Of a DNA stretch of 55,100 nucleotides, positions 1 through 55,100 are shown piece after piece (within the stretch, counting starts at the first letter, position 1; every line of letters starts with the position of its first letter). The stretch is from IMG/VR virus record IMGVR_UViG_3300030328_000649, positions 1 to 55,100 of that record. One strand, 5' to 3'. The notes beneath the pieces were generated by a model that was not told the DNA's origin, did no database searches, and saw only the letters and a list, made by a program, of their open reading frames with translations. Position numbers and translations under genes: made by a program. The DNA is from a virus (taxonomy: Duplodnaviria > Caudoviricetes).

Positions 1-215
1 TAGCTGAAAGAGCATTGTGTCCAATAGCTGTATTTCCATCAGCAGTTGTTGTTGCATCTCCTGCAAGCGCACCTAAAAATACATTCCTATTACCTGTAGT
101 AATAGCTAATCCAGCATCAGTACCTATAGCTATATTATAGGTATTTGCAGTATCTCCATTTTGTGCAGTTAAAGCACGATAACCTATTGCAATAGAGTCG
201 CTTCTAGTATCTTCT
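1..215. repeat. Near-identical copy of ~54449..54663
   Basis: Alignment by eye shows 7 substitutions over ~215 bp, then abrupt divergence. Confidence 0.9.
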
Positions 216-346
216 GCAGTTAAAGCGTTAGTACCAATAGCTATATTTTTTGTACCGTCAGTAAGACTGTCACCTGCAGTACTTCCTATTTTTATATTGT
301 TATTACTAGATTCTAGTAGCTCTGCAGGTACTGTTGTATTCGCCAT
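1..346 (-). CDS. Tail fibre/spike repeat protein, N-terminal part (runs off the left edge)
   Basis: ATG at 346 just after the stop of 350..1867. My translation MANTTVPAELLESSNNNIKIGSTAGDSLTDGTKNIAIGTNALTAEDTRSDSIAIGYRAL... has the same N-x-A-I/V-G-x-x-A-L repeats as the neighbouring fibres. Not in the ORF track. Confidence 0.8.
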   Translation of the reverse strand, partial: MANTTVPAELLESSNNNIKIGSTAGDSLTDGTKNIAIGTNALTAEDTRSDSIAIGYRALTAQNGDTANTYNIAIGTDAGLAITTGNRNVFLGALAGDATTTADGNTAIGHNALSA

Positions 347-349
347 TCT

Positions 350-1867
350 TTATTCCCCTTTCTTTAGTTTTTCTATTTCTGCTGAGAGTTCTTGTACTGC
401 TTTTACTAACATTGGAATAAACGCTGATTCACCTACTGCTTGAACACCTGATGGGTTTTCTTCCCAACCATCAAAGCCTTCATAGATGTCAGAATGTTTA
501 TCTATTGCTTCTTTAACTTCTTGAGCTATAAATCCGTGTTGTAGTCCGCTTCTTCCTTTTACTCTTTCTTCTGAGCCTTCTTCGTAATCTTCTGTTAAAC
601 TTGGATCAACATCTTTTTTCTTTTTAAATTCAAATATTTTAGGTTGTAAGTCATTTATAAATGAAAGACCAGCAGTAGCATCTTGTATATTTTCTTTTAT
701 TCGTCTATCAGAACTTGCTGCTACTGTAGTTGATCCAGCAGTTAAAGTTGTCCAAGCACCTGACTTACCATATGTAAGTTTTCCATCACCTTGTCCTACT
801 TGGTTATAACCAATAGCAGTTTCATATTCAACACCTGTAGCACTTGCTCTAACATCTCTTCCTAGATAAATATTATAATTACCTGTTGTAACAGTTGCTC
901 CCGCACCTTTTCCTAAAGCACTATTATCTGCTCCTGTGGTAATAGCATCTAAAGCTGCGTGTCCCATTGCTGTATTAGCAGAGCCTGTGGTGTTTGCTGC
1001 TAAAGAGTTTTTACCGAATGCTGAATTTGAAGCACCTGTGGTGTTAGCTTCTAATGCGCTGTGTCCAAATCCTGAGTTAAACGAAGCTGTGGTGTTTGCT
1101 TGTAAGGCATTTTGTCCAACTGCGGTATTAGTACCACCTGTTGTGTTTGCATCTAAAGCATTTTGACCAACTGCGGTGTTGTTTGCACCTGTGGTATTGG
1201 CTCGTAATGCGTCATATCCAACTGCAGTATTATAAGAAGCTGTAGTGTTTCCGTATAAGGCTTGTTCTCCAACCGCAACATTTTGAGTACCTGTGGTATT
1301 AGTAGCTAGTGCATTTACACCTGTCGCTGTATTATTTGCTCCAGTAGTATTTGCTCCTAAAGCAGCATATCCTAAACCTGTGTTACTACCTGCTGTAGTA
1401 TTAGCATCTCCTGCTAACCCACCGATAAAAGTATTAAATTGACCTGTGGTAACTGCTGCACCAGCTTCGTGTCCTATAGCAGTATTATATCCATCTGTGG
1501 CACTTCCAAAAGTTTGTGCGCTTAAAGCATTATGACCAACCGCTACTGATCTACTGCCGTTTACATTAGCTAATAATGCTTGATGTCCAACTGCAACATT
1601 TCTCGCACCGACTGTATTAGCACTTAAAGAATTAGCACCAATAGATATATTTCTATCTGCAGTAGTATTTGCTGCTAAAGCTTCATTACCTATAGCTACA
1701 TTATCACTACCTGAAGTTGTTGCTGTACCTGCGTTATCACCTATAAAGGTGTTATCAACACCTGAAGTAATGGCATCACCAGCTCCATCACCTACAACTA
1801 CTGTATCGTCTGCAGAGCCTCCTGTGTAGTTACCAAGTAATGCTCCTGTTACTTTTGTTATTGCCAT
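350..1867 (-). CDS. Tail fibre/spike with ~14-aa G/N/T/A repeats and a C-terminal intramolecular chaperone (peptidase S74-like)
   Basis: NTAVGxxALxANTTG repeats, an SSDRRIKENI cleavage motif, GFIAQEV, and a terminal coiled coil (LVKAVQELSAEIEKL). Confidence 0.85.
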   Translation of the reverse strand: MAITKVTGALLGNYTGGSADDTVVVGDGAGDAITSGVDNTFIGDNAGTATTSGSDNVAIGNEALAANTTADRNISIGANSLSANTVGARNVAVGHQALLANVNGSRSVAVGHNALSAQTFGSATDGYNTAIGHEAGAAVTTGQFNTFIGGLAGDANTTAGSNTGLGYAALGANTTGANNTATGVNALATNTTGTQNVAVGEQALYGNTTASYNTAVGYDALRANTTGANNTAVGQNALDANTTGGTNTAVGQNALQANTTASFNSGFGHSALEANTTGASNSAFGKNSLAANTTGSANTAMGHAALDAITTGADNSALGKGAGATVTTGNYNIYLGRDVRASATGVEYETAIGYNQVGQGDGKLTYGKSGAWTTLTAGSTTVAASSDRRIKENIQDATAGLSFINDLQPKIFEFKKKKDVDPSLTEDYEEGSEERVKGRSGLQHGFIAQEVKEAIDKHSDIYEGFDGWEENPSGVQAVGESAFIPMLVKAVQELSAEIEKLKKGE

Positions 1868-1885
1868 TCTCTATGTCTCCCTAGT

Positions 1886-2164
1886 TTAAGGTGTACCAGA
1901 AGCAGCATCACGTTCTGTTCTGGTTTTATAATCTGATCTAGCTGTTACAAGCGTTACAAAGTCTGCTTTGTTACTTGGTATAGCATCTGTAAATGATGAG
2001 TCTTCCATAAGTTTAACTGTCCACTCTTGTTGCATACGTTTCCAACACCCATTAATTTTTCCAGACATAGCAGCTTGCGCCCACTCATTAATGTTTGTTA
2101 TATCGTTTAAAAGACACTTTTGATCTGTATCATCTACTTCTATTGTTATTGTTAATTTTGCCAT
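1886..2164 (-). CDS. Hypothetical protein, possibly fibre-associated
   Basis: 92-aa ORF with a strong RBS (AAGGAGG) between two fibre genes. Confidence 0.7.
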   Translation of the reverse strand: MAKLTITIEVDDTDQKCLLNDITNINEWAQAAMSGKINGCWKRMQQEWTVKLMEDSSFTDAIPSNKADFVTLVTARSDYKTRTERDAASGTP

Positions 2165-2204
2165 TTTATTAAACCTCCTTTAAGGTTAATTATTTCGTTA
2201 TTGT

Positions 2205-5200
2205 TTAACAGGCTAAAAAGCCACTAAAATGAGAATCTACATCCCACGAAATATCAGTTTGTGCAGTTCCACCTGATATATAGATAACCACATAAGCAGT
2301 ATCACTTGCGTCCATATCTATAAGATGCGATGCCGCGCAAGTCATATAATTTAAATCACCATTAAATTCAGTAGGGTCAAGTAAAAGACATTCATAGTTT
2401 CTATTGGTCGTTTTTAAATAAATGTGAACATAAGCGTGTGCTGAATCAACACCAGTTATGCGGAGTTGGACATTCATTTGATATTTACCATCAACAGGTG
2501 CAGTAAAAGTATTTGATGCGAAGTCTGAGTTTTGGTCAAATACTTCAGTTTCCCAAGTAACTGTAACAGCAGAATCTAATGCTATATTATATTGAAAAGC
2601 ATTTTTTTGTACTAAGAAAGCTGGTTGTAATGGTTTAGTAACTGCGCCTGTAGAGTCAATTTTTTGATGCACAACATTATTTGTGCGAAACTCCATATAG
2701 CCATTTGCTCTATTAATTACTTGAGTATTAGCACCATTTTGTGCAAATACACTTTCGCTACTTCCTGATACAGCACTAAAAGCACCTTCTGTGCCTTTAA
2801 CTTGAATAACTTTATTATACCCACCGCCATTTGTTATGCTTGTTGCACCTACTGATAAATGCCCTGCCGAAGTAAGACGCATCTTTTCGGCTGCAGCTTC
2901 AGAAGCTCCTGTCATAAACGAAAGACTTGTAGCGTTACTAGAAGAACTAAAGTCTCCTTCTGATATTGCTTGTATAGCTGCTGCAGTTAGTAGAGCATCT
3001 GTGCCTGTTCCTTCGTTAGGAGAAGAAAAACTAATCTTAGCTAGTACATCATCTGCTGCTATATCAGCTTCTGCAGTTTGTAAGTTTAAGTTAAACGTAC
3101 TATTATCTGCAGTTGCAGGGTTTTTAAGGGTAAGTGATGTAGAGTTTAAAACAGCTACTTCACTACCTTCTATATCCATTCTTATGACATCTTCGTCAGA
3201 ACTCTCCTCAACTTGAATCTTTGTATCTAGGTCAGCGTCAAGTAATTGATTAGCTGTAGTACTAGAAGTATTCGTATTTGTAATAGCTTCTACTAAGACA
3301 TCATCAGGAGGCGCAGTACTAAATGTAAGTGTAGTACCACTAATTGCGTAGTTAGACTTTGATTGGTAAACTCCATCGAAGAAAACCTGAACATTATTTT
3401 CGTGTACAGGTGCTACACTAAGAGTCAAAGTAGTATCAGAACCATCTCCTGTCATAGTGTTAATAGTATTATTAGATCCACCTACAGTTGTTGTGCTATG
3501 ATACGCTGTAATAACTCTACCGTTTGCAGGAGCTGTAGCAAACGTAAGTGTAGTTCCTGAAACTGAGTAAGTATTGTGTGCTTGGAATACACCGTCTATA
3601 AAGACCATTAAGTTATTTTCATCATCAGGAGCATTTGACAACGTGAAAGTTGTGTCTGAACCATCACCTGCGTAGATGTTAGTGTCCATATTAGTACCAG
3701 AGCCACCTCCAATACTTCCCCACGAATCCGTATACCCTTCAAATTTTCCAGTTGTACTGTTGTATCTAAAGTATCCTGCAGCACCTGTTGGTCTTTGTGC
3801 TGTTGTACCTACTGGTAAGTGCATAGCGTCTGTAAAGCTTCCAATATCCAAACTTACATCTGGTGAAGCGTTACCAATACCTACACGATTTGTCGAAGAG
3901 TCAACAACTAAAGTATTTGAATCCCAGTTAAAGTCTCCTGTACCACCAGTTAATGCTGTAAGTGTTCCAAGACTTGTCACGTTTGTCTGAGCTGCAGTAC
4001 TTAGAGTACCTGCTAATTCACCACTAGATCCATACACAACAGCTTTTGAGTTGACTACAGTATTTGCTGTTGAACCATCTAATAGATTTATTTCTGTTGC
4101 AGTTGACGTTACACCATCTAATATGTTTAATTCTGCTGCCGTGCTTGTTACACCATCAAGAATATTTAATTCGGCTGCTGTTGAAGTTACTGTTGTGCCG
4201 TTAATAGACAACGCATCTGTTTCTAATGTACCGTCTATGTCAGCATCGCCTGATATGTCAAGTGTAGCTGCATCTAACTCACCAGTTACTGTAAAGTTTC
4301 TAAGACCTGTGTAATCTTTGTTAGAGTCTAGTATAACTGCTTTAGAAGCGATTGCTGTTCCAACTGCTGTAGAACCTAAGTCTAATGCGTTAATCTCTCC
4401 AACAACTACAGTAGCTCCATCAAGTATATTAAGTTCTTCTGGTGTAGAACTAATCTGAGTAGTTGATGCAGCCGCTAATACTGGAAGAGTACCTGATACA
4501 TTCGGTAAATTAATTGTTCTATCACCTGTAGCATCTATGCTTGAAAGCGTAGTTTCGTGTGCATCTGCTGTAGCTCCTTCAAAAACTACTGCGTTACTAG
4601 CGTTCATTGTAACAGAGTTTACTGTAGTAAACGTACCCGATACAGAAACATTAGGAACAGTTAGTGTACTTGTTGATGGGTTATAGTAAAGATCTCCGTC
4701 TGATTCTAAACCTAAATTACCACCATCTAAATCTCCACCTGCTGTAAAGATAATAGCGTTGTTTTCGTTTGTGCTTTCGTTATCTGTAATTGTAACAGTT
4801 GTAGCTACTGTAGCAGTATTTACTGTAGTTCCTGCAATAACACTTGCTAAAGCTGTACCATTAACTGTAATTGCATCAGCTTCTAAAGTACCATCTATAT
4901 CTACGTCACCACTAATATCTAATGTAGCAGCATCAAGTTCTCCAGAGATTGTGATGTTTCTACCACCAGTTATGTCTTTGTTAGAATCTGTAACGATTGC
5001 TTTACTTGCAATAACTGTACCATTTGTAATACCATCTATAAGGTTAATGTCTGTAGCACTTGCAGTAACTCCGTCAAGGATATTCAATTCTGCTGCAGTA
5101 CTTGTAACTGCTGTACCATTTATAGATAATGCGTCTGTCTCAAGAGTACCATCAATATCTGCATCGCCTGAAACATCTAACGAACCTGCATCAAGTTCTC

Positions 5201-6656
5201 CTGTAAGAGTAATGTTACGGAAACTTGCAACGTCTTTGTTAGCGTCTACAGTAACTACTTTACTTGCTACTACAGTACCTACTGCAGATCCTGTGTCGCT
5301 GTAGTTTAGTTCTGCTGCTGTAGCTGTAACACCATCCATAATGTTTAGCTCTGCTGCTGTGGCAGAAATTGCAGTACCGTTAAAGTTTATAGCATCTGCA
5401 TAGACTGTACCATCAAAGTAACCATCTTTAAATTCGTATGAGCTTGAACCTAGATCAACATCGTTATCTGTTGTAGGTAGTATAGATCCATTGTTAAATG
5501 TAACTTGACTTTCACCGCCTGTAGTTACTGTAATAACATCCGATCCACTAAATGTAATTGAAGTGTTAGTATCTGTATCACCTGAGATACTATCAAGCTG
5601 AATATCACCTACGTTAGCTAATGCAGCATCTCCAAAGTCTAATGCGCCAGCTACTGTTAACGTACCTGATATGTCTACATTAGCGTTTATATCCACTAAA
5701 GTAGCATTAAGTTCTATTTCATCTGTAGCATTAATATCTAATACTGTAGCACTTGGAGCGTTAATGTACTGTGAAGCATCATTAAACTGTAGAGCCATTG
5801 TGCTATTAAGAAGTAATCCTGTATCAGCAACGTGAGTAAGTGTTACATCTTGATCATCTCCAAAGTATGCAACTGCTCCATCTGCTAAATAAAGATCACT
5901 AAACTCTAAAGAAGATGTTCCTAAAGCAGCTCCGTCAGAAGCATCGGGTACAAAAGCTGTATTAGCTGTAATGGTTGTACCTACAATAGTAGTAGCAGAA
6001 CTTGCACCTATTGTAGCTCCATCAACAGTACCTCCGTTAATATCTGCTGTATCAGCTACAAGACTATCTATATTAGCTGTTCCATCTATGTAAAGATCTT
6101 TCCACTCTGAACCTGATGCACCAATGTCATAAGTATTGTCTGCGCTTGGTAAAAGATTTGAAGCTACATCAGCACTAAAAGCTACTGTATCAGAAGCTGC
6201 ATCACCAAATGTTAAGTTACCTGCGATTGTAGCAGCACCTGTAACAGTTAAATTACCACCTACAGCTACGTTACCTGTAGTAGTTATTGCATCTATGTAA
6301 GCATTTTTAAAGTATAGTGAGCTAGTACCAAGATCAACATCGCTGTCTGTAACAGGAGAAAGAACACCATCAGATATTCTTATTTGTTCTACTGCAGCAC
6401 TAGATACTTCTACAAAGACTCCCCATCTATTATTAGTACTATCTACAACAATCTTATTAAGAAAGTCTAAATCACCAATAGTATGTATGTTACCGCCTTG
6501 TCCAGCAGTACCATCGTGTCTGTGTCCTGTAGATGATGCACTACTTGAAGAGTAACTAAAAGAGTTTAAAAGTTGATTGTATTCGTTGTTAAAAAGCGCA
6601 GCAGTTATTGTATCCCCATCTGCTATCGAACTTTGTCTGGTATATGCTTGAGCCAT
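2205..6656 (-). CDS. Large tail fibre protein with a C-terminal C1q-like domain
   Basis: N-terminal YTRQ...GHRHDG anchor, TSTAAELNILDG repeats, two GDGSDTTFTLS...VFxDGVxQ repeats, and a C1q-like end (PAF...FTAPVDGKYQMNV...FSGFL). Confidence 0.8.
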   Translation of the reverse strand: MAQAYTRQSSIADGDTITAALFNNEYNQLLNSFSYSSSSASSTGHRHDGTAGQGGNIHTIGDLDFLNKIVVDSTNNRWGVFVEVSSAAVEQIRISDGVLSPVTDSDVDLGTSSLYFKNAYIDAITTTGNVAVGGNLTVTGAATIAGNLTFGDAASDTVAFSADVASNLLPSADNTYDIGASGSEWKDLYIDGTANIDSLVADTADINGGTVDGATIGASSATTIVGTTITANTAFVPDASDGAALGTSSLEFSDLYLADGAVAYFGDDQDVTLTHVADTGLLLNSTMALQFNDASQYINAPSATVLDINATDEIELNATLVDINANVDISGTLTVAGALDFGDAALANVGDIQLDSISGDTDTNTSITFSGSDVITVTTGGESQVTFNNGSILPTTDNDVDLGSSSYEFKDGYFDGTVYADAINFNGTAISATAAELNIMDGVTATAAELNYSDTGSAVGTVVASKVVTVDANKDVASFRNITLTGELDAGSLDVSGDADIDGTLETDALSINGTAVTSTAAELNILDGVTASATDINLIDGITNGTVIASKAIVTDSNKDITGGRNITISGELDAATLDISGDVDIDGTLEADAITVNGTALASVIAGTTVNTATVATTVTITDNESTNENNAIIFTAGGDLDGGNLGLESDGDLYYNPSTSTLTVPNVSVSGTFTTVNSVTMNASNAVVFEGATADAHETTLSSIDATGDRTINLPNVSGTLPVLAAASTTQISSTPEELNILDGATVVVGEINALDLGSTAVGTAIASKAVILDSNKDYTGLRNFTVTGELDAATLDISGDADIDGTLETDALSINGTTVTSTAAELNILDGVTSTAAELNILDGVTSTATEINLLDGSTANTVVNSKAVVYGSSGELAGTLSTAAQTNVTSLGTLTALTGGTGDFNWDSNTLVVDSSTNRVGIGNASPDVSLDIGSFTDAMHLPVGTTAQRPTGAAGYFRYNSTTGKFEGYTDSWGSIGGGSGTNMDTNIYAGDGSDTTFTLSNAPDDENNLMVFIDGVFQAHNTYSVSGTTLTFATAPANGRVITAYHSTTTVGGSNNTINTMTGDGSDTTLTLSVAPVHENNVQVFFDGVYQSKSNYAISGTTLTFSTAPPDDVLVEAITNTNTSSTTANQLLDADLDTKIQVEESSDEDVIRMDIEGSEVAVLNSTSLTLKNPATADNSTFNLNLQTAEADIAADDVLAKISFSSPNEGTGTDALLTAAAIQAISEGDFSSSSNATSLSFMTGASEAAAEKMRLTSAGHLSVGATSITNGGGYNKVIQVKGTEGAFSAVSGSSESVFAQNGANTQVINRANGYMEFRTNNVVHQKIDSTGAVTKPLQPAFLVQKNAFQYNIALDSAVTVTWETEVFDQNSDFASNTFTAPVDGKYQMNVQLRITGVDSAHAYVHIYLKTTNRNYECLLLDPTEFNGDLNYMTCAASHLIDMDASDTAYVVIYISGGTAQTDISWDVDSHFSGFLAC

Positions 6657-6676
6657 AGTTAAATTCTACCTTATTG

Positions 6677-8293
6677 TTATTGTCTTCCCGATGGTCTGTA
6701 GTTTATATATAATCCGTGTATTGTGTACGGAGCTTTGGTATCGTTACTAAATATTTTAAAGAAGTTACTGTGTCCACTTCCTGTTAGTGTAGCTCTTACT
6801 AATGGATTCTCTGGCGCACCAAAAGTACTTGTTCCAAAAACTGCACCTGTGTCTCCAAATATAGAAGGTGTTGCTGCAATAATACCTACGTCTGTTGGTT
6901 GTAGTCTATCTGTACTATCGTAATCAAATCTTACTCTAAGAGTAGGCTCTACTTCTCCTTCTGGATTTATAGATACTTTAATGTGATCTAAAGTTTTTAA
7001 AGTTCCAAAGTCTCCATAATCAAAATCAGGCGATTGGAACTCTGCATTTATATTTGTTTCAGTTCCTACAGGATTAAAACTACTTCCTGTGTCGTGATTA
7101 TAAATATATCCCCCTCTATCTCCGTGATACATCTTTTCTCTACCTGCAGCATTAAATCCAGAAGCTACTGCAGGAGCTTGTATTCCTAAAGTTTCAGACC
7201 ATTCAAAACCTCTAGCTGTAAGTGTACCTATAATTCCTTTAGAGTTAGCTGTCGATTGTGTTGACGAACTATAATACATTCTGTATTGAGACTTATCTCT
7301 AAGTACTACACTACTAAATTCGTATGTAAAAGCACTATCAAGTATTTTATTTACAATAGGTTGTATCGGTTTACTGATAGTTCCTAACTCGACATCACCA
7401 ATTCTTGCTGTACCTGCAATGGTTCTAAAGCCATCAGGAGCTAGGAAGATCAAGTCACCTGCAAATTCCTGTATAGTTTTACCATCTACACAACCTACGT
7501 TCTTAGTAACTGGTACAATAGCTATCGTACTTGAGTTATTTATGTTCTGTAACTTATATATAGAGTTTTTACAAAATATAAATAGTTCATCACGGAAAGA
7601 TTTAAGTCCTACTACTTGATCATCTAATACAATACTACCTGATCCTGAACTTGTAAAATCATCTATGTCACTTGTACCGCTATAAAAGATTGTGTTCTTT
7701 GCTGTAGCTGCACCTGCAACTACTAAATGTTTATCGTGGATTACACAAAACTTAGGATAATGTGTACCACTTACTGTAATCTCTTTTGCAAAGTAAGTCC
7801 TACTACTTAGTGCATCTCCAGTACCTGTCATTTTAAAATAGAAAGGTTTTACTCCAGAGCCTTCATCAGTAATAACTACTTCACCATAATCTGTATTACC
7901 TTCAAAAGTTGTAAAGTGTGTCTTACTTTGTGAAGTTCTAGTTAACGCACTACGACCTGTAAAGGTACTGTAGTTATCTCCACCACCTGCTACACTATCT
8001 TTATTTATCTGTAGCCAACTATCTCCGTCTTGACTAAAGTAAATATTTGTACCTGATGTTGCAATAACTCCATCAGCGTAAACGTGCATACCTAATATTT
8101 CATTAGAGCTATTAGGTCTTGTTCCATCTCCTAATTGCGTATAACCATTTATACGTCTGTATCCACCTTTAGCAGATACTTCAAAATTTACTAGCCTTGT
8201 TGCATTTCCCGGTTTTTGTAAAAGCTCTAATGAATTACTAGACTTATCTAAACCCCCTTGCAACGCAACTGAAAATGGTTGCGAAGCTGCCAT
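6677..8293 (-). CDS. Tail nozzle / tail tubular protein B-like (predicted beta-propeller)
   Basis: 538 aa, beta-rich, lies between the adaptor and fibre genes; GC...TIQEFAGDLIFLAPDGFR motif. Confidence 0.7.
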   Translation of the reverse strand: MAASQPFSVALQGGLDKSSNSLELLQKPGNATRLVNFEVSAKGGYRRINGYTQLGDGTRPNSSNEILGMHVYADGVIATSGTNIYFSQDGDSWLQINKDSVAGGGDNYSTFTGRSALTRTSQSKTHFTTFEGNTDYGEVVITDEGSGVKPFYFKMTGTGDALSSRTYFAKEITVSGTHYPKFCVIHDKHLVVAGAATAKNTIFYSGTSDIDDFTSSGSGSIVLDDQVVGLKSFRDELFIFCKNSIYKLQNINNSSTIAIVPVTKNVGCVDGKTIQEFAGDLIFLAPDGFRTIAGTARIGDVELGTISKPIQPIVNKILDSAFTYEFSSVVLRDKSQYRMYYSSSTQSTANSKGIIGTLTARGFEWSETLGIQAPAVASGFNAAGREKMYHGDRGGYIYNHDTGSSFNPVGTETNINAEFQSPDFDYGDFGTLKTLDHIKVSINPEGEVEPTLRVRFDYDSTDRLQPTDVGIIAATPSIFGDTGAVFGTSTFGAPENPLVRATLTGSGHSNFFKIFSNDTKAPYTIHGLYINYRPSGRQ

Positions 8294-9060
8294 CAGAAAT
8301 AAATCCTATCGTCTGTCATGCTTTTTGGTTGAGGATTAATAAGATTAGATTTCATGTACTTCATACCTTTCTTATAATCATCTAATGCAAAAGCTGCTTG
8401 TTGTAAGTTTTCTTTAAACTGATGAACATAATAACGTGTTCTAGCTAATATAACAGGAGCATATTGGTCAGGAAGAATGATAGCATCACCGTGTGCTGAT
8501 AAAGCAGTTGGTTTAGCATAAGCATAAAAATGCACGTTATATACTTTATCTGGTATAGGGCTAAGTCCAAACTTACGATGATCTGGACTGCGTATAACAT
8601 AACGAGGTTCTCCATAGACTTGACCATCTGCATCATCTGAATTTTCTGCATCTCTTAAATATCTTTTCCAATCTGTTAAAGATATAAACTTTAAACCTTT
8701 AGAAACATAAGGAGCAGATTCTCCTGATACACTTATTGTTGTAATATAAAAATCATCCCAATCTATAGAAGCATAGTCTGTAGTTATACTAGAGCTTCCT
8801 GCTTTAAGCGTATACCATCTAGTTCCTGCTACACTTGCTACAGTTACGTTACCGTAAAAAGGATCTGTTTCTCCACTAGCTGCTGCTGCAAAAAAAGGTA
8901 GTTGAGGTTCTTCGTTAGCTATATCATTTAACGATCTATTAATTGATTCTTTAACAAAAGCTTGAATACCTACAGCACTTGAAAAGTTTGATGATGTAAG
9001 TTGAACTTCGTTAAGCTCTCTTAAAGTCTCATTAGCGAGTGTTAAATATGTTGTAGCCAT
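8293..9060 (-). CDS. Head-tail adaptor / tail tubular protein A-like
   Basis: Starts TYLTLANETLRELNE; contains GEPRY...LSPIPDKVY; lies downstream of the capsid gene. Confidence 0.7.
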   Translation of the reverse strand: MATTYLTLANETLRELNEVQLTSSNFSSAVGIQAFVKESINRSLNDIANEEPQLPFFAAAASGETDPFYGNVTVASVAGTRWYTLKAGSSSITTDYASIDWDDFYITTISVSGESAPYVSKGLKFISLTDWKRYLRDAENSDDADGQVYGEPRYVIRSPDHRKFGLSPIPDKVYNVHFYAYAKPTALSAHGDAIILPDQYAPVILARTRYYVHQFKENLQQAAFALDDYKKGMKYMKSNLINPQPKSMTDDRIYF

Positions 9061-9227
9061 TATTTACCCTTTTTCTTTTTACCAAAAATACGATCATAGT
9101 TATCGTTGTACTTCTGTTTTGCTTCACCAGAATATGCGCTACCTAACAATCCTAAGACTCTAGTGCTTTTAGGCTTACTAGAGCCATTTAGGATCATAGG
9201 ATTTTTATCGTTTCCTATCTGTGGCAT
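9060..9227 (-). CDS. Small hypothetical protein (55 aa)
   Basis: MPQIGNDKNPMILN...NYDRIFGKKKKGK fills the gap, with TAATG coupling to the next gene. Confidence 0.6.
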   Translation of the reverse strand: MPQIGNDKNPMILNGSSKPKSTRVLGLLGSAYSGEAKQKYNDNYDRIFGKKKKGK

Positions 9228-9229
9228 GT

Positions 9230-9820
9230 CTACTGATCAGGAGTAGAGCCGAGATGTAGAAACTCAACTAAATAAGTAACAGTTGTAGCTGCCGTAGCAA
9301 GGTCATTTGCTAGCGGCTTAAGACGAGCATATAGTGTACGAGCAGAAGCACTATACAACGTAGATGCTATAACAATAGCTTCTGAAGTTGCTGGTCCTCC
9401 TACAACACCTGCTGTAGTAGCTGTACTTACAAACTGGTTAGCTGCGTGTCCGTGTGAGTTTTGAATAATATACAAAGGCGCGTTTGCTGTCCAAGTTACT
9501 GCTGATCCGCCATCATCAAGAATAGCTTTCTCATCAATAATTTGACCACCACCTGCTGCAGTACCTAAATCAAAATCAACATCATCGCCTGAAGCTCCTG
9601 CTGTAACAATGTTACCTGCTGGAATAGCAATAAGGTTTCTGATAATAGTATCTGCTGGTTGTGTAAATGAAACATCGTAAGTAGCGTCAGCAGTAACTGC
9701 AATAGTTCCTGTTGTAGCTGAAGTCCACGAAGTACATATGTTGTCAGCAATTTCCTGAACATCTCCTGTTCTAGCTGAGTTGCGCCCTGTATCTCTTACT
9801 TTAAATACTGGGTTTGACAT
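9230..9820 (-). CDS. Putative virion protein (possible capsid decoration)
   Basis: 196 aa, A/T/G-rich, directly after the major capsid gene, good RBS. Confidence 0.55.
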   Translation of the reverse strand: MSNPVFKVRDTGRNSARTGDVQEIADNICTSWTSATTGTIAVTADATYDVSFTQPADTIIRNLIAIPAGNIVTAGASGDDVDFDLGTAAGGGQIIDEKAILDDGGSAVTWTANAPLYIIQNSHGHAANQFVSTATTAGVVGGPATSEAIVIASTLYSASARTLYARLKPLANDLATAATTVTYLVEFLHLGSTPDQ

Positions 9821-9874
9821 TTTGTGTCTCCTTTATCTTTAAAAGATAAGTTAGTGTTAATAAAATTTTACTCT

Positions 9875-9905
9875 AAAAAAAGAAAGGGGGGTTTTTACAC
9901 CCCCG
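9875..9905 (-). terminator. Rho-independent terminator after the major capsid gene
   Basis: The minus strand has a GGGGGT...ACCCCC stem-loop followed by a T-rich tract. Confidence 0.75.
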
Positions 9906-9912
9906 AATCTGT

Positions 9913-10902
9913 TTAGTCAATACCGTAGAAAGCAGAAACTAATGCTTCGCCACGAAGTACTTTTCCTCCATAAACATGGAGTCCTCGTACGATGTCGCCA
10001 AAGCTATCAGGATCTCTGATTACTTCAGTACTTGTAATTGTCTGAGCAGTAGCTGTAGATGACATGTGACCAGCAATACATTTGCCAGCAGCATTAGTTG
10101 TGCTTGCAATGTTGTTAGTCTTATACATGCTAAATCCACGCAACTTACCAGAAGTTACTAGACCATTTCTAATAGAACCTTGACCTGCGTTGTAATCAAC
10201 AGACAAAAGTTTTGAAGATGAACTTGCAAGTACTTCGTAGAAGTCAGGTGATGCTAAGAACCATCTTCCTTCTTCTGGTACGTTTTGTTCATCAAGAAGA
10301 CGAGCCATGTGTGACAATACGTCAATAGGATCGTGTTCACTTGCTGCAAAACCGATGTCAAGATTACCAGTTCCATCAAATGTTCCTGCTGCTAAATCAG
10401 TAGCACTATCCGAACCAAGAATGTGGTTAGGACTTGAGGCAGAAACACCTGAGAACATAGTAGCAATTACACCTTCATCATAAGCATCACGAAGAGCGTA
10501 TGCTGCAGATGAACTAGCTACTTCTTTAAAGTTCACATGAGACATTGAAGTTTCAATATCATCAACGATGAATTTAAATGCGTTAGCTGTATCAACTACA
10601 AGAGTCAACTCTTGGTCAGTTAATTTAGTTGCTGTAACGTCTGCACCACGTTCGTACTGGTACACAGTTATTTCAGGTTCTTTAATAATCTTTACGGAAT
10701 CTCCGAAAGCGGCAATTTCACCAGCGTAATCTGTGTTGGTGATCGCTTCTACAACCGAAGCCTTTCTAAAGAAGTTAAGAACCTTTTTAGAGTAGACTGC
10801 AGGAAGAAAAAACGAATTAGTTTGACCACTTACGGAGTTCGCAAAGTTAGCGTTAGTATCGGTACTTGGTTCAAAGTACTGATCTGATTGGTTATAAGCC
10901 AT
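9913..10902 (-). CDS. Major capsid protein (HK97 fold, P22-coat-like)
   Basis: ITNTDYAGEI...GDSVKI, FIVDDIE, and C-terminal RDPDSFGDIVRGLHVYG; follows the scaffold gene. Confidence 0.9.
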   Translation of the reverse strand: MAYNQSDQYFEPSTDTNANFANSVSGQTNSFFLPAVYSKKVLNFFRKASVVEAITNTDYAGEIAAFGDSVKIIKEPEITVYQYERGADVTATKLTDQELTLVVDTANAFKFIVDDIETSMSHVNFKEVASSSAAYALRDAYDEGVIATMFSGVSASSPNHILGSDSATDLAAGTFDGTGNLDIGFAASEHDPIDVLSHMARLLDEQNVPEEGRWFLASPDFYEVLASSSSKLLSVDYNAGQGSIRNGLVTSGKLRGFSMYKTNNIASTTNAAGKCIAGHMSSTATAQTITSTEVIRDPDSFGDIVRGLHVYGGKVLRGEALVSAFYGID

Positions 10903-10931
10903 TTTACTTCTCCATTATATCAAATTAAAAG

Positions 10932-11780
10932 TTATTGTTTTACTACTCTGCCTTCGTGAATTGCTTTTCCGATTTCTTCTTCGTACTTGTCAAATTCAGC
11001 AATAGACATTGCAGCAATTTCCCGTTCAGTCCAAATTTTATCCTGCTTCGGTTCAACTGAAGTTGTTTTAGTTGAAACCATGTCAGCAGCAGATTTATTG
11101 GACTTTTTCTTTTTAGGCTTACTCGCTTCTGAAACTATACCCATATCACGTTTATATAAGTCTAATGCACGACTTGCAAGATCTCCATCATTAGCGTTAT
11201 CGTATATCCATTTTTGAATAGACTGTGGTTGCTCTTTTGCCCAATTATGAAATTCTTCACTATTGCGAATATCTTCAAAGTCAGGATGATTATCCAACAG
11301 TTTACCATGTGCTTCTTTAGCAATTAACTCTGCTTCACGTTCTTGTAGTTTAGACAATCGTTCTTCTAAAACTTTTGTTTGTTCTGAACTACGCATGTGT
11401 GCTACAGTTTCAACTACTTCATACACATCTGGATATTGTTCTTTAAACTTTTCTAAGTCTTCTTCAGATTTAGGAGCTTTATACTGAGGCATGTTTTTAG
11501 CTGCCTGTTCTAATAGTTCTTGTTCTCTAACTTTAAACTCATTAAGTTTAGAATCGTAATGTGTTTTTAAATCATCATATCTTTTTTTGTAATCAGGTTT
11601 ACTATAAGGTTTATCTTTAGTTTTCTGTTTACTTTGCTTGGGTTCTTCTTCTTGAGCCTCAACTTTAGGTTTAGGTTCTTCAAAAAATGCACCGTCAGCA
11701 GATACAAATTGTTTTTCATCTTGCTTGTGCCAGTCCTTATTAGCGTTATAAGGGTTTGCTTCTTTTGCTTGTGTTGCCAT
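10932..11780 (-). CDS. Capsid scaffolding protein
   Basis: Charged helical protein with YKKRYDDLK, HPDF and C-terminal AIHEGRV; immediately precedes the major capsid gene. Confidence 0.8.
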   Translation of the reverse strand: MATQAKEANPYNANKDWHKQDEKQFVSADGAFFEEPKPKVEAQEEEPKQSKQKTKDKPYSKPDYKKRYDDLKTHYDSKLNEFKVREQELLEQAAKNMPQYKAPKSEEDLEKFKEQYPDVYEVVETVAHMRSSEQTKVLEERLSKLQEREAELIAKEAHGKLLDNHPDFEDIRNSEEFHNWAKEQPQSIQKWIYDNANDGDLASRALDLYKRDMGIVSEASKPKKKKSNKSAADMVSTKTTSVEPKQDKIWTEREIAAMSIAEFDKYEEEIGKAIHEGRVVKQ

Positions 11781-11784
11781 ATCT

Positions 11785-11912
11785 TACTCCTACTCAGGGC
11801 TTTCTAAACAAAGTGGCTGCTAATGTCGACTTATGCAGGGTTTGTTTTTGTAAAGGTAGCCTTTCGGTTAATGTTGTGATAAAGGGCTTAGTAAACTAAG
11901 GTAGCTTTATCG
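11785..11912 (-). promoter_or_regulatory. Structured 5' leader of the scaffold gene with repeated internal-loop hairpins
   Basis: GATAAAG-CTAC-CTTAG-ttta-CTAAG-CC-CTTTATC plus two related units directly before the RBS. Confidence 0.6.
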
Positions 11913-11913
11913 T

Positions 11914-13188
11914 TTATCGCAATCGTGGATTTACAGAAAGCATGCTTCTTTTTATTTCTTCTGCGGTTAAATCTTCATCAATAGGTTTACCAAAACGGTC
12001 TACCTTTTTTTCGATTTCTCCACCCATTGCAACTCTTTGTCGATTATCACTAGCTTCTTCTGCGTCTTTCATCATGCGTTCTAAATTATCTGCACCAATT
12101 TCATCCGTAGCTTTAGCTGTCATAACAAACTCACCATCCGATAACCTTGCAGGTATCGAATCGGAGACCTCAGTACCTAAACCTTCAACAGGTCCAGATC
12201 CTGAAAATTCTGTAGCTGTGTCCATAATCTTATCAAAGATCATGCTTAATCTTTCATCAGCTTGTAATTGTTCCATTAGATACATTTCTTCTTCGTTATC
12301 TAATGATTCATTAATTATAAAATCTAAATGTTGATCTTCCATTTGATTATCTGGAAGCATATCCATTTCTTCTGTTTCTTCTGTAGGCATCATCATAGCA
12401 GTCATTTGACTGTCCATTTCTCCACCTTCTTGTTTTTGTTCTCTTTTAAATAATTCTTTTAAATCTAATATGTGTCCTTCTAATAACATATTTTGTAAAT
12501 GTGCTGCAACGTGTTTTGTATGACTTAAATCAGATTTAACTGAAGTAGTAGTTCTTCCTGTTGTTATACTTTTAGCACCTTCAAAACCCTCACGTTTATC
12601 TTCATAAGGTTTAAATAAAGTATCTTCAATATTTACACGCTCAACTCTTTGTCCTATTGTTTCAGGAGAATTTTTATCTGAAAAATCAAACCTTCCTTTA
12701 TCTTCAACTACAGTATGTCCTATAGCCTTATAAGGATCTACTTCATATTTTTGTAAATTTCCATCTGTATCCCAATACATTTCAGTAGTAGGTGTATTTT
12801 CTTTTTTTACATCTCCACCTTCTTGTTTTTGTTCTCGTTGGTTTTCAGCTATAAGTTTTTTTTCTGTTTCTCTTAAAATAGCTATTTGTTTTTCTCCATC
12901 TTTTTCAGATATAATTCCGTCTTCCATTCCTTTTAAGTAGTCGTTTATTTGTTTGCTTATAAGAGCAAGACTAGCAAAAGTCATACCACTTTGATCTTCT
13001 TTTTTTAAATTTTTGTAATATTCTTTTTCTTCATCAGTTATAATATCAGATACTTCGTTACCTTCCTGATATTTTTTTCTTTTTTCTTTTTCCCTATCTT
13101 TTCCCACTATTGGATTAACACTTACCGCTACTCCAACAAGGTCAAGATCATCCATTTCTTTTTCTATTTTTTTCTTTTTCTTTGCCAT
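11914..13188 (-). CDS. Hypothetical head-module protein with KQEGG repeats and an SDSIPARLSDGEFV motif
   Basis: 424-aa ORF between portal and scaffold; contains an internal 25-bp direct repeat. Confidence 0.7.
   Translation of the reverse strand: MAKKKKKIEKEMDDLDLVGVAVSVNPIVGKDREKEKRKKYQEGNEVSDIITDEEKEYYKNLKKEDQSGMTFASLALISKQINDYLKGMEDGIISEKDGEKQIAILRETEKKLIAENQREQKQEGGDVKKENTPTTEMYWDTDGNLQKYEVDPYKAIGHTVVEDKGRFDFSDKNSPETIGQRVERVNIEDTLFKPYEDKREGFEGAKSITTGRTTTSVKSDLSHTKHVAAHLQNMLLEGHILDLKELFKREQKQEGGEMDSQMTAMMMPTEETEEMDMLPDNQMEDQHLDFIINESLDNEEEMYLMEQLQADERLSMIFDKIMDTATEFSGSGPVEGLGTEVSDSIPARLSDGEFVMTAKATDEIGADNLERMMKDAEEASDNRQRVAMGGEIEKKVDRFGKPIDEDLTAEEIKRSMLSVNPRLR
12419..12836. repeat. 25-bp identical direct repeat (12419-12443 and 12812-12836)
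   Basis: TCTCCACCTTCTTGTTTTTGTTCTC occurs twice, in frame, 393 bp apart. Confidence 0.9.
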
Positions 13189-13415
13189 TAGTTATTCTCT
13201 TTTAAGCTTAGTTTAACCTGTTCTGGTAGGTGGAGCAACCGTTCCAGAGAACTGATCCTCCCCTGACTGCGGTACATTTCCAATTCCGATGTTGCCACCG
13301 CCAGTACCTGTAACTCCAAGTTCTTGAGGTGCTTGAGGTACTCCTCCACCGCCTCCCATTGTTTGGGGTTGTTGACTATTGGGTTGAGCTTCTTCGCTTG
13401 TGTTTTGTCCAGCAT
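13188..13415 (-). CDS. Small helical protein overprinted on the 3' end of the portal gene
   Basis: 75 aa (…ELEMYRSQGRISSLERLLHL…), with its stop coupled (TAATG) to the next gene. Confidence 0.65.
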   Translation of the reverse strand: MLDKTQAKKLNPIVNNPKQWEAVEEYLKHLKNLELQVLAVATSELEMYRSQGRISSLERLLHLPEQVKLSLKENN

Positions 13416-15420
13416 TTTGCATACCTATTATTTGTGCCATAATAGCTGCTTCTTCTGGATCATTAAGAATCTCATCAGGATCTAAATCTAAGCTATAGGC
13501 TAGTTCACTTACTAATTTAGAAATCTTAACAAAAGGAGCAATAGCAGGACTTTGTGCAGTTTGTAAAAACATAGTCAGTCTTTGACTTCTTACTTCTTTT
13601 TGCATCAAGCTATTCGTTCCAGTAGCTTTAACTTCTAAATCACCTTTAACATCTATATCACCTTCAAAGAATTGCATATTCCATTGGAAGTATGCTTCGC
13701 CTAGAGGTTTTAATAAAAAATCATCTAGGTTTTTAACAACTGTTTTAATGTTTAAACTTGCTGCGCCTAACAACATTGACATACCTGATGCAGTTCTTGT
13801 CATACTTTGAACACCTGTTTGTCCGTGACTGTAACTAGGTAATCCAGTTTGTTCATCTGCAAGTTGTCTAAACTTGTCAAACATCATCATGTTTTCGTTT
13901 GCTGTATTAGGAAACTTTAAACCGTAGATTGATTGTCCTGCCATTCCTGCTTGTCTACGGAAAACTTTTCCCGGATATATATCCATTGATTGTCCGCCTA
14001 CTAAAGCAGACTCGTCTATGTCAAATACAATCGAACCAGAAAGAGCTAAGTTATCAATAGCCATTCTAGCGTGTCCGTTCATTATTTGCTGACTATCATC
14101 CATGTTCTCAGCAACACCAATACCAAAGAAGTTATATGGATTTCTTTCGTATGGAAAAGCATGATAAGGAATACGATAAGGAGTAAAAGGATTTATAACT
14201 GCTCTTAATAGTTTATTACCTGTTACCCAAGCATTAACTTGTACTTCATCTAAATCGTCTACACTATCTGGAAGATCTATTCCAACTTCTCTTGCGTATT
14301 CGGCATCCATAATACCCCAATACTCAAGAACTTCATAGTTAGAATTATATTCTTCTTCTGTTCTAGAATTATCTTTTAACTGTTGTTCAAAATCTTTTTC
14401 TTCGTAGTTTGCTCCCATCTTTAAACATTCTCTGATTGCATCTTCGTCAAAGTATGGCATGTTACGCAACTGTCTAAGCTGACTACGGTTTAGTTTATGT
14501 CGATGAATTACATACTCACATTCATCCATATTAGTTGCTGCAGGATCAGGATAAAAATCCCAACAACTTACAAATTCTATTCTTGGTACTCTAACCTCTA
14601 AAGGATTATATTCTCTTTCACCTTCTTCGTTATCAGTCCAACGACTTAAAGTTTTGTTAAAATTAAATGGTCCTTTAACAATTCCTGTACCTAACAACGC
14701 AGATTCAAGAAGTGCGTTTCTTATTTCAGATGATCCGTTTGATTCTTCTATTTGATCATGTACTAATTTTTCTAATCGTCTTGCAGCTTTCTGTGCAGGA
14801 CTTACTTCAAGAGCTTGAGGATTAGGACTAAATCCTTCAACTAACATATCTTCTGCTTGATTTTCTACACTATCTGTAAAGACTCCTTTACCAAACGTAG
14901 CTCCAGCTTTTAAAGTTTTACCATCTCCTTCATATCCAATATCATAAGGATTATCTTCTTGAGGAGGATCTTCAAGTCTGTTACCAATATTATCAGGAAG
15001 AGAAGTTTCAATTCCTTGCATTGGATTTTGTGTATCTAAATGTGCAGAAGCATATTCACCTTCAGGTACTTTAGTTTCTGAAATACCTATAGGAAACTTA
15101 CCAGTTCCAAATATAACATCTACTAACTGACCAAATGCAGCAAGTACTTTTGTTTTTGTAACCTTTACAAAGACTCTAGATTTTTCAGACTCTCTAAACT
15201 TAACAGACTTAGCATACAGTCCTCTATAGTTTTCGTATGCTTTTAACCATCTACGCTCATCTGTTTGTCTAGCATCTTCAGCTTGTTGAAATCTATCTTT
15301 AATAACACCAACAAGGTTTGTCTGTTGACTCATTTCTAAGTCAAGAATTTTACCAGCTTCACCTTCAACATCTTCATAAATGTTGTCTGCGTTTAAAAAA
15401 GTATTTTCTTTTTCTGCCAT
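13213..15420 (-). CDS. Portal protein
   Basis: Follows terL; GTGIVKGP, FYPDP, GIGVAENM, RTASGMSML. Start probably MAEKEN at 15420; the ORF track starts it at 15426. Confidence 0.9.
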   Translation of the reverse strand: MAEKENTFLNADNIYEDVEGEAGKILDLEMSQQTNLVGVIKDRFQQAEDARQTDERRWLKAYENYRGLYAKSVKFRESEKSRVFVKVTKTKVLAAFGQLVDVIFGTGKFPIGISETKVPEGEYASAHLDTQNPMQGIETSLPDNIGNRLEDPPQEDNPYDIGYEGDGKTLKAGATFGKGVFTDSVENQAEDMLVEGFSPNPQALEVSPAQKAARRLEKLVHDQIEESNGSSEIRNALLESALLGTGIVKGPFNFNKTLSRWTDNEEGEREYNPLEVRVPRIEFVSCWDFYPDPAATNMDECEYVIHRHKLNRSQLRQLRNMPYFDEDAIRECLKMGANYEEKDFEQQLKDNSRTEEEYNSNYEVLEYWGIMDAEYAREVGIDLPDSVDDLDEVQVNAWVTGNKLLRAVINPFTPYRIPYHAFPYERNPYNFFGIGVAENMDDSQQIMNGHARMAIDNLALSGSIVFDIDESALVGGQSMDIYPGKVFRRQAGMAGQSIYGLKFPNTANENMMMFDKFRQLADEQTGLPSYSHGQTGVQSMTRTASGMSMLLGAASLNIKTVVKNLDDFLLKPLGEAYFQWNMQFFEGDIDVKGDLEVKATGTNSLMQKEVRSQRLTMFLQTAQSPAIAPFVKISKLVSELAYSLDLDPDEILNDPEEAAIMAQIIGMQNAGQNTSEEAQPNSQQPQTMGGGGGVPQAPQELGVTGTGGGNIGIGNVPQSGEDQFSGTVAPPTRTG

Positions 15421-15422
15421 AT

Positions 15423-17105
15423 TCAATAACCAAAGGTTGTGTCAGAAGGTGCGTACATTTCTCGTTTTAAATCTCGTATTCTTTGAAACGGATTTAACAC
15501 TCTCGGTCTACTCATAATCATATAACGTAAAGCATCATAAGCGTGATCCGAAGCATGAGTATCCACATCCTCTGGATTTGTTTTTGATAATGGTATACTT
15601 TGTAACTCTCTTATTAAGTTAGGACAAGTATTAAATATTTGTAACTTAGGTCTACCACTATCTGTAATTTTTAAAAATTCGTGTATTTGAATTTTTCCTT
15701 GTACTCTGTTCTTATCTGCTCTTCTTAACTTATGTCCTGCGCGAACAAGAGCTTCTCCTACTGTTGGTCCTGTAGTACCTGTTTTAGCCCACGCAGCAGT
15801 ATCTAAAACACCAGAAACAGAAAAAGGATCTTCAAGTTCCATATCTGTTATTATACTGCCTAATTCCTCTCCTGTCAAGCCTTTTCTGTATAATTCTCGA
15901 TAAATTATTAAAGTTCCATCGTTAATATCTAAAATTCCCCATAAACAACAGCTTTCAGAGGCATAGCCGTAGTCAATTCCTTTTACTCTTTCCCATCCTA
16001 TAGGTAGTTTAAATGGAGGAATTACATGGACTTGCGGATCAAATTCTACAAAAGCAGCACCTTCAGCTACATCCCAATTACCTTCAAGTAGTTGTCTACG
16101 TTGAATAGGTGGTAAAGACTTAAGCATTTGCTCATAGATACCATCTTCCGCAAGATAAGGATTATCCGCAAGTTTTGCAGGAATAAACTTCCTAGTTAAT
16201 CCATCGTTACCTTTGAAACCTGTATTATGTTCTGAAGGTTCTATGTATCTTCTCTTTACCCATTGCGAACCTACACCGCCCGGATTTGCTGTGCAGCGTA
16301 GGTATGTTTGTATTTCAGGATCAGTTGTACGAAGTCGGGAAGCTAAATAGTTCCAACTAAACTCTGTAGGTAGGTGGGTTATTTCATCAAAACCAATCCA
16401 ACTATATGCTTGACCTTGATAACGATATACATCTGCATCTCTTTCAAGGAAGCCGAACTCTACCTTTGCACCACTTGGAAAGTTCCAAAGCTTTTCAACT
16501 TCACGAAACTTAGCTCCTTTAAATGCAAGAGGATATAGTTCTCTGGATTTGTCAATCATCTCGCGCAGTTCTGGCATAGAACGTCTAAGAATTAATGCGC
16601 GATGAGCTTTCTTATGTGCGTACCGTAGTGGATCAATCAACATTGCGTATGATTTACCACCACCAGCAGCACCACCATAAAGCACATCCTTCTCGCCTGC
16701 AGCGAGGAAATCAGTCTGTGGACCTTCATTAGGATGGAATAATACATTTTGTTCAGGTATTATTTCTTGTACAGCTTTAGGCAGTTCTTCTAGTTCTGAA
16801 GACGTAACAACGTGATCCGTCTTATCGGAAAGCTTATTTATTGTATTGGTTGTGGCTTTGTAAGACTTTCTAGCGTTGTTAAGCTTCTGTTCTAGTTTTT
16901 TTATATTTTTTTTCTTACGAGCTATTTTACGATGTACAGCGTATTTAGCTTTTTGACTACTGGAAATATTGTAACTTCCACCTGATCCTTTAGGTCTACC
17001 TGCTTTTAAACGTGGTGTACCATCTTTCTTACGAACAAAGTTACCTTCATCATCTTGCAAGTAACGATCTGGATTCAGTTCCCAATCTTTCGCTTCTTTT
17101 TCCAT
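15423..17105 (-). CDS. terL: Terminase large subunit with an N-terminal extension
   Basis: Walker A YGGAAGGGKS, Walker B IGFDE, TANPGG, nuclease GIDYG and DHAYDALRY. Confidence 0.95.
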   Translation of the reverse strand: MEKEAKDWELNPDRYLQDDEGNFVRKKDGTPRLKAGRPKGSGGSYNISSSQKAKYAVHRKIARKKKNIKKLEQKLNNARKSYKATTNTINKLSDKTDHVVTSSELEELPKAVQEIIPEQNVLFHPNEGPQTDFLAAGEKDVLYGGAAGGGKSYAMLIDPLRYAHKKAHRALILRRSMPELREMIDKSRELYPLAFKGAKFREVEKLWNFPSGAKVEFGFLERDADVYRYQGQAYSWIGFDEITHLPTEFSWNYLASRLRTTDPEIQTYLRCTANPGGVGSQWVKRRYIEPSEHNTGFKGNDGLTRKFIPAKLADNPYLAEDGIYEQMLKSLPPIQRRQLLEGNWDVAEGAAFVEFDPQVHVIPPFKLPIGWERVKGIDYGYASESCCLWGILDINDGTLIIYRELYRKGLTGEELGSIITDMELEDPFSVSGVLDTAAWAKTGTTGPTVGEALVRAGHKLRRADKNRVQGKIQIHEFLKITDSGRPKLQIFNTCPNLIRELQSIPLSKTNPEDVDTHASDHAYDALRYMIMSRPRVLNPFQRIRDLKREMYAPSDTTFGY

Positions 17106-17337
17106 ACTTTTTATCTATGTGTTTTTTAAGTCCTGCTCTAGACATACTTCGATCAGTCTTATATTCTAACCAATCTACTGCTTCTTGAAGAGATATTTCA
17201 TCATCAATGATCATCTTCTCAACTATTTCAAGAGCATCTATTTGTTCTGGTATAGGTTTTAAGTATCTTGATTCAAGATCTATTTCATAACCAAAAGGAA
17301 TAGTTGAACTAGCACGTTTGATATATCCGTTTTCCAT
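17050..17337 (-). CDS. Small putative DNA-binding protein
   Basis: STIPFGY followed by a helical HTH-like segment; lies in the packaging module. Confidence 0.6.
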   Translation of the reverse strand: MENGYIKRASSTIPFGYEIDLESRYLKPIPEQIDALEIVEKMIIDDEISLQEAVDWLEYKTDRSMSRAGLKKHIDKKYGKRSERLGTESRSLLAR

Positions 17338-17338
17338 G

Positions 17339-17449
17339 TTATTTTAGTTTTAGTTTTGATTTGAGTTTTTCATATAGTTCAGGTTTTTTTCTTTTAACAA
17401 AAACAACTGCAACTATAGCGATGAAACCAAGTATAATTATAGCATCCAT
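17339..17449 (-). CDS. Small single-pass membrane protein (36 aa)
   Basis: MDAIIILGFIAIVAVVFVKRKKPELYEKLKSKLKLK; GAGGAG RBS; fills the gap. Confidence 0.6.
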   Translation of the reverse strand: MDAIIILGFIAIVAVVFVKRKKPELYEKLKSKLKLK

Positions 17450-17451
17450 AA

Positions 17452-17883
17452 TCAATCTTCCTCCTCTGTTATATTACTAAAGTCTGCATCTTCTATTACT
17501 ACTGTCTGTTTCTCAGGTAATATAAAGATTCCCCCTTGTACATTATGATCTACTTGTACGCGGTCTGTCTTAGCAACACCTACTCTATCAAGAATCGTCT
17601 GTGCTGCATTTAACTTTTGACTTGCTTGAGGGATTGGTTTGTTGCTGTCTATCATTTCTACTAATTTAAACGCTGCTTTAGGTGCTGAACGAGCAAGTAC
17701 ATCTGAAGCCAAATCGACTACTTCTTCTTTTAATGATTTTAGTACTTGATAGTGATTGCCTGAGTACCCTGCAAGTTCTGCTGACTTTTTAAAATCGCCT
17801 TCGGTAGCGACTAGATTATCTAGAAATGATTTTTGTTTCTCAGTAAGATTACGATTGTTTTTCTTTTCGGGTATTAAATTCAT
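17452..17883 (-). CDS. Putative terminase small subunit
   Basis: LTEKQKSFLD...SAELAGYS HTH and AAQTILDRVG. Start at ATG 17883, since the longer ORF start lies inside the promoter. Confidence 0.7.
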   Translation of the reverse strand: MNLIPEKKNNRNLTEKQKSFLDNLVATEGDFKKSAELAGYSGNHYQVLKSLKEEVVDLASDVLARSAPKAAFKLVEMIDSNKPIPQASQKLNAAQTILDRVGVAKTDRVQVDHNVQGGIFILPEKQTVVIEDADFSNITEEED

Positions 17884-17893
17884 AATAACTTCT

Positions 17894-17922
17894 ATTATAG
17901 GGTTACTTTTACAGTTTGTCAA
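17894..17922 (-). promoter_or_regulatory. Consensus sigma70 promoter for the packaging/structural arm
   Basis: TTGACA-17 nt-TATAAT on the minus strand. Confidence 0.85.
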
Positions 17923-17945
17923 GTTATTTATTTTTTATTTAGGAC

Positions 17946-17974
17946 TTGACAAATGTGAAAATAAACTGTATAAT
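17946..17974 (+). promoter_or_regulatory. Consensus sigma70 promoter, divergent from the previous one
   Basis: TTGACA-17 nt-TATAAT. Confidence 0.85.
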
Positions 17975-17980
17975 AAAACT

Positions 17981-18093
17981 ATGCCCAGAGGGTTGCAACA
18001 CCTAACAGACCTGACAAATAAATAGGTCTTATAGCGCGGATAACGCTTGTCGAATATAGCAGTATAATAGTCAATTATTATATTGCTTTTTTT
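17981..18093 (+). ncRNA. Candidate ~110-nt small RNA
   Basis: Bounded by a perfect promoter and an intrinsic terminator; internal hairpin AGACCT...AGGTCT; only a 14-codon ORF inside. Confidence 0.55.
18058..18093 (+). terminator. Intrinsic terminator
   Basis: AGCAGTATAATAG-TCAA-TTATTATATTGCT followed by a T run. Confidence 0.7.
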
Positions 18094-18344
18094 ATGTTCA
18101 CGCGCAACTGGTTGACACTTGAAAAGTTTGTGAAATGTATGTATTTTATATTATAGCCCACCCTACCCCCATGCCGACCTGCCTACCCTTGTCACAATCT
18201 CTCTAATTTTTACAATAGTTACAGCCACTTTCAGACTCTACAATTTTCAAAGACTCTGCAAGGCTTGCTAATACTGGCATAGCGTGGACAAGTGATAGAG
18301 ATTGTCAAAATCAAGTTAACGATTTTCAAAATAACAATGAAATA

Positions 18345-18369
18345 AAACTAGTTATTGATAACTACTTTG
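18345..18369. promoter_or_regulatory. Palindromic operator-like site, copy 1
   Basis: AAACTAGTTAT-TG-ATAACTACTTT; recurs at 19455 and 21064. Confidence 0.6.
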
Positions 18370-18556
18370 CCAACGCTAAAAAATAAAAAAATATTTTCTT
18401 GATGTACATATCTATTTATGAGACAATTTCAATAAGTCGGGGAAGTTGACCGCATTTTCGTTAGATAGCGAATTAAAAACCGCAAGGATTGCAACCAAAG
18501 TATCGAAGCATAGCAGGGCAGGTATGTATCAAGCATTGAGTTTAGACGGCTCAATT

Positions 18557-19279
18557 GATTAATTGATATAAGATTTGCGGAGCTTCTCAATGTCCACAGG
18601 GCAAAGGAAAAATCAAAATGAATAAAACTCAATTTGAAAAGGAAGCAAAACAAATAGCCACAAAAATATGTGAGTATGCGCGTGGCGAAGTTACTATCAA
18701 AAATGCGAAAGGAAAAATTGAAGATATGGCGCTAGCGCTTTTGAATTCAATCTATTCTTTGAAAGGCATCACAAGCATTGAATCAGCGATTGTGAAATTG
18801 TGCGATATGCAAATTCATATGGATATCAACAACCCTCTTGATAAGCAAAGATACATGGCAGGCAGGGCGAAGATATCGAGCGACGATGAAATTGTGTCAG
18901 CGCGATCCGATAAACGCACCGCAATAGCCTCAGTCTATAAAAAGGCATTCTCTTCAGCGAAGAGGGCGCGAGATTGGGATATTGATTGTAGGGAATTCGA
19001 TTCCGTTAAAAAGCTCAATGAGAGTATCGAGCTTGCGAAGGTTATTGAGGCATTTGTCGAGGAGCTTGATGAAGTAACTAAGGACTTCACTAAAAACGTG
19101 AAAACAATTCGTAACGCAGGCAATAAGGCTGATTGCGAAAAGGCAACGTCAGTAATTCGTAGAGCAATGATTGCGTTGCGAACTACTGAAGTTAAAGCGA
19201 CAAAAGTAAGCACTAAAAAATCAGCTACTACTAAAGTAGCTTAATGTAATAAGCTCCGCAGGTCTTATATGAATTAATC
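18557..19279. repeat. 29-bp inverted repeat pair (18557-18585 / 19251-19279) flanking one gene
   Basis: GATTAATTGATATAAGATTTGCGGAGCTT versus AAGCTCCGCAGGTCTTATATGAATTAATC: 26/29 Watson-Crick, and two of the three mismatches are U.G. Confidence 0.85.
18618..19244 (+). CDS. Hypothetical first early protein (208 aa, helical, Lys/Ala-rich tail)
   Basis: Long ORF with an AAGGA RBS and its own terminator. Confidence 0.75.
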   Translation: MNKTQFEKEAKQIATKICEYARGEVTIKNAKGKIEDMALALLNSIYSLKGITSIESAIVKLCDMQIHMDINNPLDKQRYMAGRAKISSDDEIVSARSDKRTAIASVYKKAFSSAKRARDWDIDCREFDSVKKLNESIELAKVIEAFVEELDEVTKDFTKNVKTIRNAGNKADCEKATSVIRRAMIALRTTEVKATKVSTKKSATTKVA

Positions 19280-19289
19280 TACAGCTTAT

Positions 19290-19333
19290 AAAGCACGCGC
19301 AAAAACTCCCCCAATTTTGCGTGTGCTTTTTTT
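19290..19333 (+). terminator. Intrinsic terminator
   Basis: AAAGCACGCGCAAAA...TTTTGCGTGTGCTTT stem followed by a long T tract. Confidence 0.8.
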
Positions 19334-19454
19334 ATTTTTTATATTTTTTTATTTAGGAATGAGAAGTCGAGAAATGAGAGGAAATAAAATTTTATATCAT
19401 TGACTTCTTACCCTAGATATGAGACTATAATGGTATGTGCGCAAGCACTAAATG

Positions 19455-19479
19455 AAACTAGTTATTAATAACTACTTTG
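19455..19479. promoter_or_regulatory. Palindromic operator-like site, copy 2
   Basis: AAACTAGTTAT-TA-ATAACTACTTT just upstream of an RBS. Confidence 0.6.
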
Positions 19480-19494
19480 AAAAGAGAGGAAAAT

Positions 19495-19605
19495 ATGACA
19501 AGACGCAGACAGAAAAATTTAGAATCAGAATTACGAGCTTACAAATACTTAAGTTTATTTGTGTTAGGTTTTTGTATTGGATTTTATGTTTCAAAATTCT
19601 TTTAA
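19495..19605 (+). CDS. Small membrane protein (36 aa)
   Basis: GAGAGGA RBS; MTRRRQKNLESELRAYKYLSLFVLGFCIGFYVSKFF. Confidence 0.55.
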   Translation: MTRRRQKNLESELRAYKYLSLFVLGFCIGFYVSKFF

Positions 19606-19619
19606 TATGAGAGGTGCGT

Positions 19620-19847
19620 ATGAAATTTGCAGAGTATATGGAAACATTCGGTGCAGTTCGTAATACTTTTCAAGGGCTGAGTAATACACGAATGCATATT
19701 AAGAAAAGTAAGAACGGAGTGACGCGAGAAAAGCAGTCAGTAAAGCGTAAAATTAAAGTAAGAGTAAATCGTTATCCTTTAGATAGTGAGAATTTAAAAG
19801 CGTTACAAGATTGGAAACGGAGAGGAAAAAGAAATGACACCTTATGA
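19620..19847 (+). CDS. Hypothetical basic early protein
   Basis: GAGAGGTG RBS before ATG 19620. Confidence 0.6.
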   Translation: MKFAEYMETFGAVRNTFQGLSNTRMHIKKSKNGVTREKQSVKRKIKVRVNRYPLDSENLKALQDWKRRGKRNDTL

Positions 19848-20158
19848 TTTTATAATTTATTTAATTAGCACATGGGTTGTAGTTGTAATCGTTGCTGTAT
19901 CTCATGTGAGTATTTGAAAAGGAGAGGTTGTTGGATACCTAAACCAACACACAGTTTGATAGTTTAGTGATAAAGGAGTACAAACTATCAGTTTAAATAG
20001 AGGACTTCAGAGTGCAAGTGATTAATGGACAGACCGAACACCGATTTAGGTTTCACCATCAGGAAGTGGCATAGGTTTCTATTTAAACAACAGCAGTTGG
20101 TAGTTATCTGCTTAATACAAAACTACCCAGAATTTTTAATGAGAGAGAGGGTTATGTT

Positions 20159-20401
20159 ATGACCGAAGAAGAAGAAGATAAGAAAATTGCACGCGACTAT
20201 GGTGAAAGCCATGAAGATATAGGCGCAACAATGGACTTTGTAATTTGGTTTCAAGACAAGTATCCAGAGAAACAATTCTGGAATGGGAAGGAACATCAAG
20301 CGATACTTGATTTGTTCAGAGAACATATAGTATTATTATCCTTGTCTAAGAACAGAGCAGTATCAAGACAAGAGGCAGTTAAATTTATTATAGAGAGGTG
20401 A
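20159..20401 (+). CDS. Hypothetical early protein
   Basis: ORF with a GAGAGG RBS in the tandem early array. Confidence 0.6.
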   Translation: MTEEEEDKKIARDYGESHEDIGATMDFVIWFQDKYPEKQFWNGKEHQAILDLFREHIVLLSLSKNRAVSRQEAVKFIIER

Positions 20402-20404
20402 TGT

Positions 20405-20620
20405 ATGAGTTGTAATAATAAAGAAGAGTATTCGATACCAACTACCTATCATTATAGGCAGGTATCTACCAAGTGTGGTAATACTAAGTATGATGGTAGT
20501 CGTGCAATCTGTGATGAATGTAGAAACAATTCTGATAAGATGAGAGAGATAAAAGAGATAGAAGAAAACCTAGATGCAGACAACGCATGGTTGCGTAGTG
20601 CAGGTTGGGGTGAGATATAA
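20405..20620 (+). CDS. Hypothetical Cys-containing early protein
   Basis: GAGGTG RBS; CGNT...CDEC. Confidence 0.65.
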   Translation: MSCNNKEEYSIPTTYHYRQVSTKCGNTKYDGSRAICDECRNNSDKMREIKEIEENLDADNAWLRSAGWGEI

Positions 20621-20638
20621 ACACAAGAGAGGTGATGT

Positions 20639-20839
20639 ATGTCTAGTGTTGAAGATGATGTTGGACTTAAAGCAAAAGAGTGTGATAACTGTGAAGGAGG
20701 AGGTATATTATATACTCCTTTTTACTATGGTAGTGACTCTGAATGTGACGAATGTAACGGAACAGGTAAGATAGTGACAGTTAATATTGAAGGTATTTTA
20801 TACAAAGTAAAACTTGAGAATTTTAATAGAGAGGAGTAA
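20639..20839 (+). CDS. Small zinc-finger protein (DnaJ-type CxxCxGxG pair)
   Basis: CDNCEGGG and CDECNGTG. Confidence 0.7.
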   Translation: MSSVEDDVGLKAKECDNCEGGGILYTPFYYGSDSECDECNGTGKIVTVNIEGILYKVKLENFNREE

Positions 20840-20842
20840 TGT

Positions 20843-21070
20843 ATGATGTTATTAACAGGGTATGATAGTAAGAAACAGTTGAAAGAATGTATTGGGAAAC
20901 CTTTACAGTATCAGGAAACATCTTGGAATTATTTATATTATGGTGGTGAGCCAGAGTATAAATCAAATGGTGTCTTTGTAGGTGTTAGAAGACCACATCT
21001 TTTAGGTGGTGGTAGAGAGTTCTTTGCAGAGATAACTATGAAAGATGATTTAATTGTGAAGGTAAAGTAG
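20843..21070 (+). CDS. Hypothetical early protein
   Basis: GAGGAG RBS; tandem arrangement. Confidence 0.65.
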   Translation: MMLLTGYDSKKQLKECIGKPLQYQETSWNYLYYGGEPEYKSNGVFVGVRRPHLLGGGREFFAEITMKDDLIVKVK

Positions 21071-21087
21071 TTATTGATAACTAGTTT
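21064..21087. promoter_or_regulatory. Palindromic operator-like site, copy 3 (inverted flanks)
   Basis: AAAGTAGTTAT-TG-ATAACTAGTTT just upstream of the glycosylase-like gene RBS. Confidence 0.6.
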
Positions 21088-21104
21088 AAAAATAGGAGTG
21101 ATGT

Positions 21105-21737
21105 ATGTATAAGAACCATGCAGTAAAGTGCCAAGCGTATGCACAACGAAACGCTGACAACTTTGCAGACGTAGTAATGATGGTGTCACTTAGCATACAG
21201 CAGAACTGGCTAGGAGTAGGCGATCAGTTACAAGATGTAAGACTGAACAAAGAGAACAGCAAGTTTCTGTGGGGTATGAAAGCGACAGCGTACAAATATA
21301 TTATGACGCACAAGCATAAGATATACGCAATGATGAAAGCTGTGATGTGCAGTAATCATAATGACGAGGACAAAGCTAAGAGTCTGATGAAAGTATTCTT
21401 GCGTATCGAAGGGCTTGGATTAGTAAAGGCAGGGTTTGTGTGTCAACTTACCTGTGGTCTTGTAGGTTGTATGGATGTACATAACATCAAGGCATATAAG
21501 ATTGATGAGAAGATGCTGACCTATAACAAGAAGTTAAAGACAGAGAAAGGTATCAAAGCAAATGAGAAGAAGATAGAGAACTATATTAAAATGTGCCACG
21601 ACTACGGAACAGAAGAACTTTGGAACGCATGGTGTGAATCGTTAGCTCTTAAATCAGATAAGTGGGTTGACGGATTCCATGTGTCTGAGGTACACTATAC
21701 TTATCTGACAAACCATAACAGGAGGGCAGTATGTTAG
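21105..21737 (+). CDS. HhH-GPD superfamily DNA glycosylase-like protein
   Basis: Helix-hairpin-helix IEGLGLVKAGF followed by GCMDVH with a candidate catalytic Asp. Confidence 0.65.
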   Translation: MYKNHAVKCQAYAQRNADNFADVVMMVSLSIQQNWLGVGDQLQDVRLNKENSKFLWGMKATAYKYIMTHKHKIYAMMKAVMCSNHNDEDKAKSLMKVFLRIEGLGLVKAGFVCQLTCGLVGCMDVHNIKAYKIDEKMLTYNKKLKTEKGIKANEKKIENYIKMCHDYGTEELWNAWCESLALKSDKWVDGFHVSEVHYTYLTNHNRRAVC

Positions 21738-22066
21738 AACCATTAGCAAAAATGATAGTACAAGAGGTAGTAGATGAAGGTGGATTTTATTCTATTGAAG
21801 TAGAAGGTGAAGAGTATCAAGAGATAACCGATGATATATCTTTGGTGTGTAATCAGAAAGACGGAGATAAATATATAGGTGTTGATAACCTAGATATGTG
21901 TTACATAAATATATACGATAGAAAGAAAGAGTTTGATGGTTGGATACTTTGGATAGGAGTAAACGACCATGTAGAAAGAATAAGCGATCATACTTTAATG
22001 AGTAGTGATTACATTAATATAGATAAACTAATGGATAAATGGGAAAAGGAGTATAACAGACTATGA
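21731..22066 (+). CDS. Hypothetical acidic protein
   Basis: 111-aa ORF with a GGAGG RBS. Confidence 0.65.
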   Translation: MLEPLAKMIVQEVVDEGGFYSIEVEGEEYQEITDDISLVCNQKDGDKYIGVDNLDMCYINIYDRKKEFDGWILWIGVNDHVERISDHTLMSSDYINIDKLMDKWEKEYNRL

Positions 22067-22221
22067 AATTTATAGACGCAGTAAAGATTGTACACCCTGA
22101 CGAGTTTGAATCTTGGTGGAAGGGTATTGATGCAGATCAATCATACATAGATGAATGTGTACAGAAACAGCAACAAGAAGAGGAAGAACAACAAGGAGAA
22201 CAAGATGGAGAGAGTATATGA
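22063..22221 (+). CDS. Small acidic hypothetical protein (52 aa)
   Basis: MKFIDAVKIVHPDEFESWWKG...; ATGA overlap with the upstream gene. Confidence 0.55.
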   Translation: MKFIDAVKIVHPDEFESWWKGIDADQSYIDECVQKQQQEEEEQQGEQDGESI

Positions 22222-22447
22222 AGTAACATTTGAAGTAGTTGTATCTGTAGTTGCAGAGTCAGAAGACCATGCAAAAGAGATTGCTATTGATGATGTACAG
22301 ATGGGAAAGTTTGACGAGGATGCAGAGTTTGAGAGTGCAAAGTTTATAACGATAGAAGAATACACAAGCTCTGTACCTTATCATTGGAGAGGGCTTATAG
22401 ACGAGCCACAAGCTAAAGATGATATTGCAATGTCACTAATAGACTAA
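22205..22447 (+). CDS. Hypothetical protein
   Basis: Likely start MERVYEV after AAGGAG; the ORF track starts it at 22151. Confidence 0.6.
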   Translation: MERVYEVTFEVVVSVVAESEDHAKEIAIDDVQMGKFDEDAEFESAKFITIEEYTSSVPYHWRGLIDEPQAKDDIAMSLID

Positions 22448-22459
22448 GGAGAAAATAAA

Positions 22460-22690
22460 ATGACAACGAGAAAACTACCTTTTAATTGTAAAGTAGGTTA
22501 TAAACCTCAAGAAGTAGCCAATAGATTTACTGGTGAAAAGGTAACGATACCTTCTGATGCTGTCGCAGTTTATAATACCATCATGGGTGCTGAACTTTTT
22601 AGAGATTACGATAAAATGCTTAAGGGTTATGATTGGTTTAGGAAACATGAGCCAGATGCGTTAACAATATTAACTAACCACTTAGACTAA
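22460..22690 (+). CDS. Hypothetical protein
   Basis: AAGGAG RBS; 76 aa. Confidence 0.65.
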   Translation: MTTRKLPFNCKVGYKPQEVANRFTGEKVTIPSDAVAVYNTIMGAELFRDYDKMLKGYDWFRKHEPDALTILTNHLD

Positions 22691-22700
22691 GGAGATAGGT

Positions 22701-22826
22701 ATGATTGAAGAAGAAATATATTTGAACACCTTGATAGCAGAGGCACAGTTGCAAATGACAATAGGGTATATTGCATTTGGAATGTGTGTTATGTTGGGTA
22801 TAACTTTATGGATATATAGGAGATAG
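22701..22826 (+). CDS. Small membrane protein (41 aa)
   Basis: AAGGAG RBS; hydrophobic C-terminal half. Confidence 0.55.
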   Translation: MIEEEIYLNTLIAEAQLQMTIGYIAFGMCVMLGITLWIYRR

Positions 22827-22828
22827 AT

Positions 22829-23134
22829 ATGAACAAAAGTGATTTACTGAAAGTGTTCTTTACTTTCACAGATGATAACGCTGAGTTAATGTTTAACTAT
22901 GAAGATAGAAATGGAAAAGAAACAACAGATAGAAAAGTTAAACCTTTCAAGATAGAGTATGAAGAAGATGATGATTCCGTATTAATTACAGGGCTGTGTG
23001 CTGTTGCTACTATGCCTTCTGGAGTTATTGATTGGCAACAAAGAAAGTTTTATTTAGAAAGTATGTCTTGTATTAGAGTATATAAAGAGATACGTTATAC
23101 AGAGATGTTAGCTTCAAAAGCTTGGAGTAACTGA
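22829..23134 (+). CDS. Stand-alone WYL-domain-like protein
   Basis: FNYEDRNGKETTDRKVKPFKI...ITGLC...QRKFYLESM fits the WYL pattern Y...G..T.R.V.P...C...R.F. Confidence 0.6.
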   Translation: MNKSDLLKVFFTFTDDNAELMFNYEDRNGKETTDRKVKPFKIEYEEDDDSVLITGLCAVATMPSGVIDWQQRKFYLESMSCIRVYKEIRYTEMLASKAWSN

Positions 23135-23328
23135 TGAAGAAAGATGAAAATAAAACTTTATATGCAATACATTACATAGATGTAGCAGGTGAACTACATT
23201 TTGAAGGTGTAACAAATAACTTTGATGCTTGGTTGAAAGACTACAACGAAGGAAGGCAACAGCAAGGCATAAGCATTGATGATGCTGAAGACTTTGATGT
23301 TCAAAAAGTAGAGGTATCTTATTTTTAG
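23134..23328 (+). CDS. Hypothetical protein
   Basis: Translationally coupled ORF. Confidence 0.6.
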   Translation: MKKDENKTLYAIHYIDVAGELHFEGVTNNFDAWLKDYNEGRQQQGISIDDAEDFDVQKVEVSYF

Positions 23329-23347
23329 AAAGAGGAGGAGATAGAAC

Positions 23348-23530
23348 GTGAAGAAACCTAAAGGCAAGAAAGTATTAGTGCTGTTGATTGATGATGATAA
23401 GACATGGTATACTGCAGAGGTAAAGAGTTTGTTGAGCGTACAGTTTACTGCAGATGTTGATGTAGATGGAGAAAAGAAACACCTGTTCTATATGTACAGA
23501 GATTTTAATTTAACTTGGAAGGAGATATAA
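23348..23530 (+). CDS. Hypothetical protein
   Basis: GAGGAGG RBS, GTG start. Confidence 0.6.
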   Translation: MKKPKGKKVLVLLIDDDKTWYTAEVKSLLSVQFTADVDVDGEKKHLFYMYRDFNLTWKEI

Positions 23531-23531
23531 A

Positions 23532-23696
23532 ATGTTAGAGTTAAAAGCAGGACAAGAGGTAGACGGAAGAGTGGTAGATAAGATAACTATGGACAAAGAT
23601 ACAAGGGATATGACTGTTTGGTTTGACACAGATAAATTAATTGTTAGACAAAACGAGTCTATTGATGTAATCTTAAATCATAAATGGGAGAAATAA
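23532..23696 (+). CDS. Hypothetical protein (54 aa)
   Basis: MLELKAGQEVDGRVVDKIT...; AAGGAG RBS. Confidence 0.55.
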   Translation: MLELKAGQEVDGRVVDKITMDKDTRDMTVWFDTDKLIVRQNESIDVILNHKWEK

Positions 23697-23998
23697 CTAT
23701 GAGTGACAAAGAATTATTAGAAGACTATAAGAAGATGGAGCTAGATATTAGAGAATCGAGTGAAGACTTTGACAAGTTTGTTTCTGATTTATACATGGCT
23801 AACTGCCATGAAAGAAATGAGCATGGTCAACCTTTATTTAATTCAGCTAAAGAATACTATGATGAGTACAAGATATTTATAAAGACTAAGTATTATGAAA
23901 CAAGATACAAAGGTACAACTAAACCTACTGTAGAAGTATGTACTCCTGCAGGGAGTTGGAGTTATAATGCTGATGGAGTATTTATTGATGAAAATTAA
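23684..23998 (+). CDS. Hypothetical protein
   Basis: ORF in the early array; the start may be the second Met. Confidence 0.6.
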   Translation: MGEITMSDKELLEDYKKMELDIRESSEDFDKFVSDLYMANCHERNEHGQPLFNSAKEYYDEYKIFIKTKYYETRYKGTTKPTVEVCTPAGSWSYNADGVFIDEN

Positions 23999-24179
23999 AA
24001 TTTCAAAGACAGCAAAAGATAACGGAGTTCCGAGAGCTTTTATTGTAAAGGTAAAAGGATTAAAATTTCCTAGAGGATTTAAAGACTGGTACTTTGTAAG
24101 CTCTAAAGAGAAAGCAATCGAACTTGCTTTAAGAGATTGGAGAATATATCAAATGGAGCGTAGGAATGAGCAAATATAA
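23967..24179 (+). CDS. Hypothetical basic protein
   Basis: ORF in the early array; start uncertain. Confidence 0.55.
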   Translation: MLMEYLLMKIKISKTAKDNGVPRAFIVKVKGLKFPRGFKDWYFVSSKEKAIELALRDWRIYQMERRNEQI

Positions 24180-24384
24180 GGAAGTTAAAAAGATTATAGA
24201 TCATGTTAAAGATATAGAGACAACCTGTGATGAAGCAACAATCAAGCAGATAGTTTGTATATTAATATCGAGATTGTTGAACCCTCTATCTGCAGAGGAA
24301 ACAGGAGGATTGATAGCAGGTCTTGCAGAAGCAGAGCAAGAAGCAATAGATATGTTAGAGAGTGATAAAGAAACATTACACTAG
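24166..24384 (+). CDS. Hypothetical protein
   Basis: ORF in the early array. Confidence 0.6.
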   Translation: MSKYKEVKKIIDHVKDIETTCDEATIKQIVCILISRLLNPLSAEETGGLIAGLAEAEQEAIDMLESDKETLH

Positions 24385-24442
24385 TTTATGAAGGCTAATT
24401 GTAGTTGCCTATGAAACTACAAACTATAGAAGGAGATACAAA

Positions 24443-24634
24443 ATGTTAAGATTGTTTAGAGATAGTAAGACTTATGACAAGAAGTTCTATCACGTTAATG
24501 TGATGGGATGGAAGTTCAGAGTTGCTGTTAATCCACCAAGAAAAACACTGAGCAAGTTCGGAACATACCTTACAGGTAGAGGTCGAGTGTTTAACTTTGG
24601 TAGACAGTACTTGTGCTTTATACCTAAGTCGTAA
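24443..24634 (+). CDS. Hypothetical basic protein
   Basis: AAGGAG RBS; 63 aa. Confidence 0.6.
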   Translation: MLRLFRDSKTYDKKFYHVNVMGWKFRVAVNPPRKTLSKFGTYLTGRGRVFNFGRQYLCFIPKS

Positions 24635-24901
24635 CACAAAAGTCTCCCTAACAATGTAATGCATGGGTTGTTAGACGACTATAAAAGCGCACATGCTAGT
24701 GTTGACAGGCACTATAAAAACCGATAGTTATGTTGCTGTTGGAGGAGTTGGTAGTTACTTCGGAACTAGAAAACTACATTTTGAAAAGGGTTTCACCAAA
24801 ATTATTGACGACTAGCGTGTGTAATCAAATAGTCTAAAATAGGTAGCACCTATTTATGCACATTGTTCCCTTATTTTTTAAACAACAAAGAGGAAAGTAA
24901 C

Positions 24902-25318
24902 ATGGCTACACAAATAAGAAAGTTTGAACAAGATGCAATCGTTGAAAGTATCTTTGATAAAGTAACCAAAGATAAAACAACTAGAGCATTTGACGCAGTT
25001 AAGAAATGTAAAGAGTACAAAGATTTGCTGTCAACAGCTAACGAGGTTAAGTCTTTTGACAAGCAGATAGAAATCTTAAAAGAACAAAGAGATGAATTGT
25101 CTACTAAAGTTCATAGAGGAGTGGAACATTACAACTCAGTTCGTGACTTTGAATTAAAGTACGACAGATGGAGCGGAGTATTGTCTACTCAGACAGGTAT
25201 ATGTGAATGGAGACTAAAAGAAAAGATAGCTAACAGTCTTGCTATATCTTTGTTACCTAAAGATGCAGTAGAAAACATTGATGCTATCATTAAGAAGATA
25301 GCGAAGGAGTTTAAATAA
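24902..25318 (+). CDS. Hypothetical coiled-coil protein
   Basis: Likely start MATQIRK after GAGGA; the ORF track starts it at 24863. Confidence 0.65.
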   Translation: MATQIRKFEQDAIVESIFDKVTKDKTTRAFDAVKKCKEYKDLLSTANEVKSFDKQIEILKEQRDELSTKVHRGVEHYNSVRDFELKYDRWSGVLSTQTGICEWRLKEKIANSLAISLLPKDAVENIDAIIKKIAKEFK

Positions 25319-25593
25319 TGCAATTAACATTTGATTACTACGAGATACAGGAAGCAATACAGCTTCTTGTTAAAGAGAAACTAGGTATGGATATAGACTT
25401 GGAAGATATAAGTCCACATGATTATCCTAGTATTGAGTACAGAAAACGAATCCTTGCTTACAAGAAACACAAGAACGGAAAAGAAGTTAAGGATAAGAAT
25501 GGTTTTCGTGAAGTAGATTGGGATAAAACTACATACGAAAAGAAGTGGATTCAGTTTGATGATAGTGCTGATATATCTTTTTGGGTAGGATAA
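25318..25593 (+). CDS. Hypothetical protein
   Basis: TAATG coupling and AAGGAG RBS. Confidence 0.65.
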   Translation: MQLTFDYYEIQEAIQLLVKEKLGMDIDLEDISPHDYPSIEYRKRILAYKKHKNGKEVKDKNGFREVDWDKTTYEKKWIQFDDSADISFWVG

Positions 25594-25609
25594 TAGTAAA
25601 GGAAACACT

Positions 25610-25777
25610 ATGGATATTAAAAACTTAGAAGGGATACTTAAAGACTTTGATGAACGTTTAGATAGTGAAAACTTTGGACTGTTCATTGACGCTTATACAC
25701 CTAACAAAGATAAAATGACAGTTGATAATGTCGAACATCTAAAAGAAAATATAGATGAATTAGATTTTAGTAGTTGA
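25610..25777 (+). CDS. Hypothetical acidic protein (55 aa)
   Basis: AAGGA RBS; MDIKNLEGILKDFDERLDSENFG... Confidence 0.55.
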   Translation: MDIKNLEGILKDFDERLDSENFGLFIDAYTPNKDKMTVDNVEHLKENIDELDFSS

Positions 25778-25802
25778 AAATAAATTCTATCTGTGGTATA
25801 AT
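25774..25802 (+). promoter_or_regulatory. Sigma70 promoter with extended -10
   Basis: TTGAAA-17 nt-TATAAT, with TG one base before the -10. Confidence 0.7.
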
Positions 25803-25833
25803 CTTATAAGTATTATAAAGGAAGATAAAGATA

Positions 25834-26079
25834 ATGATTAATAATAATAAAGATAATGTTATAAACTTTACAAGCTTGAAAGGAGTTAGAGATAAAAAGA
25901 ATACTAACGAATATAAAGTTTGTTTGTTCGAGAATAAAAAATATAAGTTCACTATCGAAGCAGATAGCGGAGAAAGTGCAGAAGATATTATCAGCGATAA
26001 GTATGAGCAAGGTGTGTTAGACTTAAACAACTTTGAATCTTTTACTTACGAAACAATAGCTGAGTCGATTGAAAAATAA
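25834..26079 (+). CDS. Hypothetical protein
   Basis: 81-aa ORF downstream of the promoter. Confidence 0.55.
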   Translation: MINNNKDNVINFTSLKGVRDKKNTNEYKVCLFENKKYKFTIEADSGESAEDIISDKYEQGVLDLNNFESFTYETIAESIEK

Positions 26080-26091
26080 TTTAAAAAGGAC

Positions 26092-26120
26092 TGGACATGA
26101 GAAAAGAAATAGTGTATAAT
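26092..26120 (+). promoter_or_regulatory. Sigma70 promoter of the replication module
   Basis: TGGACA-17 nt-TATAAT. Confidence 0.75.
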
Positions 26121-26126
26121 ACACAG

Positions 26127-26250
26127 ATACAAATCACAAACAAGATATATTTGCCCTCATGTATCACCTTCCTTTTATCTTGTTTGTTCGCTGATAAAGC
26201 GAGTAAGTTATCTGGTTGCTTACGATAAGAAAAAACCAGACCTAATTTTT
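26127..26250 (+). ncRNA. Candidate structured leader/sRNA with an anti-RBS loop
   Basis: Perfect 12-bp stem (26136-26147/26176-26187) around a 28-nt loop, plus two further hairpins. Confidence 0.55.
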
Positions 26251-26274
26251 ATAGTAACTAAGAGGTAAATAAAA

Positions 26275-26688
26275 ATGATGTACGCAACAGGTAAAGCAAT
26301 GTGGGCTAACGTGTCAGTTCCTAACACACGTTTTGAACCACACAAATACATGATTACTGTATTGACTGACCAAGACACAGCGACAGAGTTAGAAGGAGCA
26401 GGTCTTAATCAATCAAAAGACAGAGCAGGTAACACTAAGTATGATGAACCTGCTTTCATGTTCAGTAAGACTGCGGTGAATAAGAAAACAGGTGAGCCAA
26501 ACAAAGCACCTAAACTTATTGATGCAGATGGTAATCCTTTGGATTGTTTGATTGGTAATGGTTCTAATGTAACAGTTAAGATTAGACCTTACACTAGTCC
26601 TTATGGAACATTCGCTGAGTTGATTGCTGTTAAAGTTAATGAGCTTGTCGACTATGATGGTGGTGATTCTGACAACGAGGAGTTTTAA
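26275..26688 (+). CDS. ssb: Single-stranded DNA-binding protein (T7 gp2.5-like)
   Basis: GKAMWA..., LIGNGSNVTV, acidic tail ending in Phe (DSDNEEF). Confidence 0.8.
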   Translation: MMYATGKAMWANVSVPNTRFEPHKYMITVLTDQDTATELEGAGLNQSKDRAGNTKYDEPAFMFSKTAVNKKTGEPNKAPKLIDADGNPLDCLIGNGSNVTVKIRPYTSPYGTFAELIAVKVNELVDYDGGDSDNEEF

Positions 26689-26690
26689 TT

Positions 26691-26957
26691 ATGACAGATG
26701 AAGAAGTACAGAAACCATACATCACTATTGATGGTGTGCAGATTTCGGTAGAAGATTTACCAGAAGAAGCGCAGGGTGTCTTTGGAAGGATTCAAAGATT
26801 AAATCAAAAGAAAGTTAATCTTACTCTGGACATTGAAGAAGTTCAGGCAAGTTTAAATTTCTTTACCAATAAGATTGTAGATATAATTAATCAAGAAGGA
26901 GAACAAAGCGAAACGGAAGTCGAAGAAGAAGAAGTTGTAACTAAATCAGAAAACTAA
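26691..26957 (+). CDS. Hypothetical acidic coiled-coil protein
   Basis: ORF between ssb and primase. Confidence 0.7.
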   Translation: MTDEEVQKPYITIDGVQISVEDLPEEAQGVFGRIQRLNQKKVNLTLDIEEVQASLNFFTNKIVDIINQEGEQSETEVEEEEVVTKSEN

Positions 26958-26969
26958 AAGGAGAAAGGT

Positions 26970-28655
26970 ATGAGGGCAGAGTTTGAAGATAAAGAATGGG
27001 AAGCTGTTCACCAACCTTGTCCTTTAGAAAACTGTAACAGTAGCGATGCTGTTGGCATAAACAAAGACAGGTCAGCTAAGTGTTTTAGCTGTGGTGAGTT
27101 CATTAAGAACTATGATGATGCGTGTAAAGGAAAGGATATGGAAGCAGTAACAGCAAAACCAGTAAGTCAACAAGTAAACGATATAGCAGGAAGTTACTCA
27201 GCGTTAGCAGATAGAAAGATAAAACTAGAGACTGCAAAAAAATATGGTGTGAAAGTATCACACGACATACAAGGCAAAGTAGTTAAGCATTTCTATCCAT
27301 ACTATAACGGACATGAGTTGTCTGCTACCAAGTGTCGTAACGTACATGATAAAGGATTCTTTTTACAAGGTTCGTACAACGACACAGGTTTATTTGGACA
27401 ACAGTTATTTAAAAGCGGTAAGTATGTAACGATCACAGAAGGAGAATGTGACGCAATGGCAGCCTACGAACTACTTGGTAGCAAGTGGGCAGTCGTTTCG
27501 ATTAAGCGAGGTGCGCAAGGTGCAGTTCGTGACATCAAAGAAAGTCTTGAGTTCTTTGACGATTTTGAAAATGTAATCATTGCATTTGATAATGACAAAG
27601 CAGGTAAGGATGCCAGTATAAAAGTAGCAAGACTTTTCAAACCTAGTAAGGCAAGGATTATGACGTTGCCTACAGGTTGTAAAGATCCTAATGATATGCT
27701 TAGACAGAACAAGCATAAGGAATTTACAGAAGCATGGTGGTCTGCTAAGACTTATACTCCGTCTGGAGTTATCAATGTGTCAGAGCAGAGAGAGAAGTTC
27801 CACAACAGAGAGAAGAAAGAAAGTGTACCCTATCCATACGAAGGGCTTAATAAGAAGCTGTATGGCATGAGACAAGGAGAACTCATAACTCTTACAGGGG
27901 GTACAGGGCTAGGTAAATCTAGCGTTACAAGAGAGATAGAGCATTGGTTGATTAAACAAACAACTGATAACGTAGGTATCATTGCTCTTGAAGAAGATTG
28001 GAGAAGAACTATTGATGGTATTCTTTCTATAGAATCTAACTCTAGATTGTATATAGATCAGGTAAGAGAAAGATATTCTAAAGAAGAATTAGATAAGCTA
28101 TTTGACATACTCTATGATGGAGAAAACAAGAATCGTGTGTGGGTTCATGCCCACTTTGGAGCTAACGAGCTAGACGAAATCTTTTCTAAGATAAGGTTTA
28201 TGATTGTAGGATGTGGTTGTAAATGGGTGGTGGTAGATCACTTGCACATGCTTGTCAGCGCGTCAACAGAAGGAGATGAAAGACGCACCATTGATTCTAT
28301 TATGACTAAGCTTAGATCTATAGTAGAAGAAACAGGTGCAGGTCTTATTCTTGTATCACACTTGCGTAGGATTGATGGTAACAAAGGACATGAGAATGGT
28401 ATCGAAGTAAACCTATCTCACCTTAGAGGTAGCCAGAGTATTGCACAGCTATCTGATTGTGTCTTAGCTTTGGAACGTAACCAACAGTCAGACGATTATC
28501 AAGAGTCACAGACAACAAAGGTTCGTGTGTTAAAGTCTCGGTACACAGGAGATGTTGGACTAGCTTCACACCTGCTTTATGATAATGAAACTGGAAGATT
28601 GTCTGAGCTTTCTAATGATGATATAGAAGTCACCGATAACAGCGAAGGATTTTAA
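26970..28655 (+). CDS. DNA primase-helicase (T7 gp4-like)
   Basis: Zn finger CP..C/CFSC, TOPRIM TEGECDA and FDND, Walker A GGTGLGKS, VVDHLH, LRGSQSIAQLSD. Confidence 0.95.
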   Translation: MRAEFEDKEWEAVHQPCPLENCNSSDAVGINKDRSAKCFSCGEFIKNYDDACKGKDMEAVTAKPVSQQVNDIAGSYSALADRKIKLETAKKYGVKVSHDIQGKVVKHFYPYYNGHELSATKCRNVHDKGFFLQGSYNDTGLFGQQLFKSGKYVTITEGECDAMAAYELLGSKWAVVSIKRGAQGAVRDIKESLEFFDDFENVIIAFDNDKAGKDASIKVARLFKPSKARIMTLPTGCKDPNDMLRQNKHKEFTEAWWSAKTYTPSGVINVSEQREKFHNREKKESVPYPYEGLNKKLYGMRQGELITLTGGTGLGKSSVTREIEHWLIKQTTDNVGIIALEEDWRRTIDGILSIESNSRLYIDQVRERYSKEELDKLFDILYDGENKNRVWVHAHFGANELDEIFSKIRFMIVGCGCKWVVVDHLHMLVSASTEGDERRTIDSIMTKLRSIVEETGAGLILVSHLRRIDGNKGHENGIEVNLSHLRGSQSIAQLSDCVLALERNQQSDDYQESQTTKVRVLKSRYTGDVGLASHLLYDNETGRLSELSNDDIEVTDNSEGF

Positions 28656-28656
28656 T

Positions 28657-30402
28657 ATGGATTTAGTATTTGATATAGAAACAGATGATCTAAAAGCAAC
28701 TAAGATATGGTGTATCGTTTGTCAGAATCCTGATACAGGAGAGATATTTAAATTTGATCCTGATCAGATTGACGAAGGATGTAAACTTTTGCTTAGTGCT
28801 GATAGATTGATAGGACACAACATAGTTGGTTTTGATATTCCTGTAATTAGAAAACTAACAGGAGTTGACCTATCACACATAGAAGTATTAGATACTCTTG
28901 TCTTGTCAAGACTTTTCAATCCTGTCAGAGAAGGTGGTCATAGTTTAGAAGCTTGGGGTTATAAGTTAAGATTTCCTAAGATAGACTTTGAAGATTATCT
29001 AAACTACTCACCAGATATGATGAAGTATTGTGTCAAAGATGTACAGCTAAACACTATGGTATTCAAGAACTTGAGGTTTGAAGCTAAAGGCTTTTCTAAA
29101 GATAGTATAAAGCTAGAACATGATGTTGCAAGACTAATGAAAGAGCAAGAAGAAAATGGATTTAAGTTCGATAGTTATTCTGCTGAACTTCTACTGGCAA
29201 AACTTAGAGAAAGAAAACAAGAGATAGAAGATGAAGTACATAATACTTTCAAACCTAAGTTGGTAGATGATAAGTTAGTCACACCTTATGTAAAGAAAGA
29301 TGGAACTTTATCCAAGCGTGGTCTTACTGATGAAGAGTACAAACAAGTATATCAAGATACACTACATCCTAACTCTTCTGCTGAGCCGTTCATGCGTAAG
29401 AAGTTAGTTGACTTTAATCTCGGCAGTCGTAAACAGATTGGAGAATACTTGATTGACTTTGGATGGAAGCCAGATAGATTTACACCTACTGGTCAACCTA
29501 TTGTAGATGAGAAAACTTTATCACAAGTTACACACATACACGAAGCTAGTCTGATTGCAGAGTTTCTTTTACTACAGAAACGCATAGCACAGATTGATTC
29601 GTGGGTTAAAGCTGTCGAAGATGATGATAGAATACATGGGTTTGTTATACCTAACGGAGCTATCACAGGTAGAATGACGCATCGAAGTCCAAACACAGCG
29701 CAGATTCCGAGCGTAAGACAACCTTATGGTAAGGAATGTCGTGCTTGTTGGACAGTAGATGAAGGTAATGTGTTGTTAGGTATTGACGCATCTGGTTTAG
29801 AAATAAGAATGTTAGCACACTATATGAATGACGAGGACTATACAAATGAAATTCTCAACGGAGATATACACACAGCAAATCAAAAACTTGCTAGACTTGA
29901 ATCAAGAGATAAGGCAAAGACGTTCATCTATGCCCTCATGTACGGAGCAGGAGATGAAAAACTTGGAAGCGTGGTTGGAGGAAATAAAGGAGATGGTTCT
30001 AGAGCTAGACAATTGTTCTTTGATAATAAACCATCATTTAAATCTCTTAGAGATAGAGTTACAAGAGCGTCAGCAAAAGGTCACTTGAAAGGAATAGATG
30101 GTAGAAAGTTATTCATTCGTAACGCACATGCTGCTTTGAATACTTTATTACAGGGAGCAGGAGCTATCATTATGAAGAAAGCTTTAGTTATCTTTGACAG
30201 TAAGTTAAGAGAAGCAGGACTAGAGCATAAGTTTGTAGCTAACATACATGATGAATGGCAGTTAGAAGTACCTAAAGAACACTCTAAAACTATTGGCGAT
30301 ATTGGAGTCAGTTCTATTATAGAAGCAGGGGAAGTATTTAAACTACGCTGTCCTTTGGATGGTGAATATGACACAGGAGGAAACTGGAGTGAAACACATT
30401 AG
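28657..30402 (+). CDS. Family A DNA polymerase (T7 gp5-like)
   Basis: 3'-5' exonuclease FDIET and GHNIVGFD; polymerase motifs DASGLE, AKTFIYALMYG, IHDE. Confidence 0.95.
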   Translation: MDLVFDIETDDLKATKIWCIVCQNPDTGEIFKFDPDQIDEGCKLLLSADRLIGHNIVGFDIPVIRKLTGVDLSHIEVLDTLVLSRLFNPVREGGHSLEAWGYKLRFPKIDFEDYLNYSPDMMKYCVKDVQLNTMVFKNLRFEAKGFSKDSIKLEHDVARLMKEQEENGFKFDSYSAELLLAKLRERKQEIEDEVHNTFKPKLVDDKLVTPYVKKDGTLSKRGLTDEEYKQVYQDTLHPNSSAEPFMRKKLVDFNLGSRKQIGEYLIDFGWKPDRFTPTGQPIVDEKTLSQVTHIHEASLIAEFLLLQKRIAQIDSWVKAVEDDDRIHGFVIPNGAITGRMTHRSPNTAQIPSVRQPYGKECRACWTVDEGNVLLGIDASGLEIRMLAHYMNDEDYTNEILNGDIHTANQKLARLESRDKAKTFIYALMYGAGDEKLGSVVGGNKGDGSRARQLFFDNKPSFKSLRDRVTRASAKGHLKGIDGRKLFIRNAHAALNTLLQGAGAIIMKKALVIFDSKLREAGLEHKFVANIHDEWQLEVPKEHSKTIGDIGVSSIIEAGEVFKLRCPLDGEYDTGGNWSETH

Positions 30403-30883
30403 AGTTAAAAACGCAGTACTAGAAGATGGTGAATGGTGGTACTATGGTCAAAAAGATGGTAGAAGAAGAGTATCTTCTCATGTAAAGAAAAACGAAAAAA
30501 GAATGTTTGTTAATGGTAAATACATTAAACAATCACATCCTCTTTATAAAGCAGGAAACTATAAATCTTTTGAAGATGCAGCATTTAGTTCGCTTACAAA
30601 TTATAAAAAGACTAAGCGCGGAGAAGTCTACATTATAGAAAACAAAGCTTGGAAAGGTTGGGTTAAAGTTGGTATGGCTATCGATGCAGAGGACAGGTGT
30701 AAACAGTATCAAACCTCTAGTCCTTTTAGAGATTATACATTAAAGTTTAAGAAATATTTTGACGATAGACGAAGTGCTGAACAACAAGCACATAAGAAAA
30801 TAAAAAATATTTGCAAAGATAACAATGGAGAATGGTTTAAAGTTTCTATATCAGAAGCTAAACAAATCATACAAGCGATATGA
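30359..30883 (+). CDS. GIY-YIG/T5orf172-like protein
   Basis: GEVYII...WVKVG...R...YQTSSP...E...H...GEWF; start uncertain. Confidence 0.75.
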   Translation: MVNMTQEETGVKHIRVKNAVLEDGEWWYYGQKDGRRRVSSHVKKNEKRMFVNGKYIKQSHPLYKAGNYKSFEDAAFSSLTNYKKTKRGEVYIIENKAWKGWVKVGMAIDAEDRCKQYQTSSPFRDYTLKFKKYFDDRRSAEQQAHKKIKNICKDNNGEWFKVSISEAKQIIQAI

Positions 30884-31446
30884 AACGACAAATAAATTTT
30901 GGAAACGAACAAAAAATCTGTATTGTTTGTTCTGTTCCTCTTGAAATAAAAGAAGTTGGTTCTTCAAAAGGTAATTGTTATTCTTATAATTATAATAAAA
31001 CTATGTATCTGTGCAACACCTGTCACAATAAGAAAAAAGAAAATGTTAAAACAAAAGCAAGACGTAATAAAACAGTTGGGGATTCTCAACACCTTCAAGA
31101 TATGAGAAGCGGTGCTAGAGATAGAGCAAAACAAAATAAAATACCTTTTGATTTGACTACACAAGACCTTCGTGATATTATATCAGATAGTTGTCCAATA
31201 CTGGGAATTAAATTTGAATTAAATAAACATAATCAAAAATGGGGAAAAGGAAAAAATAAAAATAATTGGGAAAACTCTCCTTCGTTAGATAGAATTGTTC
31301 CTGATAAAGGATATACTAAAGACAATGTTATTATTGTATCTCTTATGGCAAACTCAATTAAGAACCAAGCAACACCAGATCAGATATTAAAGGTTGGAAA
31401 ATTTTATAAAAATTTATACCAAGAAAAAGGAATAGTTAATGGCTAA
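30880..31446 (+). CDS. HNH-like (His-Me finger) endonuclease
   Basis: N-terminal CxxC pairs; CPILG...SPSLDRIVPDKGYTKDNV...ANSIKN. Confidence 0.75.
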   Translation: MKRQINFGNEQKICIVCSVPLEIKEVGSSKGNCYSYNYNKTMYLCNTCHNKKKENVKTKARRNKTVGDSQHLQDMRSGARDRAKQNKIPFDLTTQDLRDIISDSCPILGIKFELNKHNQKWGKGKNKNNWENSPSLDRIVPDKGYTKDNVIIVSLMANSIKNQATPDQILKVGKFYKNLYQEKGIVNG

Positions 31447-32308
31447 GAAGAAAAAACTAGACACACTTGTTGAAGATATATACGACAAGCTATCTGCTTT
31501 ATCGGATGGTAAACCTTTAGACCTTGACGATAAAACTATAGACGAGTTTGGCGAGTCAATGAAAAAAGTTTTACATCATTGGGCTAACCCTAGACCTAGA
31601 GATACAGCAACACTTCGTATGTCTAACATAGGTAAACCTACTCGACAGCTATGGTTTGAAATGAAGTCTGAAAACAAAGAAACTGAAAAGATAAAACCAT
31701 CTGTGTTCATTAAGTTTTTATATGGACACCTACTTGAAGAAGTGTTACTGATGTTAATTAAACTTGCTAAACATAAAGTTACAGGAGAACAGAAGGAAGT
31801 ATCTCTTCAAGGTATAAAAGGACACATGGATTGTATAATTGATGGTGAAGTAGTAGACATCAAGACAGCTTCTGGTTTCGCGTTTAAGAAGTTTAAAGAT
31901 AAAACCCTAGCCGAAGATGATGTTTTCGGTTATCTCCCTCAGTTGGCTGCTTACGAGGCTTCTATGGGTACAAACAAAGGGGGTTTCTTGGCAATGAACA
32001 AAGAGTCAGGTGAAATAGCATTATATAGACCTGATTCTTTCGATAAACCAGACATAAAAAAGAAAATAAAATCAGTTAAAAAGATGGTAAAAGTGGACAC
32101 ACCGCCTGATTTATGTTATAATCCTATACCAGATGGAGCATCAGGAAATATGAAACTTCCTAGAGGTTGTGTTTATTGTAGACATAAGTTTGAATGTCAC
32201 AAAGATTCTAACGAAGGTAAAGGACTAAGAGTATTTAAGTATGCAAAAGGATTTAATTATTTAACTCAGGTTGTAAAGACACCTAAAGTTTTGGAAGTAA
32301 CTAGATGA
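31439..32308 (+). CDS. PD-(D/E)XK (Cas4-like) exonuclease
   Basis: LRMSNIG, GHLLE, GHMD...VDIKTAS, QLAAY, CVYC...C. Confidence 0.8.
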   Translation: MAKKKKLDTLVEDIYDKLSALSDGKPLDLDDKTIDEFGESMKKVLHHWANPRPRDTATLRMSNIGKPTRQLWFEMKSENKETEKIKPSVFIKFLYGHLLEEVLLMLIKLAKHKVTGEQKEVSLQGIKGHMDCIIDGEVVDIKTASGFAFKKFKDKTLAEDDVFGYLPQLAAYEASMGTNKGGFLAMNKESGEIALYRPDSFDKPDIKKKIKSVKKMVKVDTPPDLCYNPIPDGASGNMKLPRGCVYCRHKFECHKDSNEGKGLRVFKYAKGFNYLTQVVKTPKVLEVTR

Positions 32309-32553
32309 ACGGAAGAAAAGCAAAAGCATTAAGAAGTCGTGGTAAAGATCTACTCATAGATTGGTTACGATCTGTTGTTCCAGAAGGAGAAGATACTTCT
32401 AAGATAAATAGAAAAACTTTACAAAACTTTCTATCAGATCAAACACACTTCTATGCTAACAGAAAGATAATGCTTAGTGCTTATTCGTTAAGATGGATAT
32501 ATAAAAAGTTAAAACGTAATCCTGATTTTACTTTGGAAGATTTGAATGGCTAG
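32305..32553 (+). CDS. Hypothetical protein
   Basis: ATGA-coupled ORF. Confidence 0.65.
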   Translation: MNGRKAKALRSRGKDLLIDWLRSVVPEGEDTSKINRKTLQNFLSDQTHFYANRKIMLSAYSLRWIYKKLKRNPDFTLEDLNG

Positions 32554-32959
32554 AAGAAAACCTAGAAAGATACGACCAAAAGAAAAAGGATTACCTAAAG
32601 GTTATGATAGTAAGTGGGAGTATGATTTACATAAAGGTATATTAAGTAATTGGAATCATCATGGTAAAATGATTGATTACATTATTGAAAAGAAATATGA
32701 ACCAGACTTTACAAAAGATAAAATTATTATCGAAGCTAAAGGTAGGTTCTGGGATCATGCAGAGTATAGTAAGTATGTTTGGATTAGAAAGTCTTTACCG
32801 AAAACAATGGAACTTGTGTTCGTCTTTCAAAAACCTTACGCACCTATGCCTGCCGCAAAGAAAAGAAAAGATGGAACAAAAAGAACACACGCTGAATGGG
32901 CTGAGTCTAATGGTTTTACATGGTACTCAGAAGAAACTTTACCAGAGGAGTTAAAATAA
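32546..32959 (+). CDS. Endonuclease I-like Holliday junction resolvase (T7 gp3-like)
   Basis: YDSKWE, YEPDF, IIEAKGRF, WAESNGF. Confidence 0.85.
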   Translation: MARRKPRKIRPKEKGLPKGYDSKWEYDLHKGILSNWNHHGKMIDYIIEKKYEPDFTKDKIIIEAKGRFWDHAEYSKYVWIRKSLPKTMELVFVFQKPYAPMPAAKKRKDGTKRTHAEWAESNGFTWYSEETLPEELK

Positions 32960-33255
32960 TGGTTGATTATAAATTCAACGAAGATAATACAATAAAACAA
33001 ATAAAAAGATATGTAGATAAAACATACGAAAGACACTATGCTAATGAAAAGTATCAAGCAACAGACATGATCATTGATGCAGGACATGGTGATGGTTTTT
33101 GTATGGGTAATATTATGAAGTATGCTATGCGTTATGGTAAGAAACCTGATCCTGTTACTGGAGATTACAAAAATCAAGGAGACTTATTAAAGATTATACA
33201 CTACGCTATAATAGCTATACACTTATGGGTAGAGGAGAAAACAAATGCTAAGTAG
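32959..33255 (+). CDS. DUF3310 / T7 gp1.7-like protein
   Basis: HY...GFCMGNIMKYAMRYGKK...DLLKIIHYA; start MVDYK via TAATG. Confidence 0.7.
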   Translation: MVDYKFNEDNTIKQIKRYVDKTYERHYANEKYQATDMIIDAGHGDGFCMGNIMKYAMRYGKKPDPVTGDYKNQGDLLKIIHYAIIAIHLWVEEKTNAK

Positions 33256-33535
33256 ATTATTATATATGATTCCGTTTTTCGGTATGGTAATAGGTTCATA
33301 TTTTATATGGACTGCAGATATTAGAGCAGCAATTATAATGGCAGGGTTAGCTCTAACACAAAGTTTAATATGCTTTACTTATCTTATAGTACAAATCGCA
33401 AACAACGGAACAGATGGAACATTAGAAGTAGAAGTACAGTTATGGGATGCGTTGATGCCGATCATATTCTTAATGTTATCTTCTACAATATTTTTATTAT
33501 TAACAACACAATTCGCAGAGACATTTTTAATATGA
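33245..33535 (+). CDS. Membrane protein (about 3 TM segments)
   Basis: Hydrophobic 96-aa ORF with a GAGGAG RBS. Confidence 0.65.
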   Translation: MLSRLLYMIPFFGMVIGSYFIWTADIRAAIIMAGLALTQSLICFTYLIVQIANNGTDGTLEVEVQLWDALMPIIFLMLSSTIFLLLTTQFAETFLI

Positions 33536-35463
33536 GTACAGAACAAAATAATGTAGGACTACCTACAAACTATCAACAGTTTATACATCTTAGTAGATAT
33601 GCTAGATGGAATGAAGAACAACAACGTAGAGAAACTTGGAACGAAACAGTCTCTCGATACTTTGATTTCTTTGAAACACATCTTAAAGAAAACCACAACT
33701 TAAGTAAGTCACAGTTTGATGAGACTAGAAAGTACTTAGAGAAAGCTGTACTGTATCTAAACATTATGCCAAGCATGAGAGCATTGATGTCAGCAGGTAC
33801 AGCATTACAAAAAGATAATGTTGCAGGATTTAACTGTAGCTATGTAGCTGTAGATAATGTCAGAGCTTTTGATGAAACATTATACATACTTATGTGTGGT
33901 ACTGGTGTTGGGTTTAGTGTTGAGCGTCAATACATAAATCAATTACCAGATCTTCCAGAAGATTTGTTTCCTACTGATACAGTTATTAAGGTAGCTGACT
34001 CTAAGATTGGGTGGGCAAAAGCATATAAAGAATTATTATCCTTGCTTTATGCAGGACAAATACCTACATGGGATGTATCTAACATCAGACCTTATGGTGC
34101 TAGACTTAAAACATTTGGTGGTCGTGCTAGTGGTCCTGCTCCGCTTGAAGAGTTATTTGATTTTACTATCAACATATTCCGTGATGCTATTACAAAAGGA
34201 CAGCGTAAGCTAGTGTCCATAGATTGCCATGATTTGATGTGTAAGGTCGCAGAAGTGGTAGTCGTAGGTGGAGTAAGGCGAAGTGCTTTAATCTCTCTCA
34301 GCAACCTCTCAGACAACCGTATGCGTAATGCTAAGTCAGGTGCATGGTGGGAAGATAATCAGCAGAGAGCTTTGTCTAATAACTCTGTATCTTACACAGA
34401 TGCTGCAGAAACTGGTGCATTTATGCGTGAATGGTTATCACTATATGAATCTAAAAGTGGTGAACGTGGTATCTTTAATCGTCAAGCAGCAGAGAAACAA
34501 GCTGCTAAGAACGGAAGAAGAGAAGAGTATAAACATTTCGGATGTAATCCATGTAGTGAAATCATCCTACGCAACAAACAGTTCTGTAATTTAACTGAGG
34601 TTGTTGTTAGACCTGACGATAATGAAGATACTTTAATAGCTAAAGTAAAAGCTGCTACAGTTCTTGGTACGTTTCAAGCTACGCTTACAAACTTTAGATA
34701 CTTGACAAGTAAGTGGAAACATAATACAGAAGAAGAATCTTTACTTGGTGTATCTCTTACAGGGATCATGGATAATAAAGATATGATAAATGGTAAAATA
34801 GATTTAGATAAATTAAAAAATGTATCTATTGATTTAAATAAAGTATGGGCTAAGAAGCTAGGTATTCCCCAATCAGCCGCCATAACTTGTGTCAAACCTA
34901 GTGGAACAGTTAGCCAACTGGTCGATAGTGCTTCTGGTATTCACACTAGACATAGCCCATACTACCTTCGTACAGTAAGAGCAGATAAAAAAGATCCTTT
35001 AGCTAAGATGATGGTTGATGCAGGAGTATACCATGAAGATGATCTTACTAAACCAGAACATACTTTGGTATTTTACTTTCCAATGAAAAGTCCTAAAGGT
35101 GCGTTGACTAGAAAAGATTTGTCAGCTACTGAACACTTAGAAGTCTGGAAAGATTATCAAGATAAGTGGTGTGAACATAAACCCTCTGTAACTATCTCAG
35201 TCAAAGAAGATGAATGGTTAGAAGTAGGTGCTTGGGTATATAAAAACTTTGATGATATATCGGGTATCTCTTTTCTTCCATACTCAGATCACTCATACAA
35301 GCAAGCTCCCTATCAGGAGATAACTTACAATGAGTATAGGAAATGGCTAAAGAAAACTACTGACACAGTTGATTGGTCAAAGATTACTGAATATGAAACA
35401 GAAGATAATACTGAAAATACTAAAGAGCTTGCGTGTAGTGCAGGTACATGTGAGATTATTTAA
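33532..35463 (+). CDS. nrdJ: Class II (adenosylcobalamin-dependent) ribonucleotide reductase
   Basis: FNCS, VGGVRRSA, NPCSEI, TCVKPSGTVSQL, C-terminal CSAGTC; no beta-subunit gene seen. Start MSTEQ at 33532. Confidence 0.85.
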   Translation: MSTEQNNVGLPTNYQQFIHLSRYARWNEEQQRRETWNETVSRYFDFFETHLKENHNLSKSQFDETRKYLEKAVLYLNIMPSMRALMSAGTALQKDNVAGFNCSYVAVDNVRAFDETLYILMCGTGVGFSVERQYINQLPDLPEDLFPTDTVIKVADSKIGWAKAYKELLSLLYAGQIPTWDVSNIRPYGARLKTFGGRASGPAPLEELFDFTINIFRDAITKGQRKLVSIDCHDLMCKVAEVVVVGGVRRSALISLSNLSDNRMRNAKSGAWWEDNQQRALSNNSVSYTDAAETGAFMREWLSLYESKSGERGIFNRQAAEKQAAKNGRREEYKHFGCNPCSEIILRNKQFCNLTEVVVRPDDNEDTLIAKVKAATVLGTFQATLTNFRYLTSKWKHNTEEESLLGVSLTGIMDNKDMINGKIDLDKLKNVSIDLNKVWAKKLGIPQSAAITCVKPSGTVSQLVDSASGIHTRHSPYYLRTVRADKKDPLAKMMVDAGVYHEDDLTKPEHTLVFYFPMKSPKGALTRKDLSATEHLEVWKDYQDKWCEHKPSVTISVKEDEWLEVGAWVYKNFDDISGISFLPYSDHSYKQAPYQEITYNEYRKWLKKTTDTVDWSKITEYETEDNTENTKELACSAGTCEII

Positions 35464-35687
35464 TGCCTAAGAAAACCGAAGCAAACTTAATAAGTTTTAA
35501 AGTCCTCCTCAACAGAGACAATCAATTAATAACTGAACTTTCAATGCTCCCTGAGAAACATATTGATAGATTGTTTCATGTTGACGAGGCTTGGATAATC
35601 CGTAATGTAATAAAGAAAAGCAAAGATAAACTTTTCAATTTGCACGATCACTTACAAGGTGAACTGCAAGCATTACAGGATAGATGA
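35463..35687 (+). CDS. Hypothetical protein
   Basis: TAATG-coupled; last gene of the plus-strand arm. Confidence 0.65.
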   Translation: MPKKTEANLISFKVLLNRDNQLITELSMLPEKHIDRLFHVDEAWIIRNVIKKSKDKLFNLHDHLQGELQALQDR

Positions 35688-35690
35688 TAC

Positions 35691-36134
35691 CTATTTAATC
35701 TTTATAGATACAGGTTTGTCTTCTTCTGGAACAATACGTTCCATTTTAATAGTCAACATTCCATCTTTAAGTTTAGCATCTTTGATTTCAATATCATCAG
35801 CAAGATTGAAACTTCTTTTAAAGTTTCTATTTGCTATACCTCTGTGAAGAGTTTGAAAATCAGCAGGATAGTTTTCATTATTTTTATCTATTGAAGAACC
35901 TTTAATTGTTAATGTATTTTTTTCTTGAACAACATCTAAGTCTTCTTTAGATATACCTGCAACTGCCATCTTAAGTTCATAAGTATTTTCTTTCTTGGTC
36001 ATGTTGTAAGGGGGATAACCTGAACCTCTGTCAATATTTTGCAAGCGATACATGTCGTTGAACAAAGCATCGAATCCAATAAATGAGTTTGAGAATATAG
36101 GTTTAGTGAGGTCTAATAAGAATTTATTAGTCAT
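35691..36134 (-). CDS. hsp20: Small heat-shock protein Hsp20 (IbpA-like)
   Basis: IGFD, YPPYN, AVAG, LHRGIANRNFKRSFNL, DGMLTI, VPEE, C-terminal IxI. Confidence 0.95.
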   Translation of the reverse strand: MTNKFLLDLTKPIFSNSFIGFDALFNDMYRLQNIDRGSGYPPYNMTKKENTYELKMAVAGISKEDLDVVQEKNTLTIKGSSIDKNNENYPADFQTLHRGIANRNFKRSFNLADDIEIKDAKLKDGMLTIKMERIVPEEDKPVSIKIK

Positions 36135-36201
36135 AGTATTTACTCCTTTTTATTAAGCAAGTGTTATTGTTATTATTGGCGCACATTATGCCACACCAAT
36201 A
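36135..36201 (-). promoter_or_regulatory. ROSE-like RNA thermometer in the hsp20 5' UTR
   Basis: A 5' hairpin, then ACUUGCU-loop-AGGAGU pairing over the SD with a bulged G. Confidence 0.6.
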
Positions 36202-36206
36202 CTTAT

Positions 36207-36235
36207 ATTATAAGGTCATATTTAAACTTTGTCAA
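36207..36235 (-). promoter_or_regulatory. Consensus sigma70 promoter of hsp20
   Basis: TTGACA-17 nt-TATAAT on the minus strand. Confidence 0.85.
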
Positions 36236-36243
36236 GTTTTTTT

Positions 36244-37377
36244 TTAACTTCCTTGACGTATTGTTATTGTAGAACTGCTTCCACCATTTGTAGTAATCTG
36301 ATTTACTTTACCTTCTTGTTCTATTGTTATGTTGTATGATCCTGCTTTATCTACTTTCATTTCTAACGTATCTTCTATAGCTCTTAGAAACTTTAAATGC
36401 GTATCAGTTATGAAGGTACTTATCTGTGTGTCACTATCGTATCCTACTGCTGTACCTTTTACTCCGTCAGCCGATAAAGATTTCTCAGCTTTACTAAGTT
36501 CATCAACCTCTTGTATCACATCAAGAAGATCTTCTAAAAAATTACCTGCTAGATAATCTATGTCTAGCTCTGTGTATTCTAATTCGTTATCTTTTAGTTC
36601 GTCTGTGTCAAGCTCGTTAAAGTCTAACAAGTCTACATCAAGTATGTTATCTGCTACTGTGTTACCTTCATCTGATTCTGATTCTTCTCTTTGAGGTGGA
36701 TTAACAATTAACATATTATCAATCATGTCTAAAGTTAAATCTAATATTACTGCTGGTGTTGGAGCTGTCTCAAAGTTATAAACAGTTGTAGCTTCATAAG
36801 GTCTATTTAATATAACTTGACCTAATGCAGTATTAACTGTTATTTCACCGCTTGCATCACCGAACTCGTCTGGTAAAAGTATTACCAAAGCTTCTCCAGT
36901 TTCTTTTACAGTTATTGTAAAGTCTGTACCTCTTATTCCAATAGTAGCAGCATGTGTCCTTACAGTAATGTTGTCGTTAGGTATACGTTTCTTTTTACTG
37001 GATATAAATCTACCAGTACCCTTAACAAAATTAAGAGCCATACTAGACTTACTTGGATTAGGATCAAACACAAACTCATCAATAATAACATTACTGTGTT
37101 CTGTTAAACGTATGGTAGTTTCATCCCTAAACGTAACACCCATCCTGCCTTTAGCAGTTTCAAGTTTATCCATAGCATTAAGAGAAAAGTCTATTGAACT
37201 TTCGTATGGTTTGTCTCTTACTACTCTGGTGTTTCCGTTTAGTTCTGTAATACTTCCTATATCAACATCCAACTGCTGTGCCTTGATCGTCCTGATTAAC
37301 GCATACTGTTCCGTTGTTTCCGTCAGACACAATGCGCAACCAATCATTATCCAAAGTAGACTGTTGATCCACCGCAA
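36244..37377 (-). CDS. Exported FecR-domain protein with a curlin-like C-terminus
   Basis: FecR-like D.L.T..G...F.D...L...S and TIGIRGTDF; hydrophobic N-terminus. Start uncertain (37347-37467). Confidence 0.75.
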   Translation of the reverse strand: MRWINSLLWIMIGCALCLTETTEQYALIRTIKAQQLDVDIGSITELNGNTRVVRDKPYESSIDFSLNAMDKLETAKGRMGVTFRDETTIRLTEHSNVIIDEFVFDPNPSKSSMALNFVKGTGRFISSKKKRIPNDNITVRTHAATIGIRGTDFTITVKETGEALVILLPDEFGDASGEITVNTALGQVILNRPYEATTVYNFETAPTPAVILDLTLDMIDNMLIVNPPQREESESDEGNTVADNILDVDLLDFNELDTDELKDNELEYTELDIDYLAGNFLEDLLDVIQEVDELSKAEKSLSADGVKGTAVGYDSDTQISTFITDTHLKFLRAIEDTLEMKVDKAGSYNITIEQEGKVNQITTNGGSSSTITIRQGS

Positions 37378-37969
37378 ACGACCTTGAGTTACCATCGTGT
37401 TCCAACTTGAAATAACCGCCTGCATATCCATCTCCATCATAGTTAACTGTGTTACTATCTCCATCAAGATCTATGTAGTTTGTAGCTGAGTCTACATCTA
37501 AATCAATATTAAGAGTATTTGAATCTCCTTGTACTATAGTATCTATGTCTGCTCCACTAGATAAACTGTTAGTCGCTAGATCAAGAGTAAATGTATTTGT
37601 ATTACCATCAACATCTACGTTTACATTTGCATTGTCTGCTGAGTAAGTATTAGTAGGATCAACTTGTATAGTAAAACTATTTGTATCTCCGTCAAAATCA
37701 AATATACCAGTAAAGGTATCTGAGTTTATATCACCAAGCATCTTGTTGTTGTTACCTATTTGATTTACATCTAGCGTCATTGTAGTACCATCAAGATCAA
37801 ATGGAGTCATAGATCCATGTGTTGATAATAGTCCACCTATTATGTTACCGCTTCCAAGTTGTTCTAAATCTATGTTAGCTGTCGCACCGACTTGATCTAC
37901 ATAGATCTCATTATCATCAGCTATTACGCTACATGATATAAGTAACAATAAGCTAATTAGTTTCTTCAT
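37262..37969 (-). CDS. Curlin-like (CsgA/CsgB-like) secreted repeat protein
   Basis: Sec signal peptide, then NEIYVDQVG, EQLGSGN, NQIGNNN, VQGDSN and repeated DGDxN units. Confidence 0.7.
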   Translation of the reverse strand: MKKLISLLLLISCSVIADDNEIYVDQVGATANIDLEQLGSGNIIGGLLSTHGSMTPFDLDGTTMTLDVNQIGNNNKMLGDINSDTFTGIFDFDGDTNSFTIQVDPTNTYSADNANVNVDVDGNTNTFTLDLATNSLSSGADIDTIVQGDSNTLNIDLDVDSATNYIDLDGDSNTVNYDGDGYAGGYFKLEHDGNSRSFAVDQQSTLDNDWLRIVSDGNNGTVCVNQDDQGTAVGC

Positions 37970-38774
37970 ATTCCCAATACCCCCTGATTATTCCTGTTTT
38001 AATTATTTCTAACACACCTTCTTCTATTGCCTGTTGAAGAGCTATTGAACTTGATTCATTTTCTGATGCTCCTCCTTCTATCTCTACAAGCTCTGTTCCA
38101 TTAGAAACAAACCGAAACAAATCTTGAGAAAGTCCTACTGATATAACACTCTTACTAACTAACACTTCTACTAATACTTCTCCTGTTGAAACAGAAACTA
38201 GCCTAAGTGAAATAGTTATTAAGTCTTCTCTGTACTCTTTACTTGAACCTATTCCCAAGTATCTAGCACCGATACCACCACTTCTAATATTAGAATCTAT
38301 TGAAATCACAGCACCCTGTACCAGTAATCCTGCCAGTAAAAGAGGTTTGACGCTGTTGTCCTCTTCAAAAGATTCCCTTGTACTGCGTATAAGTTGTCTT
38401 TCTTTAGTTAAACTGTCAAGACCTACACGTTCTGCTACTTGGAAAAACTTTCCATTAGCTGCGTGCTTTAAAGCTCTAATAAGAAAAGCTTCTGGTGCTT
38501 GTGTAATAGCTGTAGAAAATAAAGCAAACTGTCCGTTGCTTCTACGTTGTCCTGTTTGATCTTTAAAACTATTAGGATAAATAGCTATAACTGGTTTTCT
38601 TTTTGCAGCAGGTATGCTCTTTAATTCTTCTGATTGTAAATCTAATACAGAAGCTTTTTCAATAATAATATAAGGAAGACCACCTTCTTCTAATAACGAA
38701 CTGTATCTAGGCGCACAACTAGAAAGTAAAACTACCGATAGGAACAGTAATGCTAGTCGTACCTCCAGTTTCAT
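37953..38774 (-). CDS. csgG: Curli secretion channel lipoprotein CsgG
   Basis: Lipobox LLSSC; IAIY..FKDQTGQR, FSTAITQ, ERVGLDSLTKERQLIR, GGIGARYLGIG, LRLVSVSTGEVL. Confidence 0.9.
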   Translation of the reverse strand: MKLEVRLALLFLSVVLLSSCAPRYSSLLEEGGLPYIIIEKASVLDLQSEELKSIPAAKRKPVIAIYPNSFKDQTGQRRSNGQFALFSTAITQAPEAFLIRALKHAANGKFFQVAERVGLDSLTKERQLIRSTRESFEEDNSVKPLLLAGLLVQGAVISIDSNIRSGGIGARYLGIGSSKEYREDLITISLRLVSVSTGEVLVEVLVSKSVISVGLSQDLFRFVSNGTELVEIEGGASENESSSIALQQAIEEGVLEIIKTGIIRGYWEYEETN

Positions 38775-39222
38775 CTGTAATCGTAAGCGTGATAAGCTCA
38801 TTTTCAACTTTGTATTCAATAGTGTTTCCCTCTAGCTCAAGTGAACCTGATGTTTGTGGTGTCTCTCCGAACAGTTGTTCTACCATTTGTCTCGATAGCT
38901 GTGCATAGATTCTGCTTTCTAGGTTTCTTATAAACCTTGCAAGTGTAGTGTTGTCTGCTTCTCTAGCTAACTCATCTTGATATGCTTCTATCTCTTCTTT
39001 AATATCTTTAACTCTTGTAGACTCTTGGTTTTCTATAGTAAGATAGTGACTTGATGTATTTATACCAGAGAAACTAGGACTTTTAAACTTGTAAAGTATT
39101 TCGTCAGCTTTTAATGCGTCACTAAAAAAAATTAACATAAACAAAAAAATAAAATTAAATACAAACAATAAATTAATAAGTGTATGTGCTGATATATTTT
39201 TAATCTTTTCTTTGATCTTCAC
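38719..39222 (-). CDS. csgF: Curli assembly protein CsgF-like
   Basis: Signal ending ALKA, mature N-terminus EILYKFKSPSFSG, RFIRNLESRIYAQLS, C-terminal ITD..G.T.I.VP; directly upstream of csgG. Confidence 0.8.
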   Translation of the reverse strand: MKIKEKIKNISAHTLINLLFVFNFIFLFMLIFFSDALKADEILYKFKSPSFSGINTSSHYLTIENQESTRVKDIKEEIEAYQDELAREADNTTLARFIRNLESRIYAQLSRQMVEQLFGETPQTSGSLELEGNTIEYKVENELITLTITDETGGTTSITVPIGSFTF

Positions 39223-39550
39223 GGTCTGCTTTACTCACTTTATCTATTTCAATTAAGTTAGGAATACCTAACAAAGTTTTAAGAAGAACATCTTGTCTGA
39301 TGGTTTGATTATCTAAAGATCTAACCCGATCAATTAAAGCTACTATTATCCCATATTGAGAATCTAGTTTAGTGCTAAGTCTTTCTTCCATAGCATTAAG
39401 ACTAGCATCTACCTTTTCATCAACAACATCTATCTTCTTCTCCATACCGTCAATGATTTTATTTATAAGCTTCCAAATAAAGAAACCCAATCCTAGCGCA
39501 CTAGCAATCGGGAATCCTACTTGATTAATAAAGTCTATTGCTTCTTTCAT
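39200..39550 (-). CDS. Membrane protein with a coiled coil (possible holin or curli accessory protein)
   Basis: INQVGFPIASALGLGFFIW TM segment. Confidence 0.6.
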   Translation of the reverse strand: MKEAIDFINQVGFPIASALGLGFFIWKLINKIIDGMEKKIDVVDEKVDASLNAMEERLSTKLDSQYGIIVALIDRVRSLDNQTIRQDVLLKTLLGIPNLIEIDKVSKADREDQRKD

Positions 39551-39786
39551 TTACCTACTTTTTTCATAGCCTTTTTATGTGCGGTAGTAAACGTACTGCC
39601 TTCACGCATAAGTCTACGCATCATAGCCATGTGTTTAGATGTATGATGTACCGAGTGTTTCTTTAATGTTTCTTTTTGACGATCAGTAAGAGCTTTCTTT
39701 TTACTAACTTTCTTACCTTTCTTATATGTAGTTCTTTTACTAGGTCTGCCTACTTTAGAACCGTATGTACCTTTCCCTTGTGGCAT
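39547..39786 (-). CDS. Small basic protein
   Basis: MPQGKGTYGSKVGRP; K/H-rich. Confidence 0.65.
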   Translation of the reverse strand: MPQGKGTYGSKVGRPSKRTTYKKGKKVSKKKALTDRQKETLKKHSVHHTSKHMAMMRRLMREGSTFTTAHKKAMKKVGK

Positions 39787-39788
39787 GG

Positions 39789-39923
39789 CTACATCCTTTG
39801 TTTATAATCTTTGATTTGTTTCATCTCTTCTCTTAATTTTATTTGTTGCTTTCTAAAATTAAATTTTTCTTTATTTCTAACTTCTTGTCTTCTAGCTTGA
39901 TTTCTAAATCCGCCTTTTCTCAT
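39789..39923 (-). CDS. Small basic protein (44 aa)
   Basis: MRKGGFRNQARRQEVRNKEK...; fills the gap with an ATGA overlap. Confidence 0.5.
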   Translation of the reverse strand: MRKGGFRNQARRQEVRNKEKFNFRKQQIKLREEMKQIKDYKQRM

Positions 39924-40132
39924 AACATTAAATCCTCTAATGCTTCTAATTTATCTTTAGCTTGTGCAAGTTTATCTAGTTGTTCATCCATAACTTCTAC
40001 AATGTCTGCGTGTTCTCCGACACCTACACTATTTTTAAAGTATACCGATAAGTTTGCTTCGGCTTTAGCTATTTCACCTTTGTATACAGCTCTTAAAGCT
40101 TTGTATTGAGGTGTATGATTTATATTAGTCAT
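39920..40132 (-). CDS. Hypothetical phage protein
   Basis: YKGEIAKAEANL...VGVGEHADIVE helical hairpin. Confidence 0.7.
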   Translation of the reverse strand: MTNINHTPQYKALRAVYKGEIAKAEANLSVYFKNSVGVGEHADIVEVMDEQLDKLAQAKDKLEALEDLML

Positions 40133-40619
40133 TATCTTTATCCTTTGAATTACTTGCTCCGAAATAGAAGCTGATTACAGCACTTGCCAAACCACCAAGA
40201 TAACCAAGTACTAAGTTAATTAATGCTTCTGAGTTCTGCTCTGGAGGTTGAAGTGTTACTAAGAATATATAACCCATGAAGCCACCAACAACAGCTATAC
40301 CCATGATACGAGATGTCCAATCTTTAGAGAACTTTCCTCTTGCATCTTGTATGTCTGCAGTTTCTAGTGCATATAGATCAACATCTAGTTCCTTCATCCT
40401 AACTTCAAAATCTTTGTCAATCTTTTTAAGTTCTGCAAGTTGTTCAGGTGTCGCAGCTTGTACTGCTGCTTCTATTTTCTTAGGTGTTGGTTCACAACCA
40501 AGAGCATCAGCTACCATATTTGCAGCCATCGAACCCATTGGTCCACCTAGAGCTGTGCCTATAGTAGGAGCTACAGCACCTATAATATTTTTCACATTTT
40601 TAAGTAAGTTTAGTTTCAT
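40125..40619 (-). CDS. Putative holin
   Basis: APTIGTALGGP N-terminus, two TM helices, FYFGAS end; near the lysozyme gene. Confidence 0.6.
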   Translation of the reverse strand: MKLNLLKNVKNIIGAVAPTIGTALGGPMGSMAANMVADALGCEPTPKKIEAAVQAATPEQLAELKKIDKDFEVRMKELDVDLYALETADIQDARGKFSKDWTSRIMGIAVVGGFMGYIFLVTLQPPEQNSEALINLVLGYLGGLASAVISFYFGASNSKDKDND

Positions 40620-40875
40620 TTTCTTTCTCTTTTAGTTCCTCGTTGTTAAAGCGTATGCTTTCATTTCCTAGAATATCTTCTACTGATTGCATCGCAAGTT
40701 CTAGTGGCATTTCTGGCACACCTTTTAAGTGCGCATTTAACAGTTCTTCATATACTTTTCTAAACTCTTCTCGTTTAATCCAAGCAAGATCTGTTTTAGA
40801 ACGCAGTTTACAGTCTATCCGATAAGCTCTGTCGAGATCATCTTCAAGATACATTATCAAAATATCTTCATCCAT
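40600..40875 (-). CDS. Hypothetical protein
   Basis: Coupled ORF in the lysis region. Confidence 0.65.
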   Translation of the reverse strand: MDEDILIMYLEDDLDRAYRIDCKLRSKTDLAWIKREEFRKVYEELLNAHLKGVPEMPLELAMQSVEDILGNESIRFNNEELKEKENETKLT

Positions 40876-41278
40876 TGATTATCATTTGTTCTAGTCTATC
40901 TGCCCTGTTACCTACTTGTTTTGCCCAACGACTATCAAGCATTTCCTTACCTGCTGTCTCATAGTCACCTTCTTCCATCGCACCTAAAAACTTTTTAAAG
41001 TTTAAAAGTTTTGTCAAACCTAAATTAAATATCATATTAATAATAGCTCGTTGTCTAACGTCTGTTAAATCTGCAAACCATTTGAATACTCTGGTTGCTT
41101 CTTCTTCACAAATTGTTATATCGTTGGCAAGAAGATAGTCAGACTCATCCATAGTGATACCACGCTCTTCTATGTTTCTACCCACACCCAGCGTTAAAAA
41201 TCCTGCCGAGCATTTGTAAGGTCGTAGTTCTACACCTTCGTCACGTTTAAGCTCTTCTATTAGTTTCTCTTTGTTCAT
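40868..41278 (-). CDS. Lysozyme/endolysin (GH24, T4-lysozyme-like)
   Basis: DEG...YKC..G.LT.GVG, NMIFNLG, EMLDSRWAKQVGNRA. Confidence 0.9.
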   Translation of the reverse strand: MNKEKLIEELKRDEGVELRPYKCSAGFLTLGVGRNIEERGITMDESDYLLANDITICEEEATRVFKWFADLTDVRQRAIINMIFNLGLTKLLNFKKFLGAMEEGDYETAGKEMLDSRWAKQVGNRADRLEQMIING

Positions 41279-44200
41279 TTATAACCTCGTTTCGTTTTTC
41301 TAATATAGATATAAGACTAGGTCTAGTTGTTTCAAAAAATGATTCTCCTAAATATTTACTACTTCTATCTTCTGGATTATCTTTAACATTAGAAACTGGA
41401 GGACCTCCTAGTTTAAGTTCTTGTCTACCTCTTCTACCTCGCATTGGTCTCTTTATTCTATCTTGTGTTCTTGCAGCTTCTTGAATAGTTAAACCTAATC
41501 TATCTCTGTCTAAAAATTCTTTACCTATAGGAATATCTCTGCGTGTAACATCTTTAGCAAAAGGAATTGTTAATTCTGCTGCACCTACTGCTGCACTTCT
41601 AGGTCCTTCTGATTTAGTAATTACTTCAAACGAATCATTTATAAATGCTAAAGCAGGATAAATATTTTCAAGAGGTGCAACATTATAACCTTTAGTAGTT
41701 TGTTCATATATTCTTACTGCTTTTTCAACATGCCACGGAAGAACTTGACCTGAAAAGATAGCAGAATCTGAGCCTTCTTTTAACGCACTTATAACATCAT
41801 TTACTTTATTAAACTTTAATAGTTGATTATCTACATTTAAATCTACATCTATTTGAGTAGCTTCTCTATACTTTTCTGAAGGATTTAAAGCAACGTGAAG
41901 TTGACGTACTGCTGCATACAAAGGCATACTAGCAATCATTGCTGCAAGCAATTTACCATCACTATTTTCAATCCTAGAAAGTAAAGCACTTGTTTGTGTT
42001 CCTTTCGCTTGCGCCCACGATAAAAAAGTTCCTGCAAATTTTAATAATGGATTAGCACTTTGAGCAAACAATCTTCTGTTTCCTATTTGAGGTATTAACG
42101 CATCTCTATCTGCTGCTCTTAAACCTGCTCTATCTAACAGTCTTTTAGCTGTAGCATTTCCATAAGCTTCATCTATCGTTTTAAATCTACTTAAAAACAA
42201 CGCTCCTTTTTCACTCATACCTCCTGCATTTGTAATAGCACTTACATCGCTTGAAGAAAGATTCTTAAAACTTCCTCTTTTACCTAACTTTTTACTTAAA
42301 GAAAAAACTTTATATACACCTGCATCAAAAGCAAACTCTCTTGCAAAACGTGTAACTCTAGAAAGACCTATTGCAGTAAAAAATTTCTGTTGATAATTCA
42401 TTAGTTTTTCTTGATAAGCAGACTCAGGTAAAGTTGTCATGTTTGTATTATAAAGTTCTTTTTCTAAATCTCCTTTGTATTTTCTTTGTTTAATAAACCC
42501 TATTGCTTCAAAATCTTTTTGATTTTTAAAAGCTTGTTGGGCTAAACTACTAGAAGGTTTAATTTGATTTTTACCTAAAACAGCTCCTCCTGCAGAAGTT
42601 GCTTTAATTTGTCTTAACGCAGAACTAGCTGCAGCTCGTACACCACTATTTTGAATAACTTGAATTAAGTCTCCTATACTTGGAACTACAACTTTAGTAA
42701 GTTTTGTAGTAGCTAACAAAGTTTGTAAACTTAAAGCAAGACTTCTTGCGCCAACTCCTGTATTAGGATTATAATCAAGTACTTTAAAATGAGAATTTAT
42801 AGTTCTTGCTATATCTTTTAAGTCTGCTTTGTACAAATCATCTAAACTTTTATTTTCTGATAAAGTTTTAGCACCTTTTGGTAAATATTTAGAATAGTAA
42901 TCTCTTAATTGTTTTCTAACAGCTATAAGACCTTGTCCTCTAGAACCAAAAACTCTAGAAAATTCAGCATAAGGAATAACATCATTGTAAAGTTTTAAAG
43001 TTGTTTCAATAGGATCTTGAACAAATAAATCTTTAGCTATTGCTCTTGCTTCTGGATCATATAGTTTTCTTTGAGTATCTAAAAACCTAGAAGATTTTAT
43101 TAAGGGAGGATTTTTTTCTACAGATTTAGAAAAAGGATTTTGAACTCCATCTTGTAACATTTTTGAATCTACAATTTCAGCTCTTTTTATTTCATCAGCT
43201 CCTTTTAAATAAGCAGATGCTTTTGTTTTAGCCCAACTATCTACAGTTTTTTTGGTTATTTTTTTACCTTTCCACATAAACTCTCCCCTAACTTTAGGTT
43301 TAAGTCTATTGTTTTCCCATTGTTTTATAAAAGCTTGTGTTAAAATTTTCTTATTAGAAGGAACATTATATCCTTTCGCTGACACATTACGATACAGTTG
43401 TGTTAACCCATAAACTTCTTCTTCTTTTAAAAGTATTCCTGCATTTTTAATATACTGTTTAAATTCTTCTTGTAATAAAAAATATTTATTACTAGCTTCT
43501 AAAGCTTTTGTATTAGTAAGATCTCCTTCTTTTAAAAAAGTATACTCACTCTTTTTTTTCATACCTTTATTTTGTATAAGTCTACCTGTAGCAGCAAGAT
43601 CTTCAGGACTTAACAAATCTAAAATGTCACTTAATTTATTTGTAAAAAGAGCAGTATTAGCATCAGTTAATTCTTCAACACTTTCTTGTCTAACAGTACC
43701 TACTTTTAATTTTGAACCAAAGCTTCTAAGCATGTCTAAACCAAACTTCTGCATAACAGGATTTGCTGCTTCAAAATATCCTGTATTAGAAGTAGCTATT
43801 AGTTTCCCTACTCGTTCTCTTAAAGTTCGTGTATATGCGTTTACTTCTTCTTCTTTAAGAATACTTGTCATGTCTTTTAAAACATTTCTACTAAGCTTAT
43901 CGCTGTTAAAGTTTTTTATTCGTTTGTGAAAAAACCCTGCTACAAAACCTGCTGTTGCATATTCTAATATGTTGTTTTCTCTTTCAACATTACGAGGAGA
44001 ATCTTCTTCTAAATATATTCCTGTTATTCCACCTGCAGTTCCATAAGCTACAGGTCTAACAAGCTCTTGAACAAAAGCGCGATATAAATTTTTTCCTTTA
44101 GATCCATTCTTACTTGTCCATTCTTCATCACTAAACAATCCTTTATTTAAAGCTTTTTTCCAAGATGCAAAACCAATAATTCCTCTATCTTCAGAAAGTT

Positions 44201-45185
44201 TAATTTTTTCTAACTCTAAAATTTCTTTTCGTTTTTCTTTAATTTGTTCTTCTACTTTTTTTACAGCCGAAGATTTACCTAAAGGTTTTTCTTTTACTTT
44301 AGTTTTAGTTTTAGTTTTTTTAGCAGTAGCAGCTTTTTTCTCTGCCCTAGCTTTTCTAGCTTTGTCAATTCTTGTAGTTGTTTGTTTTAATAAAATATTT
44401 AACTCTTCTTCTTCTCGATACAATACTCCTAATCTTTTAAGATTTGAAGTTGCACTATTTATCATATCTGGATTTTCTAGTTCTACTTCTTCTGATATTT
44501 CTTCAAGTGTTTTTGCAGTTTTAGCATCAGGTTTAACAGGATCAGGAGTTTTCTTAGATAAAAACTTTCTAGAAATAGCGTCAGAACCTGCTCCTGCAAT
44601 AGAACCTACTCCAAAAGCAAGAGCAGTATTAGTAGCATTTGTTTCTCCGTAAAGAGTCATGTCTCTTAAAGCAGTTTCTCCTGCAGCAACTGTTCCTGAA
44701 AATAAAGCAGTAGCTCCAATTCCTCCTTTAGCAACTCTAGTCCACGGCATAAATAGAGTAACTGGATCAGTAAAACCTGCGCCTACTCTTCCTAATAAAA
44801 CAGTAGCATCTTCTTCTCTATCTTTAAAAATAGCATACTCAGGATTTTCTTCATAGATTTCTTGCATCCTTTTTTCTTCTTTACGTTGAGCTATTGATTT
44901 AACATCTTCTCCTGTTTTATAACTTTCATAATAAGAACCTGCTGTAGATGCTAAACTTGAAAAAATATGAGGTTCTGCTTCATATCCATATCCTAGTTTA
45001 TCTGAAGTTGTAACCCATTCAGGAATTTCTGAGCTTGTATCGTCTTTAAAAGTAAAACTACCGAAAGGAGCATCTTCGTTATTATTAGTATTTAAATTAA
45101 AAGTTTCAATATTATTGTTGTTTAAAGAAGCATCGTCTTTAAAAGTAAAACTACCGAAAGGAGCATCTTGATTTACATTTTTCAT
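41247..45185 (-). CDS. Large putative internal virion (ejection) protein
   Basis: 1312 aa with A/G-rich hydrophobic stretches; lies in the cluster of large late ORFs. Confidence 0.6.
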   Translation of the reverse strand: MKNVNQDAPFGSFTFKDDASLNNNNIETFNLNTNNNEDAPFGSFTFKDDTSSEIPEWVTTSDKLGYGYEAEPHIFSSLASTAGSYYESYKTGEDVKSIAQRKEEKRMQEIYEENPEYAIFKDREEDATVLLGRVGAGFTDPVTLFMPWTRVAKGGIGATALFSGTVAAGETALRDMTLYGETNATNTALAFGVGSIAGAGSDAISRKFLSKKTPDPVKPDAKTAKTLEEISEEVELENPDMINSATSNLKRLGVLYREEEELNILLKQTTTRIDKARKARAEKKAATAKKTKTKTKVKEKPLGKSSAVKKVEEQIKEKRKEILELEKIKLSEDRGIIGFASWKKALNKGLFSDEEWTSKNGSKGKNLYRAFVQELVRPVAYGTAGGITGIYLEEDSPRNVERENNILEYATAGFVAGFFHKRIKNFNSDKLSRNVLKDMTSILKEEEVNAYTRTLRERVGKLIATSNTGYFEAANPVMQKFGLDMLRSFGSKLKVGTVRQESVEELTDANTALFTNKLSDILDLLSPEDLAATGRLIQNKGMKKKSEYTFLKEGDLTNTKALEASNKYFLLQEEFKQYIKNAGILLKEEEVYGLTQLYRNVSAKGYNVPSNKKILTQAFIKQWENNRLKPKVRGEFMWKGKKITKKTVDSWAKTKASAYLKGADEIKRAEIVDSKMLQDGVQNPFSKSVEKNPPLIKSSRFLDTQRKLYDPEARAIAKDLFVQDPIETTLKLYNDVIPYAEFSRVFGSRGQGLIAVRKQLRDYYSKYLPKGAKTLSENKSLDDLYKADLKDIARTINSHFKVLDYNPNTGVGARSLALSLQTLLATTKLTKVVVPSIGDLIQVIQNSGVRAAASSALRQIKATSAGGAVLGKNQIKPSSSLAQQAFKNQKDFEAIGFIKQRKYKGDLEKELYNTNMTTLPESAYQEKLMNYQQKFFTAIGLSRVTRFAREFAFDAGVYKVFSLSKKLGKRGSFKNLSSSDVSAITNAGGMSEKGALFLSRFKTIDEAYGNATAKRLLDRAGLRAADRDALIPQIGNRRLFAQSANPLLKFAGTFLSWAQAKGTQTSALLSRIENSDGKLLAAMIASMPLYAAVRQLHVALNPSEKYREATQIDVDLNVDNQLLKFNKVNDVISALKEGSDSAIFSGQVLPWHVEKAVRIYEQTTKGYNVAPLENIYPALAFINDSFEVITKSEGPRSAAVGAAELTIPFAKDVTRRDIPIGKEFLDRDRLGLTIQEAARTQDRIKRPMRGRRGRQELKLGGPPVSNVKDNPEDRSSKYLGESFFETTRPSLISILEKRNEVINEQRETNRRA
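45039..45168. repeat. Tandem duplication encoding DAPFGSFTFKDD twice
   Basis: ATCGTCTTTAAAAGTAAAACTACCGAAAGGAGCATCTT occurs twice. Confidence 0.85.
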
Positions 45186-45186
45186 T

Positions 45187-47346
45187 TTAAGACCTAATAT
45201 TTATTAATTTTAACTCTGCGTCTTCTAATTGTTTTTCAAGCCTTAATCTCAAAGCTTGTGACAAATCTGTATTTTCTAATCGTTTTTTAAGATTAGGTAT
45301 AGTAGTACGTTCTAATCTTTCATCTTCAGGTGTAAACATGCTTTTAGCAGCAAGAATTGGATCCCAGAAAGTAGATGTTCCTGCTTCATCAATAATATTT
45401 TTTATAATTAATTCAGTTTCTTTTAATTGTTTTCTTGTATTTTTTATAGTAGAAGGTTTTTTATTAGCTTTCCAATTTTCATCATTTAACTTGTCAGAAA
45501 GATTTTTTGCTATTTTTATTTGTGTATTATAATTTTTTAATTCACTAGGCACAAACTTTTCTCTAGTTTTGTTGTCTGCAATATCAAAAATATTTACATC
45601 GACATCATCTACATCAGTACTAGATTGATTAGCAACTCTTTCTGCTTCAGTTAAATTAAACAATAAATCAGCTTGAGTGTCAGTTTGAGTATCTTCTGAA
45701 GTTGTAAACAATATTTTATTTTCTTTTTTAAAGTTTTCTACAGCAGCATTTATTATATTACTAAAACCAGTATAAGTGTTAAAAAGATCTGAATTGCTTT
45801 GTTTTATATTTTCAATTTCAACAAGTCGTTTTTTAGCATCACTAGGTTCGTTTATGTTATTACTATCATCCTTTAAAGTTTTTAATATGTATGTATACAA
45901 ATCACCTAATTCTACATTACGAGTATTTCCATTTATAGGGCTAGTAAAAGATATAATATCTTTTGGATTATAAACATCAAAATCTTTAGTTTGGCTATTA
46001 AAATCTACTACTCCTTTATTCTCTGCAATATTGTTAGCTATTATCTCAGATGCATCTGTTGGATCAGAAGCGTTATCAATATCAACTCCTAGTTGAATAT
46101 CTCTATCGTCTAAATCTAAAGGATTTGTTGCGTGTAGTTTTAATAATTTTTGAGTTGCAGCAATTATATAATCTGCATTTGCAATAGTTCGATATGGAGC
46201 ATCGTTTTCAACATCCCAATTTTCGTCAAAGTCTGTTTTTCTTAATTCAGTTGCTACGTTAATTACTTGTTGTCTCCATTTTTGTATAAACGGTTCAAAA
46301 CCATCTGGATTATTTTTGATAAGCGTAGGATTATTTTCAAACTCAGATGCCCAAAATACATTTTCTAATTGGTTATAACTATAAGAATTATTTCCTACAA
46401 CAAAATATCCACTTTTACCTTTCGGCTTCACATTTAAAGGACTGTTAGTAGCTGAAACATTTTGTGCAGTTCCTGCTGCAGTTCCCATTGCGTTTAATAT
46501 AATATTAAGAAAACTTTGATCTCCTTTAGTTTCTGTACTCATACCTTTTTTAACGTCTTTAAAACTTCCTATTACATTACTTAATGCAAATACCTGTTCG
46601 TCTATTTTTCTTGCTTTAGCTAGTTTTCTTGTTCTTGTTGCTATACCTTCTAAAAAGACTTTACGATCATTATAATCAGCATATCCTTCAGGAAGTTTTA
46701 AATAAACTTTTTTACCAGAATATTCTATTCCTGAGTCAACACTTTCTAAATTTGTACTAGGAACAATTCCTTGATTTTCTAAAAATACTGTACCTAAATT
46801 AGTTTTAGAACTAACTCTATCTTGTATTGTTTTTATTGATCTTGCTACAGGTGCGCTATACTTTGTTATAGCTTTTTCTTTAGTTAAATCTCTAGGAACA
46901 CCTCTTAAATCTGCATATAGCTCCATTTTTTGTCTTTCTAAAGGAAGACCTGCTTCTACATATTCATTTAAACGCTTATCAAATCTATCTTGATTATAAT
47001 CTGCATCTTTGTCTCTATTATAATGAGCCTTTAATGTTTTTTCTGCGTCTTTTCTATATGCTGTTTCCCAATCATCTTCCGAAACATTATAAGCTTTGTT
47101 TCTTTTATCCCAAGCATCCCAGAAATCATACTTTTCTGAAATCCATCTTGTATTTTGATCGGCTACAGGAATTAAAGAAAGATTTAACTCTTTCATTCTA
47201 TCTTTAGTTTTTTGTCTAGTTTTTAAATTATTAATTCCAATATAAGCTGCTCCCCCACCTACTAACGCAGTAGCAATAAGAGTATTTCTATTCCTCTTTT
47301 TTCCTTTTTTCATTTCAGCTTGATATAAATCATCCATTTTGCTCAT
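45187..47346 (-). CDS. Putative internal virion protein
   Basis: 719 aa with an N-terminal hydrophobic helix; synteny. Confidence 0.55.
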   Translation of the reverse strand: MSKMDDLYQAEMKKGKKRNRNTLIATALVGGGAAYIGINNLKTRQKTKDRMKELNLSLIPVADQNTRWISEKYDFWDAWDKRNKAYNVSEDDWETAYRKDAEKTLKAHYNRDKDADYNQDRFDKRLNEYVEAGLPLERQKMELYADLRGVPRDLTKEKAITKYSAPVARSIKTIQDRVSSKTNLGTVFLENQGIVPSTNLESVDSGIEYSGKKVYLKLPEGYADYNDRKVFLEGIATRTRKLAKARKIDEQVFALSNVIGSFKDVKKGMSTETKGDQSFLNIILNAMGTAAGTAQNVSATNSPLNVKPKGKSGYFVVGNNSYSYNQLENVFWASEFENNPTLIKNNPDGFEPFIQKWRQQVINVATELRKTDFDENWDVENDAPYRTIANADYIIAATQKLLKLHATNPLDLDDRDIQLGVDIDNASDPTDASEIIANNIAENKGVVDFNSQTKDFDVYNPKDIISFTSPINGNTRNVELGDLYTYILKTLKDDSNNINEPSDAKKRLVEIENIKQSNSDLFNTYTGFSNIINAAVENFKKENKILFTTSEDTQTDTQADLLFNLTEAERVANQSSTDVDDVDVNIFDIADNKTREKFVPSELKNYNTQIKIAKNLSDKLNDENWKANKKPSTIKNTRKQLKETELIIKNIIDEAGTSTFWDPILAAKSMFTPEDERLERTTIPNLKKRLENTDLSQALRLRLEKQLEDAELKLINIRS

Positions 47347-47969
47347 GCGCTAACTCCTTTGTCTAATAAGTTTTTTTGAGAAACATTTTCTATTTCTTCT
47401 TGTTCTGGAGCTTCCAATAAACTAGGTTTTTTAGGAGGAATAAACTCTTCTATTTTTTTAGAAATATTATCAGGAATAGATTTTTTTGAAAGTTTAGGAA
47501 CAACTGTTTTTTGCATTGCTTCTATTGCTTTATTTAAACCTTTAACTTGTTCTTCTTGAGAAGAAGGTTCTTCATTTTGTTCTTTGTATATTTTTACATC
47601 TTGAATACCTGCTCTTTCTGCTAACGATAATACCATATACATAACAGGCTCTACTAATAAAAGCATTAAATCAGGATTCCACATACCTTTAGTAAATCCA
47701 TCATAAAGAATAATTTGAGTAACTTCTCCTACAGATAAATTATTTCTAAGTAAATTAATAATAGAAAAAAACATTTCGTCTTCTGTTAACTCAAGAAAAG
47801 TAGCTTCAATAGCAGGCTGTAATTCAGTAAACTCTGGAGGACTTTCCCACGGATATTGCTGATCAGGGCTATTAACTAAAGATTGTCCTGCTATAGGTTG
47901 TTCTTTAGTTGCTAAAGTTTCTAAACCTTCCAGCTCATAATCTTTATATTTATTATCTAGTTGTTCCAT
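47343..47969 (-). CDS. Hypothetical late protein
   Basis: PIAGQSL...YPWESPP...GFTKGMWNPDLMLLL. Confidence 0.65.
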   Translation of the reverse strand: MEQLDNKYKDYELEGLETLATKEQPIAGQSLVNSPDQQYPWESPPEFTELQPAIEATFLELTEDEMFFSIINLLRNNLSVGEVTQIILYDGFTKGMWNPDLMLLLVEPVMYMVLSLAERAGIQDVKIYKEQNEEPSSQEEQVKGLNKAIEAMQKTVVPKLSKKSIPDNISKKIEEFIPPKKPSLLEAPEQEEIENVSQKNLLDKGVSA

Positions 47970-47972
47970 TTT

Positions 47973-48770
47973 TTATTTCCCAGTTAATATTATACCATCT
48001 TCAAGTTCTTTAAAAAAATCATAGTATTCACTTTGACCAAAACTAGAATTTTTAACGCTGTCCATATAATCATAGTTACCATAATAAAATCCTTCATTAA
48101 CTAATTTTAAATTACTTGCTCTTTGTGCAGGAGTTCTATTAGCTATAAAATTAAAAGCTTTTCCATTTCCTAAATCTCCAGAAGTATAAGAATTTCTAGT
48201 AGACGATTTTAAATCTATTTGATCGTCTAATAATTTTCTACTTTGATCTTCGATCAAATCTTTAGTTTTACCTAAAAAACTTTTACTTTCTTTATTATCA
48301 GAATATGTATTATCAACTATTTCATCTGCAATATTTGTGTCTGTATCAACAGAAAAATCAACTATATCTTCATCTAAAGTAGAATCTTTTATAATAAAAT
48401 CTTTAGGTTGTTTTTCTTGTCCTTTTACCCAGTCTAAACCTTGATTAACTTTATCTGTTACAAAAGATTTTGCAATGTTGTATCCATTTTGAACAGAAGT
48501 TGCTCCTTTGTGAATACCTGTCATAAGATAACCTGCTGTTTTTCTAGCAATACTTTCATCTTTTCCTAAATTAATAGCTGTCTGTGCAAACCATCCTGAA
48601 GGATCAGTTAATCCATTAAAAACAGTACTGATAGTCCATGGCATTAGCATACTTAAACCTATAGTTCCTAAAACTCCTAAAGATTTTGATCCAAAAACAT
48701 CTCCTACTTTTTCTACAGTTCTGTTTATTTCTTTACCTACTCTTCGTATAGTTTTTCTAATCCATCCCAT
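47973..48770 (-). CDS. Putative internal virion protein
   Basis: Likely start MGWIRK (GGAGGA RBS); amphipathic then hydrophobic N-terminus. Confidence 0.6.
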   Translation of the reverse strand: MGWIRKTIRRVGKEINRTVEKVGDVFGSKSLGVLGTIGLSMLMPWTISTVFNGLTDPSGWFAQTAINLGKDESIARKTAGYLMTGIHKGATSVQNGYNIAKSFVTDKVNQGLDWVKGQEKQPKDFIIKDSTLDEDIVDFSVDTDTNIADEIVDNTYSDNKESKSFLGKTKDLIEDQSRKLLDDQIDLKSSTRNSYTSGDLGNGKAFNFIANRTPAQRASNLKLVNEGFYYGNYDYMDSVKNSSFGQSEYYDFFKELEDGIILTGK

Positions 48771-48774
48771 TTTA

Positions 48775-51700
48775 TTATCCTCCAGCTTTGTCTGAAGCTG
48801 TATATTGTGTTTTTGAAGTTCCTGACCACATAGTAGAAAGAACTGCTCCAACTGTTCTTATGTTTTCAGCCATAGAAGCTGCTGAAGAAGCTTGATTAGC
48901 TAAAGATTGTATATAAATCTGAGCTGTTCTATCTTCTTCATTTTGAACAGCTTGAAAATCAAAAGCAGCTTGATCTCTTAACTCTTGCCAAAGAAAAGCT
49001 AATGATTGTCCGTTTAAATTAAAAGCGTTCATTGCATTTTGCATAGCAACTTGATTAGCTGCTGCAGTATTAATTGTATTAGCTTGTCTTCTCCAAGCTA
49101 TGTTAGATTGTTCTACAGCTTGTGCGTTAGCTGCGTTCCATTGGTTTCTATTAAAAGCTAGTTGAGAATTAAATTTATTTATGTCTGTTTCCATTGCAGC
49201 TTTAGCTTTATTTAAATCTGCTTCAACTTGAAACTCTGTTGCTGCTGCTGCATTTGCTTGTTGTGCGTTAAACTGAGAAATACTATTTGCTGCTGCTGTG
49301 TTTGTTAGTTCTATTTGTTGTGAAAGTCCTGCCATAAACTGTTGTGTTTGATTTTCACTTGTAGCGTTAAACTGTCTTGCAGCATTTATAGCTGACTGAT
49401 TAGATAACATACTTTGTTGATTAATCTGCGCAGACAATATAGTTGCTTGTTGACTGTTACTAAGATTAGCCATGTCCATACCAAGAAAAGCTTGTGCATT
49501 TTGTATTTGTGCTTTTTGATAAAAATCAGCATCAGCTAAATTCATTTGAGCAGTAATGGCAGCATTTTGAATAGCTGTTTGTTGTCTATTACTTGCTTCA
49601 GTTAAACTTACAGTTTGTAAAAATTTACTATTAGATAAAGCTGTTTGTTGATCTGCGCTAAACTGTGCCATATCCATTTGAAATACATTAGAAGCATTTT
49701 GCAAAGCTGTTTGCTGTCTTGCTTGAGCATTAAATATTTCTTCTCTAGATTCTATTTCTCTTGACTGAGCTACACTTTGTTGTATTGCTTGTGCATTAGA
49801 TTGTGCAATTGGAACAGCAGATTGTATTATAGCATTAAATAGATTATCTCTGCCTACTGTAGAAGCCGATAAACCTCTTTGAGCTAACATCTGTTCTACT
49901 GCTGCAACTGCAGGACTAGCCCATGTAGGTATTTCTCCGCTTTCCATACCTTTTAAAAGACTGTCAAGTTGGTTAGATACTAAAGCTTCTTCAGGTAAAT
50001 CTCCAATAACTCCTCGTTCTTGCTCTGTAAGATCCATTAAACGATCTTCAAGAGCTTCTGGATTGTTACCTAAATCTGTAATAGCTTGTTCAGATATACC
50101 TGCGTTACGAAGCTGTTTCTTAGCTCTTGTAACTCTTGATAAAGTTGTACCTGCTGCTTGAGCTGCTATAGCTGTAGCATTAGGACTAAGCGTACCAACT
50201 ACTCTTTGTGTTAAAGCACCTTCTGGTATTTCAACAGTAGCTGCTTGTATTGGAGCAACCCTATCTACTTGTGCAGCTTTAGCAAGAGCATCATCACCTA
50301 TTGCACCTTGTTGTCCAGCTATTAAAGTTTCTGTTCCTACTTGAGCTGCTTCCATTTGTGCAGCAGGTAACATAGCTTGTTGTTGTGCTTGTGTAAGAGT
50401 AGCGTCTTGTAGATCCATTGACATAGGAGCAGCTATATCTGTAGCAGTAGCAGGAAGAGACGTATCAATAGGTACTTCTATTCTTTCTCCGTTTGGACCA
50501 TACGCATACTTCATTCCTTCACTAGGCATAACTTGTGTATAAATACCATCAGCAGGAGGTTCAAAACTATATCCTGAAGGTAAAGGACTAGATATAGTTT
50601 GAATATCTTGTTGTGGAGTTATTCCTAATGAAGTATCAATATCAGTCGGTGCAGGTATTTGCGGTCCTTGTGCTGTTCCTTCAACAATATCTATAGCTCT
50701 TTGTCTAGAAAGATTATCTCCAGAAACTCCAATACCACCTGTACCACCTGTATTATCTGTACCACCTGTACTACCTGTATCTTGTCCTCCACCTATATTT
50801 TTAAAAGCTTCAGAATTAGAAACAGGAGTAGTTGCTGCAGGTGACATTGTTCCTCCTGCTAATTCTGAACCTATTCTCGCTCTTTGTTCTGCTAACAACT
50901 GTTGAGTTTCTTCTGGTGTATATTTTTTCCAAGTTCCAGCATCCATTTTTTCTTTTTGTCGCATTGCATCAAACTCAGCATCTCTCTTTGCTTTGTCTAT
51001 ATCATACTGTCCTGATTCTGTATATGCATCTCTACTAGATTCAAAAGAAGATCCTACACCGCTATATAAATAAGCAGCAGGGCTAATACTAGCTGCAGCT
51101 AATCCTTCCCCTATAGCTACTTGACCTTTAGCTTTGCCACTAGTTGTTCCTTGAATACCATATCCTTTAGTACCAAAAGATGGTGTTCCTGAACCTGCTT
51201 CTGCTGCTGCTGCTTCTTCGGCTTTAATTGTTTCTCTAGCTTCATCTCTTGCTTGCGCTACTTGTTCAGGTGTAAAACCTGCTGCAATAGCTTGGTCTGC
51301 TAAATCTTGTTGAAAATTTGCTAAAGCTTCGTTGGTAAATAATCCTCTAAAAAGATCTCCTACTCCTGCAAGAAACGCACCAAAAAAAGAAGGTCCTTTT
51401 TCTATAGCTGTTTTAACGATTGTACTTGCAGGATTTGTAGCAAGATCAATAGCAAAATCTGGTCCGTTTTTTACTATTGTATCTTTAAGACCTTCTATAA
51501 TTCCTTTACTTTCAATGTTTTTTGAAGCTTCTTGTTGAGCTTGTTCAAAAGCAAAAGCTTGTTCTGGATCTAACATATCATATTTTTGAATAGGTTCTTG
51601 ATCAATCATATTCATCATACCGCCAGCATCAACAGTATAAGGAGTTTTTGCATCTCCTTTAAAAGGTATATTTAAATAAGTTGCAGGTCTACTAGGAGTA

Positions 51701-52074
51701 GAAGGAGCAGGAGTACCTGTACCCATATCAGAAGGAAAAGCTATACTTCCAAGTTTAGGAGCAATGTTACCTATTGTTCCTCTTAAATCTCTATCATCAG
51801 GATCAAAAGATCTGTATGGAGCTTGTCTTTGTGGTGGCTGTTGAACAGGAGCAGGTCGAGATACAGGTTGTTGAACAGGTTTAGAAGCTGCAGTTTTTAC
51901 AGGAGCTTTAGAAGTTCCTTGATGTGCAGGATCGTTTCTCCATTGTTCAAGAGCTACTTGATACTCATCACCTGAATCATAATCTCTACGACTAGGTCTT
52001 CCTCCGTGTGCGTATTTAACTCTACCGCCTTTACGATAATCTGCTCTCTTCTTCTTATATCTTTTCCTTGCCAT
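48775..52074 (-). CDS. Large Gln/Ala-rich putative ejection (DNA-pilot-like) protein
   Basis: 1099 aa; basic N-terminus, low-complexity middle, Q/A/N-rich helical C-terminal third. Confidence 0.65.
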   Translation of the reverse strand: MARKRYKKKRADYRKGGRVKYAHGGRPSRRDYDSGDEYQVALEQWRNDPAHQGTSKAPVKTAASKPVQQPVSRPAPVQQPPQRQAPYRSFDPDDRDLRGTIGNIAPKLGSIAFPSDMGTGTPAPSTPSRPATYLNIPFKGDAKTPYTVDAGGMMNMIDQEPIQKYDMLDPEQAFAFEQAQQEASKNIESKGIIEGLKDTIVKNGPDFAIDLATNPASTIVKTAIEKGPSFFGAFLAGVGDLFRGLFTNEALANFQQDLADQAIAAGFTPEQVAQARDEARETIKAEEAAAAEAGSGTPSFGTKGYGIQGTTSGKAKGQVAIGEGLAAASISPAAYLYSGVGSSFESSRDAYTESGQYDIDKAKRDAEFDAMRQKEKMDAGTWKKYTPEETQQLLAEQRARIGSELAGGTMSPAATTPVSNSEAFKNIGGGQDTGSTGGTDNTGGTGGIGVSGDNLSRQRAIDIVEGTAQGPQIPAPTDIDTSLGITPQQDIQTISSPLPSGYSFEPPADGIYTQVMPSEGMKYAYGPNGERIEVPIDTSLPATATDIAAPMSMDLQDATLTQAQQQAMLPAAQMEAAQVGTETLIAGQQGAIGDDALAKAAQVDRVAPIQAATVEIPEGALTQRVVGTLSPNATAIAAQAAGTTLSRVTRAKKQLRNAGISEQAITDLGNNPEALEDRLMDLTEQERGVIGDLPEEALVSNQLDSLLKGMESGEIPTWASPAVAAVEQMLAQRGLSASTVGRDNLFNAIIQSAVPIAQSNAQAIQQSVAQSREIESREEIFNAQARQQTALQNASNVFQMDMAQFSADQQTALSNSKFLQTVSLTEASNRQQTAIQNAAITAQMNLADADFYQKAQIQNAQAFLGMDMANLSNSQQATILSAQINQQSMLSNQSAINAARQFNATSENQTQQFMAGLSQQIELTNTAAANSISQFNAQQANAAAATEFQVEADLNKAKAAMETDINKFNSQLAFNRNQWNAANAQAVEQSNIAWRRQANTINTAAANQVAMQNAMNAFNLNGQSLAFLWQELRDQAAFDFQAVQNEEDRTAQIYIQSLANQASSAASMAENIRTVGAVLSTMWSGTSKTQYTASDKAGG

Positions 52075-52082
52075 ATTAATTC

Positions 52083-52322
52083 CTAATTAGTTTTAACTTC
52101 AAAAAGTTTGTCAAGTTTTGCTTCAAGCTTATTAAGCATACGAATAACACGATCCGTATTGTTTTCCATTTCGTCTTTGGTAACGTAGTTCTTAGCGACT
52201 TCTTCTCTAGTCTTATTTAGAAGTACATCGATTCTTTTAAGCTCTACAAAGTTCTGTCGTATACTGTAAACTATTGGAGCTATAACAATAGTAAGTAATA
52301 AATTCCACATTTCTAAATCCAT
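52083..52322 (-). CDS. Small membrane protein with a coiled coil
   Basis: N-terminal TM; TREEVAKNYVTK. Confidence 0.65.
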   Translation of the reverse strand: MDLEMWNLLLTIVIAPIVYSIRQNFVELKRIDVLLNKTREEVAKNYVTKDEMENNTDRVIRMLNKLEAKLDKLFEVKTN

Positions 52323-52323
52323 A

Positions 52324-53007
52324 TTATGCTACCTGCATATCCCAACAATTTAAATTAGCTGCTACTGTTCTACGTTCACCTTTACCTTGAAAAGGATAGA
52401 CCATATGTTGTAACCAACTTGGGAACATATAGAGCTTTCCTACCTGTGGTTGTATTACAAAGCTCTGTGGAGGCTTTAAAATCTCTACGTCTGTAACGTG
52501 TTGCTGTCCATAATTAAAAGCTAAGTAACCGTCACAATCTCCACTAGCGTTATATAGATTATATTCAGACGTACCTGCTGTAGGTTGATCTAATATTTGC
52601 TGTGGTACTTTAGTCCAAGTTGTGCAAGAAATACCCATTAGTGTTTTAGTTCCGTGACTATGTATTGGGTTATAGTCTCTTTCGTAACTGTGTACTGACC
52701 AAAGTTCATCCATTTCTACACGCTTGTTAGTCTTGTAAGTTGCACCAGTAGCCTGAGAAAATCTATTAATATACTCAGCTCCTAGTCCACATAACATATT
52801 AGTAAACTCTACAATCTTTTCATTGTTATGATCCATTAACAGTTGTTGTCCGTGTTGTATCTGTCCAACAAGTGTGCTTGCTAGTGACTTACGACCTTTT
52901 TCTTTTAGATAAGCATCTAAGTAGGTATTAAGATCTGTCACTATCTCTTCTGGTATGTCGTGTTCTAGTACAAAAACACTAGGCATACCGTGAATTTGAG
53001 TAGTCAT
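52324..53007 (-). CDS. 2OG-Fe(II) oxygenase-like protein
   Basis: YNPIHSH, FPSWLQHMVYPF, ERRTVAAN. Confidence 0.8.
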   Translation of the reverse strand: MTTQIHGMPSVFVLEHDIPEEIVTDLNTYLDAYLKEKGRKSLASTLVGQIQHGQQLLMDHNNEKIVEFTNMLCGLGAEYINRFSQATGATYKTNKRVEMDELWSVHSYERDYNPIHSHGTKTLMGISCTTWTKVPQQILDQPTAGTSEYNLYNASGDCDGYLAFNYGQQHVTDVEILKPPQSFVIQPQVGKLYMFPSWLQHMVYPFQGKGERRTVAANLNCWDMQVA

Positions 53008-53008
53008 A

Positions 53009-53353
53009 TTAACTAGGTACTGAGAAAGATTCGTCTGCTGTAGGATTCACTACTGGATTAGTAATAACTGAATCTACTTGACTAGCAAAAACTGCATCCC
53101 AATGTGAAACAGGACAAAGTGCTGTAAGGTCTGATAAACTAAAAGCTCCTTTAGCCTGTAGTGTATAGTTAGTTTTAGATGCTTTATCAGCGTCAGTATA
53201 TGCTTGATCTACAATATGAGTAAATACAGTTTTGTAGTATGTTGCATCGCCTTCACTATTGTTTTCGTATGTCATCTCTAAAGACCATTTAGCTACTTTG
53301 CTATTAGCATCTTCATAAGGTACAGCTTTCGTTATTTTTTTTGTTACTGCCAT
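53009..53353 (-). CDS. Hypothetical protein, fibre-adjacent
   Basis: 114-aa ORF with a GAGGA RBS. Confidence 0.65.
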   Translation of the reverse strand: MAVTKKITKAVPYEDANSKVAKWSLEMTYENNSEGDATYYKTVFTHIVDQAYTDADKASKTNYTLQAKGAFSLSDLTALCPVSHWDAVFASQVDSVITNPVVNPTADESFSVPS

Positions 53354-53354
53354 T

Positions 53355-55100
53355 TTATTTTTCCTCGTTAAGTTTTGTTTCTAATTCTTCAACTTTTGCC
53401 GAAAGTTCTTGTACTGCTTTTACTAAACTTGGAATAAATTTAGTATATTTTAAAGAGTATTGTTTACCATCATCACTTAAACGTGTAGCAAGATTTGTAT
53501 TGTCTTGCATATTATAACCATACTCAGCTTCTAGTTTTTCAACATCTTGTGCTAAAAATCCAATATCTAACCAATCTTCTTTATATGTACCATCAGGTGT
53601 TTGATCGTTTAAATTATAATCATCAGCAGTCTTATTACCATACTTAGAACGCTTATCCCAACGATAAGTAACTGGTTCTAGTTTATTAACAAAATCTAAA
53701 CCTGTTTTAATAGGCTCTACATCTGTTTTATCTCTTGCATCAGATGCTACTGTCCAATCTGTTTGTATATGACACGCACCGATATTTTCATCACCTAAAC
53801 AGATAACATTACTACCTGTTGTAACAGCTCCTCCCGGACTTCCTGTTCTTCCAGCTTCTGTTCCCAAAAATAAATTATTACTGCCTGTAGTTAGTTGATA
53901 GCCAGCCGCATAACCAAGTGCTGTATTATTTTGTCCAGTTGAACAAGCTTCTAAAGAAGCAGAACCAGCTGCTGTATTACCGTCATTTGTAGCTACCAAT
54001 AATGCTTTATAACCTAATGCTGTGTTATTTCCAGCTGTTACAGTCGCTGATAAAGCCATATAACCTATTCCTGTGTTAGCTCCAGCCGTTGTGTTTGCAT
54101 CTAAAGCAGCAGAACCCATCGCAGTATTTGAAGCACCAGTTGTATTCGCACCTAAAGCATAATAACCTACTGCTGTATTTTCATTTGATGTAGTAGCTAA
54201 TCTTAAAGATTCATAACCAACAGCAGTATTATAGTTTCCAGTAGAGAGTGTTCTTAAAGAACCTGATCCGACTGCTGTGTTCTCAGTTCCTGTGTTTGCT
54301 CCTAAAGCCTCTGCACCGATTGCTGTGTTGTTTGAAGCTGTAGTGTTTGCGTCTAATGCTCCAGAACCCACCGCCACGTTACTTGTACCAGTTGTATTAG
54401 ATAACATCGCTTGAAAACCGACTGCCGTGTTTATTTCTGCTGTCGTATTAGCTGAAAGAGCATTGTGTCCAATAGCTGTATTTCCATCAGCAGTTGTTGT
54501 TGCATCTCCAGCAAGCGAACCTAAAAATACATTTCTATTTCCTGTAGTAATAGATAATCCAGCATCAGTACCTATAGCTATATTATAGGTATTTGCAGTA
54601 TCTCCATCTTGTGCAGTTAAGGCACGATAACCTATTGCAATAGAGTCGCTTCTAGTATCTTCTGTAGCTAATGCTGCTGAACCCACCGCGACATTGTTTG
54701 CACCTGTCGTTAAAGCTCCGCCAGCACTATCTCCGATTAATGTGTTATCTGAACCTGTTGTTACTGCATCTCCAGCTTGAAAACCGACTGCTACGTTGTC
54801 AACACCAGTAGTTGCAGCAGTTAAGGCTTGATAGCCAACCGCTACGTTGCCAGCATCTGCACCAGCATTTAATGTTGCTAACGCTGCTGATCCTACTGCT
54901 ACGTTCTGTCCATTACCATCTTCAGTAGCTAATGCACCAGAGCCAACTGCAGTATTATCGCTACCAGTTGTTATTGCGCCACCAGCATTATCGCCAATTG
55001 CAGTATTATCTGAGCCAGTTGTTACTGCATCAAGTGAGGCTTCACCTACTGCTACGTTATCTGTTCCTGTCGTTAAAGCTGAACCTAATGAGCCAGATCC
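53355..55100 (-). CDS. Tail fibre/spike repeat protein with a peptidase S74-like chaperone (5'-truncated)
   Basis: The frame is open from the right edge (GSGSLGSALTTGTDNVAVG...); ASDARDK and GFLAQD motifs. The ORF-track start at 54686 is internal. Confidence 0.85.
   Translation of the reverse strand, partial: GSGSLGSALTTGTDNVAVGEASLDAVTTGSDNTAIGDNAGGAITTGSDNTAVGSGALATEDGNGQNVAVGSAALATLNAGADAGNVAVGYQALTAATTGVDNVAVGFQAGDAVTTGSDNTLIGDSAGGALTTGANNVAVGSAALATEDTRSDSIAIGYRALTAQDGDTANTYNIAIGTDAGLSITTGNRNVFLGSLAGDATTTADGNTAIGHNALSANTTAEINTAVGFQAMLSNTTGTSNVAVGSGALDANTTASNNTAIGAEALGANTGTENTAVGSGSLRTLSTGNYNTAVGYESLRLATTSNENTAVGYYALGANTTGASNTAMGSAALDANTTAGANTGIGYMALSATVTAGNNTALGYKALLVATNDGNTAAGSASLEACSTGQNNTALGYAAGYQLTTGSNNLFLGTEAGRTGSPGGAVTTGSNVICLGDENIGACHIQTDWTVASDARDKTDVEPIKTGLDFVNKLEPVTYRWDKRSKYGNKTADDYNLNDQTPDGTYKEDWLDIGFLAQDVEKLEAEYGYNMQDNTNLATRLSDDGKQYSLKYTKFIPSLVKAVQELSAKVEELETKLNEEK

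Follow-up and report, generated by a model that had tools for sequence, protein, structure and literature searches.

Why does a marine podovirus carry genes that resemble the curli secretion machinery of bacteria, and has this set of genes been seen before? The window analyzed here, the whole stretch of 55,100 nucleotides, is an entire virus record (55.1 kb; CheckV completeness 100%), and it contains a curli-like cassette of five genes on the minus strand, running from 39550 to 36244. The reading we favor, with moderate confidence, is that the cassette represents the short form of a secretion module of type VIII (curli-like) already known from pelagiphages, carried here by an uncultivated HTVC103P-type podovirus. 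A first-pass annotation had placed csgF, csgG, a curlin-repeat-like gene and a FecR-domain gene here in tight overlap; all four were recovered on the minus strand. Its span also took in a 116-aa gene that it did not name, and which belongs to the cassette as the fifth gene. The features are as follows:

39200..39550, minus strand: gene of a 116-aa small membrane protein (TM116; phrog_18771, E 2.3e-14)
38719..39222, minus strand: csgF-like gene, 167 aa, GTG start (Pfam PF10614, E 2.6e-19)
37953..38819, minus strand: csgG lipoprotein gene (Pfam PF03783, E 1.1e-45)
37262..37969, minus strand: gene of a 235-aa curlin-like repeat protein (remote homology and AF2 model)
36244..37467, minus strand: FecR-domain gene, longest ORF 407 aa (Pfam PF04773, E 1.2e-11)
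40125..41278, minus strand: lysis-gene context (endolysin, a 91-aa protein, a 164-aa holin-like protein)
40868-41278, minus strand: endolysin gene (Phage_lysozyme, E 7.8e-14; phrog_7 endolysin, E 1e-19)
40125-40619, minus strand: gene of the 164-aa holin-like membrane protein (homologues adjoin lysozymes; one is annotated as a holin)
35691..36235, minus strand: Hsp20 gene with a sigma-70 consensus ahead of it, at the downstream end of the cassette
35691-36134, minus strand: Hsp20 gene (HSP20, E 3.6e-16)
36235-36207, minus strand: sigma-70 consensus ahead of Hsp20 (TTGACA-17-TATAAT, 12/12 match)

The five genes follow one another without gaps and form the end of the run of structural and lysis genes. 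The endolysin and holin-like genes precede them on this strand, so that the position downstream of the lysis genes holds as first described. Neighboring genes overlap by 23 nt (116-aa gene/csgF), 56-101 nt (csgF/csgG), 17 nt (csgG/curlin-like gene) and 86-206 nt (curlin-like/FecR-domain genes), the ranges reflecting alternative start codons. The Hsp20 gene comes directly after the FecR-domain gene and, together with the perfect sigma-70 consensus, marks the downstream end of the cassette.

CsgG and CsgF both scored far above the Pfam cut-offs in the profile check that the first-pass annotation had suggested: CsgG reached 156 bits against a cut-off of 20.8 (PF03783), and CsgF 70.1 bits against 25.8 (PF10614, profile positions 4-132 of 132). 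CsgG matched the solved E. coli CsgG structures at E 3.5e-40, with LLSSC aligned to LLSGC including the lipobox Cys, yet it missed the cut-off of the NCBIfam enterobacterial CsgG equivalog (144.6 bits; cut-off 505) and is therefore a family member and not an ortholog-level match. HfaB, a component of the Caulobacter holdfast anchor HfaA/HfaB/HfaD, is a relative of CsgG; since the window CsgG scored 23.9 bits (E 2.1e-5) against the HfaB model, whose cut-off is 300, it is not an HfaB member. The longest csgG ORF starts at TTG 38819; the start is likely ATG 38774, giving the predicted signal MKLEVRLALLFLSVVLLSSC, and in the relatives the conserved Met corresponds to 38774, the upstream extension containing an in-frame stop in one of them. 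The LLSSC lipobox is present in at least 14 viral loci and, like the loop F-A-L-F-S-T-A, is invariant in 14/14 aligned phage CsgGs. At the E. coli constriction positions, which we take to be Y51, N55 and F56, the window protein has N, L and F, with Phe alone kept; the loop, being invariant among the phage CsgGs, is constrained but different from that of E. coli. CsgF also matched phrog_35372 (E 6.9e-42) and has a hydrophobic, signal-like N-terminal segment (KD maximum 2.88 near residue 24); it missed the cut-off of the NCBIfam CsgF equivalog (13.7 bits; cut-off 171), gave no BLASTP alignment to E. coli CsgF, and no CsgF chain was found by phmmer against PDB. HMMs of CsgE, CsgC and CsgH had no match anywhere in the 55.1-kb record, in agreement with the earlier remark that no CsgE or CsgC was recognized.

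The 235-aa protein had been called a signal-peptide curlin-repeat protein. The hydrophobic N-terminus and predicted export stand, and so does a remote likeness to curlins, but the curlin repeat itself falls short: no Pfam family matched at E<=0.1, and Curlin_rpt reached at best 14.2 bits (residues 18-42) against a gathering score of 20.7. Curlin_rpt matched 5 of 23 close relatives, none better than E 0.027, as well as 11 of 35 family representatives at E<=0.01, two of which, both distant relatives, exceeded the gathering score. Compared with E. coli CsgA by hhalign, the family profile gave 80.9% (E 1.3e-5) in an alignment of 90 columns that keeps the Q-x-G-x-x-N type repeats in register; for CsgB the value was 35%. 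A profile of the close relatives searched against PDB returned no curlin at E<=10. The AF2 model (pLDDT 84.2, pTM 0.81) predicts an N-terminal helix followed by 16 strands in an all-beta fold, for which Foldseek found nothing in PDB at E<=0.001; the weak top matches, among those listed, were almost all beta-helix or solenoid proteins and included no curlin. What ties this protein to the curlins is thus remote homology together with a confident all-beta model, and we treat it as a putative fiber subunit or substrate. Its acidity (pI 4.05 against 5.0 for E. coli CsgA, with 35 Asp among 235 residues) and its two invariant C-terminal cysteines set it apart from CsgA and make amyloid behavior an assumption. 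The gene is strongly constrained (dN/dS 0.04-0.13), and in the least diverged pair it is the most constrained gene of the cassette (0.057).

The FecR-domain protein scored 45.3 bits with PF04773 (cut-off 24; residues 101-194 of the longest ORF) and matched phrog_37870 at E 3e-63, and its 30 nearest Atlas clusters were all (30/30) viral FecR-domain proteins. Translation likely starts at ATG 37395 or 37347, and the protein has a signal-like N-terminus ahead of the FecR domain, with an acidic linker behind it that leads to a small beta domain at the C-terminus; its AF2 model was unusable (pLDDT 42). PF04773 was the sole family match, and no anti-sigma or transmembrane part was found ahead of the FecR domain. 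In HTVC008M, Melnitz and the viral loci, all homologues begin 20-40 residues ahead of the conserved domain with a hydrophobic, signal-like segment that leads directly into it. An identity as FecR-type iron regulator was rejected, as both the cytoplasmic anti-sigma domain and the transmembrane segment are missing; judged by its sequence, the protein is an exported one lacking the anti-sigma part.

The lack of matches to CsgE, CsgC and CsgH in the record bears on one alternative, namely that an open CsgG pore, ungated without CsgE, admits small nutrients or cofactors to the periplasm, where the FecR-domain protein binds or senses them. We consider this very improbable, because it leaves unexplained the constant presence and strong constraint of the repeat protein and CsgF, because Fec-type signaling requires a cytoplasmic anti-sigma part that the FecR-domain protein does not have, and because porins already let small solutes through outer membranes. 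The idea itself appears in the available text of PMC9599517 and in Zaragoza-Solas et al. as cited in PMC9004378.

The 116-aa protein has one N-terminal hydrophobic helix followed by a helical, charged part. It had no Pfam family above the cut-off, phrog_18771 carries no assigned function, and its closest Atlas clusters, viral without exception, have no Pfam family. The gene is the conserved first gene of the cassette: among the best 80 of 111 confirmed viral loci, a homologue (tblastn E<=1e-5) lies upstream of csgF in 49, a weak one (29% identity) occupies this position in HTVC008M and Melnitz, and dN/dS is 0.02-0.12 where dS is unsaturated. It is probably the gene labeled 'HK' in the accessible part of PMC9599517. 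Histidine kinase was rejected as its identity, as the protein is too short for a kinase core and gave no kinase Pfam or NCBIfam match at E<=0.1; the counterparts in HTVC008M and Melnitz gave no kinase match at E<=0.01.

Conservation of the cassette was assessed in the same best 80 of 111 loci. The four-gene order was complete in 67, cut by a contig end in 13 and inconsistent in none, so that the synteny proposed for checking in viral contigs proved unbroken. This matters for the possibility that the short form is a nonfunctional remnant of a longer signaling-plus-secretion module, carried along with the neighboring lysis genes. The window does lack the CHASE2 and Guanylate_cyc domains and a second curlin gene, and the module is clearly mobile between lineages, yet such decay seems highly unlikely: reading frames are intact in all five genes (5/5), dN/dS is well below 1 for each of them (0.02-0.33, against up to 16 loci), the short-form order is kept in 67/67 complete loci of that set, the short form recurs in at least four other records whose portal resembles that of the window (84-87% identity), and the stretch was found in marine metagenomes of several studies. 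The degeneracy considered in the first-pass annotation is thus not borne out, and the sequence comparisons indicate intact genes under purifying selection. A hint of transcription comes from short contigs in RNA-labeled runs, which may contain DNA.

The first-pass annotation mentioned csgF and csgG from some marine myophages. Wittmers et al. 2022 (PMC9599517), as far as its available text goes, describe the full cassette in nine genomes of HTVC023P-type podoviruses as HK-CsgF-CsgG-CsgA/B-FecR(-CsgA/B-AC), with the second curlin gene and the adenylate cyclase frequent but not universal. The gene order is identical to that of the window, and the module is there given without CsgC, CsgD and CsgE; the window differs in its HTVC103P-type backbone and in being the short form, without second curlin gene or cyclase. 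In the annotations of HTVC008M (KC465899), a Pelagibacter phage, and Melnitz (MZ577097; PMC9004378), a Methylophilales phage, CsgF, CsgG, the curlin-repeat protein and FecR again come in this order. These are T4-like myophages with CsgGs only 43-45% identical to that of the window, a curlin/FecR overlap of 0-23 nt against 86-206 nt, and a long form in which FecR is followed by a second curlin protein (PA14 plus Curlin_rpt) and a cyclase (CHASE2 plus Guanylate_cyc); the cluster lies among replication genes. In bacteria, a FecR-domain protein with a signal peptide and no anti-sigma part is known to be encoded beside a CHASE2 membrane sensor, as in the Burkholderia 'BiofilmReg' operon (PMC5192318, available text). 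The myophage long form shows the same pairing; the bacterial pairs described in that text include a histidine kinase and an added LysM domain, whereas in the window FecR stands alone, without CHASE2 or cyclase. The pore, anchor and substrates that had been proposed stand, as CsgG, CsgF and exported curlin-like and FecR-domain proteins, but the novelty implied for them does not.

Compared with the csgBAC/csgDEFG operons of E. coli, the cassette has in common a protein of the CsgG lipoprotein channel family, one of the CsgF family, and an exported protein whose repeats line up with those of CsgA. It lacks CsgE, CsgC and a separate CsgB, its genes form one string on one strand, an exported FecR-domain protein is added, the subunit has 235 aa, the constriction residues of CsgG differ, and CsgF cannot be aligned pairwise.

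The backbone places the phage elsewhere than the podoviruses in which the module was described. Capsid, portal and PolA are nearest to the Pelagibacter phages HTVC115P, HTVC103P and HTVC104P at 60%, 62% and 50%, which identifies an HTVC103P-type podovirus by sequence; its structural module is HMO-2011-like and its replication module T7-like. The HTVC023P capsid had no match in the window, and the HTVC023P PolA only 31% identity over 190 residues, so that the window would have failed the PolA recruitment rule given in PMC9599517. In HTVC115P, the closest relative in culture, Hsp20 occupies the corresponding junction and the cassette is missing. Three records typed as HTVC023P-like (capsid 69-70% to HTVC023P) have CsgGs 72-74% identical to that of the window. 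These comparisons point to repeated movement of the module between at least three podovirus lineages, and it is linked to lysis genes in at least three different arrangements.

This linkage speaks for another reading, in which CsgG and CsgF, perhaps with the small membrane protein, act in outer-membrane disruption or lysis timing in place of spanins, the repeat and FecR-domain proteins being secondary. The endolysin and holin-like genes come immediately before the cassette. Among the best 80 of 111 loci, 23 extended 3.5 kb or more to the upstream side of csgG and 4.5 kb or more to its downstream side; a relative of the window endolysin or 164-aa gene lay upstream in 13 of these 23 and downstream in 4, and none was found in 6. 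A Mu-like releasin family and a holin family are among the named Atlas clusters closest to the 116-aa protein (score 0.87, leads only). As had been remarked, no credible spanin was detected with two Rz-like PHROG families: phrog_812 had no match in the window, and the one phrog_739 match, at 26787-26948, scored 14 bits, the control of that search giving matches in 14/14 control genomes. Against this, in one HTVC023P-type record (L052) the cassette immediately precedes two Rz-like spanin genes (phrog_739, E 2.2e-12; phrog_812, E 7.3e-15) and the endolysin, whereas in the window it comes after the endolysin and holin-like genes; the module can therefore coexist with spanins, which weakens the notion of a spanin substitute. 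The CsgG channel measures ~1 nm and alone does not break the outer membrane. The myophage cluster sits among replication genes, adjoining ssDNA-binding protein and thyX and not lysis genes, and HTVC115P has no annotated lysis gene at the junction. Moreover, the repeat protein is present in every complete locus and strongly constrained (0.057 as above), and a purely pore-based role leaves both facts unexplained. We thus hold a lysis function to be unlikely, and the pore-in-lysis idea is not new, as a lysis-timing role is proposed for Melnitz in the available text of PMC9004378.

Under the favored reading of a short-form secretion module, translation of the five genes would probably be coupled and take place in the late phase of infection. 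Signal-like N-termini are present in four of the products (CsgG, CsgF, the repeat protein, the FecR-domain protein), and these may cross the inner membrane via host Sec. CsgG, lipidated at the LLSSC cysteine, would by homology form the outer-membrane channel, its constriction capped by CsgF, and the acidic 235-aa protein, a putative beta-solenoid, would be the secreted substrate, giving rise to a surface fiber or coat. The FecR-domain protein may be an exported accessory; its partner in the long form, a CHASE2 adenylate/guanylate cyclase, is missing here. Channel, export and fibers are in this sense a function suggested by analogy. Superinfection shielding, aggregation and uptake have already been hypothesized for HTVC023P-type phages (PMC9599517, accessible part). 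A host without a T8SS would fit the statement in the same text that Pelagibacter has none. For Melnitz, the authors report that clumping was seen neither in cytograms nor in electron micrographs (PMC9004378, available text).

Because the cassette is known from other phages of ocean bacteria, the window phage is a further carrier and not a new system. What is new is the HTVC103P-type backbone, for which we found no report of curli genes, the repeated transfer of the module among at least three podovirus lineages, and the reading of the FecR protein as exported and without an anti-sigma part. Surface remodeling, superinfection shielding and aggregation are candidate benefits that such a cassette may bring to the phage.

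The cassette consists of five overlapping genes on the minus strand, and the identity of its parts is well supported (PHROGs already holds viral families that cover the CsgF-like, CsgG-like and FecR-like proteins):

39200-39550, minus strand: 116-aa protein with one hydrophobic helix (reading frame)
38719-39222, minus strand: CsgF-family protein (Pfam, E 2.6e-19)
37953-38819, minus strand: CsgG-family protein (Pfam, E 1.1e-45)
37262-37969, minus strand: 235-aa protein with a hydrophobic N-terminus, without a Pfam match (reading frame)
36244-37467, minus strand: FecR-domain protein (Pfam, E 1.2e-11)

Reading frames and Pfam matches thus confirm the first-pass annotation, which had described csgF-like, csgG, exported-repeat and FecR-domain genes tightly overlapping after the lysis genes. 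In the order listed, neighboring genes overlap by 23, 56-101, 17 and 86-206 nt, the ranges being set by the choice of start codon. HMM searches of the whole 55.1-kb record for CsgE, CsgC and CsgH gave no match, in line with the earlier remark that neither CsgE nor CsgC could be recognized, and a DNA-level search with positions 36000-40000 found no match among cultured phages. Upstream, on the same strand, lie an endolysin gene and a gene for a 164-aa membrane protein, the relatives of which adjoin lysozymes (one of them is annotated as holin). Between this holin-like gene and the cassette, two small, very basic Lys/Arg-rich proteins (79 aa and 44 aa) are encoded at 39547-39923 on the minus strand; the 79-aa protein matches phrog_31838 (unknown function) and has relatives in a few loci. 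Downstream of the cassette, Hsp20 may be transcribed separately from the late gene string by the host RNA polymerase, because a perfect sigma-70 consensus (TTGACA, 17 nt, TATAAT; 12/12) is located at 36207-36235 (minus strand), after the FecR stop codon and before the Hsp20 start; promoter-like sites across the region showed no excess (21 vs 23.3 in shuffles). Short contigs in RNA-labelled runs cover parts of csgG, csgF, hsp20 and a 91-aa gene, with DNA carry-over as a possible source; two of these runs gave near-identical contigs, maybe from one data set, and the uncovered stretches carry no meaning.

At 55,100 bases, the window comprises an entire virus record, complete by CheckV, and its capsid, portal and DNA polymerase are closest to those of the Pelagibacter phages HTVC115P, HTVC103P and HTVC104P (60%, 62% and 50% amino-acid identity), followed by HMO-2011 and its relatives for the structural genes and by T7-like phages for the polymerase. 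Such a mixture of HMO-2011-like structural genes and a T7-like polymerase defines the HTVC103P-type group (bioRxiv 10.1101/2019.12.14.876532). An assignment to the HTVC023P-type podoviruses was rejected, as the HTVC023P capsid had no match and the polymerase showed only 31% identity over 190 residues. Judged from these relatives, SAR11 is a reasonable guess for the host.

The central idea of the first-pass annotation, that a phage carries a curli-like pore together with its anchor and apparent substrates, turned out to be already in print for the T4-like myophages HTVC008M and Melnitz and for HTVC023P-type phages. The annotations of HTVC008M (KC465899) and Melnitz (MZ577097) give the order CsgF, CsgG, curlin-associated protein, FecR-domain or hypothetical protein, and adenylate cyclase. 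The accessible portion of PMC9599517 describes a type VIII secretion system (T8SS) in nine HTVC023P-type podovirus genomes with the genes HK, CsgF, CsgG, CsgA/B and FecR, often followed by a second CsgA/B and AC; there, CsgC, CsgD and CsgE are noted as absent, transfer between myoviruses and podoviruses is argued for, the system is detected at all 65 GOV2.0 stations and in metatranscriptomes, and superinfection defence, aggregation and import are discussed. For Melnitz, PMC9004378 proposes a pore involved in lysis timing and reports that no clumping was seen. No published link of curli with HTVC103P, HTVC115P or HMO-2011, or of CsgG with HMO-2011, was found in a literature library that covers only some of the subscription journals. 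The cassette of the window is real, intact and conserved, and adds one more phage lineage to a kind of system that has already been described.

Translation of csgG probably begins at the ATG at 38774, which yields a 20-residue lipoprotein signal ending in LLSSC; this lipobox aligns with that of E. coli, and a longer N-terminal extension is interrupted by a stop codon in a relative. Of the three residues that we take to form the constriction of E. coli CsgG, the window keeps only the phenylalanine in the alignment; the loop F-A-L-F-S-T-A is invariant among 14 phage CsgG versions. Membership of the window CsgG in HfaB was rejected. It is the Pfam model that identifies the putative CsgF; pairwise, it showed no similarity to its E. 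coli counterpart, and the PDB gave no match. Most likely, CsgG and CsgF would form an outer-membrane channel through which the acidic curlin-like protein is exported in the late stage of infection; export, fibre formation and a benefit to the phage are inferred.

The 235-aa protein is predicted to be a divergent curlin-type repeat protein because of Curlin_rpt matches among its family representatives, a profile alignment with CsgA and an AlphaFold2 model. The first-pass annotation had called the gene curlin-repeat: by itself, the window protein stays under the Pfam threshold (14.2 bits vs a cut-off of 20.7, in the first repeat, residues 18-42, the only Curlin_rpt match site in the 55-kb record), but its family is linked to curlins. 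Curlin_rpt matches at E<=0.01 were found in 11 members of a set of 35 full-length representatives (the window protein plus 34 from a profile search of 1.84 billion representatives, which returned 457 at E<=0.001), other matches in this set being DUF3060 (2) and DUF4847 (1) and nothing else; two further relatives exceed the Curlin_rpt gathering score. Aligned with E. coli CsgA, the family profile keeps the repeats in register and reaches 80.9% probability (E 1.3e-5); for CsgB the probability is 35%. Among 23 close relatives, five showed weak curlin matches (best E 0.027) and 17 matched DUF3060 (best E 3.3e-4). The family comprises 2,430 proteins at E<=0.001 in a clustered protein collection; no Pfam domain was found among the 120 members listed, the few named ones of which are called 'hypothetical protein' or, twice, 'plastocyanin'. 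As for the expected beta-solenoid, the AlphaFold2 model (23-row alignment), a confident prediction (pLDDT 84.2, pTM 0.81), has a signal helix and then 16 strands. Foldseek found no match to it in the PDB at E<=0.001; the weak matches were almost all beta-helix or solenoid proteins, with no curlin among them. A profile of the close relatives, searched against PDB sequences at E<=10, likewise returned no curlin, only chance antibody and kinetochore matches. In contrast to E. coli CsgA, the window protein is very acidic (pI 4.05 vs 5.0; Asp makes up 35 of its 235 residues), has two invariant C-terminal cysteines, and its repeats start directly after the signal peptide.

In the FecR-domain protein, a periplasmic FecR domain is followed by an acidic linker and then by a small beta domain. 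From the ATG at 37395 its N-terminus is hydrophobic (Kyte-Doolittle 2.53), and from the ATG at 37347, the position used in several relatives, it is poor in the window (1.41); in the window's own clade the signal peptide at the usual Met is poorly hydrophobic, and starting at the upstream Met (37395) improves it. Over 86-206 nt (37262-37467), the 5' stretch that codes for the signal peptide overlaps, in another frame, the part of the curlin-like gene that encodes its conserved C-terminus; the podovirus versions (loci L003-L082) retain this long overlap, and in the myophage versions it measures 0-23 nt. In the window, the viral loci and both myophages, the signal-like segment leads directly into the FecR domain without space for an anti-sigma domain, and the designation 'iron-dependent regulator' used in PMC9599517 is not borne out by the domain layout. 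In HTVC008M and Melnitz, the FecR gene is followed by a protein with PA14 plus Curlin_rpt and then by a CHASE2-domain cyclase, and according to PMC5192318 bacteria are known to encode exported FecR-domain proteins next to CHASE2 sensors as gene pairs. In the window, neither CHASE2 nor a cyclase was found, and its FecR-domain protein would therefore act without that partner. The 116-aa gene matches the position of the 'HK' of PMC9599517; no kinase domain was found in its product, and the label 'histidine kinase' is likewise not borne out. An AlphaFold2 model of the FecR-domain protein (15-row alignment; pLDDT 42, pTM 0.34) was unusable. A family search with one genome per species found a single cellular locus (L085), in which a 51%-identical FecR copy lies at the very end of a 10-kb Parvibaculum MAG contig, a probable piece of phage DNA that was binned with the MAG.

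In a scan of viral contigs with the window CsgG, 113 stretches matched and 111 were confirmed, of which the best 80 (66-98% identity) were kept. Among these best 80 of 111, CsgF, CsgG, the curlin-like gene and FecR occur in this order in 67, a contig end interrupts the remaining 13, and no locus contradicts the order. The window's flanking genes (e.g., ribonucleotide reductase and endolysin) are common to 36 loci, and the portal of four longer records shares 84-87% identity with that of the window. In three records of 53-65 kb (L052, L064, L065), capsid (69-70%) and polymerase are HTVC023P-like, yet CsgG is 72-74% identical to the window's. The cassette is also present in two records of about 33.9 kb (L032/G005 and L035/G013; CheckV 97%), where it lies between structural-looking genes and an exonuclease with a Sak4-like annealing protein; a window-like portal was not found in this lineage, nor an HTVC023P-like capsid or polymerase in G005, and against cultured phages a 711-aa protein had no match and the exonuclease only distant ones. 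In the CsgG tree (66 rows; 17 rows with a partial match, a stop or X were left out), a long branch separates all podovirus versions from the two myophages, the 34-kb lineage is nested within a window-like clade (support 99/90), and the window-like loci require at least 4-5 changes of flank type. The module has thus been transferred between backbones several times, so that it is the module itself that is under selection. Its reading frames are intact, with dN/dS well under 1, which makes degenerate genes very unlikely: values against up to 16 loci range from 0.02 to 0.33 for all five genes, with dS often saturated, and the least diverged pair gave 0.33 for CsgF, 0.26 for CsgG, 0.057 for the curlin-like gene and 0.13 for FecR. 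In two loci (L031, L046), the 116-aa gene is 98-99% identical to that of the window and CsgF, CsgG and the curlin-like gene 67-81%, an uneven divergence that suggests recombination within the module.

The association of the module with lysis genes in podoviruses is real. In HTVC115P, the closest cultured relative (L089, 18343-24538), Hsp20 directly follows a 1,893-aa protein, whereas the window (35691-45185) has a 1,312-aa protein, then a separate endolysin, lysis-region genes and the cassette, i.e., extra lysis genes and the cassette block at the same Hsp20 junction. Among 23 loci with enough flank, endolysin/holin-like relatives lie upstream in 13 and downstream in four, and were not found in six. 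Searches with two Rz-like families (phrog_739, phrog_812) found no credible spanin in the window, the same outcome as in the first-pass annotation. A role of the cassette as a lysis accessory, which its repeated position beside lysis genes in podoviruses would favor, is nevertheless unlikely, since in the myophages the module sits among replication genes and an HTVC023P-type record (L052:8590-9385, G001) combines the cassette with two adjacent Rz-like spanin genes (phrog_739, phrog_812) between the FecR gene and the endolysin. The recurrent lysis-gene neighborhood and the presence of spanins beside the module in one lineage together constrain the hypotheses on lysis.

We also considered that the module might be a self-contained mobile surface-display kit in which the FecR protein is a second exported cargo, a fibre nucleator or an anchor, a reading that we regard as very unlikely. 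The C-terminus of the FecR protein shows a strand-turn-strand with a curlin-like pattern (hydrophobic-x-hydrophobic-x-Q-x-G-x-x-N ... hydrophobic-T-I-x-Q) that is conserved from the podovirus through the myophage versions, and by analogy with CsgB and CsgA this unit could serve to attach the FecR domain to the acidic solenoid fibre. An hhalign comparison of the FecR family with the curlin-like family picked the C-terminal motif over 14 columns at 2.1% and 0.45% probability, which is not significant, and a complex predicted for the mature repeat protein and the last 79 residues of FecR scored 0.02 vs a mark of 0.32, which favors neither side. If the display reading were true, an infected cell lacking a T8SS would, just before it lyses, expose a FecR-type binding domain on fibres made by the phage, and the kit would travel among unrelated phages of the same hosts, often with lysis genes.

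The window says little new on the nature of the system, which is already in print. The failure of the labels 'iron regulator FecR' and 'histidine kinase' here shifts which experiments are sensible. Curli-type secretion genes are an unusual auxiliary function for a phage, amounting to a complete outer-membrane export device for a host reported in the literature to lack such a system, and the module is not limited to T4-like myophages and HTVC023P-type podoviruses but occurs also in the HTVC103P-type group and in a lineage of about 34 kb without a cultured relative.
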